A DNA stretch of 64,000 nucleotides, taken from positions 639,108 through 703,107 of the forward strand of contig CAWFYA010000002.1 of the NCBI GenBank assembly GCA_963819965.1, in the 5' to 3' direction. Below the pieces are notes generated by a model, which saw only the letters and a list, made by a program, of their open reading frames with translations, made no database searches and was not told the DNA's origin. The translations under genes were made by a program, and so were the position numbers. Shown here piece by piece: positions 1 through 64,000 of this stretch (position 1 is its first letter; every line of letters begins with the position of its first letter). The stretch is from an uncultured beta proteobacterium. GTDB lineage: Bacteria; Pseudomonadota; Gammaproteobacteria; Burkholderiales; Casimicrobiaceae.

Positions 1-1624
1 GCGCCGCAAGTGAGCTGATGCCGTCCACGACGGCGCGAAGGTCCGGGTGCAGGGTCCTGTCCAGACGAACGCGTTGCCCCGGCCGTCGCGCCCGCCAGCT
101 GCTCATGAAGGCGTCGCGCTCGAGCAATTCCAGGACCGCCCGGATTGCCGCCTCCGAAGGGTCGATACCGGCGGCGAGTCCGTTCGACGTGCCTTGGCAA
201 TAGTTGTGCTCCCGGCCAATGTCCATTGCGAGATAGGCTAGCACTGCCGGCACCCATACCGGTGCCCGGTCAACCAGCCACTGCCCCTGCACCCAGGGGT
301 GAGCGAGCTCAGGGTCGAAGGGGACGAACGGAAAATCGCGACTCGCATACTGACTCGCGGCATAGAGTGCGAATGCCTCGGGGTCCAGCTTCTCTCCCGC
401 AAGCTCTGCCGGCCGCGACCAGACAATGCGGCGCGAGTCGGGCATCGATGCCGAATAGCGCTCTATTGCTTCGCCAATGGCGCTGACCGTGGCGTCTTCC
501 AGCACCATCCCTTTGCCCCAGCCTGCCGGAATCGATCGCTGCGGCCCCGATGCGACCGGCGCATCGGCGGGAACGGCCGTCACGACCATCGGAACGGGAA
601 TGCCCATCGCCGCAGCGTCGTCTAGGACGATCCGGTTCAGGATTCCCGTACGAGAATCGACGAACCAGGATGCGAATTGGGCCGCCAGCATCTCCGTGGT
701 GCCCACGAATGGGAGAGCGTGACGATCGTCGGCGTTCAAACGCGCTGCCGGCGGGCCTCCGCAATCCATGCAACCAGGAACGCCCGCCACGCGATGCAAT
801 GAAGTCCGAAGCGTCGCCTTGTCGAGCACGAGTACATGCTCGCGGAGGCGCGATTCACCGTTGCCGTGAAGGAGTATCGCGCAAGCCTCGCGGGCCAGAA
901 GTGCCGTGATGACCTCGTCTATTTCGACGATCACGACGTCTCCGTGTGTCTCCTCAGCGTTCATTCCGGCATTTGCGGCCATGCGCATGGCCGCGCAATT
1001 CCAGCAAGGACTTTTTCCCGCAACCGTAACCGGACCGATCAGCGCTTCCCGGGAATGGAGGAGGCACGGGAGCGTGCGCACGCCGCAGTTGCCTGTCACC
1101 CCGTGGAATTCGGCAATTGCATCGGTCATGCCGGAGCCGAACACCCCCACGGCGAGATCAGCCACAGACAATTCGTCCCAGCTGACCGCGACGCTTCCAA
1201 CTCCCGCAGCAAGCATCGCCTTGGCCAATGTGCGTGCCATTCCTGGCTCGCCGACGACGCTAACGCGGGAATCGCCTAGCCTGAGGCTGCGTTCCGACTT
1301 CAGCAATGCCGGGAGGGCACGCGACGGCGCGTCGATCAAGAGGCCGTTCTCACGCAGTGCGTCGAGCAACTCCTGCAGCTCGGAGCAAGCGATCTCCGGC
1401 ATCGCAGCGCACAAGTCGGTCGCTGTCCGCGTGCCGTCGAGCAGGGGGAAAATCGATTTCACCACTCTGTCTGCATCGGGGCCTTCGAGTAGCAACGCGG
1501 CCGATCCGGAGTAGACGGCAACACCCACACCCGTCGCTACCGTTACGACGTCACCGGGAACGCTGAGGTAGGAGTCGGTGACTGGCGCCAGGACGAATTC
1601 TCGCAGGATTGAAACGGGGACCAC
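1..1624 (-). CDS. TOMM-type RRE/E1-like (ThiF)-YcaO cyclodehydratase fusion, 3' end outside window; not in ORF track
   Basis: Manual minus-strand translation is open from GTG 1624 to position 2 (541 codons, no stop). It shows an RRE-like N-terminus (IFPLLDGTRTATDL), E1-like Zn pairs (IGPVTVAGKSPCWNC...HRVAGVPGCMDCG) and YcaO motifs (GWGKG...SAIGEAIERYS; QGTSNGLAAG...AVLELLERDAF). Start codon uncertain. Confidence 0.9.
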   Translation of the reverse strand, partial: MVPVSILREFVLAPVTDSYLSVPGDVVTVATGVGVAVYSGSAALLLEGPDADRVVKSIFPLLDGTRTATDLCAAMPEIACSELQELLDALRENGLLIDAPSRALPALLKSERSLRLGDSRVSVVGEPGMARTLAKAMLAAGVGSVAVSWDELSVADLAVGVFGSGMTDAIAEFHGVTGNCGVRTLPCLLHSREALIGPVTVAGKSPCWNCAAMRMAANAGMNAEETHGDVVIVEIDEVITALLAREACAILLHGNGESRLREHVLVLDKATLRTSLHRVAGVPGCMDCGGPPAARLNADDRHALPFVGTTEMLAAQFASWFVDSRTGILNRIVLDDAAAMGIPVPMVVTAVPADAPVASGPQRSIPAGWGKGMVLEDATVSAIGEAIERYSASMPDSRRIVWSRPAELAGEKLDPEAFALYAASQYASRDFPFVPFDPELAHPWVQGQWLVDRAPVWVPAVLAYLAMDIGREHNYCQGTSNGLAAGIDPSEAAIRAVLELLERDAFMSSWRARRPGQRVRLDRTLHPDLRAVVDGISSLAA

Positions 1625-1649
1625 GCGCGAAGCATTTCGCGGGGTCCCC
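1616..1649. other. Imperfect GC-rich stem-loop between the 83-aa gene and the YcaO gene
   Basis: GGGGACC pairs with GGTCCCC and CGCGAA pairs with TTCGCG; no U-tract; overlaps the putative YcaO start region. Confidence 0.55.
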
Positions 1650-1700
1650 GGATGGCCACGCCCGAATTGCGGTGGCCGGGCAGGACACAGAATCGATCGT

Positions 1701-1952
1701 CTATTGACCGGAGAGTTTCTTGGCGTTCTTCTCCAGCATGGCCAAGCCCTTCATCGTCATGTCGACCTGCACTTGCGCGACGTCCACCTGCATCTCGACC
1801 AGGCGGAACACGGCTGGCGTTGTAATTCCCTTGATGATTTCCCAGAACCGAAGGCGATCTTCCTCGCTTCCACCGAGGAGTTTGAGGAGGCCGGCAGTGT
1901 CCTTCTGCAGGCGCGTGATCTTGATTTTCAATCGCTTCTCTTCGTCACCCAT
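1701..1952 (-). CDS. Small hypothetical helical protein (83 aa), candidate YcaO substrate or partner
   Basis: MGDEEKRLKIKITRLQKDTAGLLKLLGGSEEDRLRFWEIIKGITTPAVFRLVEMQVDVAQVQVDMTMKGLAMLEKNAKKLSGQ; strong SD GGAGGAATCT-ATG at 1952; ORF track 1701..2069 over-extends the start. Confidence 0.8.
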   Translation of the reverse strand: MGDEEKRLKIKITRLQKDTAGLLKLLGGSEEDRLRFWEIIKGITTPAVFRLVEMQVDVAQVQVDMTMKGLAMLEKNAKKLSGQ

Positions 1953-2105
1953 AGATTCCTCCAAGGTTAAAGAACATACCCAGAGTTCACCTACCGAACC
2001 CATGGCTAAGATGCGCTTCGTGTCTGGGCTTGTCAACCTGGACACTACAACTGAGGGCGCGCGACGCACCGGAAGTCGCCCGCGTTGAGCATCCGCACGA
2101 AGCCA

Positions 2106-2576
2106 TCATGATCGCAATGTAGCAATGAGGCGCTTCGGATGCTGAAGGAGTCCGAACGCATCGAGGATGTCCACTGCGATGACGTCGGCACAGTTCAGCG
2201 ATTCGACCGCGCCGCCTTCTCGTTGGAGGAGACCAACGCCGACAGCCGCGGCCGCAAGCATTTTCCGGTCGTTTCGCCCGTTGCCGATGGCGAAGACCTG
2301 GTCAGCATTGAGACTCTCGACGAAATCCAGTTTACGGTCTGCCTGCCCGGCACGCGGAATGATGATGAGCTCCACCGGCAGGCCGGCGAGCTGCTCCATG
2401 GCAAGGCCAAACGTATCGGCTGTGACAACGTGTATATGTATCGTGCCGGCCAGCGCATGGATGGCTTCTGCGACACCGGGGAGCAGCCCGCCATCCACGG
2501 CGAGGGTCCCGTTGTAATCGGCGACCAGGTGCTCAAGGCGGAGGTCGCCAAAGCCCGGAATATCGACGGCGATCAT
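2106..2576 (-). CDS. HAD-superfamily hydrolase (soluble P-type ATPase-like, COG4087 type)
   Basis: Motifs VADYNGTLAVDG, VVTADTFG, AIGNGRNDRKML; SD GGAGAG before MIAVDIPG at 2576. Confidence 0.85.
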   Translation of the reverse strand: MIAVDIPGFGDLRLEHLVADYNGTLAVDGGLLPGVAEAIHALAGTIHIHVVTADTFGLAMEQLAGLPVELIIIPRAGQADRKLDFVESLNADQVFAIGNGRNDRKMLAAAAVGVGLLQREGGAVESLNCADVIAVDILDAFGLLQHPKRLIATLRS

Positions 2577-2694
2577 GGACTCTCCATGCCCAGCCAGATC
2601 GACAACCAGGTGGCGATCATTGCCAATCCCACCCAAGTGCGGCCAGCGCGAAGGTGCCGGTCCCGTCGAACATTCGAGACGACGAATTGTCCGG

Positions 2695-3021
2695 TCAAGC
2701 ATCCCCAATGAGGATCAGCTCCGTCGGCGTACGCGTGCAGAGCATGTGGATCTTCTCCTCGCGGGCCATGCCAATCAGCCGGTCAGCTTCCTCTCCACTC
2801 ACCAGAAATTCCACCATCACAGGCAAAACCTCGGGAAGCTCAAAGAATCGTTGCTCGTGAATGACCCCATGGCGGCCGTACCCGGCGACCGCAATGAACG
2901 CCGAGCCGCCATGGATGCCCATTGCCTTGGCCTTCGCCAGTAGCCATTCGAAAAGCACCGTCTTGTATTTGTGGTGGCGACGAGTCTCGTGGACATAGAA
3001 TCTGAGCGCTACGGCGTTCAT
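2695..3021 (-). CDS. DUF190 family (PII-like) protein
   Basis: MNAVALRFYVHE...GIHGGSAFIAVAGYGRHG...LPVMVEF; SD AGGAGG; typical crcB neighbour; start overlaps crcB stop. Confidence 0.85.
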   Translation of the reverse strand: MNAVALRFYVHETRRHHKYKTVLFEWLLAKAKAMGIHGGSAFIAVAGYGRHGVIHEQRFFELPEVLPVMVEFLVSGEEADRLIGMAREEKIHMLCTRTPTELILIGDA

Positions 3022-3251
3022 TGCAATGCCCTCCTGTGCACAGGTTGAGCGACAGCGATTCCTGCGGCAGCGAGCAGCAGCGAACCGGCGACATGAATGG
3101 CGACCACGCCCATCAACAGGCCACCACATAGATTGGCGGTCACCGTTCCGAGCGGAACGGTCGGATATGCAGGTTGACGCGCCACGCTCAATCCCCAGCG
3201 CAGCCAAGCGCCAAAGGGCGCGCCGATGCCGATCGCTGCGAATGCTCCCAT
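3018..3251 (-). pseudogene. crcB: Fluoride channel CrcB/FluC with in-frame internal deletion (77 aa)
   Basis: N-terminal Fluc helices (AIGIGAPFGAWLRWGL, PLGTVTANLCGGLLMG) are joined directly to the last helix (IHVAGSLLLAAAG); the GFxGxxTTFS signature is absent. Confidence 0.75.
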
Positions 3252-3358
3252 AAGCCAATGACCTCCGTGTCCAGTTATGGCTATACGGTCATCGTGCGAC
3301 GGGAGTTTGCTGCAAAGCTTGCTGCAGATACCCGCCCGCGGGAACACATCAAGTGCAG

Positions 3359-3371
3359 TAAACCATTGATT
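3359..3371 (-). promoter_or_regulatory. IHF consensus site just after the tRNA-Thr 3' end
   Basis: AATCAATGGTTTA matches WATCAANNNNTTR exactly. Confidence 0.55.
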
Positions 3372-3374
3372 TAT

Positions 3375-3450
3375 TGGTGCCGGCGAAGAGAGTCGAACTC
3401 CCGACCTTCGCATTACGAATGCGCTGCTCTACCAACTGAGCTACGCCGGC
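3375..3450 (-). tRNA. tRNA-Thr(CGT)
   Basis: GCCGGCGTAGCTCAGTTGGTAGAGCAGCGCATTCGTAATGCGAAGGTCGGGAGTTCGACTCTCTTCGCCGGCACCA; 76 nt, anticodon CGT, encoded CCA. Confidence 0.97.
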
Positions 3451-3508
3451 GATTGCTGCAGTTGCTGCTGGATTTGAAGCCATCCGCGCATGACGCGCGA
3501 AGCCTTCC

Positions 3509-3538
3509 ATTATAGCCGACGGGCGCGCCGGCTGCCAA
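3509..3538 (-). promoter_or_regulatory. sigma70 promoter of tRNA-Thr
   Basis: TTGGCA-18 bp-TATAAT on the minus strand upstream of the tRNA. Confidence 0.6.
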
Positions 3539-3545
3539 GCGCGGA

Positions 3546-4238
3546 CTAGGACAGGGCAGCGGGGGAGTGGCCGGAAAGGCCGGACAAGCCGGTCAGCGCG
3601 TCGATCCCGTTCCACATGATCTGCACGCCGATGCACAGGAGGATGAATGCGGACAGCCGGACTACGACGGCCGTGCCGGTGGCGCCAAGCCACTTCGACA
3701 ACCTCTCGGCGTAGCGATAGCAGAAATACACAGTCAAGCAGATCAGGATCACCCCCAGGAACGACGACAGCGACGCTGCAAGGAACGAGCGCACCGACTG
3801 GGGATGATTGGCGCCGATGGTGATCGCCACCGAGATCGAACCCGGGCCAATGGTCAGCGGCAAGGTCAGCGGATAGAACGCCTCGGTGGCGATGGTGTCG
3901 GGGTCGTGCAGGTCGTCGGCTCCCGCCTTGGTCGACACATCCGCCTTGCGCAACAAGTCCCAGGCCACCGAGCAGACAACGAGGCCGCCGGCCACCTGCA
4001 CGACCGGGATCGAGATGCCGAAGAACTCGAGTACGTACGTACCGATGAACAGCGACGCCATCAGCAGGATCAGGGAATTGATCGTGACCTTGCGCGCCAG
4101 GATCGCGCGTGTCGCATCGTTGGAATAGCGCGTCATCGCCAGGAACACCGGCATCGCGCCCAGTGGATTCACGATCGGCAATAGGGCCGCGTAGACAAGG
4201 AACACGCCCTCGGCGAAATGGCGCGGATCGATGGTCAT
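3546..4238 (-). CDS. MarC family membrane protein
   Basis: LLPIVNPLGAMPVF, FYPLTLPLTIGPGSISVAIT, six hydrophobic segments. Confidence 0.9.
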   Translation of the reverse strand: MTIDPRHFAEGVFLVYAALLPIVNPLGAMPVFLAMTRYSNDATRAILARKVTINSLILLMASLFIGTYVLEFFGISIPVVQVAGGLVVCSVAWDLLRKADVSTKAGADDLHDPDTIATEAFYPLTLPLTIGPGSISVAITIGANHPQSVRSFLAASLSSFLGVILICLTVYFCYRYAERLSKWLGATGTAVVVRLSAFILLCIGVQIMWNGIDALTGLSGLSGHSPAALS

Positions 4239-4957
4239 GGCCCCAGCTTCACAGGCATTGTGCTATCCGACGGAATCGTGGTCGACGTCGCGACTGGCAC
4301 GCCCAGTTCGCCATAAAGCGCCCTGACGCCATTCCACGCGATTTGCACGCCGATGCACAGCACGATGAACGCGGACAACCGCAAGACGACCATCAGCCGG
4401 GAGTGCCCCAGCCATTTGGCGACCTGCGCCGCGTAGCGGTAGGTCACCCATACCGTGCTCGAAATGATGACGACGCCGATGATCGCGCCGGCCAGCGCGA
4501 TCAGGATCTTGGAAATGCTCGACGAATGGTTGGCGCCGATCGTTACCGCGACCGATATTGCGCCCGGGTCGACGGTCAGCGGCAATGTGAGAGGGTAGAA
4601 CGCGCGGGCGATCGTATCGACGCTCTTCGGCGCCTCGGCGGCCGTATCCGCGGATGAGTCGTCGGTCAGCATCCGCCAGCCAAGCGAGCAAAGCACCAGT
4701 CCGCCAGCCAATTGCACCACAGGCACCGAGAGGCCAAAGAGGCGCAGCACGAAATTGCCGAAGATGAGCGACCCCAACAACAGCAGGAATGAGTTGACCG
4801 CGACCAGGCCGGACAACACGCTGCGGGTCGCGTTGTCCGAACCGCGGGTCATGGCCAGAAACATCGGAGCGCTGCCGAGGGGGTTGACGATCGGCAGAAT
4901 GGCGCCGACCACAAGCAGGACGGCGCGGAGCAGCTGTTGCAGGTCTTCGTCGAGCAT
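4235..4957 (-). CDS. MarC family membrane protein (tandem paralog)
   Basis: ILPIVNPLGSAPMF, FYPLTLPLTVDPGAISVAVT; 4-bp ATGA overlap with the downstream paralog. Confidence 0.9.
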   Translation of the reverse strand: MLDEDLQQLLRAVLLVVGAILPIVNPLGSAPMFLAMTRGSDNATRSVLSGLVAVNSFLLLLGSLIFGNFVLRLFGLSVPVVQLAGGLVLCSLGWRMLTDDSSADTAAEAPKSVDTIARAFYPLTLPLTVDPGAISVAVTIGANHSSSISKILIALAGAIIGVVIISSTVWVTYRYAAQVAKWLGHSRLMVVLRLSAFIVLCIGVQIAWNGVRALYGELGVPVATSTTIPSDSTMPVKLGP

Positions 4958-5025
4958 GCGATTACACTACCATAGCGCCTTAGCATCGTTGGTCGGGCAT
5001 TCGCGGTCCCCGATTTCCACTGCAT

Positions 5026-5805
5026 TTGGCGCCATTTGCCTGGACGTTTGAATTGCCTGCTACGCGTTCCCTGTTCGGCTTTCATGCCATCACCGCGCGC
5101 CTGCGCCAACGCGCTGACGCGGTACATGACCTCTACGTGCTGGCCGGCCGGCAGGACGCCCGGTTGCGCGACCTGATCCTGCGGGCGGAAGCCGCGCGGG
5201 TGAAGGTGCACACCGTCGACGGCGCGCGCCTCGATGCGCTGGCGGGCCATGGCCAGCATCAGGGCGTCGTCGCGGTGGTCGACGACGCGTTGCCGCACGT
5301 GACGCTCGACGACGTGCTTGAACCTGGCACCGCGCCGACCTTGCTGTTGGTACTGGACGGCGTGACCGATCCCCATAACCTGGGCGCCTGCCTGCGCAGC
5401 GCGGACGCGTTCGGGGCGCAGGCGATCATCGTTCCCAAGGATCGCGCGGTTGGCGTCAACGCCACCGTCGCCAAGGCCGCCTGCGGCGCCGCCGATACCG
5501 TTCCCGTGGTCGGGGTGACCAACCTGTCGCGGGCAATGCGGGAAATGAAGGAGCGCGGAATATGGTTGCTCGGTGCCGACGCCGGCGGCGAGAGCCTGTT
5601 TTCCGCCGACTTGAGTGGTCCGGTAGCGTGGGTCCTCGGCGCGGAGGGCGCGGGACTGCGGCGACTGACGCGCGAAAACTGCGACCGGATCGTCGGTATC
5701 CCGCTGTCGGGCAGCGTCGAGAGCCTCAACGTTTCCGTCGCGGCGGGGATTTGCCTTTATGCGACCCAGGCGGCGCGCTCGGTGTCCAGAATGAGCGTCG
5801 CCTAG
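5026..5805 (+). CDS. rlmB: 23S rRNA (guanosine-2251-2'-O)-methyltransferase RlmB
   Basis: SpoU motifs LDGVTDPHNLGACLRSA, VLGAEGAGLR, ESLNVSVA; N-terminal HQGVVA; start may be TTG 5053. Confidence 0.9.
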   Translation: MAPFAWTFELPATRSLFGFHAITARLRQRADAVHDLYVLAGRQDARLRDLILRAEAARVKVHTVDGARLDALAGHGQHQGVVAVVDDALPHVTLDDVLEPGTAPTLLLVLDGVTDPHNLGACLRSADAFGAQAIIVPKDRAVGVNATVAKAACGAADTVPVVGVTNLSRAMREMKERGIWLLGADAGGESLFSADLSGPVAWVLGAEGAGLRRLTRENCDRIVGIPLSGSVESLNVSVAAGICLYATQAARSVSRMSVA

Positions 5806-5828
5806 AACACCGCTTTCCGCGGTTCCCG

Positions 5829-5857
5829 TTGCCTTGGTCGTGCGGTACGTCTAGCAT
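5829..5857 (+). promoter_or_regulatory. Putative sigma70 promoter of the dpp operon
   Basis: TTGCCT-17 bp-TAGCAT upstream of dppA. Confidence 0.5.
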
Positions 5858-5923
5858 GGAAGGACTTTTCGCCGGCGTGAGTCGCATGCGGGCAATGAGT
5901 GAACCCATCCCAAGAGGACACGA

Positions 5924-7552
5924 ATGAACGTTGCCGCAGTTTTCGCTATTTCTTCTCCGTCCTGGAAGCGCATCGCGCTGGCTGCCGCGCTCGCCGTGAC
6001 CGCCACGGCCGTTCAGGCCAAGGGCACGCTGGTCTACTGTTCGGAAGGCAGCCCGGAGGGCTTCCAGCCGCAATTCTTCTCCACCGGCACAACGTTTGAC
6101 GCGGTGTCCGTGCCGATGTTCAACCGCCTCGTCCAGTTCGAGACCGGCACCACCAATATCGTGCCGGCGCTGGCCGAGTCATGGACGATCTCTCCCGATG
6201 GCAAGGTGTTCACCTTCAAGCTGCGCCCGGGCGTCAAGTTCCACAGCAATGCCAATTTCACGCCGACGCGCACGATGAATGCCGACGACGTGATTTTCAG
6301 CTGGGACCGGATGGCCAACGACAAGAATCCGTTCCATGGCGGCACGGGCGGGCAGACGTATGCGTACTTCGACGACATGGGCATGAAGAACATCGTCGAG
6401 AAGGTCGAGAAGGTCGATCCGATGACCGTTCGCTTTACGCTGAAGCGACCCGAGGCGCCGTTCCTCGCCGACATGGCGATGGACTTCGCGTCGATCCTCT
6501 CGCTCGAGTATTTCGAGACGATGGCCAAAAAAGGCACGCCCAACGCCGCCGACATCTTCCCGATCGGCACCGGACCCTTCGAGTTCGTGTCCTACCAGAA
6601 GGATGCGACGATCCGCTACAAGGCGTTCGACCAGCATTGGGCCGGCAGGCCGAAGGTCGACAACCTCGTGTACTCGATCACCCGCGATGCCACGGCGCGG
6701 TACGCCAAGCTGAAGACCGGCGAATGCCACGTGATGGCGTTTCCCAAGCCCGCTGACCTGGTGCAAATGAAGGCCGACCCGAACTTGAACGTGCTGCAGA
6801 AGGAAGGCCTCAACGTCGGCTACATTGCGTTCAATACGGAAAAAAAGCCCTTCGACAACAAGCTCGTGCGGCAGGCGCTGAACCTCGCGACCAACAAGGA
6901 AGCAATCCTGAAGGCGGTCTACCAGGGCCAGGGGCAGATCGCCAAGAATCCGATCCCGCCGATCCTGTGGGGTTACAACAACAGCATCAAGGACTATCCG
7001 TACGATCCGGTGAAGGCCAAGGAGCTGCTGGCCCAGGCTGGCTATCCGAACGGCTTCGAGGTCGAGCTCTGGTACCTGCCGGTAACCCGTCCCTACAATC
7101 CGGACGGCAAACGCATGGCGGAAGTGATCCAGGCGGACTGGGAGAAGATTGGCGTCAAGACCAAGCTCATCACCTACGAATGGGCGGAATACCGCAAGCG
7201 CAGCAAGACGGGCGAGCAGGGCGTGATGATGTTCGGCTGGTCCGGCGACAACGGCGACCCGGACAATTTCTTCGTCCCGCTGCTCGGTTGCGAAGCGGTC
7301 AAGGGCGGCGGCAACGTCGCGCGCTGGTGCAACAAGGCGTTCGAGGACCTGATCATCAAGGCGGCGCAGACATCGAACAAGGCCGAGCGCGCCAAGCTGT
7401 ATGAGCAGGCTCAGGTGATCTTCAAGGAAGAGGCGCCGTGGATCACGGTGGCGCATTCCGTCCGTTTCGACCCCATCCGCAAGGAAGTGATTGGGTACAA
7501 GATGGATGCGACGTCGCATCATTACTTCAACAACACCGACCTGGCGAAGTGA
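5924..7552 (+). CDS. dppA: Dipeptide ABC transporter substrate-binding protein
   Basis: Signal peptide; TLVYCSEGSPEGF, PIGTGPFEF, GWSGDNGDPDNF, PWITVAHS; SD AGAGGA. Confidence 0.92.
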   Translation: MNVAAVFAISSPSWKRIALAAALAVTATAVQAKGTLVYCSEGSPEGFQPQFFSTGTTFDAVSVPMFNRLVQFETGTTNIVPALAESWTISPDGKVFTFKLRPGVKFHSNANFTPTRTMNADDVIFSWDRMANDKNPFHGGTGGQTYAYFDDMGMKNIVEKVEKVDPMTVRFTLKRPEAPFLADMAMDFASILSLEYFETMAKKGTPNAADIFPIGTGPFEFVSYQKDATIRYKAFDQHWAGRPKVDNLVYSITRDATARYAKLKTGECHVMAFPKPADLVQMKADPNLNVLQKEGLNVGYIAFNTEKKPFDNKLVRQALNLATNKEAILKAVYQGQGQIAKNPIPPILWGYNNSIKDYPYDPVKAKELLAQAGYPNGFEVELWYLPVTRPYNPDGKRMAEVIQADWEKIGVKTKLITYEWAEYRKRSKTGEQGVMMFGWSGDNGDPDNFFVPLLGCEAVKGGGNVARWCNKAFEDLIIKAAQTSNKAERAKLYEQAQVIFKEEAPWITVAHSVRFDPIRKEVIGYKMDATSHHYFNNTDLAK

Positions 7553-7558
7553 CCTGGC

Positions 7559-7645
7559 GTCGCCCCCGCGAAAGCGGGGGCCCAGTGCCTTTGCAGTATC
7601 CCGCGCAAGGCACCGACACCGGATTCCCGCATGCGCGGGAATGAC
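7559..7645. repeat. REP-type inverted doublet between dppA and dppB
   Basis: GTCGCCCCCGCGAAAGCGGGGGCCCAG and, in opposite orientation, CCGGATTCCCGCATGCGCGGGAATGAC; each half is a hairpin. Confidence 0.75.
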
Positions 7646-7693
7646 GTTTGCAACGTGAGCAGCACTCGATCTGGTTAGCCGGGCGTCTGCATC

Positions 7694-8701
7694 GTGTTCG
7701 CCTTCCTTCTCCGCCGCGTCGCGCTGATCGTGCCGACGTTCTTCGGTGTGACGCTGCTGGCATTCGCGCTGATCCGTCTGATTCCCGGCGACCCGGTCGA
7801 GAACCTTTCCGGCGAGCGCGGGATGGACCCGGAGCGGCGCCTGCGGCTGCTGCACCAATTCGGCCTGGACCAGCCGCTGCACACGCAATATTTCTCCTAT
7901 ATCGGCGACGTGCTGCACGGCGACCTTGGCACGTCGCTGACGACGCACGAGCCGGTGCTGCGCGAATTCCTGACGCTGTTTCCGGCCACGTTCGAACTGG
8001 CATTCTTTGCGTTGATCTTCGCGGTGTGCATCGGTCTTCCGGCGGGAATCCTGGCGGCGATCAGGCGCAACACGATCGCCGACTATGCGGTCATGGGCGT
8101 GTCGCTGACTGGCTACTCGATGCCCATTTTCTGGTGGGCACTGCTTCTCATCCTGCTGTTTTCGGTGCAGCTGGGCTGGACACCGGTTTCCGGCCGCATC
8201 GCCGTGCAGTTCGACGTGCCCGCCGTTACCGGCTTCATGCTCATCGACACGTTGCGTAGCGGCGACGCCGGCGCGTTCCGCTCCGCGCTGTCGCACCTCA
8301 TCCTGCCGATGATCGCGCTCGGCACAATTCCGCTTGCCGTGATTGCGCGCATGACGCGCTCGTCGATGCTGGAAGTACTGCGCGAGGATTACGTTCGCAC
8401 CGCGCGTGCCAAGGGGCTGCCGCAGTTGCAGGTGGTGCTGGTGCACGCGCTGCGCAATGCGCTGATCCCGGTGATTACCGTGATCGGCCTGCAGGTTGGC
8501 CTGCTTCTGTCCGGCGCGATCCTCACTGAGACTATCTTTTCTTGGCCGGGCATCGGCAACTGGCTTATTCATGGCGTGCAGTCGCGCGACTATCCGGTCG
8601 TGCAAGGCGGCATCCTGCTGATCGCGACCATCGTGATCTCGGTCAACTTGATCGTGGACCTGCTCTACGGCGTCATCAACCCGCGCATCCGCCATGCCTG
8701 A
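7694..8701 (+). CDS. dppB: Dipeptide ABC transporter permease
   Basis: LIPGDPV, EAA loop YVRTARAKGL, HALRNALIPV, SRDYPVVQG. Confidence 0.92.
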   Translation: MFAFLLRRVALIVPTFFGVTLLAFALIRLIPGDPVENLSGERGMDPERRLRLLHQFGLDQPLHTQYFSYIGDVLHGDLGTSLTTHEPVLREFLTLFPATFELAFFALIFAVCIGLPAGILAAIRRNTIADYAVMGVSLTGYSMPIFWWALLLILLFSVQLGWTPVSGRIAVQFDVPAVTGFMLIDTLRSGDAGAFRSALSHLILPMIALGTIPLAVIARMTRSSMLEVLREDYVRTARAKGLPQLQVVLVHALRNALIPVITVIGLQVGLLLSGAILTETIFSWPGIGNWLIHGVQSRDYPVVQGGILLIATIVISVNLIVDLLYGVINPRIRHA

Positions 8702-9599
8702 CGCCGCGCACGCATTGCTGCAAGAAGAACTCGTGGCGCCGCCTGGGCCCTGGCGCGAATTCTGGCAGTCATTCTCGCGCAGCCGTGGCGCGATGATCGG
8801 CCTGGGACTGGTGATTGCGTTGATCCTGCTCGCTCTGTTCGCGGAGGCTGTCGCGCCACACCCGCCCAACGAGCAGTATCGCGAATCCTTCCTGACGCCC
8901 CCGGCGTGGGCGGATGGGGGCTCGATGCGGTTCATCCTCGGCACCGATCCCGTGGGCAGGGACATCCTGTCGCGGCTGATCTTTGGCACGCGTCTGTCGC
9001 TGTTGATTGGCCTCATTTCGGTGGTCATTTCGCTCAGCTTCGGCGTTGTGCTCGGATTGGCGGCGGGATATTTCCGCGGTCTGACCGAAACCGTGATCAT
9101 GCGGCTGATGGACGTGATGCTGGCGCTGCCGAGCCTGCTGCTGGCCATCGCGGTCGTGGCGATCCTGGGGCCGGGACTCGCCAACGCGATGTATGCCATC
9201 GCCATCGTGCTGCTGCCACATTACGTCCGGCTGACGCGGGCGGCGGTGATCGGCGAAGCCGGCAAGGAATACGTCGCATCGTCGCGCATTGCCGGCGCAG
9301 GCACGCTGCGACTGATGTTCAATACGATCCTTCCCAATTGCGTCGCGCCGTTGATCGTGCAGGCGACGCTGGGATTCTCGAGCGCCATCCTCGACGCGGC
9401 CGCGCTGGGATTTCTCGGCCTTGGCGCGCAGCCGCCGACTCCCGAATGGGGATCGATGCTCGCCAGTGCGCTTGAATTCATCCAGCGTGCGCCGTGGGTC
9501 GTGACGTTTCCGGGCCTTGCGATCCTCATCACGGTGCTCGCCTTCAACCTGATGGGCGATGGATTGCGCGATGCGCTGGATCCCAAGCTCAAGCGGTAG
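8694..9599 (+). CDS. dppC: Dipeptide ABC transporter permease
   Basis: LGTDPVGRDILSRLIFG, ILPNCVAPLIVQATL, GLRDALDPK. Confidence 0.92.
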   Translation: MPDAAHALLQEELVAPPGPWREFWQSFSRSRGAMIGLGLVIALILLALFAEAVAPHPPNEQYRESFLTPPAWADGGSMRFILGTDPVGRDILSRLIFGTRLSLLIGLISVVISLSFGVVLGLAAGYFRGLTETVIMRLMDVMLALPSLLLAIAVVAILGPGLANAMYAIAIVLLPHYVRLTRAAVIGEAGKEYVASSRIAGAGTLRLMFNTILPNCVAPLIVQATLGFSSAILDAAALGFLGLGAQPPTPEWGSMLASALEFIQRAPWVVTFPGLAILITVLAFNLMGDGLRDALDPKLKR

Positions 9600-9605
9600 A
9601 CGACG

Positions 9606-10667
9606 ATGGCACTGCTCGAGATCCGGAACCTGACCGTCGAATTCGGCGCCGAGAAGGCGCCCTTCAAGGCGGTGGACGGGGTGGACTTCGCCATCGACGC
9701 GGGTGAGATCGTCGGCGTGGTCGGTGAATCGGGTTCGGGCAAGACCGTGACTGCGCTGGCGCTGATGGGCCTCATCGACTTTCCCGGGCGTGTGCGCGCC
9801 GGTTCCATGGTTTTCAACGGCCGCGACCTCACGACGATCTCTGGCGGCGAGCGCCGCAAGCTGGTCGGCAAGGACATCGCGATGATCTTCCAGGATCCCC
9901 TGGCGAGCCTCAATCCGTGTTTCACGGTCGCGTTCCAGTTAATGGAGACGCTGCGCATTCACGGCACAGACGACGAGCGGGGAAATCGTCGCACGCGCCG
10001 CGGGCGCGCGCTGGAACTGCTGGAGCAGGTCGAGATACCCGATGCTGCTGCCAGGCTCGACGCCTATCCGCATCAGCTGTCCGGCGGCATGGCGCAACGC
10101 GTGATGATCGCAATGGCCATTGCGTGCAATCCGCGCCTGCTGATTGCCGACGAGCCGACGACGGCGCTCGATGTGACGGTGCAGGCGCAGGTGCTGGCGC
10201 TGCTAGCGCGACTGCAGCGCGAGCGCGACATGGCATTGATCCTGATCACGCATGACCTGGCGCTGGTGGCCGAGACCGCGCAACGCGTGGTCGTGATGTA
10301 TGCAGGACAGGAGGTGGAGACCGGCCCGGTACCCGCCGTGTTCGAGACGCCGCGACATCCCTATACGCAGGCGCTGCTCGCCGCGTTGCCGGAACACAAT
10401 GAGCATGCCACGCGCCTCAGGGCCATTCCCGGCATGGTGCCGGGTCAGCACGACCGGCCCACCGGCTGCCTGCTGTCGCCGCGCTGTGCCTACGCGTTGG
10501 CGCGCTGCCGCCGGGAGGTCCCGCCGCTGGCCCGCGACGCCGAGGGCGGCCATGAGGAACGCCATGCGCGCGGCGCGCGCTGCCATTTCCCTCTGGATTG
10601 GCAGGGACGGCCGACGGGGGGATGGGCGCCCGAGGTGGCCGGCACCCCAACGGAGCTTCCCGCATGA
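9606..10667 (+). CDS. dppD: Dipeptide ABC transporter ATP-binding protein
   Basis: Walker [33 protein letters not shown]-terminal Cys cluster. Confidence 0.92.
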
Positions 10668-11638
10668 GCCCGGGATTGCTCGAAGCGCGCGCCCTCGCGC
10701 GGCACTATTCCGTGTCACGGGGGTTGTTTCGACCCAGAGGGCTCGTCCGAGCGCTAGACGGTGTCTCGTTCACGGTACGCGAGGGCGAGACGCTGGCCGT
10801 CGTCGGCGAATCCGGCTGCGGCAAGTCCACGCTTGCGCGGCAGGTGACGATGATCGAGCGGCCGACCTCCGGGCAATTGCTGCTCGACGGGCACGACGCG
10901 GGCACCGCCGACGCGGCGCTGCGCAAGCGCCTGCGCCCTCTGGTGCAGATGGTGTTCCAGAATCCCTATGCTTCGCTCAATCCGCGCAAGAAGGTCGGCA
11001 CCTTGTTGACCGAGCCGCTGACGATCAATTCCGGGCTGGATGGGAAGGAACAACGGGACGCCGCGCGCGCGATGATGGACAAGGTGGGACTGCGGCCGGA
11101 ACACTACGGCCGCTATCCGCACATGTTCTCCGGCGGCCAGCGGCAGCGCATCGCTGTCGCGCGTGCGCTGATGCTGCGGCCCCGGCTGGTGGTCGCGGAC
11201 GAACCCGTGTCGGCCCTCGACGTGTCCATCCAGGCGCAGGTTCTGAATCTGCTCATGGACTTGCAGCAGGAAATGGGCATTGCATACCTCTTCATCTCGC
11301 ACAACCTGCAGGTGGTCCGCCACATCGCCGACGCAGTACTGGTCATGTACCTGGGAAAGACCGTCGAGGAGGGGCCCAAGGCGACGATCTTCGCCCGTCC
11401 GGCACATCCCTATACTCGTGCGTTGCTGGCGAGCACGCCGTCGCTTGCCGCGGCCGGGCGCGGCGCGCGCGTGGCGCTCGGCGGCGAATTGCCATCGCCG
11501 CTGAATCCCCCTTCGGGCTGCGCATTCCACAAGCGCTGCCCGCATGCGATCGCAAGGTGCGTGACCGAGGTGCCCGCGCTGGCGCCGCTTGGCATCGCCC
11601 GCGTTGCCTGCCATCGGGCCGCCGAGCTCAATGCGTGA
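10664..11638 (+). CDS. dppF: Dipeptide ABC transporter ATP-binding protein
   Basis: [26 protein letters not shown]; start taken at the ATGA overlap with the dppD stop. Confidence 0.9.
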
Positions 11639-11698
11639 CTTGAGTCCCCAATGATCCGAAGCCTTGACGCTGTGCGGGTCCCGGGAGAGCATTGAGCG

Positions 11699-12682
11699 AT
11701 GCTCGCCTTCGTGCTGCAACGCGTCCTGCAGTCGTTCGCCGTGATGGCCGTGGTGGCTCTGATCGCGTTCAGCCTGTTCAATTTCGTCGGCGATCCGGTG
11801 GTGTCGATGGTCGGGCAGGACGCCACGATGGCGGAGAAGGACAGGCTGCGCAGCGAACTGGGGCTGGACCAACCGGTGGTCGTGCAGTTCTTCCGATTCG
11901 CGGGCAATGCGGTGCAGGGCGACTTCGGCCGCTCGTTGCGCCAGGGACGCAGCGTGTCGACGCTCATCAAGGAGCGGTTGCCCGCCACGCTGGAGTTGTC
12001 GCTTGCCGCGGCGCTTTTCGCGTTGCTCGTCGGCATTCCCGCGGGCGTCTACGCCGCGCTGCGGCGCCATAGCTGGGGAGCGCAGGCGTTGCTGACGGCG
12101 TCACTGGTCGGCGTGAGCCTGCCGTCGTTCCTGATCGGCATCCTGCTGATTCTGGTGTTCGCCGTTCAGCTGGGATGGCTGCCTTCCTACGGCCGCGGTG
12201 ATACGGTGGCGTTGGGCTGGTGGACCACCGGGCTGCTGACCCCGTCCGGGCTGAAGGCGCTTATCCTGCCGGTGATCACGCTGTCGCTGTTTCAGATGAC
12301 GTTGATCATGCGTCTGGTCCGCGCGGAGATGCTGGAGGTGCTGCGCACCGACTACATCAAGTTCGCGCGCGCCCGCGGCCTGACGGATCGGGCGATCAAT
12401 TTCGGGCACGCCTTGAAGAACACGCTGGTTCCCGTGATCACGATCACCGGCCTGCAATTGGGCGGGATCATCGCCTTCGCGATCGTGACCGAGACGGTGT
12501 TCCAGTGGCCAGGCTTGGGACTGCTCTTCATCCAGTCGGTGTTCTTCTCCGACATTCCGGTGATGGCGGCCTATCTTTGCTTCATCGCCCTCGTTTTCGT
12601 GCTGCTCAATTTGATCGTCGACCTGCTGTATTACGTCGTCGATCCCCGTTTGCGCATCGAAAGGATCACCGCGACCCCATGA
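11699..12682 (+). CDS. Peptide ABC transporter permease (DppB/OppB-like), second cluster
   Basis: DYIKFARARGL, HALKNTLVPV. Confidence 0.9.
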   Translation: MLAFVLQRVLQSFAVMAVVALIAFSLFNFVGDPVVSMVGQDATMAEKDRLRSELGLDQPVVVQFFRFAGNAVQGDFGRSLRQGRSVSTLIKERLPATLELSLAAALFALLVGIPAGVYAALRRHSWGAQALLTASLVGVSLPSFLIGILLILVFAVQLGWLPSYGRGDTVALGWWTTGLLTPSGLKALILPVITLSLFQMTLIMRLVRAEMLEVLRTDYIKFARARGLTDRAINFGHALKNTLVPVITITGLQLGGIIAFAIVTETVFQWPGLGLLFIQSVFFSDIPVMAAYLCFIALVFVLLNLIVDLLYYVVDPRLRIERITATP

Positions 12683-13869
12683 AACCCGCCGAACACATCC
12701 GTCGTTGGCAGGACGAGTTCACCGCCATCCGCCGTGACCTGCACGCGCACCCGGAACTGGGCTTCGAGGAGCATCGCACCGCGCGCATCGTGCAGGAGCA
12801 ACTGGCGCAGCTCGGTATCGAGCATTACGCGGGCATCGGCAAGACCGGGATCGTCGCGGTCATCCCGGGAAGGCGCAACGCCAGCGGACGCTCCATCGGC
12901 CTGCGCGCGGATATGGACGCGCTGCCACTGCAGGAAGAAAACGAATTCGCGTACAAGTCGCGCTATGAAGGCCGCATGCATGGCTGCGGTCACGATGGGC
13001 ATACGACGATGCTGCTGGCCGCAGCCCGATACCTGCAGGAAACCCGGAATTTCGACGGCGTCGCATACCTTATTTTCCAGCCGGGCGAAGAAGGCTACGC
13101 CGGCGCGAAGGCAATGATCGAGGACGGCCTGTTCGAGCGCTTTCCGGCAGAGCGGGTGTTCGCGCTGCACAACTGGCCCGGATTGCCTCCGGGCAAGTTC
13201 GGCATCACGCCCGGCTATGCCATGGCCGCCGCGGATCGCATCGAGATAACAATTGACGGCCGTGGCGGCCATGGCGCGCATCCGCACAACGCGGTGGACC
13301 CGGTGCTGGTGGCGGGACACATCATCACCGCCGCCCAGTCGATCGTCAGCCGCAACGTGAGTCCGCTCGACACCGCGGTCGTGAGCTTGTGCGCGATGCA
13401 GGCCGGCCATCCGGGCGCGATGAGCGTCATCCCGGCCCATGCCAAGCTCGTGGGCACCGTGCGCACGTTTCGCCCCGCCACGCAGGACATGATCGAAAAG
13501 CGGCTCGGACACCTGGTGGGTTCAATCGCGGCGGGGTTTGGCGCCACGGCCACGCTCAAGTACGAACGCATCTATCCGGCCACGCTCAATCACGACCATG
13601 AGGCGCTGTTCGCCGGCGACGTGGCCGAGGCCATGGTGGGTGCTGGCAACGTCGTGCGCAACCTCGATCCGTCGATGGGTTCGGAGGACTTTTCCTTTAT
13701 GCTCCAGGTCAAGCCGGGCGCCTTTGCGCGGCTGGGGCAAGGCGGCGCGGAAGGCGGCGGCTTCCTGCACAGCAGCAAATATGACTTCAACGACACGGTG
13801 ATCCCGCTCGGCGCTGGCTACCTTGCCGCGTTGGCGGAAACAGCGATGCCGCTCGCGAGCCTGCCCTGA
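12679..13869 (+). CDS. M20 family amidohydrolase (hippurate hydrolase-like)
   Basis: HAHPELGFEE, LRADMDAL, MHGCGHDGHT, FQPGEEG, MGSEDFSF; true start is ATG 12679, overlapping the permease stop. Confidence 0.9.
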   Translation: MKPAEHIRRWQDEFTAIRRDLHAHPELGFEEHRTARIVQEQLAQLGIEHYAGIGKTGIVAVIPGRRNASGRSIGLRADMDALPLQEENEFAYKSRYEGRMHGCGHDGHTTMLLAAARYLQETRNFDGVAYLIFQPGEEGYAGAKAMIEDGLFERFPAERVFALHNWPGLPPGKFGITPGYAMAAADRIEITIDGRGGHGAHPHNAVDPVLVAGHIITAAQSIVSRNVSPLDTAVVSLCAMQAGHPGAMSVIPAHAKLVGTVRTFRPATQDMIEKRLGHLVGSIAAGFGATATLKYERIYPATLNHDHEALFAGDVAEAMVGAGNVVRNLDPSMGSEDFSFMLQVKPGAFARLGQGGAEGGGFLHSSKYDFNDTVIPLGAGYLAALAETAMPLASLP

Positions 13870-14960
13870 ATCCCGTTCCGCATTTTGCTGCCACCTACGC
13901 CGAGGCGCGCGACAAGTTCTTCGCGGCCGCCAAGGCGCGCGGGATATCGGTAACGCCGAACATTCACCCCGCGGCGCGCGGTGTGGGCGGTGAAGAGCTC
14001 TCCATGGACGTGGCTTCGCTGGGCGAAGGATCGGCGCCTGCCATGTTGCTGCTCATCTCCGCTACGCACGGCGTGGAAGGCTTTTGCGGTTCGGGGTGCC
14101 AGGTCGCGTTGTTGCACGACCCGGAATTTCTTGCAGCTGCCGAGGCGTCGGGGGTCGACGTCATGTTCCTGCACGCATTGAATCCCTATGGGTTTTCGCA
14201 TCTGCGGCGCACCAACGAGGACAATGTCGACCTGAACCGCAATTTTCGCGACTTCACGACACCGCCGGCGGCCAACGCGGCCTATGCCGCCGTCCACGAC
14301 TTCATCGTGCCCGACGAATGGCCGCCGACTCCGGGGAATCGGGCGGCAATTGCGGCCTACGTGGCAAAACACGGCGATCGCGCGTTGCAGCAGGCGATCA
14401 CCGGAGGACAGTGCGAGTTTCCCGACGGCCTTTTCTACGGCGGCGTCCGGCCCGCCTGGAGCAACCGGGTATTGCGCTCGGTGATGCGCGAACGGGGCGC
14501 GGGCCGGCAGCGGATGGGCTGGATCGATTTTCACACGGGCTTGGGCCCGCGCGGCCACGGGGAAATGATCTTCTCGGGCGAGGACGTGCCTGCGGACCTC
14601 GCGCGCGCACGGGCGTGGTGGGGAGAGCGCGTGACGTCGTTCCATGACGGCTCGTCGACGTCGGCGACACTCACGGGCGTCAACTACAACGTGGTGTACG
14701 ACGAATGTCCGGGCGTGGCCTATGCCGGCATGGCGCTCGAATACGGAACGCTTCCGCTCACCGACATGATCGACGCGCTGCGGGCGGATCAGTGGTTGAG
14801 CAATCATCCGGACGCCGCCGGCGATCTCCGCATGTCGATCAAGAAGCAGATTCGCGACGCGTTCTATTGCGATGCGGATGACTGGAAAGTGACCGTCTAC
14901 GAGCAGGCGCGCAGCGCAGCCCTGGCCGCGTTGGCGCACCTTCGCGCCGCCCGTTCCTGA
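13866..14960 (+). CDS. M14-like metallopeptidase, DUF2817 type
   Basis: ISATHGVEGFCGS, NEDNVDLNRNF, DFHTGLGP; the family-like N-terminus FAATYAEARDKF extends upstream of the ORF-track start to CTG 13866. Confidence 0.8.
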   Translation: MNPVPHFAATYAEARDKFFAAAKARGISVTPNIHPAARGVGGEELSMDVASLGEGSAPAMLLLISATHGVEGFCGSGCQVALLHDPEFLAAAEASGVDVMFLHALNPYGFSHLRRTNEDNVDLNRNFRDFTTPPAANAAYAAVHDFIVPDEWPPTPGNRAAIAAYVAKHGDRALQQAITGGQCEFPDGLFYGGVRPAWSNRVLRSVMRERGAGRQRMGWIDFHTGLGPRGHGEMIFSGEDVPADLARARAWWGERVTSFHDGSSTSATLTGVNYNVVYDECPGVAYAGMALEYGTLPLTDMIDALRADQWLSNHPDAAGDLRMSIKKQIRDAFYCDADDWKVTVYEQARSAALAALAHLRAARS

Positions 14961-14983
14961 CGCCGATTCCGCGAGACCTGACG

Positions 14984-15931
14984 ATGCCCCCCGTCCCCAT
15001 TCCCGCACCGCCGACAATTAGGTCTCGCTGCGCGAGCGCCTGGGATGGCGACGTGATGTGGAACTTCCGGCATTCACCGGTGGCGATCGGCGCGTTCATC
15101 GTCCTGTTCATCTGCCTCGTGGCGGCGTTTCTGGCGCCGGTATTCGCGCCCCACGATCCTTTCGACCTCAAGACGCTCAATCTTTCGGACGCGTTGTCGC
15201 CGCCCCGCTGGATCACCGGCGGCCTGCCCGGCTTCCTGCTCGGCACCGACGACCAGGGGCGCGACCTGCTGTCGGCGATCATGTACGGCGCGCGCATCTC
15301 CCTGCTCGTCGGATTGGGCTCGGTGGCCCTGGCCATGGTCATCGGAATTTCCCTTGGCCTGATCGCCGGCTATGCAGGCGGCCGGCTGGACGCGTTCATC
15401 ATGCGTGTCGCCGACGTGCAGCTGTCTTTTCCCGCCATCCTGATCGCGTTGCTCATCGACGGCGTTGCGCGGGCCGTGTTGCCACGCGATGTGCATTCCG
15501 AAGCGGTGTTGCCGGTGCTAATCCTCGCGATCGGACTCTCCAACTGGGTGCAGTACGCCCGGACGGTGCGCGGCTCCACCATGGTCGAGAAGAGCAAGGA
15601 GTACGTGCAGGCCGCCCGGGTGATCGGCCGGTCGCCGTTGCAGATCATGGCGCGACACCTGCTGCCCAACGTCCTTGGTCCGGTCATGGTGATCGCCACC
15701 ATCAACATTGCCTCGGCGATCCTGACCGAGGCGGCGTTGTCGTTTTTGGGCGTTGGCATGCCGGTGACGGAGCCCTCCCTGGGAACACTGATCCGCGTCG
15801 GCAACGATTTCCTGTTTTCGGGCGAGTGGTGGATCACGATTTTCCCCGGCGTCGCGCTGGTGGTGATGGTGCTCTCGATCAACTTGCTCGGCGACTGGCT
15901 GCGCGACGCACTGAACCCGAGGTTGCGATGA
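14984..15931 (+). CDS. Peptide ABC transporter permease (DppC/OppC-like)
   Basis: LGTDDQGRDLLSAIMYG, HLLPNVLGP, WLRDALNPRLR. Confidence 0.9.
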   Translation: MPPVPIPAPPTIRSRCASAWDGDVMWNFRHSPVAIGAFIVLFICLVAAFLAPVFAPHDPFDLKTLNLSDALSPPRWITGGLPGFLLGTDDQGRDLLSAIMYGARISLLVGLGSVALAMVIGISLGLIAGYAGGRLDAFIMRVADVQLSFPAILIALLIDGVARAVLPRDVHSEAVLPVLILAIGLSNWVQYARTVRGSTMVEKSKEYVQAARVIGRSPLQIMARHLLPNVLGPVMVIATINIASAILTEAALSFLGVGMPVTEPSLGTLIRVGNDFLFSGEWWITIFPGVALVVMVLSINLLGDWLRDALNPRLR

Positions 15932-16935
15932 GCGTGCGTCCAAGACGCGCATCGGGCGAGCCGCTGCTGGCGGTGTCCGGGCTGCGGGTCGAGTTTCCGA
16001 CCCGGCGCGGCACGCTGATCGCGGTGCATGACATCTCATTCGAAATCGCGCCGGGCGAAGTCCTCGGCGTGGTCGGCGAATCCGGGGCGGGCAAGTCGCT
16101 CACGGGTGCGGCGATCATCGGCCTGCTCGATTCCCCGGGGCGGATCGCCGCAGGCGAAATCAGGCTGTCCGGGCGGCGCATCGACAACCTCCCGGAAAGC
16201 GCGATGCGCGCGATCCGCGGGCGCGAGATCGGCGCCGTGTTCCAGGATCCGCTGACATCGCTCAATCCGCTCTACACGATCGGCCGCCAGCTCATCGAGA
16301 CTATCCGCACGCACCTCGACCTCGACGAGGACGCCGCGCGCAAGCGTGCCATCGGCCTGCTGGACGAAGTCGGTATACCCGGCGCGGCGCGCCGCATCGA
16401 CCAGTATCCGCACCATTTTTCCGGCGGGATGCGGCAACGCGTCGTCATTGCGCTCGCGTTGGCCGCCAATCCGAAGCTGATCGTCGCCGACGAGCCGACC
16501 ACGGCACTCGACGTGTCGATCCAGGCGCAGATCATCCAGCTGCTGAAACGCCTGTGCCGCGACCACGGTACGGCGGTCATGCTGGTCACCCACGACATGG
16601 GCGTGATCGCGGAAACCGCCGACCGCGTCGCCGTGATGTATGCGGGGCGCATCGTCGAGATCGGACCGGTCGCCGACGTGATCCATCGACCGCAACATCC
16701 CTACACCCTCGGCCTCATGGGCTCCATTCCGTCGATCGTCGAGGAACGGGAGCGGCTGACCCAGATCGATGGCGCGATGCCCCGGCTGACGGACATTCCT
16801 GAAGGCTGCACATTCAATCCGCGCTGTCCGCGCGCATTCGATCGCTGTCGGAAAGAGCGTCCCGACCTGCTCGATGCAGGCGCAACGCGCGCTGCCTGCT
16901 GGCTGCGCGTCGATCCGGCCGGGGTGGCCGCGTGA
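15928..16935 (+). CDS. Peptide ABC transporter ATP-binding protein
   Basis: [31 protein letters not shown]; start at the ATGA overlap 15928. Confidence 0.9.
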   Translation: MSVRPRRASGEPLLAVSGLRVEFPTRRGTLIAVHDISFEIAPGEVLGVVGESGAGKSLTGAAIIGLLDSPGRIAAGEIRLSGRRIDNLPESAMRAIRGREIGAVFQDPLTSLNPLYTIGRQLIETIRTHLDLDEDAARKRAIGLLDEVGIPGAARRIDQYPHHFSGGMRQRVVIALALAANPKLIVADEPTTALDVSIQAQIIQLLKRLCRDHGTAVMLVTHDMGVIAETADRVAVMYAGRIVEIGPVADVIHRPQHPYTLGLMGSIPSIVEERERLTQIDGAMPRLTDIPEGCTFNPRCPRAFDRCRKERPDLLDAGATRAACWLRVDPAGVAA

Positions 16936-17981
16936 GCGATCCCCTGCTGGAAATGCGCGAGGTCGTCCGTCACTTCGACGTCTCGCCACCCTGGCTCAAT
17001 CGCGTGCTCGAGCGCCGTGGCCGGGCAACTGTCAAGGCCGTGGATGGCGTCAATCTTGCCATTGCCAAAGGTGAAACGCTCGGACTGGTCGGCGAATCGG
17101 GCTGCGGAAAATCAACGGTTGCAAGGCTGATCGTCGGCCTCTACGCGCCAACCCGAGGCACAATTGCCTACGCGGGCGACGTCATTGCCGGCCCCGGCGC
17201 GGTTGGCAGGTCGCAGCAGCGGCGCGCCCGGCAGGGCATGCAAATGATCTTCCAGGACCCCTTCGCGAGCCTGAACCCGCGCTGGCGAGTCGCCGACATC
17301 GTGGCTGAACCGATGCGCGCGCTACAGCCTGGAATTTCCCGAGCCGAAGCGATGGGCAACGTGGCCATGTTGCTGGAGCAGGTCGGCCTCAACGCCGCCG
17401 ATGGCGCGAAGTTTCCGCACCAGTTCTCGGGTGGCCAGCGACAGCGAATTTCCATCGCGCGGGCGTTGTCCACGAATCCCTCGTTCCTGGTCTGCGACGA
17501 GCCGACGTCCGCGCTGGACGTCTCGGTGCAGGCGCAAGTGCTGAATCTGATGCGTGACTTGCAGCGACGTCTCGGGCTCACCTACCTTTTCATCTCGCAC
17601 AACCTGGCGGTCGTCCATCACATCGCCGATCGGGTGGGCGTGATGTATCTTGGCCGCATCGTCGAACTGGCGCCCACGCGCATTCTGTTCGGCCAGCCGC
17701 GCCATCCGTATACGCGGATGCTGCTGGACGCCGTGCCGGACCTCGAGCTGGAAGGCAAGTCGCGTACGGCGGTCGCGGGCGAAGTGCCCAATCCGCTGGA
17801 CCCGCCTTCCGGTTGTACGTTTCATCCGCGATGTCCGCTCGCCGACGAGCGCTGTCGCCGTGAGAATCCCGCGCTCAAGGCAGCCACGCCCGGTGACGAG
17901 GGCCAAGTTGCGTGTCACGCGGTCGAGGAACGACGCTTGCCGCCGCGCGCGGGGAGCGCGAACCGCACCGGCACCGGCTGA
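16932..17981 (+). CDS. Peptide ABC transporter ATP-binding protein
   Basis: [26 protein letters not shown]; GTGA overlap start. Confidence 0.9.
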   Translation: MSDPLLEMREVVRHFDVSPPWLNRVLERRGRATVKAVDGVNLAIAKGETLGLVGESGCGKSTVARLIVGLYAPTRGTIAYAGDVIAGPGAVGRSQQRRARQGMQMIFQDPFASLNPRWRVADIVAEPMRALQPGISRAEAMGNVAMLLEQVGLNAADGAKFPHQFSGGQRQRISIARALSTNPSFLVCDEPTSALDVSVQAQVLNLMRDLQRRLGLTYLFISHNLAVVHHIADRVGVMYLGRIVELAPTRILFGQPRHPYTRMLLDAVPDLELEGKSRTAVAGEVPNPLDPPSGCTFHPRCPLADERCRRENPALKAATPGDEGQVACHAVEERRLPPRAGSANRTGTG

Positions 17982-18081
17982 CGGCCGCCGGATGCCGTCG
18001 AGCCGTCGCTTTCCGCTATAATTCGCGGTTGGGCGCGCCAGCCGCGGCGCAAATTTTCCACGTTTTTCTTCGAATTCTCCC

Positions 18082-21000
18082 TTGCGCCTAACGCAGATCA
18101 AACTCTCCGGGTTCAAGTCGTTCGTGGACCCCACCGCGATCGCCACCCCGGGCCAACTGGTCGGCATCGTCGGCCCCAACGGCTGCGGCAAATCGAACGT
18201 CATCGACGCCGTTCGCTGGGTCTTGGGAGAGTCCAAGGCATCGGCGCTGCGCGGCGAGTCGATGCAGGACGTCATTTTCAACGGCGCAGGCGAGCGCAAG
18301 CCAGTCGGCAGGGCGTCCGTGGAGTTGCATTTCAACAACGACCAGGGCCGCATCGGGGGCCAGTGGGGCCAATACGCCGAGATTTCGATCAAGCGGGTGC
18401 TGTCGCGCGACGGCGACTCGACGTACTACATCAACAACATCCCGGTCCGCCGCCGCGACATTCACGACCTGTTCCTCGGCACGGGCCTCGGCCCGCGCGC
18501 GTACGCGATCATCGAGCAGGGGATGATCTCGCGCGTCATCGAGGCCAAGCCGGAAGAGTTGCGCATCTTCCTCGAGGAGGCGGCCGGCGTATCGAAATAC
18601 AAGGAGCGGCGCAAGGAGACCGAAGGTCGGCTGTCCGATGCCAGGGAGAACCTGGCGCGCGTGGAGGACATCCGGATGGAACTGGGCAACCAGCTGCTCC
18701 GGCTCGAGAGCCAGGCCAAGGTCGCCACCGAGTTTCGCGAGCTCGAGGGACGACACCGGCAGTCGCAGCACATGCTCTGGTTTGCCAAGCAACAGGACGC
18801 GCTTCGCGCACGCGACCGGTGCGCGACGGAAATGGCCACGCTGACGGTGGCGCTGGAGTCCTTGCAGGCGGAAGTGCGCGCCACCGAAGCCAAGCTCGAA
18901 GCGTTGCGCACCAGCCACTACGCGGCCGGCGACATGCTGCACGAAAAGCAGGGCGGATTCTACGCCGCCAATGCAGAAGTCACGCGCCTGGAGCAACAGC
19001 TCACGTTCGCGCGTGAATCGGAAACACGGATCACCCAGCAAGTCGCGCAATTGACGGAAGCGTTGGGCGCCATTGCGGGACAGGAAACCGCGCTTGCCCT
19101 CGATCGGGACACCGCCGATCGCGAACTCGAAGCCGCGCTCACGGCGCGCGAGGCGGCGGCCGAGGGCGAACGTGCCGCACAGGCGCTGCTGCCGGCGCTC
19201 GAGCAGGCGGTCGCCTCGACCTCGGCGACTTTGGCGGAGCAGGTGAACCGAATCGCGTTGACGGAACAGGATGTGCGCGTGGCGGAAACGCGGCGCGACA
19301 GCATCGGCGCCACCGTTGCGCAATTGTCTGCGCGGATGGAGCGGCTGCAGCAGGAACTGGCGGGCATCCGCGCGCCGACCACCGATCCCCTGCGCGACGT
19401 CGAAGAGCAACTTGCCGCGGAAAACCGGGATTTGGCGGGCAAGCATTCCGCGCTCCAAGCCCTGCAGCAGGCTGTCGAGTCGCTGCAGGTGCGGCAGCGC
19501 GACACCGCCGACGCTTGGCAGCGCGACAGCCAACGCCTGGGCGAACTGGAAGCGCGCTCGCAAGCGCTTGCGGATCTGCAGGCCAAGATCGGACATGGAC
19601 AGGACATCGACGCGTGGCTCGGGGCGCACGGCTTGCGCGACGCGCGCCGTCTGTGGCAATCGCTCGACATCGAGCGGGGCTGGGAAGACGCACTCGAGTC
19701 GGTGCTGCGGGAGCGCCTGAACGCGCTGGAACTCGCGCGTCTTGCGGATACGACTCGCTGGGTCGACGGCGACGCGCAGCCTCCGCGGCGACTATCGGCC
19801 TATGAGGCGGCCCCGGCATCCAGTCCCCCTGCGCCCCGCCACCATCCCGACTCCCTGCTGGCCAAGGTCAAGCTCAAGCTGCCCGATGCGGGGCGGTTGC
19901 TCGCCGATGGCTTGCACGGCATCCGTTGCCGGCCGGATCTGGCCGGCGCGCTCGCAGACCGCGCGGCGCTCGGCGTCGGCGAGGCATTTGTCACCCCCGA
20001 GGGACACCTGGTCACCGCCCAGGGCGTGACGATCTTCGCGCCGGACAACGAACTCCATGGCGTCATTGCCCGGCAGCGCGAACTCGAGGAATTGGCCGCG
20101 CTGATCGCTACGGCGATAACGGCGGCGGCGGAAGCGCGTCATGCCCGCGATACGGTCGACGCGGAGCTCAAGGTCAAGCAACAGACCTCGCATGCGGAGA
20201 CACAGGCGGTGAGCTCGCAACAGCGCCGGGTGCATGATCTCGAGCTTGAGCTGGTGCAGTTGAAGCAGGCGGCGGAAGCCGCGGAACGTCGTCGCGCGCA
20301 GATCGCCCAGGAAACGGCGGACCTGACGTCACAGCAAAGCGCCGAGCGCGCGCAGCGCGACACCCTCGTCGGCCAGATCGCGGACTTGCAATCCCGGATG
20401 CATGAGGAAATCGCCGCGCGCGAAGCGGCGCGTCACGCGCGCAACGGGGCCGAAGTCGAACTGGCGCGGGGTCGCGAGCGCGTTCGCGCCGCGGAGCGGG
20501 CAGCGCAGGAGGCGGGCTTTGCCGAACGCAGCTGCCGCGACCGGCTGGCCGAGTTCGAGCGCCGGCGCGAAGCGCTTGCGGCGCAGGCCGTGCAGCAAAA
20601 AGCGCTCCTCGCGCAATTCACGACGGAGCAGGCGGCCATCGACTGGACACCGGTGGAGGAAGCACTGCAACGGCAACTGGCGCTGCGCGGCGAAGCGGAG
20701 CAGGCACTGGCCGCGGCGCGCGACCATGTCGAGGCGCTCACGGCCGAACTGCGCGCGGGCGACGAGGCACGGCTGACGGCCGAGCAAAGGCTCGAACCCG
20801 CGCGGGCCAAGATTCAGGACATGCAACTGAAGGAGCAGGCGGCGGTTCTGGCCGAGCAGCAATTCACCGAACAGCTCACCGAAGGTCAGGCAGACATAGC
20901 AGTGCTGCCGGAAGCGCTCAAGGCCTGGGGCAGTTCCCGCACGCTTCCGGCCGAGATCGAACGGCTGACCACCGCCATCGCCGAGCTCGGCGCAGTGAAC

Positions 21001-21606
21001 CTGGCCGCGCTGGACGAACTGGCGCAGACGACCGAGCGCAAGAACTACCTCGATGCGCAGGCGGCCGACCTCACCGAGGCGATGACGACGCTCGAGTCGG
21101 CTATTCGCCAGATCGACAAGGAGTCGCGCGACCTGCTGCAGCAGACGTTCGCGGCAGTCAACGCCAACTTTGCCAAGCTGTTTCCCACGCTGTTCGGTGG
21201 CGGCCAGGCGCAGCTCGTGCTCACGGGCGAGGAAATTCTCGACTCGGGCGTGCAGGTGATCGCGCAGCCGCCGGGAAAGCGCAATACCTCCATCCACCTG
21301 TTGTCGGGCGGCGAAAAGGCACTCACCGCGATCTCGCTGGTGTTCGCACTATTCCAGCTCAACCCGGCCCCGTTCTGTCTGCTGGATGAAGTTGACGCGC
21401 CGCTGGACGATCCGAATACCGACCGGTTCTGTGCAATGGTCCGCGAGATGTCCGCGGAAACGCAGTTCCTGTTCATTTCGCACAACAAGATCACGATGGA
21501 AATGGCCAATCAGCTGGTCGGCATCACGATGCCTGAGGCAGGCGTTTCGCGCGTGGTCGCGGTCGACATCGCCGAAGCGCTTTCACTGGCCGAGAACGCC
21601 GCCTGA
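18082..21606 (+). CDS. smc: Chromosome segregation protein SMC
   Basis: GPNGCGKSN Walker A, long coiled coils and hinge, LSGGEK signature, LLDEVDAPLD; TTG start; TATAAT at 18017-18022. Confidence 0.97.
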   Translation: MRLTQIKLSGFKSFVDPTAIATPGQLVGIVGPNGCGKSNVIDAVRWVLGESKASALRGESMQDVIFNGAGERKPVGRASVELHFNNDQGRIGGQWGQYAEISIKRVLSRDGDSTYYINNIPVRRRDIHDLFLGTGLGPRAYAIIEQGMISRVIEAKPEELRIFLEEAAGVSKYKERRKETEGRLSDARENLARVEDIRMELGNQLLRLESQAKVATEFRELEGRHRQSQHMLWFAKQQDALRARDRCATEMATLTVALESLQAEVRATEAKLEALRTSHYAAGDMLHEKQGGFYAANAEVTRLEQQLTFARESETRITQQVAQLTEALGAIAGQETALALDRDTADRELEAALTAREAAAEGERAAQALLPALEQAVASTSATLAEQVNRIALTEQDVRVAETRRDSIGATVAQLSARMERLQQELAGIRAPTTDPLRDVEEQLAAENRDLAGKHSALQALQQAVESLQVRQRDTADAWQRDSQRLGELEARSQALADLQAKIGHGQDIDAWLGAHGLRDARRLWQSLDIERGWEDALESVLRERLNALELARLADTTRWVDGDAQPPRRLSAYEAAPASSPPAPRHHPDSLLAKVKLKLPDAGRLLADGLHGIRCRPDLAGALADRAALGVGEAFVTPEGHLVTAQGVTIFAPDNELHGVIARQRELEELAALIATAITAAAEARHARDTVDAELKVKQQTSHAETQAVSSQQRRVHDLELELVQLKQAAEAAERRRAQIAQETADLTSQQSAERAQRDTLVGQIADLQSRMHEEIAAREAARHARNGAEVELARGRERVRAAERAAQEAGFAERSCRDRLAEFERRREALAAQAVQQKALLAQFTTEQAAIDWTPVEEALQRQLALRGEAEQALAAARDHVEALTAELRAGDEARLTAEQRLEPARAKIQDMQLKEQAAVLAEQQFTEQLTEGQADIAVLPEALKAWGSSRTLPAEIERLTTAIAELGAVNLAALDELAQTTERKNYLDAQAADLTEAMTTLESAIRQIDKESRDLLQQTFAAVNANFAKLFPTLFGGGQAQLVLTGEEILDSGVQVIAQPPGKRNTSIHLLSGGEKALTAISLVFALFQLNPAPFCLLDEVDAPLDDPNTDRFCAMVREMSAETQFLFISHNKITMEMANQLVGITMPEAGVSRVVAVDIAEALSLAENAA

Positions 21607-21698
21607 CGCGGGACGGCCGCAAGGCTATCGCGTAGCTTCGCGATATACTTCCCGCTTATGGTGCGGATGCGATTTCCCAGACGACCCAGGATCGGCCC

Positions 21699-24988
<3,290 letters not shown>

Positions 24989-25015
24989 ACCAGACGGACA
25001 ACCAAGAACAAGCGC

Positions 25016-25885
25016 ATGCAAAAAATCACCAAAGCCATTTTTCCGGTCGCCGGCCTGGGCAGCCGCTTTCTCCCGGTCACCAAGGCCAGCCCGAAGGAAA
25101 TGCTGCCTGTGGTGGACAAGCCGCTGATCCAGTATGCGGTCGAGGAGGCCGCGGCCGCCGGCATCACCGACATGATTTTCATCACCGGCCGCAACAAGCG
25201 CGCCATCGAGGATCACTTCGACAAGGCATACGAACTCGAAACGGAGCTTGCGCTGCGTAACAAGGTGGAATTGCTCGAAGCCGTGCAGGCGGCGACGCCG
25301 CCGGGCATCAACTGCATCTACATCCGGCAATCCGAGGCGCTCGGCTTGGGGCACGCCGTACTTTGCGCGGAGCCGGTCGTCGGCGACGCGCCTTTCGCGG
25401 TCATTCTGGCCGACGACCTCATCGACGCGCGCATTCCGGTGATGCAGCAGATGGTGGAGGCGTCCGCGCGCGCCAATGCATCGACCGTTGGCGTGATGAA
25501 CGTCGCGGCGAGCGAAACGGGAAAATACGGCATCGTCGAGACCGGCGCGGTGGTCGACCGGATGGCGCGCATTACCGGCATCGTCGAAAAGCCGAAGCCG
25601 GGCACGACGACATCGACGCTTGCCGTGATCGGCCGCTACGTCCTGTCGCCCGGGATCTTTCGCCACCTGCGAACCATGCCCGCGGGCGCGGGCGGCGAGA
25701 TCCAGTTGACCGACGGGATCGAACGCCTGGCGGCAGAAGAGCCGGTCTTTGCCTATGCCTTCGACGGCCGGCGCTACGATTGCGGATCCAAGCTGGGGTA
25801 CCTCGAGGCGTCCGTCGATTTCGGTCTCAAACACCCGGAAACCGGGGAGGGGTTCGCGCGCTTCCTGGCCGCGCGCAAGCGGTAG
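25016..25885 (+). CDS. galU: UTP--glucose-1-phosphate uridylyltransferase
   Basis: [41 protein letters not shown]. Confidence 0.95.
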
Positions 25886-25892
25886 GTTGGTT

Positions 25893-26804
25893 ATGACGCT
25901 CAACGAACTCCGCTATCTGGTTGCCGTCGCCCAAGAGCGCAATTTCGGGCGCGCCGCCCAGAAATGTTTCGTGAGCCAGCCGGCATTGTCCGTCGCGATC
26001 CAGAAACTCGAGGAGGAACTGAGCACGCAACTCTTCGAACGGGGCAAGAACGAGGTCACCGTAACTCCCGTCGGCGAACGCATCGTCGAACAGGCACAAC
26101 GCGTGCTCGAGGAGTCGTCGCGGATACGGGAAATTGCACAGTCCGGTCGCAACCAGCTGTTCGGCGCGCTCAAGCTCGGCGTGATCTACACCGTGGCGCC
26201 TTATCTGTTGCCGGATCTCATCCCTGTGCTGCATGACCGTGCGCCGCAGATGCCGCTCGATATCGAGGAAAATCTGACCGAGAACCTCGAGGCCGGTCTC
26301 CGGTCGGGCCGTATCGACGCTGCCATCGTCGCGCTGCCCTTCGCACCGCCGGGCGTGGTCGCGGAATTCCTCTATGAGGAGCCGTTCCAGGTCGTCGTGC
26401 CCGCCGACCACAAATGGGCCAAGCGCAAGTCCGTGCAACCCTCGGAACTGGCCGGCGAGAACACCATACTGCTCAATGTCGGGCATTGCTTTCGCGACCA
26501 GGTGCTGGAGTCGTGCCCGGAGCTGAATCGCGCCGATGCGCACATGCCTCGCACCAATTCGCTGGAAACGGTCCGCAACATGGTGGCGTCGGGGCTGGGC
26601 ATTTCAGTGCTGCCGCGCGATGCGCTGACTCCCAAGTACCACAGCCGCATGGTGGTGCCGGTGCCGTTCGCCAAGCCCGTCCCCGCGCGTCGTATCGCAC
26701 TGGCCTCTCGTCGCAGCTTTCCGCGGCCGGCGGCGCTGGCCGCCATTCGCGAAGCCGTGGCGCTCACGCGCAAGGGCGCGGTCGCGAAGTCCGCGGTCGC
26801 GTGA
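25893..26804 (+). CDS. oxyR: LysR regulator, OxyR type
   Basis: LysR HTH (NFGRAAQKCFVSQPALS) and redox pair GHCFRDQVLESC (C-x8-C); start ATG 25893. Confidence 0.8.
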   Translation: MTLNELRYLVAVAQERNFGRAAQKCFVSQPALSVAIQKLEEELSTQLFERGKNEVTVTPVGERIVEQAQRVLEESSRIREIAQSGRNQLFGALKLGVIYTVAPYLLPDLIPVLHDRAPQMPLDIEENLTENLEAGLRSGRIDAAIVALPFAPPGVVAEFLYEEPFQVVVPADHKWAKRKSVQPSELAGENTILLNVGHCFRDQVLESCPELNRADAHMPRTNSLETVRNMVASGLGISVLPRDALTPKYHSRMVVPVPFAKPVPARRIALASRRSFPRPAALAAIREAVALTRKGAVAKSAVA

Positions 26805-26890
26805 ATCGCCATCGAACCGGCTGACGTCGTCCGGACCGTCGTTTCCGTCCGGCAATGTCGGGCACAATGCTAATTTCAATGGAGCGGGCA

Positions 26891-27655
26891 ATGGAATCGG
26901 ATCTCAAGGGCAAGGCCGTGCTGATCACCGGCGCCTCGACGGGCATCGGCGCCGCAGCGGCACATGCGTTCGCGCGCGAGGGCAGCAAGGTGATGGTTCA
27001 CTACAACGCCAGCGGCGATGCGGCGGCGGCAGTCGTCGCGGCCATCACGTCCGCCGGCGGCGAAGCGGCGATGGTTGGCGGCGATGTGATGCTGGAAAAG
27101 GACGTGCGGCGCATCGTCGCCGAGACGGCCGCGAAATTCGGGCGCATCGACGTGCTGATCAACAACGCGGGCGGAATGCTGGGGCGGGTCAAGATCGAGG
27201 ATTACACGCTGGAGCACATCAATCGCGTGCTGATGCTCAATTGCGGGCAGGTCGCGCTGTTCATGCGCGAGGTCATTCCCGTCATGCGCAGGCAGAAGTC
27301 CGGAAACGTGATCAACGTCACGTCGATCGCCGCGCGGCATGGCGGCGGCGGCGGCGCGATTCTCTATGCAGGTTCGAAGGGCTTCGTCTCCACGGTGACC
27401 CACGGCTGGGCCAAGGAAGTGGTTGGCGACGGCATCCGCGTCAACGCGGTGTCGCCCGGCGTGATCACCACACCGTTTCACGACCGCTATTCGACGGCGG
27501 AGCAGTTGCGGACAATGCAGGCGACCATTCCGATGAACCGTCTCGGCAGTGCAGAGGAGTGCGCCGGGACCTTTGTCTATCTCGCGTCGGACCGGATGAG
27601 CGGCTACGTGACGGGGCAGGTGATCGAGGTCAACGGCGGGCAATACATGCCCTAG
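26891..27655 (+). CDS. Short-chain dehydrogenase/reductase
   Basis: TGASTGIG, NNAG, YAGSK, VNAVSPG; SD GGAG before MESDLKGK. Confidence 0.9.
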   Translation: MESDLKGKAVLITGASTGIGAAAAHAFAREGSKVMVHYNASGDAAAAVVAAITSAGGEAAMVGGDVMLEKDVRRIVAETAAKFGRIDVLINNAGGMLGRVKIEDYTLEHINRVLMLNCGQVALFMREVIPVMRRQKSGNVINVTSIAARHGGGGGAILYAGSKGFVSTVTHGWAKEVVGDGIRVNAVSPGVITTPFHDRYSTAEQLRTMQATIPMNRLGSAEECAGTFVYLASDRMSGYVTGQVIEVNGGQYMP

Positions 27656-27678
27656 ATCAGGGCGGGTCGTCGCGTGGT

Positions 27679-28737
27679 TCAGGCGCGCCTGCGCCGTTTC
27701 GGGTTGGCGGCAACCAGGCACAGTTCGGTGAAAAGCATCTGCGCGCCGATTTGCGCGGTATTCGTGGTGGCGTCGTATTGCGGCGCCACTTCGACCACGT
27801 CGCCGCCGATGATGTCCAGGCCGGCCAGTCCGCGGAAGATGGCGAGCGCTTCGCGCGGCGTCAGGCCGCCGACTTCCGGCGTGCCGGTGCCGGGTGCGAA
27901 GCCGGGGTCGATGCCGTCCACGTCGAACGTGACGTAGACAGGTCCGTTGCCGACAACTGCGCGCGCCTTGGCAACGACCGCAGCCGTACCCATGGCGGCG
28001 ACCTCCTCCGCGTGCAACACCGTCATGCCCGAGTCCCGGGAAAATTCCCACAGGAACTCGGCGCCGCCGCGGATGCCGATCTGGATTGAGCGCTCCGGAT
28101 CGAGAACGCCGGCGAGGACCGCTTGGCGAAAGGGTCCGCCGTGGTGAAACTTCGATCCCTCGAATTCGCCGGCTGTATCGCAGTGGGCGTCGATGTGAAC
28201 CATGCCCACGGGACGATCGCGTCCGAGTGCCTTCAGGATCGGAAAGGTGATTGAGTGGTCGCCACCGACCGCCAGCGGGATCACGTTGGCGTCGTGCAAG
28301 CGGTGAAAGTACGCCTCGATGTCGGCCATGCACTGGTCGAGCGAGAAGCGGCTGGCCATCGGCACGTCGCCGACGTCGGCGAACTTCAGCAGTCCGGCGG
28401 GCGCCAACTTGAGGACGTGCTCGTAGGGACCGATGCGTTCGACGTTGCGCATTGCGCGCGGCCCCAAACGCGCACCCGCGCGGTTGGTCACGCCCAGATC
28501 CATCGGCACGCCGACCAGCGCGACGTCGATGTCGCCGAACTCGTCAGGGCCACCCGCGCTCGCCGCAGCCAGCATGGGCGCGCCGAGGAACGTCGGGACA
28601 CCGGCAAACGGCCAGGCGCGCCGCTTGTTGTCGATGAAGGCCCTTGCACCGACGGCGGCGAACGCCGGATCGAAAATATTCCCGCCTTTGGCGTTCGCAT
28701 ATTTCTTGCGCAGCGCATTCAAGCGGGTCTTGTTCAT
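27679..28737 (-). CDS. Ureohydrolase (agmatinase/guanidinobutyrase family)
   Basis: GGDHSIT, HIDAHCD, FDVDGIDPGFAPGTGTPEVGG; start MNKTRL after SD AGGA. Confidence 0.9.
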   Translation of the reverse strand: MNKTRLNALRKKYANAKGGNIFDPAFAAVGARAFIDNKRRAWPFAGVPTFLGAPMLAAASAGGPDEFGDIDVALVGVPMDLGVTNRAGARLGPRAMRNVERIGPYEHVLKLAPAGLLKFADVGDVPMASRFSLDQCMADIEAYFHRLHDANVIPLAVGGDHSITFPILKALGRDRPVGMVHIDAHCDTAGEFEGSKFHHGGPFRQAVLAGVLDPERSIQIGIRGGAEFLWEFSRDSGMTVLHAEEVAAMGTAAVVAKARAVVGNGPVYVTFDVDGIDPGFAPGTGTPEVGGLTPREALAIFRGLAGLDIIGGDVVEVAPQYDATTNTAQIGAQMLFTELCLVAANPKRRRRA

Positions 28738-28819
28738 GTCCTGGCCGTGTCCCGGGGCGGGAACAGGATTGCACGGCGGCGAACGCCACGGCAAGTGGTA
28801 CAAGCAAGCAGGCGTGGCC

Positions 28820-28853
28820 AAAAAAAGAGGGGTTACACTTGCGCGTAACCCCT
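28820..28853 (-). terminator. Rho-independent terminator after tRNA-Val
   Basis: AGGGGTTAC/GTAACCCCT 9-bp stem followed by a T run on the minus strand. Confidence 0.85.
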
Positions 28854-28863
28854 TGGTTCAGTG

Positions 28864-28938
28864 TGGTGGGCATTGCTGGGTTCGAACCAGCGACCCCTCC
28901 CGTGTGAGGGGAGTGCTCTACCGCTGAGCTAAACGCCC
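28864..28938 (-). tRNA. tRNA-Val(CAC)
   Basis: GGGCGTTTAGCTCAGCGGTAGAGCACTCCCCTCACACGGGAGGGGTCGCTGGTTCGAACCCAGCAATGCCCACCA; 75 nt. Confidence 0.96.
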
Positions 28939-29032
28939 CGCGAACCCAGACAGGAAGCCGGATTTAACCATAGGGCGGAAAGCAGGGTCAAACCGACGTC
29001 GCGCCCGTGTCCAGGCCTGTCATGGACAAAAA

Positions 29033-29049
29033 CGCACCGTATTGGTGCG
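29033..29049. promoter_or_regulatory. NtrC-type enhancer palindrome
   Basis: CGCACC-GTATT-GGTGCG versus consensus TGCACC-N5-GGTGCA; about 95 bp upstream of a sigma54 -24 box. Confidence 0.7.
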
Positions 29050-29132
29050 GTTTCTTGTATTTGTCGCATTGCAGCACGTGCACGTTACAATTGACCTTGG
29101 CTAACCCATTGGCGTCCCGAGCTATTCTCGGT

Positions 29133-29149
29133 TTGGCTCGCCGCTTGCT
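29133..29149 (+). promoter_or_regulatory. sigma54 (-24/-12) promoter
   Basis: TTGGCTCGCCGCTTGCT: GG-N10-GC with TTGC at -12; 31 bp before ATG 29181. Confidence 0.75.
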
Positions 29150-29180
29150 CAGCCAACTCCCAGACCGCGAAATCGAACGC

Positions 29181-30596
29181 ATGTCCTCCCTCCCTTTTGA
29201 CGAAATGTCGGTTCCCGGTGGCGGGGTCCGGTCCCACTACCGTGCGTTCGCTGACTGGCTCGAGCGCACGGACAGCGCCCACATAGCGCAAAAAAGGGAC
29301 GAGGCGGAACGTGCCTTCCACCGCGTAGGAATCACCTTTGCGGTTTATGGCGAAGACGCGGGAACCGAGCGCCTCATTCCGTTCGATATCGTGCCGCGGA
29401 TCATTCCCGCCGACGAGTGGCGCATTCTCGAATCCGGATTGAAGCAACGCGTGCATGCGCTCAATCTGTTCCTGGCGGACGTCTATCACGACCAGAAGAT
29501 CCTCAAGGCCGGTGCCATTCCCGCCGAACGTGTGCTGGGCAACACGCAGTTCCGGCGCGAGATGGAGGGGATGGACGTCCCAGGCGGCATCTACGCGCAC
29601 ATTGCCGGCGTCGACCTCGTGCGCGCCGGCGCAGGCGAATACTATGTGCTCGAGGACAATCTGCGCGTGCCCTCCGGCGTGTCCTACATGCTCGAGAATC
29701 GCCGTATGATGATGCGGCTGTTTCCCGAACTCTTCGCCACCCGCTCGATCCGCCCGGTCCAGCACTATCCGGATATGCTGCTCGAGAACCTGCACGCGGT
29801 CGGGCCGCAGGGCGAGGAGACACCGACGGTGGCGGTGCTCACGCCCGGCGCCTACAACTCGGCCTACTACGAGCACGCGTTCCTGGCGCAACAGATGGGC
29901 GTCGAACTGGTCGAGGGCCAGGATCTCATGGTCCAGAACGACGCGGTGTACATGCGCACGACGCGCGGGCCACGTCGCGTGCATGTGATCTATCGCCGGG
30001 TCGACGATGACTTCCTCGATCCCCTGGCGTTTCGCCCCGACTCGATGCTGGGCGTGCCGGGATTGTTCGGGGCGTATCGCGCGGGCAGGGTGACGCTCGC
30101 CAACGCGATCGGCACCGGTGTCGCGGACGACAAGTCGATCTATCCGTTTGTCCCCGCCATGATCAAGTTTTACCTGGCCGAGGAGCCGATCCTCCACAAC
30201 GTGCCTACCTTCATGCTGTACAAGCCGAAGGACTGCGAATACGCACTCGCCAATCTCGACAAGCTGGTGGTGAAGGAGGTACACGGCGCGGGCGGCTACG
30301 GCATGCTCGTGGGACCGGCGGCGACCGTTGCCGAGCGCGACGCGTTCCGCCGGCGCATCGTGGCGGAACCGGACAAGTACATCGCGCAGCCGACGCTGGC
30401 ACTTTCGACGTGCCCCACCTTCGTCGAGGCGGGTCTCGCGCCGCGACACATTGACCTGCGGCCCTATGTGCTCTCCGGCAAGGACGTCGACCTGGTTCCC
30501 GGCGGCCTGACCCGGGTTGCGCTGCGGGAAGGATCGCTGGTGGTCAACTCGTCGCAGGGCGGCGGCACCAAGGACACCTGGGTCCTGGCCGACTAG
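29181..30596 (+). CDS. Circularly permuted type 2 ATP-grasp protein
   Basis: GITFAVYG, PFDIVPRII, VLEDNLRVPSGVSY, LANAIGTGVADDK, GSLVVNSSQGGGTKDTW; start MSSLPFDEM. Confidence 0.9.
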   Translation: MSSLPFDEMSVPGGGVRSHYRAFADWLERTDSAHIAQKRDEAERAFHRVGITFAVYGEDAGTERLIPFDIVPRIIPADEWRILESGLKQRVHALNLFLADVYHDQKILKAGAIPAERVLGNTQFRREMEGMDVPGGIYAHIAGVDLVRAGAGEYYVLEDNLRVPSGVSYMLENRRMMMRLFPELFATRSIRPVQHYPDMLLENLHAVGPQGEETPTVAVLTPGAYNSAYYEHAFLAQQMGVELVEGQDLMVQNDAVYMRTTRGPRRVHVIYRRVDDDFLDPLAFRPDSMLGVPGLFGAYRAGRVTLANAIGTGVADDKSIYPFVPAMIKFYLAEEPILHNVPTFMLYKPKDCEYALANLDKLVVKEVHGAGGYGMLVGPAATVAERDAFRRRIVAEPDKYIAQPTLALSTCPTFVEAGLAPRHIDLRPYVLSGKDVDLVPGGLTRVALREGSLVVNSSQGGGTKDTWVLAD

Positions 30597-30624
30597 CGCG
30601 AACGGGCGATAACGGGAAACGACC

Positions 30625-31590
30625 ATGACTGCCATGCTTTGTCGCACCGCAAACGAGCTCTTCTGGATGGCGCGGCACATCGAGCGCGCGGAAAACACCG
30701 CGCGCCTGCTCGACGTCACGTATCGCACATCGCTGCTGCCCTACCAACTCCAGGAGCCGGGACTGGCCTGGGCGGAGCCGTGGTCGGTGCCGCTCATCGC
30801 CACCGGCGTGGCCACGCCGTACTACCAGAAATACCCCGAGCTCAATTCCGAGAACGTGCTCCGCTTCATGATCATGGACGACGACAACCGATCGTCGATC
30901 TGGAGTTGCCTGTGGGCAGCCCGCGAGTCCGCTCGCAGCGTGCGCGGCGCCATCACCTCCGAGATGTACGAGGACCTGAACGGCGCATGGATAGAAATCC
31001 GCGACCACGGCTTCGAGCGGCTGAACGACGTCGGCGTGTCGGATTTCCTGGACTGGGTGAAGATGCGCTCGCATTTGTTCCGCGGCGTGACGTTCGGCAC
31101 GATGCTGCGAGACGAGGCGTATCACTTCATCCGCCTGGGCACGCACATCGAGCGTGCCGACAATACCGCGCGCATTCTCGACACCAAGTATCACATCCTG
31201 CTGCCGTCCACGGCGGACGTCGGCGGCGCGGTGGACTATTACCAGTGGGCGTCGCTGCTGCAGTCGCTGTCCGGGTTCGAGTCCTACCGCAAGATCTACA
31301 GCGACGTCATCTCGCCGCGGCGGGTGGCCGAACTTCTGGTCCTGCGCGACGACATGCCGCGCTCGCTGCACAGCTGCCTCAATTTCATCGACGACACGCT
31401 GGAACTGCTGTGCGACGACAATAGCCGCGAACTCAGGCGGCAGGCCGGGGAGCTGCACGCGCGGCTGCACTACGGCAAGACGGAGGAAATCATCCGCTTC
31501 GGCCTGCACGAATACCTGATGGACTTCCTGTCGCGCGTGTCCGCTCTGGGTGGCGAGATCAGCCGCCGCTTCCTGGTGCCCACCTACTAA
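30625..31590 (+). CDS. Alpha-E domain protein
   Basis: LFWMARHIERAENTARLL and a second GTHIERADNTARILD (ER motifs), PRSL. Confidence 0.9.
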   Translation: MTAMLCRTANELFWMARHIERAENTARLLDVTYRTSLLPYQLQEPGLAWAEPWSVPLIATGVATPYYQKYPELNSENVLRFMIMDDDNRSSIWSCLWAARESARSVRGAITSEMYEDLNGAWIEIRDHGFERLNDVGVSDFLDWVKMRSHLFRGVTFGTMLRDEAYHFIRLGTHIERADNTARILDTKYHILLPSTADVGGAVDYYQWASLLQSLSGFESYRKIYSDVISPRRVAELLVLRDDMPRSLHSCLNFIDDTLELLCDDNSRELRRQAGELHARLHYGKTEEIIRFGLHEYLMDFLSRVSALGGEISRRFLVPTY

Positions 31591-31696
31591 ACAACCCGAC
31601 CGCTGCGGTAACGCCGCCCGCGCTGGCTGCGGGACGGCAAATCACCAGCCGCGACATCCTTCCTTTACCCATGCTGCCTTTCGCCGTGCGCACTCC

Positions 31697-32428
31697 ATGA
31701 CCTACTGCGTTGCCATGTCCCTCGATGCGGGGATGATTTTCGCCTCGGACTCCCGCACTAATGCCGGCGTCGACCAGATCGCCCGCTTTTCCAAGATGAA
31801 GGTGTTCGCCAAGGACGGCGATCGCGTCATCGTCACGTTGTCTTCCGGCAATCTCGCGGTCACGCAGAGCGCGCTCAACAATCTCGACCATCACACCCGC
31901 AAGGATGAGAACGAACTCAGCATCTGGAACGCCCAGTCGATGTTCGACGTGGCCCGCCTGGTCGGCGACTCGCTGCGCGAAATCAAGGCGCGCGACGGAC
32001 CCTACCTGGCGCAGAACAACATCGATGCGTCGGGCAATTTCCTGATCGGCGGGCAGATCAAGGGTGAGCCCCATCGCCTGTTCAACGTCTATGGCGAGGG
32101 CAATTTCATCGAGGCGTCGCCGGATACCTGCTATTTCCAGATCGGCGAGTCGAAATACGGCAAGCCGGTTATCGATCGCGTGATCAAGCGCAATTCCAGC
32201 CTGCTCGACGCCACCAAGTGCACGGTCGTGTCGTTCGACTCCACGATGCGCTCGAACATATCGGTGGGCCTGCCCATCGACCTGGTGGTATACGAGGCAG
32301 ACAGCCTGACGATCAAGATCCAGAAGCGCATTGACGAGAGCGACCCCTACTTCCAGATGATGCATCGCGAGTGGGGCGAAGGCCTGCGCCGCGTGTTCGC
32401 GCAACTGCCCGACCCGGACTGGACCTGA
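31697..32428 (+). CDS. Proteasome-type Ntn protease (Anbu)
   Basis: MTYCV (Thr1 nucleophile after Met removal), SDSRTNAGVDQI, QIGESKYGKPVIDR, STMRSNISVGLP. Confidence 0.9.
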   Translation: MTYCVAMSLDAGMIFASDSRTNAGVDQIARFSKMKVFAKDGDRVIVTLSSGNLAVTQSALNNLDHHTRKDENELSIWNAQSMFDVARLVGDSLREIKARDGPYLAQNNIDASGNFLIGGQIKGEPHRLFNVYGEGNFIEASPDTCYFQIGESKYGKPVIDRVIKRNSSLLDATKCTVVSFDSTMRSNISVGLPIDLVVYEADSLTIKIQKRIDESDPYFQMMHREWGEGLRRVFAQLPDPDWT

Positions 32429-32451
32429 CGTCGACCATGGGATAACTCCAG

Positions 32452-35400
32452 ATGGCCATTCGCGTAGCACTGTCTCACCGCACGACCTACCGCTTCGATC
32501 GCCACGTCGCGATCGGGCCACATGAGATCCGGCTGCGCCCGGCGCCGCATTGCCGCACGCCGATTCTGAGCTATTCCCTCAACGTCCTGCCGGAACCGCA
32601 TTTCCTCAACTGGCAGCAGGATCCCTACGGCAACTGGGTCGCGCGTTTGGTATTTCCTGAGCGCGCCGGGCTGATGGAGATCGAGGTCGACCTGGTGGCG
32701 GACCTCACCGTCATCAACCCTTTCGATTTCTTCGTCGAGCCGTACGCTGAGGAGTATCCGTTCGCCTACGCGCCGGCGCTGGCCAAGGAACTGATCCCCT
32801 TTCTCGAGACGGCGCCGCTCGGACCGCGCCTGGCGGCGTGGCTGGAGGAATTCCGCAAGACCATCCTTCCGGGCGAAAGTCCCGTGCTGATGCTGGTGCG
32901 GCTCAACCAGCTGCTGCAGGGCCAGATCAAGTATCTCGTGCGCATGCAGCCTGGCGTGCAGACGCCCGAGGAAACGCTGGGCAATGCCAGCGGCTCCTGC
33001 CGCGACTCCGGCTGGCTTCTGGTCCAGATCATGCGGCACCTGGGACTCGCGGCACGCTTCGCGTCCGGCTACCTGGTGCAGTTGGTCGCCGACATCAAGG
33101 CGCTCGACGGGCCTTCGGGCACGACCAAGGATTTCACCGATCTGCACGCGTGGGCCGAGGTCTTCATCCCGGGGGCGGGCTGGATTGGCTTCGACCCGAC
33201 CTCGGGGCTGCTGGCGGGCGAGGGACATATTCCGCTTGCGTGCACGGCCGATCCAGGGAACGCGGCACCGGTGATCGGCTACACCGATGTGGCCGACGTC
33301 GAGTTCACGGTCACGATGAGCGTCACGCGTATCCACGAGGACCCGCGCGTCACGCTGCCCTACACCGACAAGCAATGGCAGGCCATCGACCGGCTGGGCG
33401 AGCAGGTCGACGGCGACCTCGTGACCGATGACGTGCGCCTGACGCAAGGCGGCGAACCGACTTTCGTGTCCATCGATGACATGGAAGGCGCCGAATGGAA
33501 CTACACCGCGCTGTCGCCGAAGAAGCGGCAACTGGGCGAAATACTGATCAAGCGCCTGAAGGGCAAGTTTGCGCCGGAAGGCTTCCTGCACTATGGACAG
33601 GGGAAGTGGTATCCGGGCGAGCCGCTGCCACGCTGGGCGCTTGGCGTGTTCTGGCGCACCGACGGGGTACCGCTTTGGCGCGGCGACACGCATGTCGCGG
33701 ATACCTCCGGAAAGGGGACTACGACGACGGCCGCGGCGCAGACCTTTGGTCAGCAGCTCGCGGCAAGGTTGGGATTGCCCGCGTCGCTACTCATCACGGC
33801 CCATGAAGATGTGCCCAAGCTTTTGCAGGAGGAGGCTGCACTACCGATTAACGCCGATCCGCTGGCCGCCGACCTGACCAAGCCCGACGAGCGTGCGCGC
33901 CTGGCACGGTTACTCGCTGCCGGACTCTCGTCACCGGCGGGATTCGTGCTCCCGCTCAAGGGCAGGCTCGACGACGATGCGGCAATCGCCTGGGAATCGA
34001 GCCCCTGGCCGCTGAAACGGCAGCATCTGTACGCGGTGGCGGGGGATTCGCCATTGGGCCTGCGCCTGCCACTCAGTTCCCTGCCGCAATTGTTGCCTGA
34101 CGAAACCGAACACGATTTTCCCGTCGATCCCTTCGCGCCGCGCAAACCCTTGGCGGGCAACACGTCGCGGGCCGCGAAGGATTCCAAGGTGCGCGGCAGC
34201 GAGCCCCGCGAAGTCATCAAGACCGCACTGACGTTGCAGGTGCGCGATGGCCACCTCTATGTATTCATGCCGCCGCTCGAGTTGCTCGAAGCCTACGTTG
34301 CGCTGCTGGCGGCAATCGAGGACGTCGCGCGCGAATTGGACACGCCGGTGGCCATCGAAGGCTACACGCCGCCGCGCGATCCCCGCGTGAAAGTGCTGAT
34401 GGTGACACCCGACCCGGGCGTGATCGAGGTCAACATCCACCCGGCCTCGTCGTGGCGCGACCTGTTGGCCACGACCGAGACACTGTATGAGGAGGCGCGA
34501 CAAGCGAGACTTGGCACCGAGAAGTTCATGCTCGACGGCCGGCACACGGGTACGGGCGGCGGCAATCATGTCACGCTGGGCGGCGCCACGCCGGCGGACA
34601 GTCCGCTGTTGCGTCGGCCCGATCTTTTACAAAGCCTCATCACGTATTGGCAGAATCATCCGGCGCTGTCCTACCTGTTTTCCGGCATGTTCATCGGCCC
34701 GACCAGCCAGGCGCCGCGCGTCGATGAGGCGCGCGACGACCGCTTGTACGAGCTGGCTATCGCTTTCCAGCAATTGCGGCGAAAGCATGCGGCGGGGAGC
34801 GAATCCCCGCAGCCATGGCTGGTCGACCGCCTGCTGCGGCACATGCTGACAGACCTCACCGGCAATACGCATCGCTCGGAATTCTCGATCGACAAGCTGT
34901 ACTCACCCGACAGTTCCACGGGCCGCCTGGGCATCCTCGAGTTCCGCGCGTTCGAAATGCCGCCGCATGCACGCATGAGCGCGGTGCAGGTGCTGCTCCT
35001 GCGCGCGCTCGTGGCGCGATTCTGGCGCGATCCGTACCGTGGCGAGCTCATCCCCTGGGGCACCGCATTGCACGATCGCTGGCTGCTGCCGCATTTCGTT
35101 GCCGCCGACATCCGCGACGTGGCGGACGACCTGAATCGCGCGGGCTATGCTTTCGATCCGGCCTGGTTCGAGCCATTCGTGGAATTTCGCTTCCCGCGCT
35201 TCGGCACAGCCACCTACGCGGGTGTGATGCTGGAGTTGCGGCAGGCGATCGAACCCTGGCACGTGCTGGGCGAGGAGGTGGCGCTCGGCGCGACCGCGCG
35301 TTATGTCGATTCGTCGATCGAGCGCCTCCAGTTCAAGGCGGTCGGGATGACCGGTGGCCGGCACGTTGTCACCTGCAACGGCCGCGCGCTGCCGCTGACT

Positions 35401-35739
35401 CCCACAGGCGTCCCCGGCGAGTTCGTGGCGGGCGTTCGCTTCCGCGCGTGGAACCCGCCGTCGGCGCTGCACCCGACCATCGGCGTACAGGCGCCACTGA
35501 CCTTCGACTTGATCGACACGTGGTCGCAGCGCGCTCTGGGCGGCTGCACGTACCACGTCGTGCATCCGGGCGGCCGCAACTACGACACGTTTCCGGTCAA
35601 TGCCAACGAAGCCGAGGCGCGACGCGTCGCGCGTTTCTGGGCGCACGGGCACACCCCCGGCCCGATGGTCGTGCATCCGGAACAAACCAATCCGGCCACG
35701 CCGGCCACGCTCGATTTGCGTTGGCAGCCGGCCCGATAA
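32452..35739 (+). CDS. Transglutaminase-domain protein fused to DUF2126 putative amidoligase
   Basis: N-terminal bacterial transglutaminase domain, GSCRDSGW and DLHAWAEV (Cys/His), then [36 protein letters not shown]. Confidence 0.88.
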
Positions 35740-35782
35740 CGTCCTAACGGTAAGATGCGTCCTTTTGCCGAGGACGACTCGA

Positions 35783-37180
35783 GTGAGTGAAGTCAGGAGC
35801 CGGTTTGCCCCCAGCCCGACGGGCTATCTTCACTTGGGCAGCGCGCGCACCGCGCTATTCGCGTGGGCCTATGCGCGGCATTTCGGCGGCAAGTTCATCC
35901 TGCGCGTCGAGGACACGGACGTCGAGCGCTCCACGCCGGCCGCCGTCAAGGCAATCTTCGATGCGATGGCCTGGCTCGGGCTCGACTACGATGAAGGCCC
36001 GTTTTTCCAGATGCAGCGCATGGACCGGTATCGCGAGGCGCTGGCGCAAATGCTCGCCGCCGGACAGGTTTATCGTTGCTACATGAGCCCCAAGGAGCTC
36101 GATGCGTTGCGCGCCGAGCAAACTGCGCGGGGAGAAAAGCCGCGCTACGACGGACGCTGGCGCCCCGAGAACAGCGTCGGCAAAACGCCACCACCGGACG
36201 CGAAACCGGTGCTGCGCTTTCGCAATCCGGACACCGGCGCGGTGGCATGGGACGACGGGGTAAAGGGCCGCATCGAAATCGCCAATGCGGAATTGGACGA
36301 CCTGGTGATCGCTCGCCCGGACGGCACGCCCACCTACAACTTTTGTGTCGTGGTCGACGACATCGACATGCGCATCACCAACGTGATCCGCGGCGACGAC
36401 CACGTCAACAACACGCCGCGGCAGATCAACATTTTCCGCGCGCTCGGTGCGCAGCCGCCTGCCTATGCGCATGTTCCCACGGTACTGGGTGAGGACGGCG
36501 CCAAGCTGTCCAAGCGCCATGGCGCGATGGGCGTAATGGAATACGAGGCGCAAGGTTTTCTGCCCGAAGCATTGATCAATTTCCTCGCCCGCATCGGTTG
36601 GGGGCACGGCGACGAGGAAATATTCACGCGCGAGCAGTTGGTGCAGTGGTTCGACCTCCCGGGGATCAGCCCGGCGCCGTCGCGCTTCAACGCCGACAAG
36701 CTGAAATGGGTGAACCAGGAGCACATGAGACGCCTGCCGGACGCAGAGCTTGGGCGGCGCCTCGTCCCGTTCCTCGTGCGCGCGGGACTCGATCCTGCCG
36801 CCGGACCCGATGCGGGCGCCGTGGCCGCGCTGCTGCGCGACCGTGCCGACACGCTGGTGGCGATGGCCGATGCGGCGCATTACCTGTATGCCACGCCCAC
36901 GGTCGCCGCCGAGAAATTGGCGGCGCAGGTCAATGACGCCATCCGTCCCGCTCTGGTCGAGCTGCACGCCGAATTCGCCAGCCTGAACTGGACGCGGGAG
37001 GCGCTGATGGCAGCACTCAAGGCCGCCGCCGCGCGTCATGGCTTGAAGCCGCCGCCGATCATGATGGCGGTGCGCATGCTGGTGGCGGGGACCACCTCCA
37101 CGCCGGCCATCGACGCCGTGCTGGCCCTGCTGGGACGCGATACGACGTGCGCGCGCATGGCGACTGGATTGGGAATCTGA
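35783..37180 (+). CDS. gltX: Glutamate--tRNA ligase
   Basis: [13 protein letters not shown] (HIGH), KLSKR (KMSKS); GTG start 35783. Confidence 0.95.
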
Positions 37181-37191
37181 TGGCAGACAAT

Positions 37192-37219
37192 GTCGCCCCC
37201 GTGCACGCGGGGGGCACAG
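37192..37219. repeat. REP-like hairpin, same family as 7559
   Basis: GTCGCCCCCGTGCACGCGGGGGGCACAG versus GTCGCCCCCGCGAAAGCGGGGGCCCAG. Confidence 0.6.
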
Positions 37220-37261
37220 TGGCTTCTATGCGCGGGGGTTCCCGCTCGGCTACCAGAATGA

Positions 37262-39046
<1,785 letters not shown>

Positions 39047-39069
39047 CGTGCCGGGCGCACCGTGACGCG

Positions 39070-39921
39070 ATGAATCTCTGTGGGTACGACGTCGGTCTCG
39101 ACCGGCCGCTGTTCCTGATCGCCGGCCCCTGCGTCGTGGAATCGCGCCAGCTGCAGGTGGACGTCGCCGGTGAATTGAAGGCGATCTGCGCATCGCTTGC
39201 GATCCCCTTCGTCTTCAAATCTTCCTACGACAAGGCCAATCGCAGCTCGCACGCGTCATTCCGCGGTCCTGGCATGGAGGAAGGCCTGCGCATTCTCGAG
39301 GAGGTCCGTCGGCAGGTCGAAGTGCCGGTGCTGACCGACGTGCACACCGTCGACGAAATCGCCGCCGTCGCAGCGGTCGTGGATGTGCTCCAGACGCCGG
39401 CATTCCTGTGCCGGCAAACTGATTTCGTCCAGGCGGTCGCCGCGGCGGGTCGCCCCGTGAACATCAAGAAGGGCCAGTTTCTCGCGCCGGAGGACATGAA
39501 GCAAGTCGTGGCCAAGGCGCGCGCCGCGAGCGGCGTGGACAACATCATGGTGTGCGAGCGCGGCGCGTCGTTCGGCTATCACAACCTGGTGTCCGACATG
39601 CGCTCGCTAGCCATCATGCGCGACACGCGCTGTCCCGTGGTGTTCGATGCCACGCACTCGGTGCAGTTGCCGGGCGGGCAAGGCACGTCCTCTGGCGGCC
39701 AGCGTGAATTCGTCCCTGTGCTGGCGCGGGCGGCGGTCGCGGCCGGCGTGGCGGGCGTGTTCATGGAGACGCATCCGCAACCGGAGAAGGCGCTGTCCGA
39801 CGGTCCCAATGCGTGGCCGCTCGGGATGATGCGCGCGTTGCTGGAAACACTGGTCAGCCTGGACGCCGCCGTGAAGCGCAGCGGCTTCCCGGAGACCGCG
39901 CTCATGGCGAAGCCCAACTAA
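39070..39921 (+). CDS. kdsA: KDO 8-phosphate synthase
   Basis: [35 protein letters not shown]. Confidence 0.97.
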
Positions 39922-39942
39922 CCACAAATCCGAGGAATAGCC

Positions 39943-40236
39943 ATGTTCGTGCATCTGGTCCTGATCAAGTTGAAGCCCGGCGTTTCCCGCGATGACCCGC
40001 GCGTGGCCACCTGGCGGGCGGCCTTCATCGCGCTCGAGCACAAATGCCAGGGTATTGTCCGCTTCGAGCACGGCTGGAATACCACCGACCGTCCCATCGC
40101 CTATGATTACGGCGTGAACATGGCCTTTGCCACGCGTGCCGACCTCGATGCCTACGGGCCGCATCCCGACCACCAGGCGGTCGTGGCGATCGAGCGCGAA
40201 TTCGCCGACTGGATAATCTGCGACTACGAGGTCTGA
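39943..40236 (+). CDS. Dabb (stress-responsive A/B barrel) family protein
   Basis: HLVLIKLK...F...DLDAYGPHPDH...DYEV; SD GAGG. Confidence 0.8.
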   Translation: MFVHLVLIKLKPGVSRDDPRVATWRAAFIALEHKCQGIVRFEHGWNTTDRPIAYDYGVNMAFATRADLDAYGPHPDHQAVVAIEREFADWIICDYEV

Positions 40237-41562
<1,326 letters not shown>

Positions 41563-41578
41563 AGATTCTGCCGCCGAC

Positions 41579-41917
41579 ATGCGCTGGCTTGCATTCATCT
41601 TCGCGGGGCTGATTCTGGCGCTTCAATATCCCATGTGGCTAGGCAAGGGCGGCTGGCTGCAGGTGCGGGAGACGGATCGCCAGATGGCATTGCAGCGCGA
41701 GGCAAACGCCAAGCTGAAATTACGCAACGACGCGCTCGACGCCGACGTGCGGGACCTGAAAACAGGCTCGGAGGCCATCGAGGAGCGCGCGCGGTCCGAA
41801 CTGGGAATGATCCGCTCGGACGAGGTGTTCTTCCAGTTGCAACCTGCTGGTGCGCCGGTGGTCACGCCGGCGCCGGCGCTCACGGCTCCCGGCGCCAAGG
41901 CCGCCGCGCATCGCTAG
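41579..41917 (+). CDS. ftsB: Cell division protein FtsB
   Basis: [25 protein letters not shown]...[11 protein letters not shown]; follows eno. Confidence 0.92.
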
Positions 41918-41953
41918 CCGCCGCGGCGGGCATTCATCGTTGCCGCCCGCCCG

Positions 41954-42733
41954 ATGCCCAACATAACGTCGCGGCATAATCCTCGCTTGGCCGATGCGGC
42001 TGCGCTGATTCATTCGTCGCGCGACCGGCGCAAGACCGGCCGCTGCGTGCTCGAAGGCGAACACTTGATCGGCGTTTACCTGGAGCGGATGGGTGTGCCC
42101 GAGACGTTGATCGTAGTTGACGTTCGTCTAGGCGATCCGCGATTCTCGGCGCTGATCGCGCGCATGCCGGAACGAGATGTCCTTGCCGTGCCGCCGGAGA
42201 TTTTCAGCGAGGTATCGACGCTACCGGCCGCGGTCGGGGCGTTGGCCGTCGTGGTAACTCCTGTGACCGCGCAACCGCCGCCCGCGTCGTTTCACCTGCT
42301 GCTGGAGGACGTGCAGGACCCGGGCAATGTGGGGACGATGCTGCGCACGGCCGCGGCCGCCGGCGTCGACCAGGTGCTGCTGTCCAAGCATTGCGCGTTC
42401 GCCTGGGCACCCAAGGTGTTGCGCGCGGGACAGGGTGCGCACTTCCTGACGACGATTGTCGAAGACGTCGACCTCGTCGCATGGGTTCGCGCGTTTCGCG
42501 CCACGGGACACGTCGTGGCGACCGTTGCCGCAGGTGGTGCGGATCTCTACTCGCGCACGTTTCCGCCGCGGATCGCGTTCCTGGTCGGCAACGAAGGTGC
42601 CGGACTGTCCGAGCCATTGCTGCGCGAGGCCGATGCCAGGATCACCATTCCGATGCCCGGCGGCGCCGAATCGCTCAACGCGGCCGCGGCGGCGGCGGTG
42701 GTGCTCTTCGAGTGCGTGCGGCAGCGACGGTAG
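41954..42733 (+). CDS. TrmH/SpoU family RNA methyltransferase
   Basis: LEDVQDPGNVGTMLRTA, GNEGAGL, ESLNAAAA. Confidence 0.9.
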   Translation: MPNITSRHNPRLADAAALIHSSRDRRKTGRCVLEGEHLIGVYLERMGVPETLIVVDVRLGDPRFSALIARMPERDVLAVPPEIFSEVSTLPAAVGALAVVVTPVTAQPPPASFHLLLEDVQDPGNVGTMLRTAAAAGVDQVLLSKHCAFAWAPKVLRAGQGAHFLTTIVEDVDLVAWVRAFRATGHVVATVAAGGADLYSRTFPPRIAFLVGNEGAGLSEPLLREADARITIPMPGGAESLNAAAAAAVVLFECVRQRR

Positions 42734-42748
42734 TCGGGTGCGGCGTAC

Positions 42749-43570
42749 TCAATACAGGACCGCGGAAAAGCGTCCGCTCTCGGCGCAGCCACCACCAACA
42801 TCCGGCGCCGAAAAGCTGCCTTCGATGCCTTGCGCCGTGATCTTGATGCCGCTCAAGACCGCGTTGGTATCGAGTCCGTCGTCGCACCTGTAGGTGGCAC
42901 TGGAAATGGACTGAAGAGCACCGTTCTGGGCCAGCGTTCCGGCGAGGGTGCAGCTTTCTCCCAAGCCGTCGAACGCAAAGCTGAGGCTGGCGATGCCCGA
43001 CGACTGAGACACTTGCAGCGTGAAGGTATCCGAATACAGTGAGTTGTCGCCGGTGTTCGAGCAGCCGCTGTACGCGCCGGATTGGCCGCCAATATAGGTT
43101 CCCGCAATCGGAATGGTGGTCAGCGTAAGGCGCTGCAGCGATTTTGCGACGCTACCCACGCCTGTCACCGTGTAGGCCAGCGCGCCAAGGGCCGGATTGA
43201 CTGGATCAGGCGTAAAGGAAGCTGTGCCCGATGGCGTCTCCACGTGATCGTTTGCATTCCACGGGCCGAAATAGAAACTGCCTTGATAGGTATAGATGGG
43301 GCCGACGTACTTGCTGTTGCCGTCCCAGACCAGCGTCGCCGTGATCCACGTGGGCTTTTTGTCCGCGCCGAACACGAAGAACGTGCCATAGAGGAAGGTG
43401 TCCGACTGCACGAGGTTGACGCCCCAGCCATCCTCGCCCTGTGTATACCAGATATCCGTGTAATCGACCGCGCGTGATGAAGTGACGGCTTGTGCGCCGG
43501 CGGCAATGAGGGCCAGCAGCGCGAAGGCCAGCGACGCAATGGTGTTGCGGATCATTCCTGTGTTGGTCAT
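42749..43570 (-). CDS. Secreted hypothetical beta-rich protein
   Basis: Signal peptide (AFALLALIAAGAQA), DYTDIWY...EDGWGVNL...KKPTW, four Cys in the C-terminal half. Confidence 0.75.
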   Translation of the reverse strand: MTNTGMIRNTIASLAFALLALIAAGAQAVTSSRAVDYTDIWYTQGEDGWGVNLVQSDTFLYGTFFVFGADKKPTWITATLVWDGNSKYVGPIYTYQGSFYFGPWNANDHVETPSGTASFTPDPVNPALGALAYTVTGVGSVAKSLQRLTLTTIPIAGTYIGGQSGAYSGCSNTGDNSLYSDTFTLQVSQSSGIASLSFAFDGLGESCTLAGTLAQNGALQSISSATYRCDDGLDTNAVLSGIKITAQGIEGSFSAPDVGGGCAESGRFSAVLY

Positions 43571-43655
43571 GGCATGCCTGCAAGGGTCGAGTTGTGTCAG
43601 CGCAATTTTACCCCGGCGCTGTCAAGGGTCGCCCTCGCTACCAGCGCATTTGGTA

Positions 43656-44549
43656 TCAAAGTGTTGCGGCCAGCGTTGCGATGGCCTCGCGAGCGGGCAG
43701 CGCTGCCTGCGCACCCGCACCGGCGCATGCGAGTGAGCCTGCGGCGACGCCTTCCGCCAGCGCATCGCGCAGCGATGTCCCACGATCGAGCGCTGCGGCC
43801 AGCGCGCCCACCAGAGCGTCGCCGGCGCCCGTGGTGTCGACGACACTGACGGGGGGCGCGACAATCGCGATGACTGCGTCGCCCTGCACGGCAAGCGCGC
43901 CGCGTGCGCCCAGCGTCACGACAACCGCGTTTCGATAGCGCGCTGCAACGGCGACCGCAAATGCCTCGGGTTCGGTAGCCGTGCCGAGCGCTGCGCCGAT
44001 CACCGCCGCTTCGGATTCATTGACGACCAGGACGCCGATGGCGCGAAGCACGGGGTCGGGCAACGCGCCGGCCGGCGCCGCATTCAGAATGACCCGCGCG
44101 CCGCGAACGCGGCGAAGCAGCAGCGCTATTTCCGCCAGCGGCACTTCGAGCTGCACCACCAGCGTCGCTTCCGGACCCAGCGCGTCGTCGGGTACTTGCG
44201 CCGCAGTTGCGTGGCCATTCGCGCCCGCGATGACCGTGATGGCGTTTTCTCCGTGCGCGTCGACGTGGATAAGTGCAATGCCGGTCGGTGCATCGAGCGC
44301 CGTGACCCCGGACAGGTCGATGCCACCGAGCTCGAGATTGGCGAGCGCCGCTGCCGCAAACGCATCGCGCCCGACGGCGCCGAACATCCTGACCCGCGCG
44401 CCCGCGCGTTGCGCGGCAAGCGCCTGGTTCGCGCCCTTGCCGCCGGGCGACACACTGAAGGCGTTACCCGTCAGCGTCTCGCCAGGCAGGGGCATACGCG
44501 CGACTTGTGCGACGAGGTCCAGGTTGATGGAGCCGAAGACGACGACCAC
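43656..44549 (-). CDS. PfkB family ribokinase-like sugar kinase
   Basis: VVVFGSINLD, GGKGANQA, LVVNESEA, DTTGAGDA; GTG start 44549. Confidence 0.9.
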   Translation of the reverse strand: MVVVFGSINLDLVAQVARMPLPGETLTGNAFSVSPGGKGANQALAAQRAGARVRMFGAVGRDAFAAAALANLELGGIDLSGVTALDAPTGIALIHVDAHGENAITVIAGANGHATAAQVPDDALGPEATLVVQLEVPLAEIALLLRRVRGARVILNAAPAGALPDPVLRAIGVLVVNESEAAVIGAALGTATEPEAFAVAVAARYRNAVVVTLGARGALAVQGDAVIAIVAPPVSVVDTTGAGDALVGALAAALDRGTSLRDALAEGVAAGSLACAGAGAQAALPAREAIATLAATL

Positions 44550-44565
44550 GGGACACCTTTCGCCT

Positions 44566-45000
44566 CTAGTCGCTGGCGACCACGCCCTTGACGAGAAGGA
44601 TGTTGCCGAAGCGACGCAGCTCGCCGGTGCGCACGATCGCAAACGCGCCGCGCGCCCGCTCGTAGAAGGCATGTCGCTCGAGGTGACCGATTTCCATGTC
44701 GGCGAGGCCTTCCGCCCTCAGTACACCGGCAAATTCCGCGACGGGCGGTGGTACCGCGGCCGGGTCGCCGGTGACTTCCATCGTGAATATTGCAGGCGAA
44801 GTACGCGTATCCAGCGGCAGCAGGGTGAGCACCGCCGCGAGCATCGCAGGGGACCCCGTACCTGGCGATTCGATCAGGCGCCTGGCATGGGTCGTCGCGG
44901 GAAAGTTGGCATCGACAATGGCCAGCACGTCGCCATGTCCCATGGATTGCAGCGCATGCAGCAAATCGGGCGTCAGCGATGGATGGATGCCTTTCAGCAC
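44566..45000 (-). CDS. RbsD/FucU family mutarotase
   Basis: MLKG...MGHGD.LAIVDANFP, FYERARGAFAIVRTGE. Confidence 0.9.
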   Translation of the reverse strand: MLKGIHPSLTPDLLHALQSMGHGDVLAIVDANFPATTHARRLIESPGTGSPAMLAAVLTLLPLDTRTSPAIFTMEVTGDPAAVPPPVAEFAGVLRAEGLADMEIGHLERHAFYERARGAFAIVRTGELRRFGNILLVKGVVASD

Positions 45001-45095
45001 GAACTTTTCCCCTTTTGATCCCGCCGGCAGTCATCCCGGTTGCGGTCCGTGCGCACGTCGGCCTGAATCATACTGCACTCCCGAGCGCGATTCCC

Positions 45096-45803
45096 TCAGT
45101 GGAGGGCGTCCAGGTGCGCAAACACGTCAATCAGTTTTTTGGCAGTGCAACCCGGGCCGCGCGCAATCGCCAGGATTTGCGCCTCCCGTCCCGCGACTTC
45201 GCGCGCGGCGTCCGGCAATGCGCGCACCAATGCCGGCGGCACAATGACCGCGCCATGCCTGTCGGCGTGGATGAGGTCGCCAGGACGCACTCGCAGGCCG
45301 AACACTTCGACTTCGCCGCCGATGCCCACGGGCCTGGCAAACGCGTGGGAGGCGGAGATCCGGCCCGCCAGAAATTGAAATTCGGGAGCCCATTGGTCAA
45401 GGTCGCGCACCGCGCCGTTGGTGAGCAATCCGCGCGCGCCCAGGCCGACATGAATGGCCGATTGCACTTCGCCCCAGAAAGCGCCTGTGCCGGCGTTGGC
45501 ATCGACATCCTGGATGACCACCAGCGAGGGCTTGGGCCCGGAATCGATGGACCGATAATAGTCGTCCCGCAGCGCATTCTGCTTCGCGGCCGGCAGGTCA
45601 TCCGGTCGGGCGCTGCGAACGGTCGCGGTCCGGGCGTAGCCGATCACAGGCTTCTGTTGCGGAAAGCCGCAGACGAAGGGTTGCGTGGTATAGCCCTGCG
45701 CCCGCGTTTCGGGCGACAGGCGTTCGAGCGCATTGCAGATCGTCGGCGTGTCGAAGTCCGTCAGCGCGTCGATGTCGGCTAACGTGAGGTGTGGTTCCGA
45801 CAT
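45096..45803 (-). CDS. RraA/HMG-aldolase family protein
   Basis: DTPTICNALE, WGEVQS, GAVRDL, GDLIHADRHGAV; start MSEPH at 45803. Confidence 0.85.
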   Translation of the reverse strand: MSEPHLTLADIDALTDFDTPTICNALERLSPETRAQGYTTQPFVCGFPQQKPVIGYARTATVRSARPDDLPAAKQNALRDDYYRSIDSGPKPSLVVIQDVDANAGTGAFWGEVQSAIHVGLGARGLLTNGAVRDLDQWAPEFQFLAGRISASHAFARPVGIGGEVEVFGLRVRPGDLIHADRHGAVIVPPALVRALPDAAREVAGREAQILAIARGPGCTAKKLIDVFAHLDALH

Positions 45804-45817
45804 GGAAGTTGCCTCTT

Positions 45818-46732
45818 CTAGGGGTCCTGGTTTCTTTGCTCGAGCAGTCCCGCTTGGCGCAGAGCGGAAAGCAGCGCGAGGCGCGCATCGTCGTCGAGAG
45901 GCACCAGCGGCGGTCGCACTGCGCGCCAATTCGGGTTGCCGGTCTGCTCCGCCAGGATGGCCTTGAATCCGGCCAGGAAGGGTTGGCGAAACGCGATCTC
46001 GATGAACGTGGTCACGCGCTCCTCGTCCGTTGTCGTGACCGACGCAGAAAACAACGCGCGGACCAGGGCCGGAAAGAGGTTGGCCACACCGCAGATGGTG
46101 CCCGCGCCACCCGCGCGCAGAAGCCGGGGCAGGTGCGGCTCATGACCGACCAGTATGGCAAGTTGCGGTACGCGCGCGAGCAGCGCCTGGGTGTTCGACC
46201 AGTCGCCGGCACTGTCCTTCACACCCGCGATGATGCCGGGAAAGGCGTTGGCCAGGCGCGCGACCAGGTCCACCGAGAGCGGCGTGCCTGTCACCTGGGG
46301 AATGTGGTAGAGGTAGATCCGCAATCGCGGATCCGCGACGGCCTCGATGACACGCGAATACCACGCATAAAGTCCCTCGTCGGCAACATCCTTCCAGAAG
46401 AAGGGTGGCAGCACGAGGCAGGCGGCGCAATGCGATTGCACGCCGTGCCGCGTCAGCGTGATGGTCTCCGGCAGCGCAGCGCATCCGGTCGCGGCAACGA
46501 GACGCACGCCGGGGATTCCCCCCGCCAGCAGCGCATCGATGCCCGCAGCCCGCTCCGCGACAGCAAACGACTGCCCTTCGCCCGTGGTGCCGAATGGCGC
46601 CACGCCATCGACCCCTTGCGCGAGCAACGATCGTGCGTGCGCGAGCAGCAGATCAGGGTCGACGTTCCCTGCCGCGTCGAGCGGCGTCAGCATCGCGCAC
46701 CACATACCCTTGACCGGCGCGGCAATTTGCAT
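45818..46732 (-). CDS. DHDPS/NAL family class I aldolase or dehydratase
   Basis: GTTGEG, YLYHIP, GVKDSAGD (Schiff-base Lys). Confidence 0.88.
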   Translation of the reverse strand: MQIAAPVKGMWCAMLTPLDAAGNVDPDLLLAHARSLLAQGVDGVAPFGTTGEGQSFAVAERAAGIDALLAGGIPGVRLVAATGCAALPETITLTRHGVQSHCAACLVLPPFFWKDVADEGLYAWYSRVIEAVADPRLRIYLYHIPQVTGTPLSVDLVARLANAFPGIIAGVKDSAGDWSNTQALLARVPQLAILVGHEPHLPRLLRAGGAGTICGVANLFPALVRALFSASVTTTDEERVTTFIEIAFRQPFLAGFKAILAEQTGNPNWRAVRPPLVPLDDDARLALLSALRQAGLLEQRNQDP

Positions 46733-46926
46733 ACTCTGGATCTCCTGGCGCGCAGGGGCGCGGTTCCGAGTGCTAACGATACCGTGCCGCGCCGGGGTGT
46801 CAACCGACGCTCAGCCATCCCGCCGAAAGTGCCGGCAAAATCTTGCGGACTTGCGACGATGACCGTCGAACTTGCTACCATGGTTGCCGAGGCAAATCCC
46901 GGCAGGCAGCGACCTGATTCGTTGGC

Positions 46927-47964
46927 GTGGCGATCCCCCCAGCCTTGCTCCCGCTGTTGCAGCGCCCCACGCCGGGATTCGGCGGGGCGCCGCTTGGCAA
47001 CCTGTTCCATGCGCTTGCGGACGACGACGCGATCGCGCTGATTAGACATGCCTATCGCGCGGGCGCGCGCTACTTTGACACCGCGCCGCACTACGGCCAG
47101 GGACTGTCCGAGCATCGCTTTGGCGCCGCGTTGCGCGACCTGCCGCGTGATTCGTTCCTGCTGTCCACGAAGGTCGGACGCCTGCTCACGCCCTCCAATG
47201 ACGCGCCGACTGCACAGCACGGCTATGTCGATGTGCTGCCCTTCACCCAGCATTACGACTATTCCGGCCCCGGTGTCCTGCGGTCCCTCGAGGACAGCCT
47301 GCGACGAATGGGCCTCTCGCGCATCGATTTCGTGTACGTCCATGACATCGACGTCGCGACGCACGGCGCAGCCTTTGCGCGACGTTTCAACGACATGCTG
47401 GACGGCGCGCTGCCCGTACTGGCGCGACTGAAGGCAGAAGGAACCATTGCGGGCTATGGCGTAGGAGTCAATGATGTCGACAGCTGCCTCGCGACGTTGC
47501 GCCACGCCGACCTCGATGTCATCCTGTTGGCAGGTCGCTACACGCTGGCGGATCAAACGGCGCTACCCGAATTGCTCCCCGAATGCGTGCGGCGGGGGGT
47601 CGCGATAGTCTTGGGCGGTCCCTTCAATTCCGGCATCTTGGCGACCGGCTTGCGTCCGCGCGACGGCACCGTGCCCTACTTCAACTACGCCCCCGCCAGC
47701 GCGCAAATGGTGGCGCATGTTGCGGCCATCGAACGCGTCTGCATCGAATTCGGCGTGCCAATGCCGGCCGCGGCCCTGCAGTTCCCGTCCGCGCATCCCG
47801 CCGTGGTCTGTGTTCTGGCCGGCGCGCGATCACGCGCGGAGTTCGACGATAATGCTGCCATGGCGAAGCTGCCGATACCGGACGCTTTCTGGCGAGCGCT
47901 GCGCGATCGGTCGCTGGTCGACGTCTCCGCGCCGCTGCCCGTGGCGGGCGAGCAGGGACCGTAA
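46927..47964 (+). CDS. Aldo/keto reductase (aldose 1-dehydrogenase type)
   Basis: GFGGAPLGNL, FDTAPHYGQGLSE, LSTKVGR, VYVHD, LLAGRYTL, GGPFNSG. Confidence 0.88.
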   Translation: MAIPPALLPLLQRPTPGFGGAPLGNLFHALADDDAIALIRHAYRAGARYFDTAPHYGQGLSEHRFGAALRDLPRDSFLLSTKVGRLLTPSNDAPTAQHGYVDVLPFTQHYDYSGPGVLRSLEDSLRRMGLSRIDFVYVHDIDVATHGAAFARRFNDMLDGALPVLARLKAEGTIAGYGVGVNDVDSCLATLRHADLDVILLAGRYTLADQTALPELLPECVRRGVAIVLGGPFNSGILATGLRPRDGTVPYFNYAPASAQMVAHVAAIERVCIEFGVPMPAAALQFPSAHPAVVCVLAGARSRAEFDDNAAMAKLPIPDAFWRALRDRSLVDVSAPLPVAGEQGP

Positions 47965-48797
47965 TGACGGGCATCGTCGATGCGCACCATCATGTGTGGT
48001 CGCTCGCCCGGGGCGACTATGGCTGGCTGACGCCCGCACAGGAGGCGCTGTACCGTGATTTCACGCTGGCGGATTTGCGGCCGCTGATGCAAGCCGCAAG
48101 AATCACCACGTCGGTGCTCGTGCAGGCTGCGCCGACGATGGCGGAAACCCAGTTTCTGCTCAAGGTGGCCAAGGACAGCAAGGGGCTCGTCAAGGGGGTG
48201 GTCGGGTGGGTCGACCTGGCCGATGCCGGCGCCATCCCCGCCTTGACCAGGCTGGCGCGCGATCCGCTGCTGAAATCGATCCGGCCGATGCTGCAGGACC
48301 TCCCGGATCCGACGTGGATTCTTCGCGCGGATGTCGGGCGGGCGCTGTCCGCGATGCCGCGACTCGGCTTGCGCTTCGACGCGCTGGTCACGCCCGCGCA
48401 GCTGCCGGTGCTGCTGTCCATGCTCGACCGTCACCCCGACCTGGCCGTGGTCATCGATCATGGCGCCAAGCCGGACATCGCCAAATCCATGTGGGACCCG
48501 TGGGCACGTTCGATGCGCGCCGCGGCCGCCAATCCGCGGGTGCGCTGCAAGCTTAGCGGACTGGCGACGGAAGCCGGACCAAACTGGACCATCGATACGC
48601 TGCGCCCCTATTTCGAACATTTGCTCGATTGCTTCGGCGCGCAGCGGCTGATGTGGGGCAGCGACTGGCCGGTGGTCAACCTGGCCGGGTCGTACCAGCG
48701 CTGGTTTGCCGCGACCAAGGCACTGGTGGCCGGATTGACGCCGCAGGAGCGCAACGCGATCATGGGCGGAACCGCGCGGAAGTTTTACGGGCTCTGA
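47964..48797 (+). CDS. Amidohydrolase-family sugar lactonase (L-fuconolactonase-like)
   Basis: DAHHHVW, VIDHGAKP, CKLSGL, WGSDWPV; 1-bp overlap with the AKR gene. Confidence 0.85.
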   Translation: MTGIVDAHHHVWSLARGDYGWLTPAQEALYRDFTLADLRPLMQAARITTSVLVQAAPTMAETQFLLKVAKDSKGLVKGVVGWVDLADAGAIPALTRLARDPLLKSIRPMLQDLPDPTWILRADVGRALSAMPRLGLRFDALVTPAQLPVLLSMLDRHPDLAVVIDHGAKPDIAKSMWDPWARSMRAAAANPRVRCKLSGLATEAGPNWTIDTLRPYFEHLLDCFGAQRLMWGSDWPVVNLAGSYQRWFAATKALVAGLTPQERNAIMGGTARKFYGL

Positions 48798-48810
48798 GCC
48801 GGGTCCCGGG

Positions 48811-49884
48811 TTGGCAACCACGTCCAAAATTCTCGCTGCCGGCGCGTCGTTCACGCGCTCCTTGGTCGTTGGCTTGGCAATCCTGATGGCGCTTTCTGGA
48901 AACGCGCTCGCGGGCAACTGCAAGCTTGCGCGCCTCGCCGAGTGGCCGGTTCGCATCGCGCAGGGCCACCTGTTCGTCGATGGCTCGATCAACGGGCGGA
49001 AAATCGCGATCATGCTGGACACCGGCGCCAGTACGACGCTGGTGCTGCGACCCGCCGCGGAACGCCTTGGGCTGACGCTGCGCCCGGTCCACTCGCTTCG
49101 CATGTTCGGCGTCGGTGGTGAGACCAGCGTCGACTACACAACCATCGACGAATTCCGTGTCGGCGACGCTGTGCGCCAGAACTGGAGAATCTACGTGGCC
49201 GGCAACCGGGACTTCGGTGCCGACATGTTGATGGGCGAGGATTTCTTCCGCGCCGTCGATGTCGAATTCGATCTGGCCCACGGCATGGTTCGCCTGTTCC
49301 AGGCCAAGGATTGTGAAGGTGTCGCGCTCGCCTATTGGGCGAAGGAACGCGTAGGCGAAGCCGAGTTCGACCCGATCGACGTTGCGCGGCCCCAGATCGT
49401 CGTGCCCGTGAAACTCGGCGACGAGCCGCTGCGGGCGCATTTCGATTCAGGCGCCAACATGTCCGTCGTAGAGAAGTCCGTGGCCGCGCATCTGGGCGTC
49501 GAGCCGGATTCACCTGGTGTCGTTCGGGCGGGCAAGGGTGTGGGACTCGGCAACTTCGCCGTGGACACGTGGATCGGCTCCTTCAAGTCGTTCACGATCG
49601 GCAACGAAACCATCAACGGGATCGAGCTGCGCTTCGCGCCCTTTCAGAAGGATGCGATCTATACCGAGACCGGCAGCAACGTGCCGACCAAGGTGCCGAC
49701 GACCAGCTCGATGCTGCTGGGGCTCGACTTCATCCGCGCGCATCGTGTGCTGGTGGCGCATAGCCAGAACCGGCTGTATTTCACCTATGACGGCGGTCCG
49801 GTGTTCGAGGAGGGGCGGCGGAAAGCGCCGCCTGTCGATCCGGACGCGGACGAGAAGGCCTCGCCGCCGGCGACCACTCGCTGA
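48811..49884 (+). CDS. Exported two-domain retropepsin-like aspartyl protease
   Basis: LDTGA and FDSGA motifs, each followed by LMG/LLG; N-terminal hydrophobic signal; TTG start. Confidence 0.85.
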   Translation: MATTSKILAAGASFTRSLVVGLAILMALSGNALAGNCKLARLAEWPVRIAQGHLFVDGSINGRKIAIMLDTGASTTLVLRPAAERLGLTLRPVHSLRMFGVGGETSVDYTTIDEFRVGDAVRQNWRIYVAGNRDFGADMLMGEDFFRAVDVEFDLAHGMVRLFQAKDCEGVALAYWAKERVGEAEFDPIDVARPQIVVPVKLGDEPLRAHFDSGANMSVVEKSVAAHLGVEPDSPGVVRAGKGVGLGNFAVDTWIGSFKSFTIGNETINGIELRFAPFQKDAIYTETGSNVPTKVPTTSSMLLGLDFIRAHRVLVAHSQNRLYFTYDGGPVFEEGRRKAPPVDPDADEKASPPATTR

Positions 49885-49953
49885 CGCCACACGCAATCGG
49901 CTCGTTCCCACCGGGTTGCCGCAACGCGTTTGCGTCCATGGTGTGACAAGGCC

Positions 49954-50781
49954 CTAATAGATATGCCGCGACAGCTGCGCCTTGTGCAGTATCGTCGTCG
50001 CGATTTCCTCGATCGACTTCGACGAGGTGTCCAGCGTCGTGATGTTCTCCCGGTGCATCATCGCCTCGGCCTCGCGCACTTCGTAGCGACAGGTTTCGAG
50101 CGCGGCGTACTTGCTGCCCGGGCGGCGCTCCTCGCGTATCTCACGCAGACGCTCGGGGTGAATGGTCAGGCCGAACAGCTTGTCGCGAAACGGCAGCACC
50201 GAGGCGGGCAGTTTCTTGTCGGCAAAATCGTCCGGCGTCAGCGGAAAGTTCGCCGCGCGCACGCCGAATTGCAACGCCAGGTAGAGCGAGGTCGGCGTCT
50301 TGCCGCAACGCGAAACGCCGACGAGGATCACCTGGGCCTTGCTCAGGTCGCGCGTCGTGGCGCCATCGTCGTGCGCCTGGGTGAAATTGATGGCTTCCAT
50401 GCGCGCGAAATATTCGTGGCTGTTGGCGATGCCGTGGGTGCGTCCGGCGGCATGCGAGCTCTTGGCCCCCAGCTCGGCTTCCAGCGGAGCGATGAAGATC
50501 TGGAACATGTCGAGCGTAAATGCATTGGCGTCGCGCCGGATGATCTCGCTCATCGCGTCGTCGACGACCGAACTGATCACGATCGGGCGTCGGCCCTCGC
50601 GCTCGGCCGTGGCGTTGACCTGGCGGATGGCGTCGCCGACCTTCTCGAGCGAATCGACGAACGGGATCGTCACGCGGGTGAACGAAAAGTCCTCGAACTG
50701 CGTGAGCAGGCTGTTGCCCAGCATCTCCGCGGTGATGCCGGTACGGTCGGACAGAAAAAAGACGGTGCGCCGGTCAGGCAT
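49954..50781 (-). CDS. ppsR: PEP synthase regulatory protein (kinase/pyrophosphorylase, DUF299)
   Basis: FFLSDRTGITAE, GVSRCGKTPTSLYLA, SIEEIA. Confidence 0.93.
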   Translation of the reverse strand: MPDRRTVFFLSDRTGITAEMLGNSLLTQFEDFSFTRVTIPFVDSLEKVGDAIRQVNATAEREGRRPIVISSVVDDAMSEIIRRDANAFTLDMFQIFIAPLEAELGAKSSHAAGRTHGIANSHEYFARMEAINFTQAHDDGATTRDLSKAQVILVGVSRCGKTPTSLYLALQFGVRAANFPLTPDDFADKKLPASVLPFRDKLFGLTIHPERLREIREERRPGSKYAALETCRYEVREAEAMMHRENITTLDTSSKSIEEIATTILHKAQLSRHIY

Positions 50782-52030
50782 TCGATTGCTCTGCGGCCGG
50801 GCGTGGGGCGCGAGGGCGGGTGACGCGCGTTGCGGCGATCATCGCAATCGCCACCAGCGCGGCGGCGAGCAGGAACGGCGCGCCCGGAAGATGAATGGCC
50901 GCGCCGGGACGAATGGCGAGCGCAAAGGTCTGCGTAAAGAGAAGCGGACCGATCAATCCGGCAACACCCTGGAGGCTCGCCAGCGCGCCCTGCAGCTTGC
51001 CTTGATCCGACGCGCCAATTTCGCGCGTCATCAGGCCCTGCATCGAGGGCCCGGCCAGGCCTCCAAGTGCCACCAGCGGTACGCCGGCCATGAACCAGAG
51101 GCCGGTAGGTGCGAGCCCGTAAAGCACGAAACCGGCGACGCCGAACAGGAGGCCGGCGAGCAGCGTTTGCCGCTCGCCCAGGCGCTTCACCGTCATGCCG
51201 ACCAGACCCCCGGACACGACGACCTGGGCCAGGCCGACCGCCGCCAGCGCCAGGCCCACTGTCGCCGCGCCCCACTGGTACCGATAGTCCGTGTAGAGAA
51301 CGAAAACTCGCGGCAGTGCATCGTGGGCAACGCGTTCCAGGAACATCGCGGCAGACAGACCCATGAGAACCGGCTTGGCCCGCAGCAAGCGAAGCGCGCC
51401 GACCGGGTTGGCCATGCGCCAGTGGAACGGCGCGCGGCGTTCCGGCGGCAACGATTCCGGAAGCACGAAGAATCCGTACAGGGCGTTGGCGAAACTCAAC
51501 CCAGCAGCAACCCAGAACGGCAGCCGCAGATCCACGGCGCCCAGCACGCCACCCAGCGCCGGCCCGATCACGAAACCGAAACCAAACGCCGCGCCAAGCA
51601 TGCCGAATTGCGCGGCGCGCTTGTCCGGCGGCGTGATATCCGAGATGTACGCGCCTGCCGTCGCAAAGCTGGCGGAGGAGATGCCGGACAACAGACGTCC
51701 GGCAAACAGGAACCACAGCGACGGGGCCAGCGCCATCACGACGTAGTCGAGGCCCATGCCGACGTTGGAGAGGACGATCACCGGTCGCCGGCCGAAACGA
51801 TCGGAAAGCGCGCCCAGGACCGGCGCAAACACGAATTGCATGCCGGCCCATGCGAAGCCAAACCACCCGGCGACCTTCGCGGCGCTGGCGATGTCGCCGC
51901 CCATGAATTCGATGATCAGCTTGGGCAGCACCGGTACCATCACGCCGAGCGCCAGCATGTCGAGCAATACGGTGACGAGGACGAACGCAAATGCGGCTCG
52001 CCCGTGTTCGGGAGGCATTGCCAACTTCAT
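50774..52030 (-). CDS. TCR/Tet family MFS transporter
   Basis: LSDRFGRRPV (motif A), GFVIGPALGG, LPESL, about 12 TM; start may be Met 52018. Confidence 0.88.
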   Translation of the reverse strand: MKLAMPPEHGRAAFAFVLVTVLLDMLALGVMVPVLPKLIIEFMGGDIASAAKVAGWFGFAWAGMQFVFAPVLGALSDRFGRRPVIVLSNVGMGLDYVVMALAPSLWFLFAGRLLSGISSASFATAGAYISDITPPDKRAAQFGMLGAAFGFGFVIGPALGGVLGAVDLRLPFWVAAGLSFANALYGFFVLPESLPPERRAPFHWRMANPVGALRLLRAKPVLMGLSAAMFLERVAHDALPRVFVLYTDYRYQWGAATVGLALAAVGLAQVVVSGGLVGMTVKRLGERQTLLAGLLFGVAGFVLYGLAPTGLWFMAGVPLVALGGLAGPSMQGLMTREIGASDQGKLQGALASLQGVAGLIGPLLFTQTFALAIRPGAAIHLPGAPFLLAAALVAIAMIAATRVTRPRAPRPAAEQSNA

Positions 52031-52091
52031 CTTCTCATCCGAGGCGCGGAAGCAGGCGTACGCGCATCACCAATGCGCTCGCCAGCGCCGC

Positions 52092-52922
52092 CTACCACCG
52101 GGACCAAATGGGCGTAACGCCAGCAGGCATCTCTGGCAGGTCGCCCAAGTCCATCCACCCCTCACCGGGGCCGTGGTAGTCGGAGCCGCACGACGCCGCC
52201 AATCCGAACACGCGCGCATAGGTGCTGTATTCCGCGAATTGCGCAGGCGTGTGCGACGGCGAAAGCACTTCGATACCGTCGCCACCGGCGTCGCGAAACT
52301 CTTCCAGCAGGCGCCGCATCGCGGTCGGCGAGATCTTGTAGCGTCCGGGATGGGCGATCACCGCGACGCCGCCGGCGTCGTGAATCCAACGGACCGCGTC
52401 GGGCAACGTCGCCCATGCGTGCTTGACGTAGCCGGGCTTGCCCGGCACCAGGAAGCGCTTGAAGACGTCGCCCGTATCCCGGGCGTGGCCGCCTTCCACC
52501 AAATAACGCGCGAAATGGGTGCGGGAAATGAGGCTGTCGTTGGTGACGTAACTGCGCGCGCCCTCGTAGGCGCCGGGAATGCCGGCTTCAGCCAATCCTG
52601 TCGCCATCAGTCTTGCGCGATTGTCCCTGCCGGAGCGGATGCTCTCGAGTCCAGCCTGCAGCGCCGTATTTCCCGCGTCGATGTTGAGGCCGAGGATGTG
52701 CAGGGTGTGCGATTCCCAACTCACCGACAACTCGGCGCCGGGAATGAATTCGATGGCTACGTCGCGCGCCGTCGCCGTCGCTTCGGCGAGTCCGCCGGTG
52801 TCGTCGTGATCGGTCAGCGAATACACGTCCACGCCGCGCTGCGCGGCACGGCGCACGACGGCGTCCGGCGTAAGCAGGCCATCCGAGTAGGTCGAATGAC
52901 TGTGGAGATCGTAGCGGCGCAT
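52092..52922 (-). CDS. PHP-domain phosphatase (YciV/TrpH-like)
   Basis: DLHSHSTYSDG, LTDHD, HILG, IAHPGRY, GSDYHG. Confidence 0.9.
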   Translation of the reverse strand: MRRYDLHSHSTYSDGLLTPDAVVRRAAQRGVDVYSLTDHDDTGGLAEATATARDVAIEFIPGAELSVSWESHTLHILGLNIDAGNTALQAGLESIRSGRDNRARLMATGLAEAGIPGAYEGARSYVTNDSLISRTHFARYLVEGGHARDTGDVFKRFLVPGKPGYVKHAWATLPDAVRWIHDAGGVAVIAHPGRYKISPTAMRRLLEEFRDAGGDGIEVLSPSHTPAQFAEYSTYARVFGLAASCGSDYHGPGEGWMDLGDLPEMPAGVTPIWSRW

Positions 52923-53012
52923 GCGGGCCTGTTAAGGAGGTGGCTTGAATGCCGGTAGCGTTGCCGTAGCTTAGCGCACCGGAATCGCGGAACGAGGACA
53001 CAAAACTTGAGT

Positions 53013-53025
53013 TAAGTCATTGATT
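53013..53025 (-). promoter_or_regulatory. IHF consensus site in divergent promoter region
   Basis: AATCAATGACTTA matches WATCAANNNNTTR exactly. Confidence 0.5.
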
Positions 53026-53106
53026 CTAGCAGAATAGAGGGTTTCCCGTTCCCTACGTCGCGCATTCGCGCCGGCGGGTCGCGTTAGAACCCGACCTTGG
53101 TACCCC

Positions 53107-54726
<1,620 letters not shown>

Positions 54727-54912
54727 ACTGGGGCCCGGTTCGCTCCCCGGTGGCGGCGCGACCACAAGTTACGGGCGTTTGGCGCCGTTTGTCCGGATTC
54801 TCTTGCGCAATTGCATGACTTCTGTCAGAAATATGCCATTGGTATAGCGTCGCGGACGTTTATAGGTCACACTGCGGCGTCAGCACTCAACGCGCATAAA
54901 GGTCTGCGACCC

Positions 54913-55327
54913 GTGAAACTCCTCGACCGCGTCCTAAATCCCCGCGAAATCCGGCGGCGCCTCGGCATGAACCAGGAGCAGTTCTGGACACAGATCGGCG
55001 TCACCCAGAGCGGTGGTTCTCGCTATGAAAGCGGGCGCGACATGCCGCGCCCTGTCAAGGAGTTGCTGCGGCTGGTGCACGTCGAGCAACTGGATCTTTC
55101 CCAGGTCAAGCGCGTGGACTTCGAGATCATCAGCTATCTCAAGGAATCGCATCCTGACCTGTATCGCACGCTTGCGCCGCGCGGTGAAGAGCCGGCACAA
55201 GCCCGCGCCGGACAGCAACATCAATCTGGGGGTGGGGGCGGGCATGGCGGACGCCGACCTCGCGAACGCGGATTTTCTCGAGCCGGAAGAGGCAATGACC
55301 ACGCCCGAAGGGCATCGCCCGGCATAG
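54913..55327 (+). pseudogene. XRE-type HTH DNA-binding protein with apparent +1 frameshift near 55172 (or sequencing error)
   Basis: LGMNQEQFWTQIGVTQSGGSRYESGR HTH. After LYRTL the natural continuation RRAVKS is one base out of frame (ACG CTT GCG vs ACG CTG CGC). As read, the ORF ends at 55362 inside the terminator. Confidence 0.65.
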
Positions 55328-55350
55328 CCACCGCCGTAGACGCCGTGCCG

Positions 55351-55374
55351 CGGCCGCCTTAGCGCGGCCGTTTT
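55351..55374 (+). terminator. Rho-independent terminator
   Basis: CGGCCGC/GCGGCCG stem followed by TTTT. Confidence 0.7.
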
Positions 55375-55538
55375 GCATTCCGGGTCCGCCAAGGAATCAC
55401 GTGAATGCGCTTGCGCACAGCAACATGCCGCGTCCGAAGCGCGCTCCAAGGTAAAATGTGATGCTTCAGCGAAGAAATGGCGCGCTGCAGCATGCCGCTG
55501 CGCCGTTTCCGGCGCAATGCAAAGACTGGAGCAATAGG

Positions 55539-57920
55539 ATGAGTGAGGCCCGGGTCGTTCCCTTCCAGCGTCTGCGCATGGCCGACGTCGAACAGGTCGG
55601 TGGCAAGAACGCGTCGCTGGGCGAGATGATCAGCCAGCTGGCGCATTTGGGCATTCGCGTTCCGGGCGGGTTTGCCACCACGGCATTTGCCTACCGGGAG
55701 TTCCTGCAGCACGAAGGTCTGGCCGGGCGCATCGCCGCGCGCCTTGGCTCCCTCGACACCGAAGACGTTGCCGCGCTTGCAAGGGCCGGCGCCGAAATTC
55801 GCGATTGGCTGGTGGCCGCGCCGCTGCCACCGGCGCTGGAGGCCGAAATACGGGATGCCTATGACGCGCTGACGGCGGAATCGCACGACGCGACTTTTGC
55901 CGTCCGATCCTCGGCGACCGCCGAAGATCTTCCGGACGCGTCTTTCGCTGGCCAGCAGGAAACATTCTTGAATATCAGTGGTATAGATAACATATTTCAT
56001 GCAATTAAGGAGGTGTTTGCATCGCTTTACAACGACCGTGCGATTGCCTACCGGGTACACAAGGGCTTTGCCCACGCCGACGTGGCTCTTTCCGCCGGCG
56101 TTCAGCGCATGGTGCGCAGTGACCTGGGGTCTGCGGGCGTCATGTTCACCATCGATACCGAATCCGGATTCGACAAGGTGGTGTTCATCACGTCGGCGTA
56201 CGGCCTGGGCGAAACGGTGGTGCAGGGCGCGGTGAATCCCGACGAGTTCTACGTCTACAAGCCCAATCTTGCCGCCAGGCGGCCAGCGATCCTGCGCAAG
56301 ACGCTGGGAACCAAGGCACTGCGCATGACCTTCGCGGATTCAACGCGGGCCGGCAAATCCACGGTCACGGGCGACGTTCCCGAGGTGGAACGGCTCAGCT
56401 TTTCCATCACGGACGACGAAGTTCAGGAGTTGGCGCGCTTCGCCGTGCTCATCGAGCAGCACTACGGCCGACCGATGGACATCGAGTGGGGACGGGACGG
56501 TCGGGACGGCAAGCTCTACATCTTGCAGGCACGGCCGGAGACGGTGAAGTCGCAGGAGGACGCGGCCGAGCGCCTTCGCCGCTATCGCCTGCGTGAAAAA
56601 TCCAGCGTGCTCGCCAGCGGGCGCGCCATCGGGCAGAAGATCGGGCAGGGCCAGGTGCGGCTCATCAAGTCGTCGGCCGAAATGGATCGCGTCAAGGCCG
56701 GCGACGTTCTGGTCACCGACATGACCGACCCGGATTGGGAACCGGTGATGAAGCGCGCCGCGGCCATTGTCACCAATCGCGGGGGCCGCACCTGTCACGC
56801 GGCGATCATTGCCCGTGAGCTGGGCATTCCCGCGGTCGTCGGCTGCGGCGACGCGACGAGCGTGCTTGCCGAAGGGGATGCGGTGACCGTCTCCTGCGCC
56901 GAAGGCGACACCGGCCACGTCTACACCGGCCTGCTGTCGATCGACGTCATCGACGTGCAACTGGACAGGATGCCGCCGTCGCCGACCAAGATCATGATGA
57001 ACGTCGGCAATCCGGAACTCGCCTTCGAGTTCCAGCGCCTGCCCAACGAAGGCGTCGGCCTGGCACGGCTGGAATTCATCATCGCCCGCAATGTCGGCAT
57101 CCATCCCAAGGCGCTGCTCGAGTTCGATCGCCAGCCGGGCGAACTGAAGCGTGAAATCGAAGGCCGCATCGGCGGCTACGCCAGTCCCACCGAGTTCTAC
57201 ATCCAGAAGATCGTCGAGGGTGTTGCGACCATCGCCGCCGCGTTCTTCCCCAAGAAGGTGATCGTGCGGCTGTCGGACTTCAAATCCAACGAGTACATGA
57301 ACCTGATTGGCGGCAAACGCTACGAGCCGCACGAGGAAAACCCGATGTTGGGATTCCGCGGCGCGTCGCGGTACATCGCGCCGGAGTTCAACGATTGTTT
57401 CATGCTCGAATGCGAGGCGATGAAGCGCGTGCGCGACGGCATGGGCCTCACCAATGTCGAATTGATGATCCCGTTCGTGCGCACGCTCACCGAGGCGGAA
57501 AAGGTGATCGGGTTGCTGGCCGAGAATGGCTTGAAGCGCGGCGACAACGGACTGCGCGTCATCATGATGTGCGAGTTGCCGTCCAATGCGGTGCTGGCCG
57601 AGCAATTTCTCGAGCACTTCGACGGGTTTTCCATCGGGTCCAACGACATGACGCAGCTCACCCTTGGCGTGGACCGCGATTCCGGCGGCGCGATCGCGAC
57701 GACGTTCGACGAGCGCGATGGCGCGGTGAAGGCGATGCTGTCGCTGGCCATCGCCGCGTGCCGCAAGCATGAGCGCTACTGCGGCATCTGCGGGCAGGGA
57801 CCTTCGGACCATCCCGACCTCGCGCAGTGGCTCGTCGAGCAGGGCATCGAGAGCATCTCGCTCAATCCCGACACCGTCGTGGAAACCTGGATAGCGCTCG
57901 CCGGCGGCAAGATCTCCTGA
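55539..57920 (+). CDS. ppsA: Phosphoenolpyruvate synthase
   Basis: [30 protein letters not shown] (phospho-His), [17 protein letters not shown]; start MSEARV. Confidence 0.97.
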
Positions 57921-58017
57921 AGACCTTGGCGCGCTGCAAATTCGCTGGTGGCGTCCGCGGTTACGTACGCCTTCCGGTCGATGGCGGCCTCGGAGGCGGC
58001 GAGGTGAAATCGACAGT

Positions 58018-58485
58018 ATGCGTATTCCACCGTCGGTCCATGTGGTTCTTTCACCGTCCCTCATCACCGGAGTCGGCATCGGTGTTCTCGCGGTGGCCAC
58101 GCTGGCCTTGACGGTCGCACTGCCCCTGCCGCCGATCCTTCAGTGCGGCCTCGCCGCGGCTATCGTGGCATGGGCCGGCTGGTGCTTCCAGGTCGATGCG
58201 TTGCATCGCGGCGCATTCGCGGTCACCGAAGTGCGGGTGGCGCCCGATCTGGTCCTCGTGGCCTGCATGGGCGATGGCCGGCTGGCAGCGGGTCACGTGC
58301 GCGCAGCTACCTATGTTGATGCCTGGCTCACGACTATCGTCTGGCGTCCGGACGGCGCGCGCTGGTCGCGCGCGATTCTCATCCTGCCCGACATGCTACC
58401 GGCGGAGGATTTCCGGCGGCTGCGCGTCATGTTGCGCTACGCGCGCAGCGCCGAAGTGCAGGGGGCGCCAGCAAGCCAAGCCTGA
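58018..58485 (+). CDS. YgfX/CptA-like small membrane protein
   Basis: Two N-terminal TM helices and C-terminal ILPDMLPAEDFRRLRVMLR. Confidence 0.65.
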   Translation: MRIPPSVHVVLSPSLITGVGIGVLAVATLALTVALPLPPILQCGLAAAIVAWAGWCFQVDALHRGAFAVTEVRVAPDLVLVACMGDGRLAAGHVRAATYVDAWLTTIVWRPDGARWSRAILILPDMLPAEDFRRLRVMLRYARSAEVQGAPASQA

Positions 58486-59243
58486 CAATCGAGCAGGGCG
58501 CCGCTGTCAGCCTTGCTCTGGCCCGCCAGCAGATGCAGGTACAGGGGCAGCAGAGACTCGGGAAGCGGCAGCGAAGCGCGGTCCTCGCCCGGATGCGACT
58601 GATTGCGCAATGGCGAGCGAATCGGCCCCGGAATCACGGCATTGATGCGCAAGTTTGCGCGATGTTCCCACTCGTCGGCGAGTTCGCGCGCCAGCGTCGC
58701 GACGCCGGCCTTGGTGACCGCATAGCCACCCCAGTAAGCGCGCGGCTGCTCGCCGCGATTGTCGAGCGTGAACACCACGGCTGCATCCGGCGCGGCATTG
58801 AGGAGCGGCATCAGAGCGCGCGTCAGGCCCATCGGTGCCGCGACGTTCACCCGCAACAGCGATACCCAGCTGTCGAACGACTGGTGTTCGATCGGTCCCA
58901 GCGATCCCAGCAGTGCGGCGGTGTGGATCAGGCCATCCAATCGACCCAGCTGCGCGCGCAGGGCACTTTCGACATTGGCGAAATCCGACGCCTCTGCCTT
59001 GGCCAGGTCGAGTGGCAGGATGATCGGCTCAGGATGGCCCGCCGCGAGAATTTCGTCGTACAGAGCGTCCAGCTTGCGTTCGATTCGCCCGTGCAGGACA
59101 ACGGTGGCGCCTTGGGCAGCACACGCCTTGGCCAATGGCGCCCCCAAGCCGCCCGTGGCGCCCGTGATGAAGATCACCCGCTCCGCAAGAGCGGCGCCTG
59201 GGGCGATGGCGGAAGGCGAGGGCAGCGAGTGCGACGTTGTCAT
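58437..59243 (-). CDS. SDR oxidoreductase, YciK-like
   Basis: TGATGGLG, YWGGYAVTK, INAVIPGPIRSPLR..SHPGED. Confidence 0.85.
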   Translation of the reverse strand: MTTSHSLPSPSAIAPGAALAERVIFITGATGGLGAPLAKACAAQGATVVLHGRIERKLDALYDEILAAGHPEPIILPLDLAKAEASDFANVESALRAQLGRLDGLIHTAALLGSLGPIEHQSFDSWVSLLRVNVAAPMGLTRALMPLLNAAPDAAVVFTLDNRGEQPRAYWGGYAVTKAGVATLARELADEWEHRANLRINAVIPGPIRSPLRNQSHPGEDRASLPLPESLLPLYLHLLAGQSKADSGALLDCQAWLAGAPCTSALRA

Positions 59244-59299
59244 GGGCAGCGATCATAGCCGACTCGGACAATTCCCTTGACCGGCAACGTGCGCACGGT

Positions 59300-59328
59300 T
59301 TGCCAACGATGCGCCAAAAAGCTATACT
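59300..59328 (+). promoter_or_regulatory. sigma70 promoter of tRNA-Ala/tRNA-Glu
   Basis: TTGCCA-17 bp-TATACT directly upstream of tRNA-Ala. Confidence 0.75.
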
Positions 59329-59342
59329 TTGAGGCTGTCCGT

Positions 59343-59418
<76 letters not shown>

Positions 59419-59463
59419 ACGACATACGAAATCGGCCTCGGTTCGGGGCTGCTGCAACACTTA

Positions 59464-59539
59464 GTCCCCATCGTCTAGAGGCCTAGGACACTACCCTTTC
59501 ACGGTAGGTACGCGGGTTCGAATCCCGCTGGGGACGCCA
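59464..59539 (+). tRNA. tRNA-Glu(TTC)
   Basis: GTCCCCATCGTCTAGAGGCCTAGGACACTACCCTTTCACGGTAGG...GGGGACGCCA; 76 nt. Confidence 0.97.
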
Positions 59540-59549
59540 ATAAAATCAA

Positions 59550-59602
59550 TGTACGGCCCGGATACATAGGTGCCATTGCGTACCTAAGACATGGGTGACA
59601 CC
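59550..59602 (+). mobile_element. Orphan IS481-like terminal sequence (no transposase)
   Basis: Starts TGT and carries two imperfect 12-bp direct repeats 25 bp apart (ACATAGGTGCCA 59564-75, ACATGGGTGACA 59589-600). Family assigned from recalled resemblance to IS481 ends. Confidence 0.5.
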
Positions 59603-59747
59603 CGCGTGCCGAACGGGTTGTCCAAAGGTTGCAGGGTTTTCTGCTCCAAGTCCCGTACGGCTCGCCTCGCGTCGTCCACAAAGCAGAGGGCGGTGACTGC
59701 GGCGCATACCCTGTCTTTGATGGACTTCAGGCGAATTTATTGCGGAG

Positions 59748-61197
59748 CTACGAACCCGCTGCCGCCATAGCGGCGGGCGGGCCTGGCTCCAGCTTTCGCG
59801 GCAGAGTCAGGATCGCCTCCAGGCCACCGCCCTCATGATTGCGGAGGCGAACGTCTCCTCCATGCGCCTGAGCGATGTTTCGCGCAATGCTGAGGCCGAG
59901 TCCCGTTCCGCCTGTATCGCGGCTGCGTGAGCCTTCGAGGCGGTAGAACGCTTCGAAGACCTTGTTGATCTCACTCTCTGGTATTCCAGGACCGTGGTCG
60001 CGTACTCGAATGGTCAACACGTCAGCCCCTTCCTCGACCGCAATCTCCGCTCGTTGACCGTAGAGGACCGCGTTGTCGATCAGATTCGAGAGGCAGCGCT
60101 TGAGCAGTTGCGGTTCCCCCTTCAGGGGTTTGGTAGCGCGGCCGCCGATGGTGACGATCCGCCCCATGGCCTCGTTGTCGGCCTGCAGACTTTCGAGCAG
60201 TCCCATGATGTCGATGAGTTGTGTTGGCTCGCGGTTGGAGAGGCCGCGCATGAACTCCAGCGTCTGCGTCACCATCGTTTCCATTTCCAGCAGATCGGAC
60301 TCGAATTTCTGGCGCAGACTCGTCGTCCTCCAGCAATTCGGCGCGCAGTCGCATGCGTGTCAGCGGCGTCTTTAGATCGTGGGACATGGCCGTGAGAAGG
60401 CGCGTTCGCTCGTCGATGAAGTGGACGAGGCGAGTCTGCATCGTGTTGAAGGCGTGGGCGGCGCGGCGGACCTCGGCCGGGCCGCCCTCCGGCAACGGCG
60501 GGCGGTTGATGTCGCGCCCGAGGTCGTCGGCGGCTGTGGCGAGCAGTTGGAGCGGACGCGTGACCCAGCGTACCGCAATGTAGGATAGGAGCAGCACGGC
60601 AGCGAGCAGGGTCGCAAGGGTCAGCAACACCCGCCAGGGCAGAGACGCCGATTCCTGGGTGACCTGGGTGTCGAAGGTCGCCCACGTCCCGTCCTGCAGA
60701 CGGACCTGGATCAGGAACGAAATCCCGTCCGGGGGGAAGCGGTGCATGCCCGGTCCGCCCATCGGTCCGCCGCCCATGGGGCCTTGGCCGCGCCCTCGTC
60801 CCGCGCCGGGCGCCCATTCGGGAGGTGTACCGCTCATGGCCACCCGAATCGGCCGGTCGTCACCCAGCGCGGTGCGCAGTACCGAGGAAAACATCGCAGC
60901 GCGAGCCCCGCCCGTCGCCATCGAGCCCTCGGAGGAGGGCGTGCGATTCAGCGAGACTACCAGTGGCGGCACGTTCAGAATGCCGACTATCCGTTCTCGC
61001 TCGACCGGGCTCAGCGAATCCAGCAGCGTGACGATGTCGGCGATCCGTTGCGCCGGCTGCATGCCGCTCGCGCGGACGAGCAGGGAGTCGCGCTCGACCA
61101 GGTTGATCGCCGCGCTTAACAGCTGCGCGACGATGAGTCCGCTTGCCAGCACGAGCATCAGCCGGCCAAACAGCGACCCCGGCAGCAGGCGCATCAC
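59748..61197 (-). pseudogene. Sensor histidine kinase (HAMP-HisKA-HATPase) split by a +1 frameshift at about 60318
   Basis: 5' ORF has TM, HAMP and H-box SHDLKTPLTRMRL; 3' ORF has LIDNAVLYG, DHGPGIP, GTGLGL. Removing one base gives LLEDDE-LRQKFESDLLEMETMV and a 482-aa protein. Confidence 0.85.
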
Positions 61198-61916
61198 GTC
61201 GCTTCCGTCACGGTCACGGCGAGCACGTAGCCTTCGCCGCGCACGGTCTTGATCAGCCGCGGCTCGCGCGGATCGTCGCCCAATCGATGCCGCAGGCGGC
61301 TCACCTGCACGTCGATGCTGCGGTCGAGTGGGTCCGCCTCCTTGCCTTGCGTGAGGTCGACCAATTGGTCGCGATTGAGCACGCGATTCGGGTGACTCAG
61401 GAAGATGCGCAGCAATCGATACTCGGCACCGCTCAACGGCGTCACGACGTTTGTTGCGGAAACGAGTTGCCGCTGCGCGGTATCGAGCACCCAGTCGGCG
61501 AAGCGGATGTGCCTGACGCTGTCCGGTTGAAGGTTCTCAGGCAGGCTTCGCGCACGGCGCAGGATCGCCTTGATGCGCGCCAGCAGCTCGCGGGCACTGA
61601 ACGGCTTGGCCAGATAGTCGTCGGCGCCCATCTCCAACCCGACGATCCGGTCAGTTTCCTCGCCGCGCGCCGTGAGCATGATGACCGGCGTGTCTGACTT
61701 TGCGCGCAGGTTGCGGCACAGGGTCAGGCCATCGTCGCCGGGGAGCATCAGGTCGAGCACGATCAGGTCGATCCGTCCGGCATCGAGGGCTTGCCACATG
61801 CCACGGCCGTCAGCGACGGCCGTGACGCGCAGGCCGTTCTTCACCAGATACTGGCTCAGCAGGCTGCGGATTTCGGCGTCGTCATCGACGATCAGAATGT
61901 GGTCGGGCGCGTCCAT
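61194..61916 (-). CDS. OmpR family response regulator
   Basis: ILIVDDD, IVLDLMLPG, GADDYLAKPF, RSIDVQVSRLR, KTVRGEGY. Confidence 0.95.
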   Translation of the reverse strand: MDAPDHILIVDDDAEIRSLLSQYLVKNGLRVTAVADGRGMWQALDAGRIDLIVLDLMLPGDDGLTLCRNLRAKSDTPVIMLTARGEETDRIVGLEMGADDYLAKPFSARELLARIKAILRRARSLPENLQPDSVRHIRFADWVLDTAQRQLVSATNVVTPLSGAEYRLLRIFLSHPNRVLNRDQLVDLTQGKEADPLDRSIDVQVSRLRHRLGDDPREPRLIKTVRGEGYVLAVTVTEAT

Positions 61917-62132
61917 GGTGCGATTTTCAGACGGTTCGGATCGCGCCGGGCAGGAGAAAAGTAACGCAGTGTGTCATTCGGCGGGTTCGTTGCAGTGCGC
62001 TACCAAAAGGTCCCGCCTTGACATGCTGCGCTTACACGGAGGTGCTGAAATCATAACCGTAGCAAAGGCCAATCCAGCAAATTCGCCGAATGTCCTTTGC
62101 ACAGATCCGCTACCGCCTATTGGAGATTCATC

Positions 62133-62690
62133 ATGAAGAGAAATCACAGTCTTATCGCTGGTGTCGTCACCGGAGTGGCGCTGGCCGTTGCTGCTGCCGC
62201 CTATGCACAACCGTATGGTGGCATGGGTCAAGGTTACGGTCCCGGTATGGGGATGGGCCAAAGTTATGGTCCCGGTATGGGGATGGGCCAAGGTTATGGT
62301 CCCGGAGCGGGGATGGGCCACGGTCAGGGGCCAATGACAGGTGTGGATGTTGCTGCAATGGCTGATGCGCGCTTGAGCGACCTGAAGACGCAGCTCAAGA
62401 TCACCACGGATCAGGAAGCCGCATGGCAAGCCTACGCGACCCAGGCGAAAGCGCAGGCGGCAAGCATGCAGGCGCTGCGCACCCAGATGCTGCAGGACAC
62501 GGGTACTGCGCCGGAACGCATGGCGCAGCGCGCGACGGCCATGCAGCAGCGTGCCGCCGGGATGGCGACGATGACCAACGCGTTCGGGGCGCTCTATGCC
62601 GTGCTGACACCGGAGCAGAAGGCCATCGCCGATCAGTATGTCGGAATGGGGGGGCACCGCGGAATGGGATTCCGTCGGCGAGCCAGCTGA
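62133..62690 (+). CDS. Spy/CpxP (LTXXQ) family periplasmic protein
   Basis: Signal peptide (AAAAYA), G/M-rich repeats, LKITTDQ and LTPEQK motifs; SD GGAG; divergent from the regulator. Confidence 0.85.
   Translation: MKRNHSLIAGVVTGVALAVAAAAYAQPYGGMGQGYGPGMGMGQSYGPGMGMGQGYGPGAGMGHGQGPMTGVDVAAMADARLSDLKTQLKITTDQEAAWQAYATQAKAQAASMQALRTQMLQDTGTAPERMAQRATAMQQRAAGMATMTNAFGALYAVLTPEQKAIADQYVGMGGHRGMGFRRRAS
62220..62330 (+). repeat. 30-bp tandem coding repeat, about 3.7 copies (GMGQGYGPGM)
   Basis: Units at 62220, 62250, 62280 and a partial unit at 62310. Confidence 0.9.
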
Positions 62691-62702
62691 TCGAGGAGGG
62701 CG

Positions 62703-62731
62703 GGGCATCCGGCGCCACGCGCCGGATGCCC
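62703..62731. terminator. Perfect 13-bp hairpin between convergent genes
   Basis: GGGCATCCGGCGC-CAC-GCGCCGGATGCCC; no clear U-tract; a second hairpin CAGGAAC/GTTCCTG lies at 62736-62758. Confidence 0.55.
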
Positions 62732-62844
62732 GTCTCAGGAACCGCGTGTTAGTTCCTGGCGATGACCGAATGCATCGCGATCAATAGCCCGAGCAGGGGA
62801 TTTCAGACCGGCTGTTGACTGTCGGTATCTTCGTCAAAGACACG

Positions 62845-63153
62845 TCAGCCGCAACACTTGGTCCGAGATTCGCCTCCGCAGCATTCGCCGGCCTTTACGT
62901 CGCTTCTCGCGGCGTCGCCAGTGGTTAGCCACTGTTCGATCCTTTCGCGGGTGGGCACACCTCCCGAGTGCACGACCTTCCCGTCGACGACGACACCGGG
63001 CGTGGCCAGAATTCCGAAGCTCATGATGTCCTGGATCGCTTCGACCTTCTCCAGGGTGATCGCGACGCCCAGCTCCTTCGCCACCTGCTCAACGCGCTGC
63101 GTCGTCGCGCGGCAGTTGGCGCACCCGGTTCCCAGTACCTTGATCGCTTTCAT
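62845..63153 (-). CDS. Small thioredoxin-like redox-active disulfide protein (MTH895/TM0996 type) with Cys-Cys tail
   Basis: IKVLGTGCANC...GILATPGVVVDGKVVHSGGVP; tail ECCGGESRTKCCG. Confidence 0.88.
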   Translation of the reverse strand: MKAIKVLGTGCANCRATTQRVEQVAKELGVAITLEKVEAIQDIMSFGILATPGVVVDGKVVHSGGVPTRERIEQWLTTGDAARSDVKAGECCGGESRTKCCG

Positions 63154-63170
63154 GATGATGTCCCGTTGTT

Positions 63171-64000
63171 TTACAACACCGCGTTGAACACGTAGCCCAC
63201 CAGCAGGATGCCGCTCGCCACCACCCCGGCAAACGTGGCGATGAGTCGCATCTTGAGTACCTTGCGCAGGATGACCATTTCCGGCAGCGACAGTGCGATG
63301 ACGCTCATCATGAACGCCAGCACAGTGCCGAGCGCGGCGCCCTTGGCCAGCAGCGCCTCGACAATGGGAATGATGCCCGCGGCATTCGAATACATCGGTA
63401 CGCCGATCAGCACGGCGACCGGCACCGACCACCAGACATCCTTGCCCATCAGGCCGGCCATGAAGTCCTCCGGCACGTAGCCGTGGATGGCGGCCCCAAT
63501 GGCAATGCCTGCAACGACGTAGGGCCAGACCCTGCCCACGATCTCTCGTACCGATGCAAACCCGGCCTGTACGCGCTCAGCCAGCGTCACCGCGTCAGCG
63601 CCGACTGCCGCCTTGAGGCGCGGCATGTTTTTCACCCAGTCCTCGAGATGCGCCTCCATGTGCAGCCGCCCGATCACCCAGCCGGACACGATCGCTACCG
63701 CAAGGCCAAGCCCGAGGTAAAGGCCGGCGATCTTCCAGCCGAAGAGCCCGAGCAGCAGCGCGAGCGCGACCTCGTTGACCATCGGTGCCGAGATCAGGAA
63801 CGAGAATGTGATGCCGAGTGGCACGCCCGCCTGCACGAACCCGATGAACAGTGGGACCGCCGAGCAGGAACAGAAGGGGGTCACGACACCGAGTGAGGCT
63901 GCCAGGATGTTGCCCACTCCCGCGGCGCGACCCGCGAGCAGGGCCCGCGTGCGTTCGGGTGTGAAGTAGGAATTGATCATCCCCATGACGAACACGACGC
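63171..64000 (-). CDS. DUF318 permease (ArsP-like), 5' end outside window
   Basis: GVVTPFCSCSAVPLFIGF, FLISAPMVNE, VPMYSNAAG, MSVIALSLPEM. Confidence 0.88.
   Translation of the reverse strand, partial: VVFVMGMINSYFTPERTRALLAGRAAGVGNILAASLGVVTPFCSCSAVPLFIGFVQAGVPLGITFSFLISAPMVNEVALALLLGLFGWKIAGLYLGLGLAVAIVSGWVIGRLHMEAHLEDWVKNMPRLKAAVGADAVTLAERVQAGFASVREIVGRVWPYVVAGIAIGAAIHGYVPEDFMAGLMGKDVWWSVPVAVLIGVPMYSNAAGIIPIVEALLAKGAALGTVLAFMMSVIALSLPEMVILRKVLKMRLIATFAGVVASGILLVGYVFNAVL

Follow-up and report, generated by a model that had tools for sequence, protein, structure and literature searches.

What controls the operon of Anbu, the proteasome-like peptidase encoded together with an ATP-grasp protein, an alpha-E domain protein and a transglutaminase? 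Regulation is among the few clues to the biochemical role of this system. The promoter considered here lies within a stretch of 64,000 nucleotides, 'the window' in what follows (C2:639108–703107), in the 4.04-Mb, 64.5% G+C genome of an uncultured betaproteobacterial lineage known from metagenome-assembled genomes of soil and wastewater. Searches of sequencing runs met the host sequence only in metagenome DNA of soil and sediment, and in no RNA run. An earlier interpretation made from the letters of the DNA, the sequence-only reading, proposed a complete NtrC enhancer and sigma-54 promoter ahead of the operon, and hence a response to nitrogen starvation. Our own analysis leads to much the same place: the operon is very probably preceded by a sigma-54 promoter that NtrC activates.

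The locus and its operon

The first gene, CP_ATPgrasp_2 (29181–30596, plus strand), is separated by a divergent intergenic region of 242 bp from a gene for tRNA-Val (anticodon CAC; 28864–28938, minus strand), an arrangement kept in all 14 of the loci from the genus that could be aligned. The tRNA gene ends in an intrinsic terminator of its own, which consists of a stem of 11 bp and, after it, a run of T (28828–28853, minus strand). The ATP-grasp start at 29181 can be regarded as fixed, because the N-terminus is conserved: MSSLP[FY]DEM in the closest orthologues, and [YF]DEM more widely. On the same strand follow the alpha-E domain protein (30625–31590), Anbu itself, an Ntn peptidase beginning MTYCV (31697–32428; E = 5e-94 to PDB 5LOY), and a protein of 1095 aa in which Bact_transglu_N and Transglut_core domains are fused to DUF2126 (32452–35739). 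The fusion gene begins 23 bp past the Anbu stop and is probably the last of the operon. All four of the domains that mark Anbu operons—CP ATP-grasp, alpha-E, transglutaminase and Anbu—are thus present and co-oriented, with the transglutaminase fused to DUF2126. The sequence-only reading spoke of an ATP-grasp/Anbu operon, and Anbu is indeed there, but the operon does not have the canonical four-gene form; it lacks the small transglutaminase gene, and has the DUF2126 fusion after Anbu instead. No plus-strand terminator-like site was found between the fusion gene and gltX (35650–35950), and transcription may therefore run on from the operon into gltX, the gene for glutamyl-tRNA synthetase, and from there into pyrG.

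Two features of the surroundings deserve mention in their own right. Directly downstream of tRNA-Val, on the minus strand, is a gene of the arginase family (27679–28821; arginase, agmatinase or formiminoglutamase type), another nitrogen-metabolism gene adjoining the operon, whose true start probably lies well within the listed open reading frame. And in the 106-bp gap between the alpha-E and Anbu genes (31591–31696), several relatives share a conserved −10-like hexamer, TAGAAT, some 40–60 bp before the Anbu ATG; in the host genome this element is degenerate (GCAAAT). The TAGAAT of the relatives is consistent with the P_PP_2685 promoter of Pseudomonas putida, the region before Anbu, which is constitutive (PMC8050072).

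A predicted sigma-54 promoter and its upstream dyad

The sequence TTGGC-N7-TTGCT at 29133–29149, which the sequence-only reading had picked out, is there as described, and contains TGGC-N7-TTGC in the canonical 12-bp G-to-G register. The −24/−12 element proper, TGGCTCgccgcTTGCT, occupies 29134–29149 on the plus strand, with its GG at 29135–36 and its GC at 29147–48, exactly one helical turn apart. Against the consensus TGGCAC-N5-TTGCW it scores 14 of 16 positions, the N5 set aside, and 19 of 20 when the positions are weighted. A blemish is that the −24 part reads TGGCTC rather than TGGCAC, a point that counts against assigning it to sigma-54. The box (TGGC-N7-TTGC, 29134–48) begins 47 bp ahead of the ATP-grasp ATG, and from the position of the −12 doublet transcription is predicted to start at 29159 (±2, plus strand), giving a leader of approximately 22 nt.

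Upstream lies CGCACC-N5-GGTGCG (29033–29049), a perfect dyad that agrees with the NtrC activator site TGCACC-N5-GGTGCA at 10 of 12 positions; the palindrome reported earlier was borne out by direct inspection. Its centre, 29041, precedes the −24 GG by 94 bp and lies at approximately −118 from the predicted start, inside the range of about 80–150 bp expected for such sites upstream of sigma-54 starts. Classical enhancers have two or more NtrC sites, whereas here only one is strong, and this must be set against an NtrC reading. Forty bp downstream of it, centred at about −78, is a weak cluster of half-sites (aGCACGTGCACg, 29073–29089; 8/12) that is possibly a second NtrC site of low affinity.

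Between the strong dyad and the promoter, the spacer (29050–29133) is 51% A+T, compared with 35.5% for the genome. It contains the block CTAAC-N4-TTG (29102–29111; CAA-N4-TTA on the minus strand), centred at about −51 to −52, which had been proposed as a partial IHF-like site. The block exists, and it is conserved in most loci of the genus, but as an IHF site it is poor: it matches the consensus WATCAANNNNTTR at no more than 6 of 9 positions, only the CAA-N4-TTA core being present, and no site of at least 7/9 occurs on either strand of 29050–29133. Given so modest a match, the name 'IHF-like' should be understood to mean no more than a conserved element that probably has to do with bending. 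The genome has four genes of the HU/IHF family (Bac_DNA_binding).

How unusual are these motifs? One at a time, not very. The window contains four matches to the sigma-54 pattern where 3.76 are expected, which is unremarkable, and one GCACC-N5-GGTGC dyad where 0.22 are expected. Singly the motifs are only mildly unusual in the window, and so the case rests on their combination, their context and their conservation. In the genome as a whole GCACC-N5-GGTGC occurs in exact form at only 10 places, and exact TGGC-N7-TTGC boxes number 342 when both strands are counted; an exact dyad and an exact box are found 40–300 bp apart at one place only, the Anbu operon. By our own arithmetic, about 0.01 gene-proximal pairs of this kind would be expected per genome. 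The pairing is significant.

Nitrogen-regulatory machinery and candidate promoters in the host genome

The genome encodes the proteins that such a promoter would need. A gene for RpoN is present (Sigma54_DBD, 218 bits, C1:126734–127204, in a frame of 520 aa), together with six genuine enhancer-binding proteins, all of them encoded elsewhere than in or near the window. One of the six is NtrC: it scores 699.7 bits against the equivalog model TIGR01818, for which the cut-off is 558.6, and its gene is downstream of glnA. The DNA-binding domain of Salmonella NtrC in PDB 1NTC can be aligned with the C-terminal helix-turn-helix of the host NtrC, GWGRNTLTRKIQELG, and the recognition helix proves to be conserved. 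We take 1NTC to be an alanine-substituted mutant whose wild-type helix, RNTLTRK, is identical to that of the host protein.

The same architecture recurs at promoters where nitrogen control would be looked for. Ahead of the porin-glnK-amtB operon, TGGCAC-N5-ATGCT is preceded by GGCACC-N5-GGTGCA, whose centre is 83 bp away across a spacer rich in A+T. Ahead of glnA stands TGGCAT-N5-TCGCT, with NtrC-like sites of 9/12 centred approximately 92 and 144 bp upstream and an additional GCACC half-site between the two. Under looser rules, 2265 sigma-54 candidates precede open reading frames in this genome, and 17 of these have an NtrC site of at least 10/12 at about 55–225 bp; just two of the 17 are both strong and truly intergenic, the Anbu-operon locus and glnK.

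Three other places in the genome call for comment. A sigma-54-like box at C2:760593, with a dyad 95 bp upstream, is spurious, since it lies within coding sequence. The only other CGCACC-N5-GGTGCG dyad of the genome, in C4:1537302–1537322, looks intergenic and has TGGC-N7-TCGC about 60 bp downstream. As a second NtrC-regulated promoter this twin (C4:1537305) was set aside, there being no clear gene downstream; an orphan NtrC/sigma-54 unit is one conceivable reading of it, the promoter of a small RNA another. Finally, outside the window at C4:2260784–2261512, there is a second, solo Anbu paralogue (beginning MTYCIGVMLDQGMILASDSRTNAG), which follows genes that resemble, by eye and from their N-terminal sequences, those for Fe-SOD and OsmC. 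The 530 bp upstream of this paralogue yielded no sigma-54 or NtrC motifs, from which it follows that the nitrogen-type promoter is a property of the ligase operon and not of Anbu itself.

Conservation across relatives

Orthologous loci from 22 relatives were oriented and compared, and 14 regions from the same genus, each extending from tRNA to ATG, were aligned. What stands out in the alignment is a series of conserved islands—the tRNA leader and promoter blocks, TGTCCA/GTCC-W-GGACA, GCACC-N5-GGTGC, CTAAC-N4-TTG and TGGC-N7-TTGC(T)—separated by spacers that have diverged. The sigma-54 box (TGGC-N7-TTGC, with at most one mismatch) is present in all 14 loci, 40–50 bp before the ATG in all but one, where the distance is 72 bp. 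An NtrC-type site of at least 10/12 is present in 12 of the 14, and a weaker one, 9/12, in the other two. In several relatives (L010, L011 and L019) NtrC-type sites come in twos, spaced by approximately 22 bp.

A wider sample of 80 named loci was drawn from the Beta- and Gammaproteobacteria, in which a strong sigma-54 box was sought between −130 and −20 and the chance level was set by shuffles that preserve dinucleotides. Such a box is present in 43 of 79 upstream regions, as against 2.3 in the shuffles (maximum 5), and is accompanied by an NtrC site of at least 10/12 in 12 of the 79, where 0.1 would be expected. At least one NtrC-type site occurs in 42 of 101 regions, as against 2.5 by chance (maximum 5). 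The sequence-only reading had proposed a scan of orthologous upstream regions for the motifs, and the outcome is in its favour: both are kept in the genus, and both are enriched in the approximately 100 loci. On the other side, our scoring gives no strong box for some 40% of the orthologous loci, and this tells against the sigma-54/NtrC reading. The box is equally common whether or not Anbu is found inside the fetched flank, and control of this kind therefore belongs to the ATP-grasp/alpha-E core. A search of 400 class-level genomes, in which the query was Anbu of P. aeruginosa as it stands in the 5LOX alignment, gave nothing above 59% identity and hence no Pseudomonas locus.

The aligned sites carry a further signature. 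At spacer positions 7 and 11, which played no part in their selection, the 44 NtrC sites favour A and T. The extended consensus for NtrC of enteric bacteria likewise favours A and T at these two positions.

The TGTCCA element and the predicted tRNA-Val promoter

Immediately upstream of the NtrC-type dyad, ending 5 bp before it, is the second palindrome noticed earlier, TGTCCA-N9-TGGACA (29008–29028), which direct reading also upheld. It is matched once in the window where 0.07 matches are expected. What relatives conserve of it is a core, (T)GTC(C/A)-W-GGACA (29018–28), and, 10 bp upstream of this core, TGTCCA as a direct repeat; the conserved whole can be written TGTCCA-N4-TGTC(A/C)-W-GGACA. 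The element is centred at about −141 from the predicted start of the operon, and is present in approximately 10 of the 14 genus loci. The 11-mer TGTCC-N-GGACA is rare, with five exact copies genome-wide, two of the others being intergenic. In five relatives its frequency does not exceed that of the reversed control, and the idea that it marks a regulon was rejected, there being no enrichment in these genomes and too few other intergenic copies in the host to name a binder. One of the two other intergenic copies of the core, TGTCCAGGACA, occurs at C1:708359–708369, in the promoter region of a gene of the Rrf2/IscR-like kind and approximately 70 bp before it; just upstream of it is TAGTTGACTAAAATGTTCGGGTAT, which closely resembles what we take to be the type-1 site for IscR in E. 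coli.

The tRNA-Val gene on the other side of the element has a predicted promoter at 28962–28991 on the minus strand: TTGACC (28991–86), an 18-nt spacer, and an extended −10, TGgTTAAAT (28970–62). A strict sigma-70 rule misses it because the −10 hexamer has no A at position 2. Both hexamer blocks are near-invariant within the genus, and it is from the invariant minus-strand TTGACC-N18-(TGg)TTAAAT that the start of the tRNA transcript is predicted. From there to the mature 5′ end are 17 nt, CGCGAACCCAGACAGGA on the plus strand (28939–28955), that are invariant in 14 of 14 genus loci. This leader is conserved more strongly than parts of tRNA-Val itself.

Proposed mechanism and rival explanations

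If we read the region correctly, RpoN holoenzyme would bind TGGCTC-N5-TTGCT (29134–49) and drive the operon from a start near 29159, while phosphorylated NtrC, bound to CGCACC-N5-GGTGCG at about −118, would activate it from a distance, perhaps with the weaker half-site cluster at about −78 aiding oligomerization. The A+T-rich spacer and the CTAAC-N4-TTG block at about −51 probably allow a bend, whether intrinsic or due to IHF or HU, that would bring the activator to the closed complex. Nitrogen limitation, acting through the PII/NtrB/NtrC cascade, would then switch on the ATP-grasp/alpha-E/Anbu/transglutaminase-DUF2126 operon along with glnK-amtB and glnA. The architecture that the sequence-only reading had proposed finds support in the geometry of the motifs, in the presence of rpoN and ntrC, in the parallels at glnK and glnA, in footprinting across the aligned loci and in enrichment among relatives.

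Several other explanations can be imagined. The promoter might be a sigma-54 promoter that answers to a different enhancer-binding protein and a signal other than nitrogen; the NtrC-like paralogue encoded at C4:1738972–1740378 is an example. The genome does offer six such proteins, one of which, with 462 bits, falls short of the cut-off of the NtrC model, and the adjacent TGTCCA element could be the paralogue's site. But the dyad has the classical sequence of an NtrC site, and agrees with those of the host glnK and glnA promoters; the C-terminal helix of the paralogue, LLGISRSTLRSKL, differs from the GWGRNTLTRK of NtrC; no gene for an enhancer-binding protein adjoins the operon; and published data link the orthologous operon to NtrC and to nitrogen (PMC7801951, PMC5491218). 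We judge this alternative improbable. Very improbable, to our minds, is that CGCACC-N5-GGTGCG acts as RNA, as the hairpin of a bidirectional intrinsic terminator, rather than as a site for a protein. A consensus scan does flag the dyad on both strands, with a 6–7 bp stem and T-rich tails. Yet no gene ends there on either strand, tRNA-Val having a terminator of its own (28853–28828), and the 44 orthologous sites display 60 one-sided, pair-breaking changes as against four compensatory ones, and a T-rich tail in just two cases; for these reasons we regard the dyad as a protein-binding site. A structured RNA of another kind was rejected, too, since Rfam reports only the tRNA above gathering score. 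It is scarcely credible, either, that the motifs have come together by accident and that the operon is read from a sigma-70 promoter that went unrecognized. The sigma-54 pattern by itself does occur at chance rate in the window, but a consensus scan of 28800–29250 uncovered no sigma-70-like promoter for the operon, and conservation and enrichment are far above those in shuffled controls.

The TGTCCA element is a separate matter. It might serve the divergent tRNA-Val promoter, as the site of an activator or repressor, and be unrelated to the Anbu operon. Its centre, at about −63 relative to the predicted start of tRNA-Val, is where an activator would classically bind, and the synteny of tRNA and operon is kept throughout the genus. 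However, three loci (L011, L012 and L014) retain tRNA-Val and its promoter blocks but not the element, and have a second NtrC-like site in its place; wherever the element does occur, 5 bp invariably separate it from the NtrC site; and the remaining intergenic TGTCC-N-GGACA sites of the genome all lie away from tRNA genes. We consider a role confined to tRNA-Val conceivable, then, though on the unlikely side. That the element is the operator of a second regulator, which might use a second signal to gate the activation of the Anbu operon by NtrC, or might co-ordinate the tRNA-Val promoter with the operon, is conceivable but doubtful. Conserved and adjoining the enhancer, the element is the only mildly novel item of the locus.

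Comparison with known systems

The textbook models for promoters of this sort are glnAp2 and glnHp2 of enteric bacteria, which combine a GG/GC −24/−12 element with TGCACC-N5-GGTGCA sites approximately 100–140 bp upstream and a spacer that is bendable or assisted by IHF. This plan is common to the Anbu-operon, glnK and glnA promoters of the host. The Anbu-operon promoter departs from it in having one strong and one weak NtrC site rather than two strong ones, in the outer bases of its dyad, which are C/G and not T/A, in its poor IHF match, and in the extra conserved TGTCCA element that abuts the enhancer.

Closer relatives of the operon have been studied experimentally. For P. putida, Anbu is reported to be upregulated under nitrogen limitation (Hervas 2008, as cited in PMC5666114 and PMC6376114). 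The genes PP_2686–2688 are induced 11–15-fold and have been assigned to NtrB/NtrC (PMC7801951), and in a reporter the 200–300 bp upstream of the ATP-grasp gene PP_2688 (P_PP_2688) gave 3.7-fold induction on nitrogen limitation (PMC8050072). Strict dependence on sigma-54 is not clear-cut even there, since by RNA-seq PP_2686–88 kept their induction in a strain mutant for rpoN (PMC7801951, Table 2); urtA, unexpectedly, behaved in the same way (PMC7801951). In P. putida KT2440, then, the response of PP_2688–PP_2685 to nitrogen limitation has been measured, whereas the host operon is known in silico only, and differs from that of KT2440 in lacking the small transglutaminase gene and in having the transglutaminase-DUF2126 fusion after Anbu. 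A related cluster is that of Burkholderia cenocepacia H111, where I35_5080–83, a transglutaminase/DUF2126 cluster with a 'large transglutaminase-domain protein', is down 6–9-fold in an ntrC mutant and is sigma-54-dependent, too, by RNA-seq of mutants (PMC5491218). That paper makes no mention of Anbu, and gives no binding sites for the cluster (PMC5491218).

The proposal that the operon responds to nitrogen starvation agrees with these experiments in P. putida (PMC5666114, PMC6376114, PMC7801951, PMC8050072) and B. cenocepacia (PMC5491218); for the same reason, it is very probably correct but not new. What the comparison of loci adds is breadth. The wiring of the ATP-grasp/alpha-E core operon to nitrogen starvation would seem to be old and widely conserved across Beta- and Gammaproteobacteria, and to reach the variant of the operon that carries a transglutaminase-DUF2126 fusion. 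It embodies no new principle, but its conservation strengthens the case for studying the Anbu system under nitrogen starvation. Pseudomonas and Burkholderia had already provided Anbu operons under nitrogen control, and the host locus is an in-silico example of this known regulatory arrangement.

Follow-up and report, generated by a model that had tools for sequence, protein, structure and literature searches.

Gene content and protein features of the locus

The window, by which we mean the whole 64,000-nucleotide stretch of DNA analysed here, contains at positions 29181-35739 four co-oriented, closely packed genes in the order ATP-grasp, Alpha-E, Anbu and transglutaminase-DUF2126 (Table 1). 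Pfam and PDB matches on the plus strand bore out the genes, positions and shared orientation given in the original prediction, and judged by sequence comparison the domain E-values of all four lie far beyond chance. The intergenic gaps are, in order, 28, 106 and 23 nt, and the flanks consist of unrelated housekeeping genes, with gltX starting 43 nt after the operon. The locus is thus an intact copy of the known Anbu-type operon, an ordinary member that does not explain what the operon does. The sequencing runs that hold its sequence are four soil-metagenome DNA runs, with no RNA run among them.

Table 1. Genes, domains, candidate catalytic codons and control elements of the Anbu-type operon, in window coordinates
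Feature	Coordinates	Strand	Basis
NtrC-type enhancer palindrome CGCACC-N5-GGTGCG, ~100 bp upstream of the promoter	29033..29049	+	sequence reading
Sigma-54 -24/-12 promoter-like element TGGCTC-GCCGC-TTGCT, 47 nt before the ATP-grasp ATG	29134..29149	+	motif match
Circularly permuted ATP-grasp amidoligase (COG2308 type), 471 aa	29181..30596	+	Pfam, PDB 3n6x
Alpha-E protein (COG2307 type), 321 aa	30625..31590	+	Pfam Alpha-E
Anbu (Anbu-1 subtype) N-terminal-threonine hydrolase, 243 aa	31697..32428	+	PDB Anbu matches
Anbu Thr1 codon	31700-31702		alignment with mature PDB chains
Fourth gene, 1095-aa protein (transglutaminase-like + DUF2126 fusion)	32452-35739	+	Pfam
Transglutaminase-like cysteine peptidase domain, residues 1-280 of the 1095-aa protein	32452..33291	+	Pfam, Foldseek
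Candidate triad codon, Cys183	32998-33000		alignment
Candidate triad codon, His232	33145-33147		alignment
Candidate triad codon, Asp248	33193-33195		alignment
DUF2126 domain, residues 281-1095, predicted GS-fold carboxylate-amine ligase	33292..35739	+	Pfam, model

The ATP-grasp protein matched the Pfam models CP_ATPgrasp_2 (E 3.5e-169) and CP_ATPgrasp_1 (E 3.8e-157), and its residues 3-471 aligned with its nearest solved relative, 3n6x (E 6e-219), which was deposited as a ‘putative glutathionylspermidine synthase’. Because this alignment begins at residue 3, the ATG at 29181 is supported as the start codon; an upstream in-frame GTG at 29007, which overlaps the promoter elements and exceeds the 3n6x alignment, was rejected. 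Release of Pi from ATP has been observed for the ATP-grasp protein of the Anbu operon (PMC5666114, PMC6376114). The Alpha-E protein matched its Pfam model over the full length (E 4.5e-97), and its translation contains two HIERA(E/D)NTAR repeats with conserved ER motifs; residues 153-252 give an internal self-match indicative of a tandem repeat, and a sequence search for solved relatives of Alpha-E found none.

The Anbu protein matched each of the five distinct Anbu sequences that the PDB contains (5loy, 5nyw, 5nyj, 5nyf and 5lox; E 4.5e-72 to 5.4e-94), the best match being 5loy, an Anbu-1 consensus design; the general Pfam Proteasome model matched below threshold only. Residue 2 of the translation aligns with Thr1 of the mature PDB chains, as had been expected from the prediction of an intact Thr1, and the sequence reads M-T1...D17...K32, without a propeptide and with Thr1, Asp17 and Lys32 present. 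The S1 pocket residues, read in the same way, are T20, F30, S48, L52 and T55; the Anbu-1 subtype is defined by an amphiphilic S1 pocket of T20, F30, T48, L52 and S55, and the Anbu-2 pocket is basic (PMC5666114). By its sequence, the protein belongs to the Anbu-1 subtype.

The fourth gene had been described as a transglutaminase, which holds for its N-terminal domain and overlooks an 815-residue, ligase-like DUF2126 domain. Pfam matches to the 1095-aa protein comprise Bact_transglu_N (E 3.1e-24), Transglut_core (E 6.7e-14) and DUF2126 (E = 0 over residues 280-1090), and the whole protein is 52-61% identical across the phylum. The transglutaminase-like domain is matched by Foldseek to 3isr (E 7.5e-10) and also to TgpA (6g4h). 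Its candidate triad of Cys183, His232 and Asp248 is invariant in an alignment of 40 sequences spanning the phylum, in agreement with the intact Cys and His originally claimed. The DUF2126 motifs GGEPTF, VIEVN, GGGNH, NTHRxE and LEFRxFE are likewise invariant in the phylum-wide alignment.

A profile search of the PDB with the 1095-aa protein matched the transglutaminase part alone. A full-length structural model proved mediocre (pLDDT 65), with only marginal matches to glutamine-synthetase (GS) folds, and the DUF2126 domain was then modelled with the phylum-wide alignment. The resulting model of residues 300-930 (pLDDT 79, pTM 0.82) gave GS-fold ligases as 50 of its top 50 Foldseek matches in the PDB, all of them weak (E 0.012-0.4, TM 0.25-0.36, probability ≤0.95), among them GmaS (9qur), GS (5dm3), a YbdK-type ligase (1tt4), an arylamine GS (8x6z) and a GS homologue (4hpp). 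When DUF2126 was compared with GCS2 by hhalign, only the E-x-R motif aligned (P 0.018, with shallow alignments). From these weak fold matches we predict that DUF2126 is a GS-fold carboxylate-amine ligase, which would act by ATP-dependent ligation through an acyl-phosphate; its invariant motifs include acidic, His and Arg residues. With a transglutaminase-like domain fused to a GS-fold-like domain, the operon would encode two ligases and two hydrolases, insofar as the weak matches for DUF2126 indicate a ligase.

None of the four proteins matched an NCBIfam model or any entry in PADLOC, and for want of a PADLOC match a reading of the operon as anti-phage defence was dropped. An Rfam scan of the locus returned a flanking tRNA and neither a riboswitch nor a leader RNA. 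Neither the window nor 80 related loci contain a conserved small, tag-sized ORF inside or beside the operon, and the intergenic gaps are too short to make a tag gene within it likely. No AAA+ domain was present in the flanking genes scanned (ligA to eno), nor was a transporter or oxidoreductase of a catabolic route linked at the locus.

Control region and distribution

The sigma-54-like element upstream of the ATP-grasp gene is the sole match to TGGCAC-N5-TTGCW with one mismatch in the 64-kb window. Of 64 related loci, 53 have the same motif, in most cases between -44 and -49 (shuffled mean 0.2 of 64), and a palindrome of the GCAC-N7-GTGC type lies at about -147 in 51 of the 64, with a variable spacer (shuffled mean 0.6 of 64). 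Both elements keep their positions across the related loci although the spacers vary. A second sigma-54 candidate, TGGCTGCGGGACGGCA, located before Anbu at 31624-31639, was rejected, being present in one of 72 loci, namely the window's own stretch (L001).

The P. putida orthologues PP_2685-2688 are strongly induced under nitrogen limitation (PMC8050072 Table 2; PMC7801951; PMC3235984, note added in proof). The conserved NtrC/sigma-54-type motifs fit this published induction, and they support the link to nitrogen starvation implied in the original prediction. For the source organism, we infer co-expression of the operon and its induction by nitrogen limitation from these motifs.

Almost all of the 80 related loci have the same four-gene order, which recurs in dozens of the family's species-level genomes; the gap between Anbu and the transglutaminase gene has a median of ~18 nt. 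The layout is common to Casimicrobiaceae-like betaproteobacteria and recurs in other Pseudomonadota, and is a non-canonical yet inherited variant; one sub-clade is without the DUF2126 ligase and retains the rest of the operon. Searches of protein databases for homologues had little depth, yielding only relatives of at least 75% identity. In a survey of 401 Pseudomonadota genomes, Anbu adjoins or lies near Alpha-E in all of the ~24 compared by coordinates. The two are 0.83-1.26 kb apart in 20 of these ~24, the canonical spacing, which leaves room for a small transglutaminase gene, and ~0.1 kb apart at our locus. Anbu and DUF2126 are far apart, as separate modules, in ~43 of ~60 sampled genomes that hold both.

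The source genome has a single Alpha-E gene and a single DUF2126 gene, together with a second Anbu copy that is accompanied by a gene of the N-formylglutamate-amidohydrolase (FGase) family and a transglutaminase gene, without any ligase. The FGase-family partner suggests that this second copy is concerned with small acyl-glutamate substrates.

A proposed mechanism and its rivals

The original prediction described the gene set as a ligation-and-removal system proposed from comparative genomics, with its tag, substrate and product undefined, and the published accounts agree on both counts (PMC5666114, PMC6376114); a literature search that included the gene tags found no functional work on the Anbu operon after 2017. 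At somewhat under even odds (a probability of roughly 0.45), we propose that the operon carries out ligation followed by hydrolysis for nitrogen recycling, under NtrC/sigma-54 control. Under nitrogen shortage, a sigma-54 promoter activated by NtrC would drive a single transcript of the four genes, supplying two ATP-dependent carboxylate-amine ligases (the ATP-grasp enzyme with Alpha-E as its obligate partner, and the GS-fold DUF2126 domain) and two enzymes that hydrolyse or transfer amide bonds (the transglutaminase-like domain with its Cys-His-Asp triad, and Anbu with its Thr1). The ligases would add, by acyl-phosphate chemistry, an amino acid or a short non-ribosomal, probably glutamyl-type peptide to peptides or proteins, after which the modified substrates would be trimmed, removed or degraded by the cysteine domain and the Anbu ring, with protein turnover and nitrogen recycling in starvation as the net outcome. 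The class of substrate, the order of the steps and the physiological purpose are what we infer.

In favour of the proposed mechanism are the domain identities with their intact catalytic residues, the GS-fold assignment of DUF2126, the tight spacing, the conserved gene order, the conserved promoter motifs, the published induction of PP_2685-2688 and the closeness of Anbu to Alpha-E in the ~24 genomes compared. Anbu forms an open dodecameric ring of proteasome-like fold with its active sites facing inward, and the peptide inhibitors MG132 and epoxomicin react with its Thr1 (PMC5666114); in both published studies, proteasome inhibitors became covalently bound to this residue (PMC5666114, PMC6376114). 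Peptide or protein substrates are therefore favoured for Anbu. Counting against the proposed mechanism are the missing tag ORF and linked AAA+ unfoldase, the tendency of GS-fold ligases to act mostly on small molecules, the FGase-family partner of the second Anbu copy, and published work in which neither peptidase activity of Anbu on standard substrates nor stable complexes among the operon proteins were detected (PMC5666114, PMC6376114).

Some of these same points speak for a small-molecule pathway, in which the ligases would build, and the hydrolases cleave, an amide metabolite containing nitrogen, as part of nitrogen scavenging; examples would be gamma-glutamyl amines, conjugates of polyamines or peptides, and small peptides serving as stores or osmolytes (compare gamma-glutamylation by PuuA and GmaS). 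Besides the lack of a tag gene and an unfoldase at the locus and the pairing of the second Anbu copy with an FGase-family amidohydrolase, this alternative draws on the best fold matches of DUF2126, which are the small-molecule gamma-glutamyl ligases GmaS, 8x6z and 4hpp, on the name under which the closest solved ATP-grasp structure was deposited, and on the NtrC regulon, which consists mostly of scavenging pathways (PMC7801951, PMC8050072). Polypeptides, however, are a better match than metabolites for the peptide-shaped S1 pocket of Anbu and for its self-compartmentalising ring, as they are for the transglutaminase-like fold, whose nearest structures are protein-directed cysteine enzymes, and the locus has no linked transporter or oxidoreductase that would belong to a catabolic route. 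We regard this pathway as possible, if on the whole unlikely.

Two further alternatives appear improbable to us. Strict tagging of the Pup/ubiquitin type, in which a small protein encoded elsewhere would be ligated by the GS-fold ligase, Anbu would degrade the substrate and the transglutaminase domain would remove the tag, is the idea first put forward from comparative genomics (as cited by PMC5666114 and PMC6376114), and a GS-fold ligase beside a proteasome homologue does resemble PafA with the 20S proteasome; yet a conserved small ORF is missing from the window and the 80 related loci, the flanking genes scanned offer no AAA+ partner, and a sub-clade has lost DUF2126 and kept the remaining operon, so this ligase is not an indispensable tagging enzyme. 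Equally poor are the prospects of a plain starvation protease or deamidase, a hypothesis listed in PMC6376114, whereby Anbu and the transglutaminase-like domain would degrade or deamidate protein or glutamine to free ammonia, and the ligases would merely regulate or assemble. A pairing of Anbu and transglutaminase without a ligase does exist in the same genome, but nothing accompanies Anbu across the phylum more constantly than ATP-grasp and Alpha-E, which are highly conserved and, by sequence, catalytically intact. That the four genes are chance neighbours or an annotation artefact, as the unrelated housekeeping flanks and the gltX gene so close downstream might hint, is effectively refuted by the conservation data, namely the gene order common to dozens of the family's species-level genomes, the linkage of the components across Pseudomonadota and the promoter architecture common to related loci.

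More speculatively, and in our view doubtful, two amide-ligase modules that are usually separate (Anbu and TGase-DUF2126) may have merged here behind one NtrC/sigma-54 promoter. Acting one after the other on a single substrate, the ligases would then assemble a non-ribosomal tag or metabolite of glutamyl type, two residues long, with Anbu as its dedicated hydrolase, and the ligase-less Anbu/FGase/transglutaminase cassette would form a separate salvage branch of the same chemistry. If so, the entire pathway would be present in these four genes in a minimal form that could be reconstituted.

Among bacterial gene sets that include a proteasome relative and lack a known substrate or product, the Anbu operon ranks with the most widespread, and in pseudomonads its genes are among those most strongly induced by nitrogen starvation. 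The locus is a real, known system that does not solve the Anbu puzzle; as a handle on it, it offers one promoter and both types of ligase in a single compact operon, whose conserved NtrC/sigma-54 control region predicts the inducing condition. The natural sub-clade without DUF2126 and the ligase-free second Anbu cassette provide comparisons to guide reconstitution and the choice of mutants.

Comparison with known systems

The canonical Anbu operon, which Valas and Bourne reportedly studied in 2008, is found as PP_2688-PP_2685 in P. putida, in the PA1733 region of P. aeruginosa and in Yersinia bercovieri. Our locus shares with it the ATP-grasp and Alpha-E genes, the transglutaminase-like triad, an Anbu-1-type Thr1 hydrolase and, probably, the logic of nitrogen limitation, seen here as conserved promoter motifs and there as measured induction. 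In the canonical operon, treated by Fuchs 2017 (PMC5666114) and Piasecka 2017 (PMC6376114), the Pseudomonas and Yersinia order is ATP-grasp, Alpha-E, transglutaminase and Anbu, whereas Anbu precedes the transglutaminase gene at our locus, and a 1095-aa protein, in which the transglutaminase is fused to a predicted GS-fold ligase, takes the place of the ~280-aa enzyme. The original prediction made no mention of the departure in gene order.

The Pup-proteasome system of actinobacteria (PafA, Dop, Mpa and 20S) resembles the locus in combining a carboxylate-amine ligase of the GS/GCS2-fold class, a Thr1 hydrolase of the proteasome family and an enzyme that removes amides. In contrast, the locus has no Pup-like gene, AAA+ unfoldase or alpha subunit, the Anbu ring is an open dodecamer for which the published assays detected no proteolysis, and the predicted ligase is fused to a cysteine peptidase-like domain.

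A widespread Anbu-less module of TGase-DUF2126 and ATP-grasp-Alpha-E has the same giant transglutaminase-ligase protein, ATP-grasp and Alpha-E as the locus; Rv2566-Rv2569c of M. tuberculosis is presumably an example of this type, and Iyer et al. 2009 is said to be the source behind the Pfam Alpha-E description of the module. In most of the sampled genomes that hold both, this module stands apart from Anbu, whereas at our locus the two are joined and have a single ATP-grasp/Alpha-E pair.

Gene content and protein domains

The operon comprises four co-oriented frames separated by intergenic gaps of 28, 106 and 23 nt (ORF listing and translation). The original prediction of four co-oriented genes with intact catalytic motifs was borne out by the reading frames, Pfam and PDB searches and a reading of the residues; no NCBIfam model matched any of the four proteins. 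The architecture of the first product is almost identical to that of structural-genomics entry 3n6x (E 6e-219), and because this alignment begins at residue 3 the start was taken as the ATG at 29181, ruling out an in-frame GTG at 29007. The Alpha-E protein is a tandem repeat with two HIERA(E/D)NTAR motifs (translation, self-match), for which a PDB sequence search found no solved relative.

Features of the operon and its flanks (window coordinates)
Feature	Position	Strand	Evidence
Arginase-family gene	27679-28821	-	E 2.5e-84
tRNA-Val (cac) gene, upstream of operon start	28864-28938	opposite to operon	
Palindrome TGTCCA-N9-TGGACA	29008-29028		
NtrC-type palindrome CGCACC-N5-GGTGCG	29033-29049	+	fits NtrC half-site pattern
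Sigma-54 -24/-12-like element	29134-29149	+	consensus match
Gene 1, ATP-grasp	29181-30596	+	Pfam CP_ATPgrasp_2 E 3.5e-169, CP_ATPgrasp_1 E 3.8e-157
Gene 2, Alpha-E	30625-31590	+	Pfam Alpha-E E 4.5e-97
Alpha-E/Anbu gap	31591-31696		
Degenerate -10-like motif	31633-31645		
Gene 3, Anbu	31697-32428	+	PDB Anbu sequences, E 4.5e-72 to 5.4e-94
Gene 4, TGase-DUF2126	32452-35739	+	Pfam Bact_transglu_N, Transglut_core, DUF2126
gltX region (probable GTG start 35783)	35740-37180		

The gene 3 product gave only a sub-threshold match to the generic Pfam Proteasome model but was matched by every distinct PDB Anbu sequence, its residue 2 (Thr) aligning with residue 1 of the mature chains. Read against the residue lists of PMC5666114, it carries the catalytic residues Thr1, Asp17 and Lys32 and an S1 pocket of T20/F30/S48/L52/T55, which together place it, as judged from sequence, in the Anbu-1 type.

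The naming of gene 4 as a transglutaminase holds for residues 1-280, a transglutaminase-like cysteine peptidase domain in which an alignment of 40 sequences from across Pseudomonadota shows no variation at Cys183, His232 or Asp248, and fails for the remaining 815 residues, which constitute DUF2126 (residues 280-1090, Pfam E = 0, labelled putative amidoligase), a predicted ligase. A structure model matches TgpA and, at E 7.5e-10, 3isr, a putative cysteine protease from Cytophaga hutchinsonii. The first full-length model of the protein was mediocre (pLDDT 65); with a phylum-wide alignment built from 20 further genomes, residues 300-930 were modelled at pLDDT 79.4 and pTM 0.82. All 50 of the 50 best Foldseek PDB matches of the DUF2126 model are carboxylate-amine ligases of the glutamine synthetase (GS) fold, including gamma-glutamylmethylamide synthetase 9qur, glutamine synthetases, arylamine GS 8x6z, GS homologue 4hpp and YbdK-type ligase 1tt4, at modest scores (E 0.012-0.4, probability up to 0.95, TM 0.25-0.36). 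The invariant motifs GGEPTF, VIEVN, GGGNH, NTHRxE and LEFRxFEMPP of the 40-sequence alignment resemble this superfamily's metal, ATP and acyl-phosphate motifs; hhalign with a shallow alignment aligned the E-x-R motif alone. We regard the model-based GS-fold assignment as supported but distant; on this assignment the operon is therefore predicted to encode two ligases and two hydrolase-type enzymes.

Promoter region and flanking genes

The sigma-54-like element, TGGCTCGCCGCTTGCT, is the sole one-mismatch consensus match in the 64-kb window. Phylogenetic footprinting of 64 related loci with upstream sequence, with shuffled sequences as control, recovered the -24/-12 motif in 53, mostly 44-49 nt 5' of the start codon (shuffled mean 0.2), and, around -147, the NtrC-type palindrome with varying spacers in 51 (shuffled mean 0.6). 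The predicted sigma-54/NtrC control agrees with published data from P. putida, in which the orthologues PP_2685-PP_2688 are among the most induced genes under nitrogen limitation, an effect attributed to NtrB/NtrC (PMC8050072 Table 2; PMC7801951; PMC3235984 note added in proof). Rfam detected no leader RNA at the operon, and the sequencing runs containing the window sequence are soil-metagenome DNA only.

A second palindrome, just 5' of the NtrC-type site and between the operon and the divergent tRNA-Val gene, recurs in many related loci with its sequence and position conserved. Beyond the tRNA gene lies the arginase-family gene, with nothing found to tie it functionally to the operon. In most related loci (L012-L080) the Alpha-E/Anbu gap contains a conserved motif, c(G/C)(G/C)TA(G/A)AAT, 35-70 nt 5' of where Anbu starts. 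The motif resembles the -10 box of sigma-70 promoters, and Anbu and the transglutaminase gene may be transcribed constitutively from an internal promoter there. The window's gap holds a degenerate copy only, acggcaaatcacc, and in its closest relatives the gap is 15-46 nt and lacks the motif. Downstream, gltX (glutamyl-tRNA synthetase) begins 43 nt after the operon with no terminator predicted between them, and it holds this position in the majority of related loci, including ones that have a short transglutaminase gene or lack it. This adjacency is probably synteny only, with read-through from the N-regulated promoter possible.

Relatives, distribution and a second Anbu gene

The 80 nearest loci, from Casimicrobiaceae-like and other uncultured Burkholderiales MAGs (Anbu identity 64-95%), nearly all share the order ATP-grasp, Alpha-E, Anbu, TGase-DUF2126, and gltX usually comes next. 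In a tree of Alpha-E and Anbu the window groups with long-form loci in a clade with full support. The five short-transglutaminase loci included in it (L064-L068) group together as a 100/100 clade within long-form lineages; DUF2126 was therefore lost or replaced once, and this sub-clade offers a natural loss-of-ligase comparison. Upstream sequence is available for three of these loci (L065, L066, L068); the sigma-54 motif is missing there and a TTGAC-containing sequence is found instead. In the short form, also present in L061 and L063, a transglutaminase of ~275 aa replaces the 1095-aa fusion; it shares only 52-58% identity with the N-terminal domain of the window's protein.

Among 401 Pseudomonadota genomes, with co-occurrence and order judged from coordinates, Anbu was present in 119, DUF2126 in 100 and Alpha-E in 181. 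Anbu and DUF2126 co-occurred in about 60, adjoining in about 17 (12 in the window's order, 5 reversed). Alpha-E lay 0.83-1.26 kb from Anbu in 20 of the ~24 genomes compared, a spacing that reflects the canonical order, in which a small transglutaminase gene separates the two (PMC6376114); in only three, the window's included, did they adjoin directly. Alpha-E and DUF2126 are each represented by one gene in the window's genome, and its operon therefore unites two modules that most genomes keep apart.

The same genome carries a second Anbu-1-type gene (contig 4, 2260784-2263070; L083:8785-11071), which is 58% identical to the first and retains Thr1, Asp17 and Lys32. Upstream of it lies a Fe/Mn superoxide dismutase gene; downstream come an N-formylglutamate-amidohydrolase-family (FGase) gene (PF05013) and one for a small transglutaminase-like protein, and the neighbourhood contains neither a ligase nor an Alpha-E gene. 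Only one other of the 401 genomes (G349) was found to have a close orthologue of the FGase-like gene, ~3 kb from an Anbu gene. In a congeneric genome (L094; G406, contig 195) a weaker GCS2-type (YbdK-like) ligase match adjoins an FGase-like gene resembling that of the second cassette, another ligase and amidohydrolase pairing.

Possible function and relation to the canonical operon

Anbu forms an open dodecameric ring whose Thr1 reacts with MG132 and epoxomicin; standard substrates are not cleaved, no stable complexes form between Anbu and the other operon proteins, and the ATP-grasp protein releases phosphate from ATP (PMC5666114, PMC6376114). Our literature search found no later functional study. 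The reading we favour from operon anatomy, at a probability of roughly 0.45, is that an amino acid or short non-ribosomal peptide would be ligated onto peptide or protein substrates at the expense of ATP, and that the cysteine domain and Anbu would then remove the modification or degrade the modified substrates, the cycle serving nitrogen recycling. The main alternative, a small-molecule amide pathway, draws on the small-molecule substrates of DUF2126's GS-fold neighbours, an operon with neither tag gene nor unfoldase, and the FGase-linked second Anbu; we consider it somewhat unlikely. A strict Pup-like system is improbable, given that conserved small ORFs are lacking and that the GS-fold ligase is dispensed with in one clade. 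A defence role found no support, none of the four proteins having a PADLOC match.

Compared with the canonical Anbu operon, all defining components are present and intact in the window; only the canonical order and the small transglutaminase are absent. In the Pfam description of Alpha-E, after Iyer et al. (2009), a fusion of transglutaminase and COOH-NH2 ligase is reportedly already among the listed components. The window operon is a real and correctly interpreted further copy of a known, unsolved system.
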